From sequence record EF380022.1: a stretch of 5,386 nucleotides of DNA. One strand, written 5' to 3'. The notes under the pieces were generated by a model. It searched no databases. It was not told where the DNA came from and saw only the letters and a list, made by a program, of their open reading frames with translations. Within the stretch, counting starts at the first letter, position 1; each line of letters opens with the position of its first letter. Of the stretch, positions 1 to 5,386 are shown piece after piece. The position numbers and the translations under genes are program-made. This stretch comes from Escherichia phage phiX174.

Positions 1-51
1 GAGTTTTATCGCTTCCATGACGCAGAAGTTAACACTTTCGGATATTTCTGA
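1..51 (+). CDS. B: 3' end of internal scaffolding protein B ORF, continuing from 5075..5386; stop TGA at 49-51
   Basis: Frame from 5384-5386 (gca) continues gag ttt tat cgc ttc cat gac gca gaa gtt aac act ttc gga tat ttc tga; C-terminus ...EFYRFHDAEVNTFGYF matches protein B. Confidence 0.92.
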   Translation, partial: EFYRFHDAEVNTFGYF

Positions 52-136
52 TGAGTCGAAAAATTATCTTGATAAAGCAGGAATTACTACTGCTTGTTTA
101 CGAATTAAATCGAAGTGGACTGCTGGCGGAAAATGA
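1..136 (+). CDS. A: 3' end of replication initiation protein A (and A*) ORF, continuing from the window end across the circular junction; stop TGA at 134-136
   Basis: Reading frame entering from 5385-5386+1 (cag) stays open to TGA 134-136; encodes ...SFIASMTQKLTLSDISDESKNYLDKAGITTACLRIKSKWTAGGK, recognised as the A C-terminus. Partial only because the circle is linearised here. Confidence 0.93.
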   Translation, partial: SFIASMTQKLTLSDISDESKNYLDKAGITTACLRIKSKWTAGGK

Positions 137-221
137 GAAAATTCGACCTATCCTTGCGCAGCTCGAGAAGCTCTTACTTTGCGACTTTTCGCCATCAACT
201 AACGATTCTGTCAAAAACTGA
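51..221 (+). CDS. K: protein K, 56 aa (MSRKIILIKQELLLLVYELNRSGLLAENEKIRPILAQLEKLLLCDFSPSTNDSVKN)
   Basis: ATG at 51 overlaps the B stop (tgatg, 49-53); open to TGA 219-221; overlaps the A tail and C start in a third frame. Absent from the ORF track because it is shorter than the track minimum. Confidence 0.88.
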   Translation: MSRKIILIKQELLLLVYELNRSGLLAENEKIRPILAQLEKLLLCDFSPSTNDSVKN

Positions 222-369
222 CGCGTTGGATGAGGAGAAGTGGCTTAATATGCTTGGCACGTTCGTTAAGGACTGGTTTAGATATGAGTCACATTTTGTT
301 CATGGTAGAGATTCTCTTGTTGACATTTTAAAAGAGCGTGGATTACTATCTGAGTCCGATGCTGTTTAA
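133..369 (+). CDS. C: DNA maturation/packaging protein C, 78 aa here; ends at TAA 367-369, 8 codons before the canonical C stop (TGA 391-393)
   Basis: ATG 133-135 overlaps the A stop (ATGA, 133-136). Translation MRKFDLSLRSSRSSYFATFRHQLTILSKTDALDEEKWLNMLGTFVKDWFRYESHFVHGRDSLVDILKERGLLSESDAV then TAA. The track ORF 115..369 is the same frame with a GTG extension; ATG 133 is the canonical start. Confidence 0.85.
   Translation: MRKFDLSLRSSRSSYFATFRHQLTILSKTDALDEEKWLNMLGTFVKDWFRYESHFVHGRDSLVDILKERGLLSESDAV
320..349 (+). promoter_or_regulatory. candidate sigma70 promoter PD within the 3' part of gene C, driving D-E-J-F-G-H
   Basis: Perfect -35 TTGACA at 320-325; 18-nt spacer; -10-like TACTAT at 344-349; predicted start near 356-358, consistent with the known phiX174 D promoter location. 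Confidence 0.6.
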
Positions 370-389
370 CCACTAATAGGTAAGAAATC

Positions 390-848
390 ATGAGTCAAGT
401 TATTGAACAATCTGTACGTTTCCAGACCGCTTTGGCCTCTATTAAGCTCATTCAGGCTTCTGCCGTTTTGGATTTAACCGAAGATGATTTCGATTTTCTG
501 ACGAGTAACAAAGTTTGGATTGCTACTGACCGCTCTCGTGCTCGTCGCTGCGTTGAGGCTTGCGTTTATGGTACGCTGGACTTTGTGGGATACCCTCGCT
601 TTCCTGCTCCTGTTGAGTTTATTGCTGCCGTCATTGCTTATTATGTTCATCCCGTCAACATTCAAACGGCCTGTCTCATCATGGAAGGCGCTGAATTTAC
701 GGAAAACATTATTAATGGCGTCGAGCGTCCGGTTAAAGCTGCTGAATTGTTCGCGTTTACCTTGCGTGTACGCGCAGGAAACACTGACGTTCTTACTGAC
801 GCAGAAGAAAACGTGCGTCAAAAATTACGTGCAGAAGGAGTGATGTAA
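390..848 (+). CDS. D: external scaffolding protein D, 152 aa
   Basis: Track ORF 390..848; protein MSQVIEQSVRFQTALASIKLIQASAVLDLTEDDF... recognised as phiX174 D; AGG at 378-380 nine nt upstream; stop TAA 846-848 overlaps the J start (taatg). Confidence 0.95.
   Translation: MSQVIEQSVRFQTALASIKLIQASAVLDLTEDDFDFLTSNKVWIATDRSRARRCVEACVYGTLDFVGYPRFPAPVEFIAAVIAYYVHPVNIQTACLIMEGAEFTENIINGVERPVKAAELFAFTLRVRAGNTDVLTDAEENVRQKLRAEGVM
568..843 (+). CDS. E: lysis protein E, 91 aa, embedded in D in the +1 frame (single-gene lysis protein, MraY inhibitor)
   Basis: ATG 568 with GAGG at 555-558; MVRWTLWDTLAFLLLLSLLLPSLLIMFIPSTFKRPVSS...; N-terminal hydrophobic helix with Pro21 retained; stop TGA 841-843. Track ORF 520..843 is the same frame with a TTG extension. 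Codon 586-588 is TGG, so this is not the am3 amber allele. Confidence 0.93.
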   Translation: MVRWTLWDTLAFLLLLSLLLPSLLIMFIPSTFKRPVSSWKALNLRKTLLMASSVRLKLLNCSRLPCVYAQETLTFLLTQKKTCVKNYVQKE

Positions 849-964
849 TGTCTAAAGGTAAAAAACGTTCTGGCGCTCGCCCTGGTCGTCCGCAGCCGTT
901 GCGAGGTACTAAAGGCAAGCGTAAAGGCGCTCGTCTTTGGTATGTAGGTGGTCAACAATTTTAA
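848..964 (+). CDS. J: small basic DNA-binding/packaging protein J, 38 aa (MSKGKKRSGARPGRPQPLRGTKGKRKGARLWYVGGQQF)
   Basis: ATG 848 overlapping the D stop; AGGAG at 836-840; 12 of 38 residues are Lys/Arg; stop TAA 962-964. Too short for the ORF track. Confidence 0.92.
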   Translation: MSKGKKRSGARPGRPQPLRGTKGKRKGARLWYVGGQQF

Positions 965-969
965 TTGCA

Positions 970-983
970 GGGGTTTCGGCTCC
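970..983 (+). terminator. J-F intergenic hairpin (TJ terminator / mRNA-stabilising stem-loop), here with two wobble pairs
   Basis: ggggt-ttcg-gctcc: five stem pairs, of which 972/981 and 974/979 are G-T (G-U in RNA); followed by T-rich ttacttg. Lies between the J stop (964) and F start (1001). Confidence 0.5.
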
Positions 984-1000
984 TTACTTGAGGATAAATT

Positions 1001-2284
1001 ATGTCTAATATTCAAACTGGCGCCGAGCGTATGCCGCATGACCTTTCCCATCTTGGCTTTCTTGCTGGTCAGATTGGTCGTCTTATTACCATTTCAACTA
1101 CTCCGGTTATTGCTGGCGACTCCTTCGAGATGGACGCTGTTGGCGCTCTCCGTCTTTCTCCATTGCGTCGTGGCCTTGCTATTGACTCTACTGTAGACAT
1201 TTTTACTTTTTATGTCCCTCATCGTCACGTTTATGGTGAACAGTGGATTAAGTTCATGAAGGATGGTGTTAATGCCACTCCTCTCCCGACTGTTAACACT
1301 ACTCGTTATATTGACCATGCCGCTTTTCTTGGCACGATTAACCCTGATACCAATAAAATCCCTAAGCATTTGTTTCAGGGTTATTTGAATATCTATAACA
1401 ACTATTTTAAAGCGCCGTGGATGCCTGGCCGTACCGAGGCTAACCCTAATGAGCTTAATGAAGATGATGTTCGTTATGGTTTCCGTTGCTGCCATCTCAA
1501 AAACATTTGGACTGCTCCGCTTCCTCCTGAGACTGAGCTTTCTCGCCAAATGACGACTTCTACCACATCTATTGACATTATGGGTCTGCAAGCTGCTTAT
1601 GCTAATTTTCATACTGACCAAGAACGTGATTACTTCATGCAGCGTTATCGTGATGTTATTTTTTCATTTGGAGGTAAAACCTCTTATGATGCTGATAACC
1701 GTCCTTTACTTGTCATGCGCTCTAATTTCTGGGCATCTGGCTATGATGTTGATGGAACTGACCAAACGTCGTTAGGCCAGTTTTCTGGTCGTGTTCAACA
1801 GACCTATAAACATTCTGTGCCGCGTTTCTTTGTTCCTGAGCATGGTACTATGTTTACTCTTGCGCTTGTTCGTTTTCCGCCTACTGCGACTAAAGAGATT
1901 CAGTATCTTAACGCTAAAGGTGCTTTGACTTATACCGATATTGCTGGCGACCCTGTTTTGTATGGCAACTTGCCGCCGCGTGAAATTTCTATGAAGGATG
2001 TTTTCCGTTCTGGTGATTCGTCTAAGAAGTTTAAGATTGCTGAGGGTCAGTGGTATCGTTATGCGCCTTCGTATGTTTCTCCTGTTTATCACCTTCTTGA
2101 AGGCTTCCCATTCATTCAGGAACCGCCTTCTGGTGATTTGCAAGAACGCGTACTTATTCGCCACCATGATTATGACCAGTGTTTCCAGTCCGTTCAGTTG
2201 TTGCAGTGGAATAGTCAGGTTAAATTTAATGTGACCGTTTATCGCAATCTGCCGACCACTCGCGATTCAATCATGACTTCGTGA
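1001..2284 (+). CDS. F: major capsid protein F, 427 aa
   Basis: Track ORF 1001..2284; MSNIQTGAERMPHDLSHLGFLAGQIGRLITISTTPVIAGDSFEMDAVGALRL... recognised as phiX174 F; GAGGA at 990-994; stop TGA 2282-2284. Confidence 0.96.
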   Translation: MSNIQTGAERMPHDLSHLGFLAGQIGRLITISTTPVIAGDSFEMDAVGALRLSPLRRGLAIDSTVDIFTFYVPHRHVYGEQWIKFMKDGVNATPLPTVNTTRYIDHAAFLGTINPDTNKIPKHLFQGYLNIYNNYFKAPWMPGRTEANPNELNEDDVRYGFRCCHLKNIWTAPLPPETELSRQMTTSTTSIDIMGLQAAYANFHTDQERDYFMQRYRDVIFSFGGKTSYDADNRPLLVMRSNFWASGYDVDGTDQTSLGQFSGRVQQTYKHSVPRFFVPEHGTMFTLALVRFPPTATKEIQYLNAKGALTYTDIAGDPVLYGNLPPREISMKDVFRSGDSSKKFKIAEGQWYRYAPSYVSPVYHLLEGFPFIQEPPSGDLQERVLIRHHDYDQCFQSVQLLQWNSQVKFNVTVYRNLPTTRDSIMTS

Positions 2285-2315
2285 TAAAAGATTGAGTGTG
2301 AGGTTATAACGCCGT

Positions 2316-2343
2316 AGCGGTAAAAATTTTAATTTTTGCCGCT
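2316..2343 (+). other. F-G intergenic inverted repeat / hairpin (agcggtaaaaatt..aatttttgccgct); this region is the complementary-strand origin (PriA/n' primosome assembly site) in phiX174
   Basis: Arms 2316-2327 and 2332-2343 pair with a single G-T wobble (2321/2338). A GCGAAGC mini-hairpin motif follows at 2358-2364. Functional assignment is from established phiX174 biology, not from the sequence alone. Confidence 0.55.
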
Positions 2344-2394
2344 GAGGGGTTGACCAAGCGAAGCGCGGTAGGTTTTCTGCTTAGGAGTTTAATC

Positions 2395-2922
2395 ATGTTT
2401 CAGACTTTTATTTCTCGCCATAATTCAAACTTTTTTTCTGATAAGCTGGTTCTTACTTCTGTTACTCCAGCTTCTTCGGCACCTGTTTTACAGACACCTA
2501 AAGCTACATCGTCAACGTTATATTTTGATAGTTTGACGGTTAATGCTGGTAATGGTGGTTTTCTTCATTGCATTCAGATGGATACATCTGTCAACGCCGC
2601 TAATCAGGTTGTTTCTGTTGGTGCTGATATTGCTTTTGATGCCGACCCTAAATTTTTTGCCTGTTTGGTTCGCTTTGAGTTTTCTTCGGTTCCGACTACC
2701 CTTCCGACTGCCTATGATGTTTATCCTTTGGATGGTCGCCATGATGGTGGTTATTATACCGTCAAGGACTGTGTGACTATTGACGTCTTTCCCCGTACGC
2801 CGGGCAATAATGTTTATGTTGGTTTCATGGTTTGGTCTAACTTTACCGCTACTAAATGCCGCGGATTGGTTTCGCTGAATCAGGTTATTAAAGAGATTAT
2901 TTGTCTCCAGCCACTTAAGTGA
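2395..2922 (+). CDS. G: major spike protein G, 175 aa
   Basis: ATG 2395 with AGGAG at 2383-2387; [46 protein letters not shown]...; stop TGA 2920-2922. Track ORF 2350..2922 is the same frame with a TTG extension. Confidence 0.95.
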
Positions 2923-2930
2923 GGTGATTT

Positions 2931-3917
2931 ATGTTTGGTGCTATTGCTGGCGGTATTGCTTCTGCTCTTGCTGGTGGCGTCATGTCTAAATTGTTTGGAG
3001 GCGGTCAAAAAGCCGCCTCCGGTGGCATTCAAGGTGATGTGCTTGCTACCGATAACAATACTGTAGGCATGGGTGATGCTGGTATTAAATCTGCCATTCA
3101 AGGCTCTAATGTTCCTAACCATGATGAGGCCGCCCCTAATTTTGTTTCTGGTGCTATGGCTAAAGCTGGTAAAGGACATCTTGAAGGTACGTTGCAGGCT
3201 GGCACTTCTGCCGTTTCTGATAAGTTGCTTGATTTGGTTGGACTTGGTGGCAAGTCTGCCGCTGATAAAGGAAAGGATACTCGTGATTATCTTGCTGCTG
3301 CATTTCCTGAGCTTAATGCTTGGGAGCGTGCTGGTGCTAATGCTTTCTCTGCTGGTATGGTTGACGCCGGATTTGAGAATCAAAAAGAGCTTACTAAAAT
3401 GCAACTGGACAATCAGAAAGAGATTGCCGAGATGCAAAATGAGACTCAAAAAGAGATTGCTGGCATTCAGTCGGCGACTTCACGCCAGAATACGAAAGAC
3501 CAGGTATATGCACAAAATGAGATGCTTGCTTATCAACAGAAGGAGTCTACTGCTCGTGTTGCGTCTATTATGGAAAACACCAATCTTTCCAAGCAACAGC
3601 AGGTTTCCGAGATTATGCGCCAAATGCTTACTCAAGCTCAAACGGCTGGTCAGTATTTTACCAATGACCAAATCAAAGAAATGACTCGCAAGGTTAGTGC
3701 TGAGGTTGACTTAGTTCATCAGCAAACGCAGAATCAGCGGTATGGTTCTTCTCATATTGGCGCTACTGCAAAGGATATTTCTAATGTCGTCACTGATGCT
3801 GCTTCTGGTGTGGTTGATATTTTTTATGGTATTGATAAAGCTGTTGCCGATACTTGGAACAATTTCTGGAAAGACGGTAAAGCTGATGGTATTGGCTCTA
3901 ATTTGTCTAGGAAATAA
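2931..3917 (+). CDS. H: DNA pilot / minor spike protein H, 328 aa
   Basis: Track ORF 2931..3917; GAGG at 2921-2924; Gly-rich N-terminus [16 protein letters not shown]..., central repeat region with QKE[LI] motifs; stop TAA 3915-3917. Confidence 0.95.
3381..3479 (+). repeat. H: three tandem degenerate 33-nt (11-codon) repeats inside gene H encoding [11 protein letters not shown] / [11 protein letters not shown] / [11 protein letters not shown]
   Basis: Units at 3381-3413, 3414-3446 and 3447-3479 each start ca[ag]aaagag; the 11-residue period fits a coiled-coil segment of the H DNA-pilot protein. Confidence 0.7.
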
Positions 3918-3926
3918 CCGTTAGGA

Positions 3927-3955
3927 TTGACATCCTCCCAATTGTATGTTTTCAT
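3927..3955 (+). promoter_or_regulatory. candidate promoter PA in the H-A intergenic region
   Basis: Perfect -35 TTGACA at 3927-3932; 17-nt spacer; weak -10-like TTTCAT at 3950-3955 (4 of 6 match to TATAAT). The exact -10 is uncertain. Confidence 0.45.
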
Positions 3956-3980
3956 GCCTCCAAATCTTGGAGGCTTTTTT
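3956..3980 (+). terminator. rho-independent terminator-like hairpin plus T6 tract (TH) directly upstream of the gene A start codon
   Basis: gcctccaa (3956-3963) pairs with ttggaggc (3967-3974) around loop atc, followed by tttttt (3975-3980). The 3' arm contains the gene A Shine-Dalgarno GGAGG. Confidence 0.7.
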
Positions 3981-5386
3981 ATGGTTCGTTCTTATTACCC
4001 TTCTGAATGTCACGTTGATTATTTTGACTTTGAGCGTATCGAGGCTCTTAAACCTGCTATTGAGGTTTGTGGCATTTCTACTCTTTCTCAATCCCCAATG
4101 CTTGGCTTCTATAAGCAGATGGATAACCGCATTAAGCTCTTGGAAGAGATTCTGTCTTTTCGTATGCAGGGCGTTGAGTTCGATAATGGTGATATGTATG
4201 TTGACGGCCATAAGGCTGCTTCTGACGTTCGTGATGAGTTTGTATCTGTTACTGAGAAGTTAATGGATGAATTGGTACAATGCTACAATGTGCTCCCCCA
4301 ACTTGATATTAATAACACTATAGACCATCGCCCCGAAGGGGACGAAAAATGGTTTTTAGAGAACGAGAAGACGGTTACGCAGTTTTGCCGCAAGCTGGCT
4401 GCTGAACGCCCTCTTAAGGATATTCGCGATGAGTATAATTACCCCAAAAAGAAAGGTATTAAGGATGAGTGTTCAAGATTGCTGGAGGCCTCCACTATGA
4501 AATCGCGTAGAGGCTTTACTATTCAGCGTTTGATGAATGCAATGCGACAGGCTCATGCTGATGGTTGGTTTATTGTTTTTGACACTCTCACGTTGGCTGA
4601 CGACCGATTAGAGGCGTTTTATGATAATCCCAATGCTTTGCGTGACTATTTTCGTGATATTGGTCGTATGGTTCTTGCTGCCGAGGGTCGCAAGGCTAAT
4701 GATTCACACGCCGACTGTTATCAGTATTTTTGTGTGCCTGAGTATGGTACAGCTAATGGCCGTCTTCATTTCCATGCGGTGCACTTTATGCGGACACTTC
4801 CTACAGGTAGCGTTGACCCTAATTTTGGTCGTCGGGTACGCAATCGCCGCCAGTTAAATAGCTTGCAAAATACGTGGCTTTATGGTTACAGTATGCCTAT
4901 CGTAGTTCGCTACACGCAGGACGCTTTTTCACGTTCTGGTTGGTTGTGGCCTGTTGATGCTAAAGGTGAGCCGCTTAAAGCTACCAGTTATATGGCTGTT
5001 GGTTTCTATGTGGCTAAATACGTTAACAAAAAGTCAGATATGGACCTTGCTGCTAAAGGTCTAGGAGCTAAAGAATGGAACAACTCACTAAAAACCAAGC
5101 TGTCGCTACTTCCCAAGAAGCTGTTCAGAATCAGAATGAGTCGCAACTTCGGGATGAAAATGCTCACAATGACAAATCTGTCCACGGAGTGCTTAATCCA
5201 ACTTACCAAGCTGGGTTACGACGCGACGCCGTTCAACCAGATATTGAAGCAGAACGCAAAAAGAGAGATGAGATTGAGGCTGGGAAAAGTTACTGTAGCC
5301 GACGTTTTGGCGGCGCAACCTGTGACGACAAATCTGCTCAAATTTATGCGCGCTTCGATAAAAATGATTGGCGTATCCAACCTGCA
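3981..5386 (+). CDS. A: replication initiation protein A (HUH-type rolling-circle endonuclease), 5' 1406 nt; ORF continues to 1..136 for 513 aa in total
   Basis: ATG 3981 with GGAGG at 3969-3973. I translated codon by codon to the window end and found no stop. MVRSYYPSECH...; HUH-type motif LHFHAVHF (His-Phe-His at 4767-4775) and catalytic tyrosine pair in GFYVAKYVNKK (Tyr codons 5007-5009 and 5019-5021). Missing from the ORF track because there is no stop before the window end. Confidence 0.94.
   Translation, partial: MVRSYYPSECHVDYFDFERIEALKPAIEVCGISTLSQSPMLGFYKQMDNRIKLLEEILSFRMQGVEFDNGDMYVDGHKAASDVRDEFVSVTEKLMDELVQCYNVLPQLDINNTIDHRPEGDEKWFLENEKTVTQFCRKLAAERPLKDIRDEYNYPKKKGIKDECSRLLEASTMKSRRGFTIQRLMNAMRQAHADGWFIVFDTLTLADDRLEAFYDNPNALRDYFRDIGRMVLAAEGRKANDSHADCYQYFCVPEYGTANGRLHFHAVHFMRTLPTGSVDPNFGRRVRNRRQLNSLQNTWLYGYSMPIVVRYTQDAFSRSGWLWPVDAKGEPLKATSYMAVGFYVAKYVNKKSDMDLAAKGLGAKEWNNSLKTKLSLLPKKLFRIRMSRNFGMKMLTMTNLSTECLIQLTKLGYDATPFNQILKQNAKREMRLRLGKVTVADVLAAQPVTTNLLKFMRASIKMIGVSNL
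4299..4328 (+). other. ori: viral (+) strand origin of rolling-circle replication inside gene A; A-protein nick expected between G4305 and A4306
   Basis: Sequence caacttgatattaataacactatagaccat matches the conserved 30-nt microvirus origin at 29 of 30 positions as I recall it (canonical final base is C); it sits in the expected place in A. Confidence 0.8.
4497..5386 (+). CDS. A*: A* - in-frame internal start within A (shorter A isoform), continuing to 1..136
   Basis: In-frame ATG at 4497-4499 preceded by GGAGG at 4484-4488 (8-nt spacing), encoding MKSRRGF...; the position matches the known A* start of phiX174. Confidence 0.75.
   Translation, partial: MKSRRGFTIQRLMNAMRQAHADGWFIVFDTLTLADDRLEAFYDNPNALRDYFRDIGRMVLAAEGRKANDSHADCYQYFCVPEYGTANGRLHFHAVHFMRTLPTGSVDPNFGRRVRNRRQLNSLQNTWLYGYSMPIVVRYTQDAFSRSGWLWPVDAKGEPLKATSYMAVGFYVAKYVNKKSDMDLAAKGLGAKEWNNSLKTKLSLLPKKLFRIRMSRNFGMKMLTMTNLSTECLIQLTKLGYDATPFNQILKQNAKREMRLRLGKVTVADVLAAQPVTTNLLKFMRASIKMIGVSNL
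4863..4892 (+). promoter_or_regulatory. candidate promoter PB inside gene A, upstream of B
   Basis: -35-like TTGCAA at 4863-4868; 18-nt spacer; -10-like TACAGT at 4887-4892. Motif match only. Confidence 0.3.
5075..5386 (+). CDS. B: internal scaffolding protein B, 5' part; ORF continues to 1..51 for 120 aa in total; entirely inside A in another frame
   Basis: ATG 5075 with AGGAG at 5063-5067; MEQLTKNQAVATSQEAVQNQNESQLRDENAHNDKSVHGVLNPTYQAGLRRDAVQPDIEAERKKRDEIEAGKSYCSRRFGGATCDDKSAQIYARFDKNDWRIQPA... open to the window end. Confidence 0.92.
   Translation, partial: MEQLTKNQAVATSQEAVQNQNESQLRDENAHNDKSVHGVLNPTYQAGLRRDAVQPDIEAERKKRDEIEAGKSYCSRRFGGATCDDKSAQIYARFDKNDWRIQPA

Follow-up and report, generated by a model that had tools for sequence, protein, structure and literature searches.

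The stretch of DNA analysed here in its entirety (5386 nt; hereinafter, the window) raises two connected questions: whether it is a complete circular genome of the phage phiX174 and, if so, which phiX174 population it represents.

Circular closure and gene content

The length of the window is the unit length of phiX174, and a megablast search against 5386-nt phiX174 records yields a single ungapped segment that aligns positions 1-5386 with positions 1-5386. Base-by-base comparison with NC_001422 identifies 57 substitutions and no indels, which corresponds to 98.9% identity. At the junction of the two ends, bases 5382-5386 (CTGCA) together with base 1 (G) rebuild CTGCAG, the PstI recognition site. 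This hexanucleotide is absent from the linear window (1.26 occurrences expected by chance), so that the circle contains it only once, at the junction. A sequence-only reading of the same DNA, which interpreted it as a complete phiX174 circle cut at the PstI site, is borne out by these results; neither rearrangements nor indels, named in that reading as contrary evidence, are found relative to phiX174 or phage S13 (57 and 145 substitutions, respectively).

When the ends are joined, gene A runs from 3981 to 136, A* from 4497 to 136 (341 aa) and gene B from 5075 to 51, each with an ATG start, a single stop and the canonical position; the in-frame ends at 136 and 51 are those previously anticipated for A and B, and A* likewise ends at 136. 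De novo ORF calling on the circle finds exactly two plus-strand ORFs that span the junction, the B frame and the A frame. Conversely, A, A* and B are missing from the linear ORF list because ORFs running off an end are dropped; the circular ORF calls confirm that their absence is an artefact, and the closing frames support the earlier treatment of the window as a circle. From the frames and the PstI site, both computed to close across the ends, we infer that the molecule is physically circular. The window comprises the entire circular genome of the single-stranded DNA phage Sinsheimervirus phiX174 (Bullavirinae, Microviridae), given as the viral plus strand in Sanger's numbering, which starts at the PstI site, and it needs to be analysed as a circle, otherwise A, A* and B are overlooked. 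The particle would be expected to contain single-stranded DNA in a T=1 icosahedral capsid, with E. coli C as the host, an expectation that follows solely from the phiX174 identity.

Circular ORF calling also returns a 62-aa minus-strand ORF across the junction, which is regarded as a chance occurrence because, to our knowledge, no microvirus gene is encoded on the minus strand. A search of both strands against Rfam at the gathering thresholds matched no family.

All eleven genes (A, A*, B, K, C, D, E, J, F, G and H) are encoded on one strand in the canonical order, with ATG starts and nested or overlapping frames, and the ten distinct proteins each match their own microvirus Pfam family above the gathering cut-off (Table 1). 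The coordinates of K, D, E, J, F, G and H are canonical. In the established biology of phiX174, rolling-circle synthesis is driven by protein A, which cuts the origin at 4305/4306, C turns replication towards packaging, B and D are scaffolds of the F/G/H procapsid, J accompanies the DNA into the capsid, and E is responsible for cell lysis.

Table 1. Genes and other features of the window (amino acid and nucleotide changes are relative to NC_001422)
Feature	Position	Strand	Remarks
Gene A, 5' part (replication initiator/nickase)	3981..5386, continues 1-136	+	513 aa; stop at codon 514; Phage_GPA 1.4e-60; identical to ABN49765.1
A* start, in frame with A	ATG 4497	+	ends joined
A and A*, 3' end	1..136	+	stop TGA 134-136 overlaps C start ATG 133-135
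Gene B, 5' part (internal scaffolding)	5075..5386, continues 1-51	+	120 aa; Phage_B 1.2e-49
B, 3' end	1..51	+	stop TGA 49-51; base 51 shared with K start
Gene K	51..221	+	56 aa; L46F; Protein_K 6.5e-41
Gene C, truncated	133..369	+	78 aa; Phage_C match at residues 5-72, the whole profile
Gene D (external scaffolding)	390..848	+	152 aa; T5I; gpD 1.7e-97
Gene E (lysis)	568..843	+	91 aa; P58L, R89Q; nested in D in another frame; Microvir_lysis 5.2e-20
Gene J (DNA-binding packaging protein)	848..964	+	38 aa; unchanged; Microvir_J
Gene F (major capsid)	1001..2284	+	427 aa; Phage_F 5e-170; identical to ABN49773.1, ABN49872.1, ABN49883.1
Gene G (major spike)	2395..2922	+	175 aa; Phage_G 5.2e-123; identical to ABN49774.1
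Gene H (pilot/minor spike)	2931..3917	+	328 aa; Microvir_H 6.3e-212; identical to ABN49775.1
Sigma-70-like site, best in scan	320..349	+	TTGACA N18 TACTAT just upstream of gene D; consensus match only
J-F intergenic G+C hairpin	969..984	+	C974T and C981T turn two G-C pairs into G.T/G.U; weakened
F-G intergenic long hairpin	2302..2355	+	one T.G pair gained at the stem base through A2315T
H-A intergenic terminator-like hairpin	3956..3974	+	followed by T run; unchanged
Origin of viral-strand synthesis, inside gene A	4299..4328	+	30 nt; 29/30 bases match CAACTTGATATTAATAACACTATAGACCAC; C4328T is the last base

The sequence-only reading listed the eleven genes in canonical order, and this holds; the canonical overlaps that it also assumed hold except for that between C and D. 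The substitution C367T creates a premature ochre codon (TAA, 367-369; Q79*) that shortens C from 86 to 78 aa and places its stop 21 nt before the D start, whereas the canonical stop would be at 391-393; since C ends at 369, the canonical C/D ATGA overlap (390-393) is unused. EF380009, EF380031 and EF380032 are annotated with this truncation too, and of the 151 records that match the 60-mer around position 367, 12 have it exactly, all of them EF3800xx records. The Shine-Dalgarno sites claimed for the genes are clear for A, A*, B, E, J, F, G and H; K, C and D have a weak motif or none.

Lineage, substitution spectrum and provenance

The 57 substitutions are readily placed in a known laboratory lineage. 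All 11 markers that distinguish AP100 (EF380009), the lab-adapted ancestor, from NC_001422 are present in the window, C367T among them, as are 9 of the 10 markers of DEL1 (EF380031). Two bases, 1111T and 3346T, are common to the window and DEL1 and, among 13 sequenced relatives, occur in DEL1 only. The remaining marker is position 3189, where the window has the ancestral A and the DEL1 record a G; this mismatch reflects either a reversion or a founder unlike the sequenced DEL1 clone. At the protein level, A, F, G and H exactly match ABN49765.1, ABN49773.1, ABN49774.1 and ABN49775.1, respectively, each on a 5386-nt contig, and the ABN49765.1-ABN49775.1 block falls between the proteins of EF380021 (ABN49754-64) and those of EF380023 (ABN49776-86). 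Of the accessions EF380009-EF380032, EF380022 alone has no entry in the phage collection. An ordinary wild-type or sequencing-control phiX174, such as an Illumina spike-in carried into an assembly, could be suspected given that phiX174 is a very common contaminant and that complete copies of it are present in MZ417522 (Mycolicibacterium phage J1) and MT947439 (Protaetiibacter phage SSC1), whose names refer to unrelated hosts. This origin is, however, highly improbable for DNA that has 57 differences from NC_001422 and at least 38 from any record of the phage collection, shows the marker set of AP100 and DEL1 and encodes the exact proteins ABN49765, ABN49774 and ABN49775.

The spectrum of the changes is strongly skewed. 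Relative to NC_001422, viral-strand C>T changes account for 44 of the 57 substitutions and G>A changes for 4; relative to AP100, there are 46 substitutions, 40 of them C>T (87%) and one G>A (binomial p = 6e-12); and the 38 differences from DEL1 include 35 C>T (92%). Single-stranded DNA genomes are prone to cytosine deamination, and 44 C>T versus 4 G>A is the direction expected if a natural phiX174-like isolate had undergone spontaneous deamination or APOBEC-like editing. Nevertheless, the C>T changes show no deaminase-type context, the 5' neighbours (G10, C9, T9, A7) and the 3' neighbours (A11, T9, C9, G6) both being near background. Furthermore, wild relatives are more distant (NC37, 96.4%; WA11, 94.5%; S13, 145 differences), the comparison with S13 is far more balanced (59 C>T versus 37 T>C), the window nests within the laboratory lineage by the AP100 and DEL1 markers, and the exact protein matches link it to the 2007 submission. 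A natural isolate altered by deamination is therefore very unlikely. The private mutations are not clustered along the genome (KS p = 0.89), and the window lacks the signature of a mutT host (A>C, T>G) that the sister lines 3F90 and 10D90 show.

The distribution of the changes over codons bears the mark of selection. Compared with NC_001422, the window has 31 amino acid changes spread over A, B, K, D, E, F, G and H, in addition to Q79* in C. The 35 private C>T changes comprise 18 synonymous, 13 missense, 4 intergenic and no nonsense substitutions, against expectations of 8.1, 22.3, 1.3 and 3.2, respectively (chi-square p = 2e-5); synonymous sites are enriched 4.6-fold (Fisher p = 4e-5). The synonymous excess and the lack of nonsense changes are as expected of a viable lineage. 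An almost pure C>T spectrum could also come from sequencing damage or chemistry artefacts (deaminated template or partial bisulfite conversion), which would be expected to strike codon positions at random. The enrichment and the missing nonsense changes argue against such an origin, as do the seven lineage-private changes in the capsid gene F, all of them synonymous and leaving a protein identical to those of DEL1 and DEL4, and the recurrence of C403T, C1648T, C5141T and T3178A in sister lines. In addition, the source paper reports that clones of plaque-forming phage were sequenced (PMC1845161), and an artefact is the least credible of the alternatives considered here.

Hydroxylamine modifies cytosines, which are then read as T. 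In treated virions, only the cytosines of the encapsidated plus strand are modified, which yields plus-strand C>T with almost no G>A, and selection for plaque formation then purges nonsense and many missense changes. The C>T excess is a signature of chemical mutagenesis, and it would be misleading to ascribe it to evolution in nature, to a deaminase of the host or to damaged DNA. The window is almost certainly phiX174 record EF380022, a hydroxylamine-line clone from the study of Silander, Tenaillon and Chao (PLoS Biol 2007) that descends from DEL1; at the DNA level, this identification draws on the four exact protein matches and the lineage markers. Judging from the series of isolate names, the isolate is probably '3D90' (bottleneck size 3, 90 transfers). 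In that experiment, the line founded by DEL1, a deliberately crippled, low-fitness ancestor, was taken through strong bottlenecks, and its virions were mutagenised with hydroxylamine each time they were transferred. The published protocol used 250 mM hydroxylamine at each transfer, with 89% of the changes being C>T and an ancestor containing 1,151 cytosines (PMC1845161); the cytosine count of AP100 is 1,151, in agreement with the paper's ancestor. The label 'phiX174-like' given in the sequence-only reading falls short, as the genome is phiX174 itself, in the form of a specific mutagenised laboratory lineage whose 44 C>T among 57 substitutions went unnoticed. The genome is already known, a published laboratory derivative of phiX174 and not a new virus.

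Altered origin, hairpins and expression signals

Several of the substitutions fall in cis elements. C4328T changes the last base of the origin, where the NC_001422 annotation places the A protein nick site at 4306; this element shows no other variation across the phiX174, S13 and G4 sequences compared. In the J-F intergenic region, C974T and C981T roughly halve the stability of the hairpin: the DNA fold of -6.7 kcal/mol in the reference is lost in the window, and the RNA fold drops from -12.4 to -6.8 kcal/mol. The F-G hairpin, which we take to be the site where the primosome (PriA/n') assembles to start complementary-strand synthesis, has a DNA fold of -15.0 kcal/mol in the window versus -14.7 in the reference (z ~ -4).

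Consensus scans detected no excess of promoters (11 sites versus 8.3 in shuffled sequences) or terminators (6 versus 5.5); all that they recover is the TTGACA/TACTAT site near D and the hairpin between H and A, and they are not taken as evidence. Within the 22-nt stretches upstream of the starts, 2 of the 57 substitutions are found by position: G833A lies 15 nt ahead of the J start and C981T 20 nt ahead of the F start, each further upstream than the Shine-Dalgarno motif.

The lineage that carries C4328T, C974T with C981T, and a C protein without its last 8 residues is presumably viable. It is possible, if rather doubtful, that the altered last base of the origin, the weakened J-F hairpin and the shortened C together constitute a natural experiment on phiX174 cis elements and protein ends. 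Should these changes be truly neutral, or compensated elsewhere, they would refine what counts as essential in phiX174.

Comparison with related phages

The window shares its length, PstI start, gene order and coordinates with phiX174 (NC_001422/J02482) and differs from it by the 57 substitutions, including those that truncate C at codon 79 and change one origin base. The closest record in the phage collection is DEL1 (99.3%), with the same F protein. The sister lines compared (3E90, 10E90, 10F90, 3F90, 10D90, 100B90, 100C90 and 250A-C55) have the same ancestor markers, including Q79* in C, and a similar mutational load (24-52 substitutions relative to AP100); their C>T share of 75-89% resembles that of the window, except for 3F90 and 10D90 (about 60%). 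They differ from the window at 60-83 positions in pairwise comparisons, and 26 of the 38 private changes of the window are seen in no sister line, with parallel recurrences at 403, 1648, 5141 and 3178.

Beyond phiX174, S13 (M14428) is also 5386 nt long and, after rotation by 1469 bases, is colinear with the window, with 145 substitutions and no indels; it has the same PstI junction sequence and a 30-nt origin identical to that of phiX174, but its record is permuted differently and starts in the H-A intergenic region. G4 and alpha3, from other genera of the Bullavirinae, have the same gene order (A-A*-B-K-C-D-E-J-F-G-H) and origins that match the phiX174 one at 30/30 and 28/30 bases, respectively, whereas their genomes are longer (5577 and 6087 nt) and show only about 76% identity over just a third of the genome.

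Genome closure and gene content

The window (5386 bases) is a complete phiX174 circle cut at the PstI site; the sequence-only reading had described a phiX174-like circle permuted there. A megablast search against 50,697 phage records identifies 161 that span at least 80% of the window; the best matches are 5386-nt phiX174 records that align in one piece, 1-5386 against 1-5386. The terminal CCTGCA together with the first base, G, rebuilds CTGCAG, and a search of both strands of the linear window detects no further CTGCAG, so that the circle has a single PstI site located exactly at the junction. This start point is the convention of Sanger numbering. The predicted end-to-end colinearity is borne out as well: position-by-position comparison with the phiX174 reference NC_001422 reveals 57 substitutions and no indels, and the record of phage S13 (M14428), which opens elsewhere (gene A at 64), is 5386 nt long and, rotated by 1469 bases, becomes colinear with the window without indels (145 substitutions). 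S13 and NC_001422 differ from each other at 113 positions. Complete phiX174 sequences with about 99% identity are present also in MZ417522.1 ("Mycolicibacterium phage J1", 24,953 nt, positions 169-5631) and MT947439.1 ("Protaetiibacter phage SSC1", 5386 nt), most likely reflecting sequencing-control contamination of the databases.

When ORFs are called de novo on two joined copies of the sequence, exactly two on the plus strand span the junction, B and the A frame. Genes A, A* and B were missing from the linear ORF list because ORFs running off an end were dropped, an artefact as had been supposed. The ten distinct proteins match the Pfam families Phage_GPA, Phage_B, Protein_K, Phage_C, gpD, Microvir_lysis, Microvir_J, Phage_F, Phage_G and Microvir_H, with scores that clear the gathering thresholds by a wide margin. 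The claim of a canonical gene set with canonical overlaps stands for the coordinates of K, D, E, J, F, G and H and for the one-base and four-base overlaps B/K, A/C and D/J, but not for the end of gene C and the C/D overlap. Beyond its ATG, the A frame continues upstream without a stop to a TTG at 3927, and an upstream-extended A' gene is annotated in the S13 record. A minus-strand ORF also crosses the junction; we treat it as a chance occurrence because, to our knowledge, microviruses have no gene on that strand.

Coordinates of the features discussed (ends joined where the start exceeds the end)
Feature	Start	End	Strand	Remarks
Gene A	3981	136	+	513 aa; ATG start, single terminal stop once ends joined
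Gene A*	4497	136	+	341 aa; ATG start, single terminal stop once ends joined
Gene B	5075	51	+	120 aa; ATG start, single terminal stop once ends joined
Upstream extension of A frame	3927	3980		TTG at 3927; 531 aa
Minus-strand ORF	5216	18	-	62 aa, ATG; 5216-5386 joined to 1-18
B/K overlap	49	53		TGATG, intact
A/C overlap	133	136		ATGA, intact
D/J overlap	846	850		TAATG, intact
Gene C, truncated	133	369		78 aa
Premature stop in gene C	367	369		Q79*, TAA
Former C/D overlap	390	393		ATGA retained; no longer the C stop
J-F intergenic hairpin	969	984
Origin	4299	4328		30 nt

Truncated gene C and the origin of the isolate

The substitution C367T converts codon 79 of gene C to a premature ochre, so that the protein has 78 rather than 86 residues. 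Accordingly, C lacks its last 8 residues, ends 21 nt before the D start and does not overlap D; the downstream ATGA no longer serves as its stop. The shortened protein still matches the Phage_C profile from end to end (residues 5-72). The same 133..369 annotation is found in EF380031 (DEL1), EF380032 (DEL4) and EF380009 (AP100, the laboratory-adapted ancestor), and Q79* was already carried by AP100 and is shared by all EF3800xx records that were fetched and annotated. The exact 60-mer around position 367 occurs in EF3800xx records only (12 of 151 matching records). Given that the exact 78-aa protein is encoded on 19 contigs of the protein collection, the longest of 5513 nt, this form may also occur outside the 2007 experiment.

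DEL1, DEL4 and AP100 are also the records nearest to the window (99.1-99.3% identity in megablast, phage records). They belong to EF380009-EF380032, the genome set of the study by Silander, Tenaillon and Chao (PLoS Biol 2007; PMC1845161). In that study, the ancestor was a phiX174 clone after 100 transfers, and low-fitness ancestors were obtained by mutagenesis and bottlenecks with small plaques picked; lines then went through 90 transfers with bottlenecks of 3 to 100, or 55 transfers with a bottleneck of 250, with 250 mM hydroxylamine applied to virions at every transfer and plating on E. coli mutT, and one clone per population was sequenced (PMC1845161). AP100 contains exactly 1,151 cytosines, the number reported for the ancestor, for which C>T would yield 309 synonymous or intergenic, 736 non-synonymous and 106 stop-related outcomes (PMC1845161); recomputed on the DEL1 background, these classes are 311, 730 and 106. 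The window carries all 11 differences of AP100 from NC_001422 and 9 of 10 DEL1-specific markers; two of these, 1111T and 3346T, are shared, among the 13 relatives fetched, with DEL1 only. The study describes a single population founded by the very low-fitness ancestor with a bottleneck of three (PMC1845161); the window probably comes from it, since no other line has the DEL1-only markers.

Exact matches to the window proteins are ABN49765.1 (A), ABN49773.1 (F), ABN49774.1 (G) and ABN49775.1 (H), those for A, G and H each on a single 5386-nt contig. Of the accessions EF380009 to EF380032, only EF380022 is absent from the phage records searched, and the four protein accessions fall in the block that this gap leaves; we conclude that the window is EF380022. 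The adjacent records are EF380021 (isolate 100C90, proteins ABN49754-64) and EF380023 (3E90, ABN49776-86); the naming series (100C90, the window, 3E90, 3F90, 10D90) suggests that the isolate is probably 3D90. At position 3189 (gene H codon 87), DEL1, DEL4, 100B90 and 100C90 have G, and the window and all other lines, other DEL-derived ones included, have the ancestral A; either G>A reversion happened more than once, or the founder was polymorphic or mis-called at this site.

Substitution spectrum and selection

Relative to NC_001422, 44 of the 57 substitutions are C>T on the plus strand and 4 are G>A; relative to AP100, the window has 46 substitutions (24-52 in the sister lines of the same experiment), 40 of them C>T (87%). 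Hydroxylamine modifies cytosines of the packaged plus strand, and the altered base is copied as T, so that C>T without G>A is expected; the counts relative to AP100 are 40 and 1 (binomial p = 6e-12, given 1151 C and 1254 G). The source study reports 89% C>T and cites Tessman 1968 for the chemistry (PMC1845161). An enzyme such as a deaminase could also produce C>T changes, but the search for a neighbour preference and for positional clustering along the genome detects neither, which argues against this source.

The changes are filtered by selection. The 35 C>T changes private to the window relative to DEL1 comprise 18 synonymous, 13 missense, 4 intergenic and no nonsense, against 8.1, 22.3, 1.3 and 3.2 expected (chi-square p = 2e-5; synonymous versus non-synonymous odds ratio 4.6, p = 4e-5). 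All 7 private changes in the capsid gene F are synonymous, and three of the four private changes listed for doubly coding sequence (186, 740 and 5141) are silent in C, D or A but missense in the overlapping K, E or B (the fourth, 267, falls in C only). Sequencing damage as the source of the C>T changes is excluded by this pattern. Several substitutions are shared with lines from other ancestors, namely T3178A (H L83H; seven other lines), C403T (D T5I; five), C1648T (four) and C5141T (B P23S; four). Such sharing looks like parallel substitution, probably under selection; the original study describes one site changed in more than four lines (PMC1845161).

Intergenic hairpins, replication origin and known relatives

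The J-F intergenic hairpin carries two independent changes, C974T and C981T, neither found in any sister line; each replaces a G-C pair by a wobble pair. In predicted folds, the G+C hairpin is lost as DNA (-6.7 kcal/mol before the changes) and roughly halved in stability as RNA (-12.4 to -6.8 kcal/mol). The long hairpin between F and G gains one T.G pair through A2315T and keeps its fold, and the terminator-like H-A hairpin is intact.

The 30-nt origin is identical across NC_001422, S13, G4 and 13 of 13 sister and ancestor records, whereas in alpha3 two spacer bases differ. Among the records compared, only the window carries C4328T at the last origin base, a change synonymous in A; phiX174, S13, G4, alpha3 and the 13 sister and ancestor records all keep this base unchanged, and no record contains an exact full-length match to the surrounding 60-mer. 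Position 4329, directly outside the origin, is changed in five sister lines.

Thus, the sequence-only observation and its interpretation hold with two corrections, that gene C is truncated and that the genome is not wild type: the window is phiX174 itself, in the form of an already known, published and deposited laboratory variant.

What the first reader, a model, noticed from the sequence alone, without database searches (positions are those of the whole stretch)
1..5386. Strand-asymmetric, C->T-dominated substitutions relative to canonical phiX174 (from memory)
Comparing stretches I can recall of the canonical sequence with this window, most differences are C->T on the given (packaged) strand. 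Examples: 367 CAA->TAA; both arms of the J-F hairpin; ori CAC->CAT at 4328; A codon 12 GCT->GTT; H codon 17 GCC->GTC; several Ser->Phe, Leu->Phe, His->Tyr, Pro->Leu and Ala->Val changes in A, F, G and H. I see essentially no reciprocal T->C and only a minority of other types. Excess C->T on the single-stranded viral strand is the expected footprint of cytosine deamination, whether spontaneous, thermal, chemical (bisulfite, hydroxylamine, nitrous acid) or enzymatic. This suggests a mutagenised or mutation-accumulation derivative rather than simple natural divergence. I could not run an alignment, so the counts are approximate.
Basis: inference. Interest (0 to 1): 0.6.

Follow-up and report, generated by a model that had tools for sequence, protein, structure and literature searches.

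The report
Hydroxylamine-mutagenised laboratory phiX174 clone
The window is the complete genome of a laboratory phiX174 clone (GenBank EF380022) from a published 2007 evolution experiment in which free phage particles were treated with the chemical mutagen hydroxylamine at every transfer, which fully explains its one-sided excess of C-to-T changes; the pattern is real but already known.

Summary
The window is collinear with phiX174 NC_001422 and differs at 57 sites: 44 C>T, 0 T>C and 4 G>A on the packaged strand.

The source was identified. The nearest record is EF380031, isolate DEL1, from Silander, Tenaillon & Chao 2007 (PLoS Biol 5:e94). The window differs from it by 38 substitutions, 35 of them C>T. 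Of the series EF380009-EF380032, only EF380022 is missing from the search collection. Seven window proteins match ABN49765, 67, 68, 70, 71, 74 and 75 exactly, inside the protein-id gap that EF380022 must occupy.

In that experiment free virions were treated with 250 mM hydroxylamine at every transfer and passed through small bottlenecks. The authors report 89% C>T.

Sibling lines look the same: 21-39 substitutions, 75-95% C>T. The changes passed through selection: 63% are silent against 27% expected, and none is nonsense. They show no dinucleotide context and are spread evenly along the genome.

One nuance: hydroxylamine makes a miscoding N4 adduct rather than deaminating cytosine. Already known; low interest. 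One unexplained side observation is a recurrent two-site gene H haplotype (3178/3189).

The parts
1..5386 (+). Complete phiX174 genome, viral (+) strand, canonical numbering. Identified as GenBank EF380022, a clone of the line founded from isolate DEL1.
   Evidence: Searches show collinearity with NC_001422 and EF380031. One search shows EF380022 is the only accession of EF380009-32 absent from the collection. One search shows exact protein matches to ABN49765, 67, 68, 70, 71, 74 and 75.
186..186 (+). C>T vs DEL1; K L46F, synonymous in C
267..267 (+). C>T vs DEL1; synonymous in C (V45)
367..367 (+). C>T vs NC_001422 (CAA>TAA, protein C Q79*). It was inherited from the lab-adapted ancestor AP100 and is not part of the last mutagenised stage.
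403..403 (+). C>T vs DEL1; D T5I; also seen in 100B90 and 100C90
413..413 (+). C>T vs DEL1; synonymous in D (S8)
740..740 (+). C>T vs DEL1; synonymous in D (A117), E P58L
974..974 (+). C>T vs DEL1; 5' arm of the J-F intergenic terminator hairpin, C-G pair becomes U-G
   Evidence: With both arm changes the RNA hairpin weakens from -12.4 to -6.8 kcal/mol and keeps the same fold.
981..981 (+). C>T vs DEL1; 3' arm of the J-F hairpin, G-C pair becomes G-U
1060..1060 (+). C>T vs DEL1; synonymous in F (F20)
1138..1138 (+). C>T vs DEL1; synonymous in F (A46)
1648..1648 (+). C>T vs DEL1; synonymous in F (Y216)
1690..1690 (+). C>T vs DEL1; synonymous in F (D230)
1696..1696 (+). C>T vs DEL1; synonymous in F (D232)
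1846..1846 (+). C>T vs DEL1; synonymous in F (G282)
1906..1906 (+). C>T vs DEL1; synonymous in F (Y302); S13 also has T here
2315..2315 (+). A>T vs DEL1. This is the only non-C>T change unique to this line. It lies in the F-G intergenic region, in the 5' stem of the T_F/ori(-) hairpin.
   Evidence: predicted hairpin -21.5 to -22.7 kcal/mol. [quoted passage not shown]
2454..2454 (+). C>T vs DEL1; synonymous in G (L20)
2681..2681 (+). C>T vs DEL1; G S96F
2703..2703 (+). C>T vs DEL1; synonymous in G (L103)
2788..2788 (+). C>T vs DEL1; G L132F
2980..2980 (+). C>T vs DEL1; H A17V
3178..3178 (+). T>A vs DEL1; H L83H. This transversion recurs in 8 other records of the series.
3189..3189 (+). G>A vs DEL1; H A87T. 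It returns to the canonical base, and A at this site always accompanies 3178A.
3557..3557 (+). C>T vs DEL1; synonymous in H (R209)
3746..3746 (+). C>T vs DEL1; synonymous in H (G272)
3825..3825 (+). C>T vs DEL1; H H299Y
3922..3922 (+). C>T vs DEL1; H-A intergenic region, upstream of the pA -35 element; also seen in 3E90, 10A90 and 30B90
3933..3933 (+). C>T vs DEL1; H-A intergenic region, the base just after the pA -35 hexamer (3927-3932), which is intact
4015..4015 (+). C>T vs DEL1; A A12V
4110..4110 (+). C>T vs DEL1; A H44Y
4133..4133 (+). C>T vs DEL1; synonymous in A (I51)
4276..4276 (+). C>T vs DEL1; A A99V
4328..4328 (+). C>T vs DEL1; synonymous in A (H116). I take this to be the last base of the 30-nt viral-strand origin, 4299-4328, an extent recalled from memory and not checked with a tool.
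   Evidence: the detrimental synonymous ori(+) codons reported are A 107-115, not 116; neighbouring 4329 C>T recurs in 100B90, 100C90 and the 250 lines.
4574..4574 (+). C>T vs DEL1; synonymous in A/A* (I198)
4718..4718 (+). C>T vs DEL1; synonymous in A/A* (C246)
4879..4879 (+). C>T vs DEL1; A/A* P300L
4898..4898 (+). C>T vs DEL1; synonymous in A/A* (P306)
4903..4903 (+). C>T vs DEL1; A/A* A308V
5141..5141 (+). C>T vs DEL1; synonymous in A (S387), B P23S; also seen in 10B90 and 100C90

Best explanation
The window is GenBank EF380022. It is one sequenced clone from the phiX174 line that Silander, Tenaillon and Chao (2007) founded from their 'very low-fitness' ancestor DEL1. That line was propagated at a bottleneck of three plaques, by inference for 90 transfers; the isolate name is probably 3D90.

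At each transfer free virions were incubated in 250 mM hydroxylamine for 140 min at 37 C and then plated. Only the packaged (+) strand is present in a virion. Hydroxylamine converts cytosines on that strand into N4-hydroxy adducts that template A during synthesis of the complementary strand. Every induced mutation therefore reads as C>T on the deposited strand, and G>A and T>C are essentially absent.

The tiny bottleneck let many neutral and mildly deleterious C>T changes drift to fixation. Lethal ones (nonsense, and most coat-protein missense) were removed because each founder had to form a plaque. The few non-C>T changes are spontaneous replication errors, and two of the three are recurrent and probably selected.

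Shown by tool results or stated in the paper: the identity, the pedigree, the spectrum, the selection footprint and the published protocol. Inferred: the isolate name, the number of transfers for this particular line, and the attribution of each individual C>T to hydroxylamine rather than background deamination.
For: Identity:
- The best hit is EF380031 (DEL1) at 99.3%.
- The window carries every DEL1-derived marker, including the two that separate DEL1 from DEL4 (1111T, 3346T).
- All of EF380009-32 are present in the collection except EF380022 (one search gives 'no record').
- EF380021 ends at protein ABN49764 and EF380023 starts at ABN49776.
- Window proteins A, B, K, D, E, G and H are exact matches to ABN49765, 67, 68, 70, 71, 74 and 75.

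Pedigree fits the paper:
- Three lines are closest to DEL4 (3E90, 10E90, 10F90: one at N=3, two at N=10). Only the window is closest to DEL1.

Protocol and published spectrum: hydroxylamine treatment of free phage at each transfer, and 89% of substitutions C>T.

Spectrum:
- 35 of 38 changes (92%) are C>T relative to DEL1. Siblings show 75-95%, pooled 449 of 522 (86%), and the window is not different from them (Fisher p=0.46).
- C>T against G>A gives p=1.8e-10, and against T>C p=1.6e-14.

Selection footprint, showing these are real mutations in viable phage:
- 22 of 35 are silent or intergenic against 27% expected (p=1e-5).
- 0 of 35 create or remove a stop against 9% expected (P=0.034).
- All 7 hits in F are synonymous.
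- The missense-to-silent rate ratio is 0.25.
- The site-class counts (730 missense, 311 silent, 106 stop) reproduce the paper's 736, 309 and 106.

Chemistry-like behaviour:
- There is no 5' or 3' neighbour bias in the window (p=0.85 and 0.35).
- The hits are evenly spread along the genome (KS p=0.56).
- 19 of the 38 changes recur independently in sibling lines.

Mechanism of miscoding by hydroxylamine-type dC adducts (pairing with dA, giving dC>dT): PMC2995083, whose experiments used O-allylhydroxylamine.
Against: - The EF380022 nucleotide record could not be retrieved. Identity at the 18 synonymous and 5 intergenic sites of the last stage (4 C>T plus A2315T), 23 sites in all, therefore rests on inference from the protein matches and the pedigree.
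- The isolate name and the transfer number are inferred from the sibling naming scheme.
- Some of the C>T changes could be spontaneous deamination of the single-stranded genome rather than hydroxylamine adducts. Sequence cannot tell the two apart.
- The DEL1 stage, also described as mutagenised, shows only 5 of 10 C>T. That sample is small, small plaques were deliberately picked, and at least one of those differences (3339) reflects the AP100 deposit rather than a real change.
- The silent substitution count (22) is somewhat above the paper's mean rate of 0.18 per transfer over 90 transfers, which gives 16.2 (Poisson P=0.098).
Confidence: 0.95

Rival explanations
1. Spontaneous or thermal hydrolytic deamination of cytosine in the single-stranded genome during ordinary mutation accumulation, with no added mutagen, produced the C>T excess.
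For: The strand asymmetry and the lack of sequence context are equally expected from spontaneous deamination of ssDNA. Natural phiX174-to-S13 divergence is also C/T-rich: 44 sites with C in phiX and T in S13, against 23 the other way.
Against: The published protocol for exactly this set of records states that hydroxylamine was applied at every transfer and attributes the 89% C>T bias to it. The unmutagenised 100-transfer adaptation stage that gave AP100 fixed only 3 C>T among 7-8 changes. The mutagenised lines fixed 17-36 C>T in 55-90 transfers.
Confidence: 0.03
2. Enzymatic editing by a single-strand-specific cytosine deaminase (APOBEC or AID-like, or a bacterial deaminase toxin) hypermutated the viral strand.
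For: The changes are one-strand-only C>T and number in the tens per genome.
Against: There is no dinucleotide preference in the window: 5' neighbours are C 9, T 9, A 7, G 10 (p=0.85). Pooled over 484 events, 5'-T is depleted and 5'-C is at background, the opposite of TC or CC motifs. The hits are spread evenly, not clustered (KS p=0.56). The documented history supplies a sufficient chemical cause.
Confidence: 0.005
3. The C>T changes are not real mutations. On this view they are a template-damage, sequencing or in-silico artefact, such as deaminated template, bisulfite-like conversion or simulated edits.
For: A pure C>T spectrum is typical of damaged templates.
Against: Artefacts would fall on C sites regardless of coding effect. 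Here silent sites are enriched 2.3-fold (p=1e-5), there are no nonsense changes, and all 7 hits in F are synonymous. Half of the changes recur in independently sequenced sibling lines. The resulting proteins are exactly those deposited in GenBank in 2007.
Confidence: 0.01
4. The window is a natural phiX174-like isolate (S13-like or a wild bullavirus) and the differences are ordinary divergence.
For: Five of the 35 last-stage C>T sites carry T in S13.
Against: The window is 145 differences from S13 but 38 from DEL1. It contains the full nested marker set of a laboratory pedigree. There is no T>C at all.
Confidence: 0.005

Closest known systems
Sibling evolved lines of Silander, Tenaillon & Chao 2007 (EF380010-EF380030, e.g. 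3E90 EF380023, 10E90 EF380026, 10F90 EF380027)
   Same: They share the laboratory ancestor markers. The amount of change is similar: 33-37 substitutions from DEL4 and 21-39 from AP100, against 38 from DEL1 here. The spectrum is the same (75-95% C>T), and many parallel sites are shared.
   Different: The window is the only line that descends from DEL1. It has 19 substitutions not seen in any sibling, among them both J-F hairpin hits, C4328T and A2315T.
EF380031 (isolate DEL1), the immediate sequenced ancestor
   Same: It is identical at 5348 of 5386 positions and carries all the earlier markers, including the protein C Q79* truncation.
   Different: There are 38 substitutions: 35 C>T, A2315T, T3178A and G3189A.
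Classical in vitro hydroxylamine mutagenesis of single-stranded DNA phages (Tessman 1968 on S13, cited as ref. 58 of the paper)
   Same: The treatment falls on free virions, so only the packaged strand is exposed. The result is C>T read on the viral strand. The adduct chemistry is described in PMC2995083.
   Different: Here the treatment was repeated over about 90 serial bottlenecked transfers, so tens of mutations are fixed in one genome rather than single induced mutants being scored.
APOBEC3-type hypermutation of single-stranded viral DNA
   Same: The outcome is the same: strand-specific C>T in a single-stranded replication intermediate.
   Different: There is no TC or CC context and no clustering. 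The cause is chemical, not enzymatic, and the history is documented.

Membership tests
Silander et al. 2007 phiX174 series, record EF380022 | Carries the nested marker substitutions of the AP100 > DEL1 pedigree | tested here: met
   All 7 AP100 markers and all 9 visible DEL1 markers are present, including 1111T and 3346T, which separate DEL1 from DEL4. The window is 38 differences from DEL1, 41 from DEL4 and 46 from AP100.
Silander et al. 2007 phiX174 series, record EF380022 | Encoded proteins are the ones deposited under that record | tested here: met
   There are exact matches to ABN49765 (A), 67 (B), 68 (K), 70 (D), 71 (E), 74 (G) and 75 (H). The block ABN49765-75 lies between EF380021 (ends at 764) and EF380023 (starts at 776). 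EF380022 is the only accession of the series missing from the collection.
Silander et al. 2007 phiX174 series, record EF380022 | Nucleotide-for-nucleotide identity with the record, and the isolate name | not testable with these tools
   The record is absent from 'phages'. No encoding contig is on record. There is no hit in viral contigs.
In vitro hydroxylamine footprint on a packaged single strand | Substitutions almost exclusively C>T on the packaged strand, with G>A and T>C near zero | tested here: met
   35 C>T, 1 G>A and 0 T>C relative to DEL1; p=1.8e-10 and 1.6e-14.
In vitro hydroxylamine footprint on a packaged single strand | No strong neighbouring-base context and no clustering | tested here: met
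   Window: 5' p=0.85, 3' p=0.35, KS p=0.56. Pooled silent sites show only a weak 5'-G preference (p=0.03) and no link to predicted pairing (p=0.13).
In vitro hydroxylamine footprint on a packaged single strand | Documented exposure to hydroxylamine | tested here: met
   The methods of PMC1845161 state 250 mM hydroxylamine, 140 min, 37 C, at every transfer. This applies to the window through the identity argument above.
APOBEC/AID-type enzymatic deamination | Preferred dinucleotide or trinucleotide context (TC, CC, WRC) and clustered hits | tested here: not met
Natural isolate (S13-like) | Near identity to a natural isolate and a roughly reversible transition spectrum | tested here: not met
   145 differences from S13; 44 C>T against 0 T>C.

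The most novel reading that the evidence does not exclude
The C>T footprint itself is fully explained. The least ordinary thing the data leave open concerns the two linked non-C>T changes in gene H, T3178A (L83H) and G3189A (A87T), 11 nt apart. The T-G haplotype turned into A-A in the window's line and in several other nominally independent lines of the experiment, and no A-G intermediate is ever seen.

If this is not strong epistatic selection or ancestral polymorphism, it would mean undetected gene flow between lines, either contamination or recombination with a common strain such as the marked competitor. The original paper tested for contamination only through synonymous-site over-dispersion.
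Probability: 0.1. Interest if true: 0.3.

Novelty: already known. Interest (0 to 1): 0.08.

Why it matters
It matters mainly as a clean negative. The striking strand-asymmetric C>T pattern is not a new biological phenomenon. It is the documented signature of an experimental treatment in a published, deposited genome.

It is a useful worked example in two ways. First, it shows what a pure single-strand cytosine-damage spectrum filtered by viability selection looks like: 92% C>T, 63% silent, no nonsense and no context. Second, it shows how to separate such a spectrum from enzymatic editing and from sequencing artefacts.

It also shows that comparison with the canonical reference mixes four historical layers, only one of which carries the extreme bias.

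Tried and rejected
- Retrieving the EF380022 DNA for a base-by-base check failed. An exact 27-mer spanning both J-F hairpin changes found nothing in viral contigs.
- I tested whether hits avoid base-paired cytosines. I used local-fold unpaired probabilities with DNA parameters, on silent C sites pooled over 19 lines. There was no signal: mean 0.41 for hit sites against 0.46 for unhit sites, p=0.13.
- I tested for neighbour context. There is none in the window. In the pooled data, 5'-G is enriched overall. Restricted to silent sites, only a weak preference remains (p=0.03, uncorrected), so part of the pooled effect may be a codon-position confound.
It agrees at 36 of 44 C>T sites, but 8 sites carry T in S13. 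The sequenced ancestors are the better polariser, so I did not pursue G4 or alpha3.
- I rejected spontaneous-only deamination, APOBEC-like editing, artefact and natural isolate. The reasons are given under the rival explanations.
- I searched the paper for any comment on the recurrent 3178/3189 changes and found none.


Full report
**What the window is.** The 5386-base window is a complete phiX174 genome in the canonical numbering. It aligns without indels to NC_001422 and to about 160 other phiX174 records. All eleven genes are intact on the given strand, except that protein C ends eight codons early. The given strand is the packaged (+) strand, because it is the coding strand of all the genes.

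**Checking the observation.** Against NC_001422 there are 57 differences: 44 C>T, 4 G>A, 3 A>G, six singletons of other classes, and no T>C.
- Allowing for base composition, C>T against G>A gives p=1.7e-10.
- C>T against T>C gives p=6.8e-18.

**Where the window comes from.** The three closest records are EF380031 (isolate DEL1, 38 differences), EF380032 (DEL4, 41) and EF380009 (AP100, 46). These belong to the series EF380009-EF380032 deposited with Silander, Tenaillon & Chao, PLoS Biol 2007 (PMC1845161).

I fetched every member of the series. All are present except EF380022 (one search returns 'no record'). The protein accessions run consecutively. EF380021 ends at ABN49764 and EF380023 begins at ABN49776, so ABN49765-75 must belong to EF380022.

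An exact-sequence look-up shows that the window's proteins A, B, K, D, E, G and H are ABN49765, 67, 68, 70, 71, 74 and 75. The window is therefore EF380022. The nucleotide record itself could not be retrieved, so identity at silent sites is inferred. By the naming scheme of the series (3A-C, then a gap, then 3E and 3F) the isolate is probably '3D90', which is also an inference.

**Pedigree.** Pairwise distances give the following:
- Twelve lines derive from AP100.
- Three lines (3E90, 10E90, 10F90) derive from DEL4.
- Three '250' lines derive from 100C90.
- The window alone derives from DEL1.

[quoted passage not shown] The window is the last of these.

**Why the changes are C>T.** The methods state that at every transfer the phage were incubated in 250 mM hydroxylamine with 1 mM EDTA at 37 C for 140 min before plating. 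[quoted passage not shown]

Hydroxylamine-type reagents add to the exocyclic N4 of cytosine. The resulting oxime or imino form pairs with adenine, giving dC>dT (PMC2995083, whose experiments used O-allylhydroxylamine). A virion contains only the (+) strand, so only (+) strand cytosines are exposed and every induced change reads C>T on the deposited strand. That last step follows from established knowledge of Microviridae and from the Tessman work the paper cites.

Relative to DEL1 the window has 38 changes, of which 35 (92%) are C>T. Sibling lines show 75-95%, pooled 449 of 522, and the window does not differ from them (Fisher p=0.46).

**The history has layers.** The 57 differences from the Sanger reference break down as follows:

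| Layer | Differences | C>T |
|---|---|---|
| Lab-stock differences shared with AF176034 | 4 | 1 |
| Changes fixed in the unmutagenised, lab-adapted AP100 (including C367T, the protein C stop) | 7 | 3 |
| Visible changes at the DEL1 stage | 9 | 5 |
| Visible changes in the final stage | 37 | 35 |

The extreme bias belongs to the final stage only.

**These are real, selected mutations.** Of the 1147 cytosines in DEL1, a C>T is silent or intergenic at 311, missense at 730, and creates or removes a stop at 106. These numbers reproduce the paper's 309, 736 and 106. The 35 observed hits are 22 silent, 13 missense and 0 stop.
- Silent sites are enriched (p=1e-5).
- The probability of seeing no stop is 0.034.
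- The missense-to-silent rate ratio is 0.25.
- All seven hits in the coat gene F are synonymous.

This rules out a sequencing, damage or simulation artefact. It fits plaque-to-plaque transfer, in which each founder must be viable.

**No enzyme-like signature.** Neighbouring bases of the hit cytosines match the background (5' p=0.85, 3' p=0.35). The hits are evenly spread along the genome (KS p=0.56). Pooled over 484 events in 19 lines, 5'-T is depleted and 5'-C is at background, the opposite of APOBEC motifs. At silent sites only a weak 5'-G preference remains (p=0.03), and there is no relation to predicted pairing of the single strand (p=0.13).

- C974T and C981T turn two G-C pairs of the J-F terminator hairpin into G-U pairs. 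The fold is kept but the predicted stability falls from -12.4 to -6.8 kcal/mol. A recent saturation-mutagenesis preprint reports that only about 15% of terminator mutations are detrimental.
- C4328T is synonymous (A H116). I take 4328 to be the last base of the 30-nt origin, an extent recalled from memory and not checked with a tool. The preprint lists detrimental synonymous origin codons as A 107-115, not 116. The adjacent C4329T recurs in five sibling records. A near-neutral effect is therefore plausible, but this is inferred.
- C3922T and C3933T flank the pA -35 hexamer and leave it intact.

**The three non-C>T changes.** A2315T is unique to this line. It lies in the 5' stem of the T_F/ori(-) hairpin, where the preprint reports 39 fitness-increasing mutations.

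T3178A and G3189A, in gene H codons 83 and 87, are not unique. Across the series only three haplotypes occur: T-A, T-G and A-A. The step from T-G to A-A has happened in several lineages: DEL1 to the window, DEL4 to 3E90 and to 10F90, and 100C90 to the 250 lines. 3A90 and the common ancestor of 3F90 and 10D90 also carry A-A. The paper does not comment on this.

Selection with epistasis is the simplest reading. The paper says one N=3 line founded from a low-fitness ancestor rose in fitness. Ancestral polymorphism, gene flow between lines, or a batch effect in sequencing are not excluded.

**Verdict.** The one chemical nuance is that hydroxylamine makes a miscoding adduct rather than deaminating cytosine. 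The phenomenon, the sequence and the explanation were all published in 2007, so the finding is already known and of low interest.

Noticed in passing
window 3178 and 3189 (gene H codons 83 and 87); same positions in L001, L004, L005, L007-L026: Only three haplotypes occur in the series: T-A, T-G and A-A. The two-step change from T-G to A-A consists of two non-C>T changes 11 nt apart. It recurs in the window's line and in several other nominally independent lines, and no A-G intermediate is seen. The cause could be selection with epistasis, ancestral polymorphism, gene flow or a sequencing batch effect. The paper does not discuss it.
   Followed up: partly
L005 (EF380009, AP100) positions 3339, 3189, 1428: The deposited AP100 clone differs from every other record of the series at 3339 (G against A). 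It differs from 11 of its 12 direct descendants at 3189, and from 8 of 12 at 1428. The sequenced AP100 clone is therefore probably not the exact founder. A few 'substitutions' counted against it, including part of the DEL1-stage count, are not real events.
   Followed up: partly
L015 (EF380024, 3F90) and L016 (EF380025, 10D90): These two records share 21 substitutions relative to AP100, many of them transversions (A>C, T>G, G>T). They share 1304C, 1609T and 3339A with the DEL clones. They seem to descend from a third ancestor that was not deposited. The paper's Figure 2 legend speaks of five lineages each at N=3 and N=10. The fetched records give five N=3 isolates (3A-C, 3E, 3F) and six N=10 isolates (10A-F), and EF380022 would make a sixth N=3 isolate.
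   Followed up: partly
window 367 (gene C codon 79): C367T makes CAA into TAA and removes the last 8 residues of protein C. It was fixed during the unmutagenised laboratory adaptation (AP100). It is retained in all 24 genomes of the series: the 23 fetched records plus the window. A viable nonsense change in a DNA-packaging gene is notable.
   Followed up: no
window 970-983 (J-F intergenic hairpin): Both hits turn G-C pairs into G-U pairs, so the fold is kept. The predicted RNA stability is roughly halved, from -12.4 to -6.8 kcal/mol. Neither change is seen in any sibling line.
   Followed up: partly
window 2315 (F-G intergenic, T_F / ori(-) hairpin 5' stem): A2315T is unique to this line and is predicted to add one base pair, taking the hairpin from -21.5 to -22.7 kcal/mol. 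It lies in 2308-2326, the 5' stem in which a 2026 saturation-mutagenesis preprint counts 39 mutations that increase fitness.
   Followed up: partly
window 4328; 4329 in L025, L026, L019-L021: I take the 3' edge of the viral-strand origin to be 4328, an extent recalled from memory. It tolerates change: C4328T occurs here and C4329T recurs in 100B90, 100C90 and the 250 lines. This is consistent with the preprint's list of sensitive synonymous origin codons stopping at A codon 115.
   Followed up: partly
whole window vs L001: The host in the experiment was an E. coli mutT strain. That strain is expected to raise A:T>C:G transversions, which is established knowledge. The window's line nevertheless has no A>C or T>G change. 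Such changes are rare in most siblings too: 4 A>C and 2 T>G among 522 substitutions.
   Followed up: no
window 1906, 2454, 2980, 3746, 4133: Five of the 35 last-stage C>T sites carry T in the natural relative S13. These are sites where the induced change parallels natural variation, which suggests they are effectively neutral.
   Followed up: no
pooled silent C sites of L005 and descendants: Among silent sites, cytosines preceded by G were hit somewhat more often: 60 of 91, against about half for the other neighbours (p=0.03, uncorrected). There was no relation to predicted single-strand pairing.
   Followed up: partly

Follow-up and report, generated by a model that had tools for sequence, protein, structure and literature searches.

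How a phiX174 genome can propagate with a gene C that ends eight codons before its canonical stop is the question raised by the locus studied here. Protein C switches replication to single-strand DNA synthesis (stage III) and acts in packaging. The truncated gene was met in a complete phiX174 genome of 5386 nt in standard numbering (EF380022.1), which was analyzed as a whole and is referred to below as the window. An earlier note on this DNA had left three options for the truncated allele, namely that it is tolerated, that it is a conditional mutant dependent on a suppressor host, or that it is a sequence error; it had also raised the possibility that the stop is natural in phiX174-like genomes such as S13.

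Results

An ochre codon truncates gene C

Translation of the gene C frame from ATG 133 gave 78 codons, beginning with MRKF and ending with SESDAV, followed by TAA; past this codon, the frame reads PLIGKKS and then reaches TGA (Table 1). In the reference genome NC_001422, codon 79 of C is CAA, and the sole difference of the window at this codon is C367T, corresponding to C Q79* (ochre). The truncated protein is identical to residues 1-78 of wild-type C and has lost the peptide QPLIGKKS (8 residues). The earlier note had described the stop, the 78-aa product lacking eight codons, and the overlap of the former TGA with the D start correctly, with all coordinates in agreement with the window. Its assignment of CAA to 367 in phiX174, changed by C>T to an ochre codon that removes QPLIGKKS, was confirmed by the reference sequence. 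C contains only two CAA codons, Q22 and Q79, and TAA 367-369 was the sole internal stop across the 11 known phiX174 ORFs of the window. The other two changes within the truncated gene, C186T and C267T, are both synonymous in C. Gene C is situated between A/K and D, with an overlap with K, in the ORFs mapped in the window as well as in the annotated reference.

Table 1. Coordinates of features around the truncated gene C of the window, and C/D junctions of phiX174 and other microviruses
Feature	Position	Strand	Remarks
Truncated gene C	133..369	+	78 codons and TAA; CDS annotated identically in the closest public records
Ochre codon TAA	367..369	+	Result of C367T, which replaces Gln79 by a stop
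Former C codons 80-86 (PLIGKKS)	370..389	+	Now an untranslated 20-nt spacer; holds the gene D Shine-Dalgarno sequence TAGGTAAG, ~377-384
ATGA junction	390..393	+	D start ATG 390-392 overlaps TGA 391-393, the canonical C stop; truncated C terminates before this TGA
Gene K	51..221	+	Intact; overlaps the 5' part of C; L46F from C186T
Gene D (external scaffolding protein)	390..848	+	Intact; T5I (C403T) and synonymous C413T near the start codon
Promoter pD, within gene C	320..349	+	-35 TTGACA 320-325, 18-nt spacer, -10 TACTAT 344-349; 10/12 consensus matches
ID18 C/D junction			14-nt overlap
phiX174 C/D junction			4-nt overlap
G4 C/D junction			1-nt gap
alpha3 C/D junction	2476 to 2503		26-nt spacer
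ID21 C/D junction	2478 to 2521		42-nt spacer
Mimer C/D junction			97-nt spacer

Origin of the genome in a laboratory lineage

The records EF380009-EF380032 originate from the study of Silander, Tenaillon & Chao (PLoS Biol 2007, PMC1845161). In this work, a clone obtained from B. Fane went through 100 passages at 32 °C, E. coli mutT served as host, and AP100 was the high-fitness ancestor; low-fitness "deleterious" (DEL) clones were obtained by bottlenecks and mutagenesis with hydroxylamine, and all lines were then propagated with hydroxylamine, 89% of the substitutions being C>T (PMC1845161). The genomes closest to the window were EF380031 (DEL1, 99.3% identity), EF380032 (DEL4), and EF380009 (AP100), all of which have T367 and a C at 133..369. 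Compared with NC_001422, the window showed 57 differences and 98.9% identity to phiX174, and it contained all 11 AP100 changes (367, 833, 1460, 1650, 1727, 2085, 2731, 2811, 3121, 3139, and 4518). The changes 1111T and 3346T were common only to the window and DEL1, and nine of the ten changes that distinguish DEL1 from AP100 were present, 3189G being absent. Versus DEL1, the window had 38 further changes, 35 of which (92%) were C>T on the + (packaged) strand (e.g., 186, 267, 403, 413, 740, 974, 981 ... 5141). Such a bias is the signature of hydroxylamine acting on single-stranded virions, a treatment described for these lines. Together with the complete set of AP100 changes and the changes private to DEL1, this spectrum fits a hydroxylamine-mutagenized DEL1 descendant, and from its sequence the window is probably a 90-transfer descendant of DEL1.

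The AP100 changes beyond common lab-strain differences comprise three C>T as well as C>G, A>G, C>A, and G>A, and are without the C>T bias of the mutagenized lines. Since AP100 carries the stop without this bias, the stop was already present in the ancestor. The base 3339A is shared by all evolved lines and the two DEL clones and is absent from the AP100 record; this pattern, together with the lack of the DEL1 base 3189G in the window, indicates that the deposited AP100 and DEL1 clones are not the exact founders.

Several further changes of these genomes lie outside the C/D region. C974T and C981T are located in the J-F intergenic region in the T_J terminator hairpin (969-982), where each converts a G-C to a G-U pair in the GGGGCTTCGGCCCC stem; the predicted stability of the hairpin falls from -11.8 to -6.2 kcal/mol. 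In the H-A intergenic region, two C>T changes at 3922 and 3933 flank the pA -35 element TTGACA (3927-3932), and 3922T is recurrent because it is also found in 10A90, 3E90, and EF380017. A transversion, 3178 T>A (H L83H), is common to the window, 250A55, 250B55, 3F90, 10D90, 3E90, and 10F90, and reflects either strong parallel selection or a polymorphism of the founding stock. The transversion 2315 A>T is private to the window and falls into the F-G intergenic region, which presumably comprises the complementary-strand origin and the primosome assembly site. In EF380013 (10A90), gene K is annotated as truncated (51..161), which presumably represents the only nonsense change reported among the 560 substitutions of the study, and which fits a nonessential K.

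Distribution of T367 among sequence records

A 31-mer centered on T367, in which any 28-nt seed spans this position, was searched in 50,697 phage records. It matched 13 records, all of the EF3800xx series; the other 10 EF3800xx genomes have T367 with an extra change nearby, and T367 was found nowhere outside the series among the 50,697 records. Genome comparison revealed T367 in all 23 other genomes of the EF380009-EF380032 series, each with C annotated as 133..369. T367 was inherited within a single laboratory stock and is not a fresh lesion of the window genome, and the allele is already known, having been deposited and annotated since 2007.

In a tblastn search of phage genomes, the C of S13 was 100% identical to the 86-aa form over 86 aa. 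The reading of T367 as a natural lineage feature fails for this reason, and the possibility that TAA occurs naturally at this site in phiX174-like genomes such as S13 had to be abandoned.

A search of a 5.8-billion-protein collection with wild-type C was discarded as a source of natural diversity; it gave only PhiX spike-in or assembly artefacts, with chimeric or extended ORFs of 97-100% identity. In a contig index that includes metagenome assemblies, 85 blocks list the exact 78-aa protein. The one non-NCBI entry inspected, JGI contig Ga0371429_1076345 (5294-5527), was rejected as an independent case: it is a PhiX spike-in that ends at nt 366 and has CAA in the other copy, and its 78-aa product is read as a contig-end artefact. 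A literature search for C367T or premature stops in protein C gave nothing usable.

The conserved core of protein C

The Pfam profile PF12025 (Phage_C, 68 positions) matched residues 5-72 of the 78-aa C over profile positions 1-68 of 68, that is, as a complete domain. The score was 170.3 bits for the 78-aa protein (cutoff 25; E = 7.5e-51) versus 169.9 bits for the 86-aa form. In an alignment of natural homologues, the 68-aa C proteins of alpha3 and ID21 end at the position aligned to phiX L72, and the C of the Pectobacterium phage Mimer ends near position 76, approximately four residues past L72. The C tails of G4 (84 aa) and ID18 (89 aa) have another length than the phiX tail and are unrelated to it in sequence. 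The truncated C consists of the whole conserved core plus six residues more. As judged from profile and alignments, the QPLIGKKS tail is not part of the family domain, shows no conservation between microvirus clades, and is missing from alpha3-group C proteins. The C/D junction also differs widely among the clades, from a 14-nt overlap to a 97-nt spacer (Table 1).

Alternative explanations of the premature stop

A premature stop in a gene that is normally regarded as essential could mean that gene C is a dispensable pseudogene and the stop a step in its decay. The C>T events in codons 1-72 of C in 17 descendant genomes make this extremely improbable: 14 were synonymous and 1 was missense, with 46% synonymous changes expected from the available C sites in these codons (P = 2e-4), and further stops or frameshifts in C were present in none of the lines. 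The C core is under continued purifying selection in the truncated background. Within nt 349-389 (41 nt, comprising the tail and former codons 80-86), 11 events on 8 C sites were counted in descendant lines, and C>T changes had gathered at 370, 371, and 373, positions that are noncoding after the TAA. Another explanation follows classical phiX174 genetics, in which a conditional-lethal ochre mutant of gene C (och6) is known: a suppressor host would read through the ochre codon to give full-length C, and on a normal host the phage would not survive. A literature search for och6 gave nothing usable, and the suppressor status of the E. coli mutT host is not stated in PMC1845161. In this same host, however, nonsense changes accounted for just 1 of 560 substitutions, though 9% of C>T sites involve stops (PMC1845161), and nonsense codons were thus not generally rescued. 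Moreover, ochre suppression works with low efficiency, which is at odds with the high fitness of the AP100 ancestor; the natural 68-aa C proteins indicate that the tail is not required for family function, and the whole Pfam domain is kept. Dependence on a suppressor is accordingly very unlikely. As T367 differs from the reference in one base only, an error of sequencing or assembly was also considered. The same base was reproduced in 23 separately deposited genomes in addition to the window, with different private mutations around it, and the depositors annotated the shortened CDS; with this degree of reproduction, an error is excluded for practical purposes. Among the three options of the earlier note, a tolerated truncation is thus favored, in agreement with the viable, plaque-forming lines (23 plus the ancestor), the intact domain, and the tail-less C of the alpha3 group. 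A natural short form of C was met in alpha3 and ID21 but not in S13, where C has full length.

A further explanation, compatible with a tolerated truncation, concerns gene D: C367T may have been fixed for an effect on D expression, the shortening of C being a by-product, although this is rather unlikely. T367 is among only approximately seven changes that part AP100 from common lab wild types, and it travels with 1460, 1727, and 2085, which we take to be classic adaptive capsid sites. The promoter pD is annotated as 320..358 (PMC11527146); a 2026 preprint assigns pD to C residues V63-S75 and reports that the D ribosome-binding site (RBS) is hit by synonymous changes in the C codons I82 and G83 (10.64898/2026.07.25.740675). 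With pD annotated to 358, nt 367 is located at approximately +10 of the D mRNA leader, and because of this position a regulatory side effect on D is possible; nt 367 is also 11 nt upstream of the D Shine-Dalgarno sequence. Such an effect could be exerted by an altered leader structure, or by uncoupling of C termination from the overlapping D initiation on long pA/pB transcripts. In agreement, T367 raised the opening cost of the D RBS (376-395) predicted with ViennaRNA by ~2 kcal/mol in four of four sequence windows. However, C367T ranked only 12-18 among 54 possible leader substitutions (mean +1.2, sd 1.4 kcal/mol) and on this basis does not stand out in the predicted accessibility of the D RBS; the structures themselves are weak, too, with ensemble values of about -8 to -15 kcal/mol. 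The recurrent changes C403T and C362T were predicted to be among the most RBS-opening C>T changes on the T367 background. C403T (D T5I) has two independent origins, one in the window and one in the 100C lineage (EF380021, 250A55, 250B55), the highest-fitness population, and may be beneficial or compensatory. C362T (C A77V, approximately +5 of the pD transcript) was found in the five lines 250B55, 3C90, 10A90, 10E90, and 10F90, the position being unchanged in the window. Both changes are also missense, however, and their predicted leader effect is to be taken as a lead, not as a finding. Adaptive down-regulation of D via pD mutations is documented (PMC3003669), but T367 was not reported in the Bull/Wichman experiments in the literature examined, and hitch-hiking or drift in one clone explains T367 equally well. 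Positive selection of C367T during the 100-transfer adaptation by retuning of D expression, via the leader or via C/D uncoupling, is given a low probability. If it applied, C362T and C403T would be additional changes that tune this leader or compensate within it, and the last codons of phiX174 C would essentially be a translated D leader rather than a functional peptide.

Discussion

The window is with high probability a mutagenized, bottlenecked descendant of DEL1 in which the stop was inherited from the AP100 ancestor and the truncation of C is tolerated. The ochre codon was already fixed in the laboratory-adapted ancestor and passed on to every line, rather than made in the window genome. 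The resulting 78-aa C keeps the entire conserved core and loses only QPLIGKKS, and the DNA of the former C tail would serve in phiX174 mainly as the 5' leader and RBS of gene D. C367T accordingly converts the overlapping ATGA junction to an order of C stop, short spacer with the D RBS, and D. The sequence comparisons suggest that the 78-aa C is fully functional, and a suppressor would not be needed. As the allele is inherited, already deposited, and removes only a nonconserved tail that some natural relatives lack, it is regarded as an ordinary one.

In the preprint cited above, every phiX174 codon was mutated; it gives 99% of the nonsense variants as lethal and names protein K as the only exception (10.64898/2026.07.25.740675). 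Q79* may have a cost in the wild-type background, and other capsid and replication changes of the lines could be epistatic with the truncation. Should C Q79* be listed as lethal in the complete data of the preprint, epistasis with the AP100 background, or an effect of host or temperature, must be invoked. The allele can hence be used as a check on this complete-mutagenesis map, in which nearly all nonsense variants are lethal. It also indicates that phiX174 can form plaques without the last eight residues of C, in keeping with the lack of these residues in the alpha3 group and their site outside Phage_C. It further marks the window as a mutagenized laboratory derivative and not as a natural variant, and it provides a modest clue to the way in which rearrangement is tolerated at the C/D junction and in the D leader.

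Among known systems, AP100, DEL1, DEL4, and the evolved lines (ABN49626 / UniRef100_A3FJB3 family) have the same C367T and a 78-aa C identical to that of the window. With DEL1, the window shares the AP100 and DEL1-private changes and the C>T-biased spectrum, but differs in its 38 additional changes. The canonical C of phiX174 and S13 (86 aa, NP_040707) is identical in residues 1-78 and has the same gene position, the overlap with K, and pD inside the gene; unlike this protein, that of the window is without QPLIGKKS, and the overlap of its stop with the D start codon has been lost. The pD substitutions G319T, T321C, A323G, and C324T of Brown et al. 2010 (PMC3003669) are, like C367T, single-base changes inside C that arose in laboratory adaptation. 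They lie within the -35 element, and a reduction of transcription was demonstrated for them, with the main effect on D, whereas C367T is downstream of the promoter and its effect on D is putative.

The C proteins of the alpha3 group (alpha3 NP_039593, ID21 YP_512382; 68 aa) are naturally short and, like the C of the window, end before the D RBS. They are ~40% identical to the C of the window and stop earlier, at the equivalent of phiX L72. Their shortness is ancestral to the clade, whereas that of the window arose recently, by a point mutation in a phiX174 genome. With its C stop placed upstream of the D Shine-Dalgarno sequence, the window has the alpha3-type order of a short C, a noncoding spacer with the D RBS, and D, the spacer comprising 20 nt versus 26-42 nt. 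Since the stretch is mainly the D 5' leader and RBS in phiX174, the single mutation turns the ATGA junction alpha3-like. Common descent of the window with Alphatrevirus was ruled out by the 98.9% identity of the genome to phiX174 and the low identity of the two C proteins, and the alpha3-like junction of the window is a case of convergence only.
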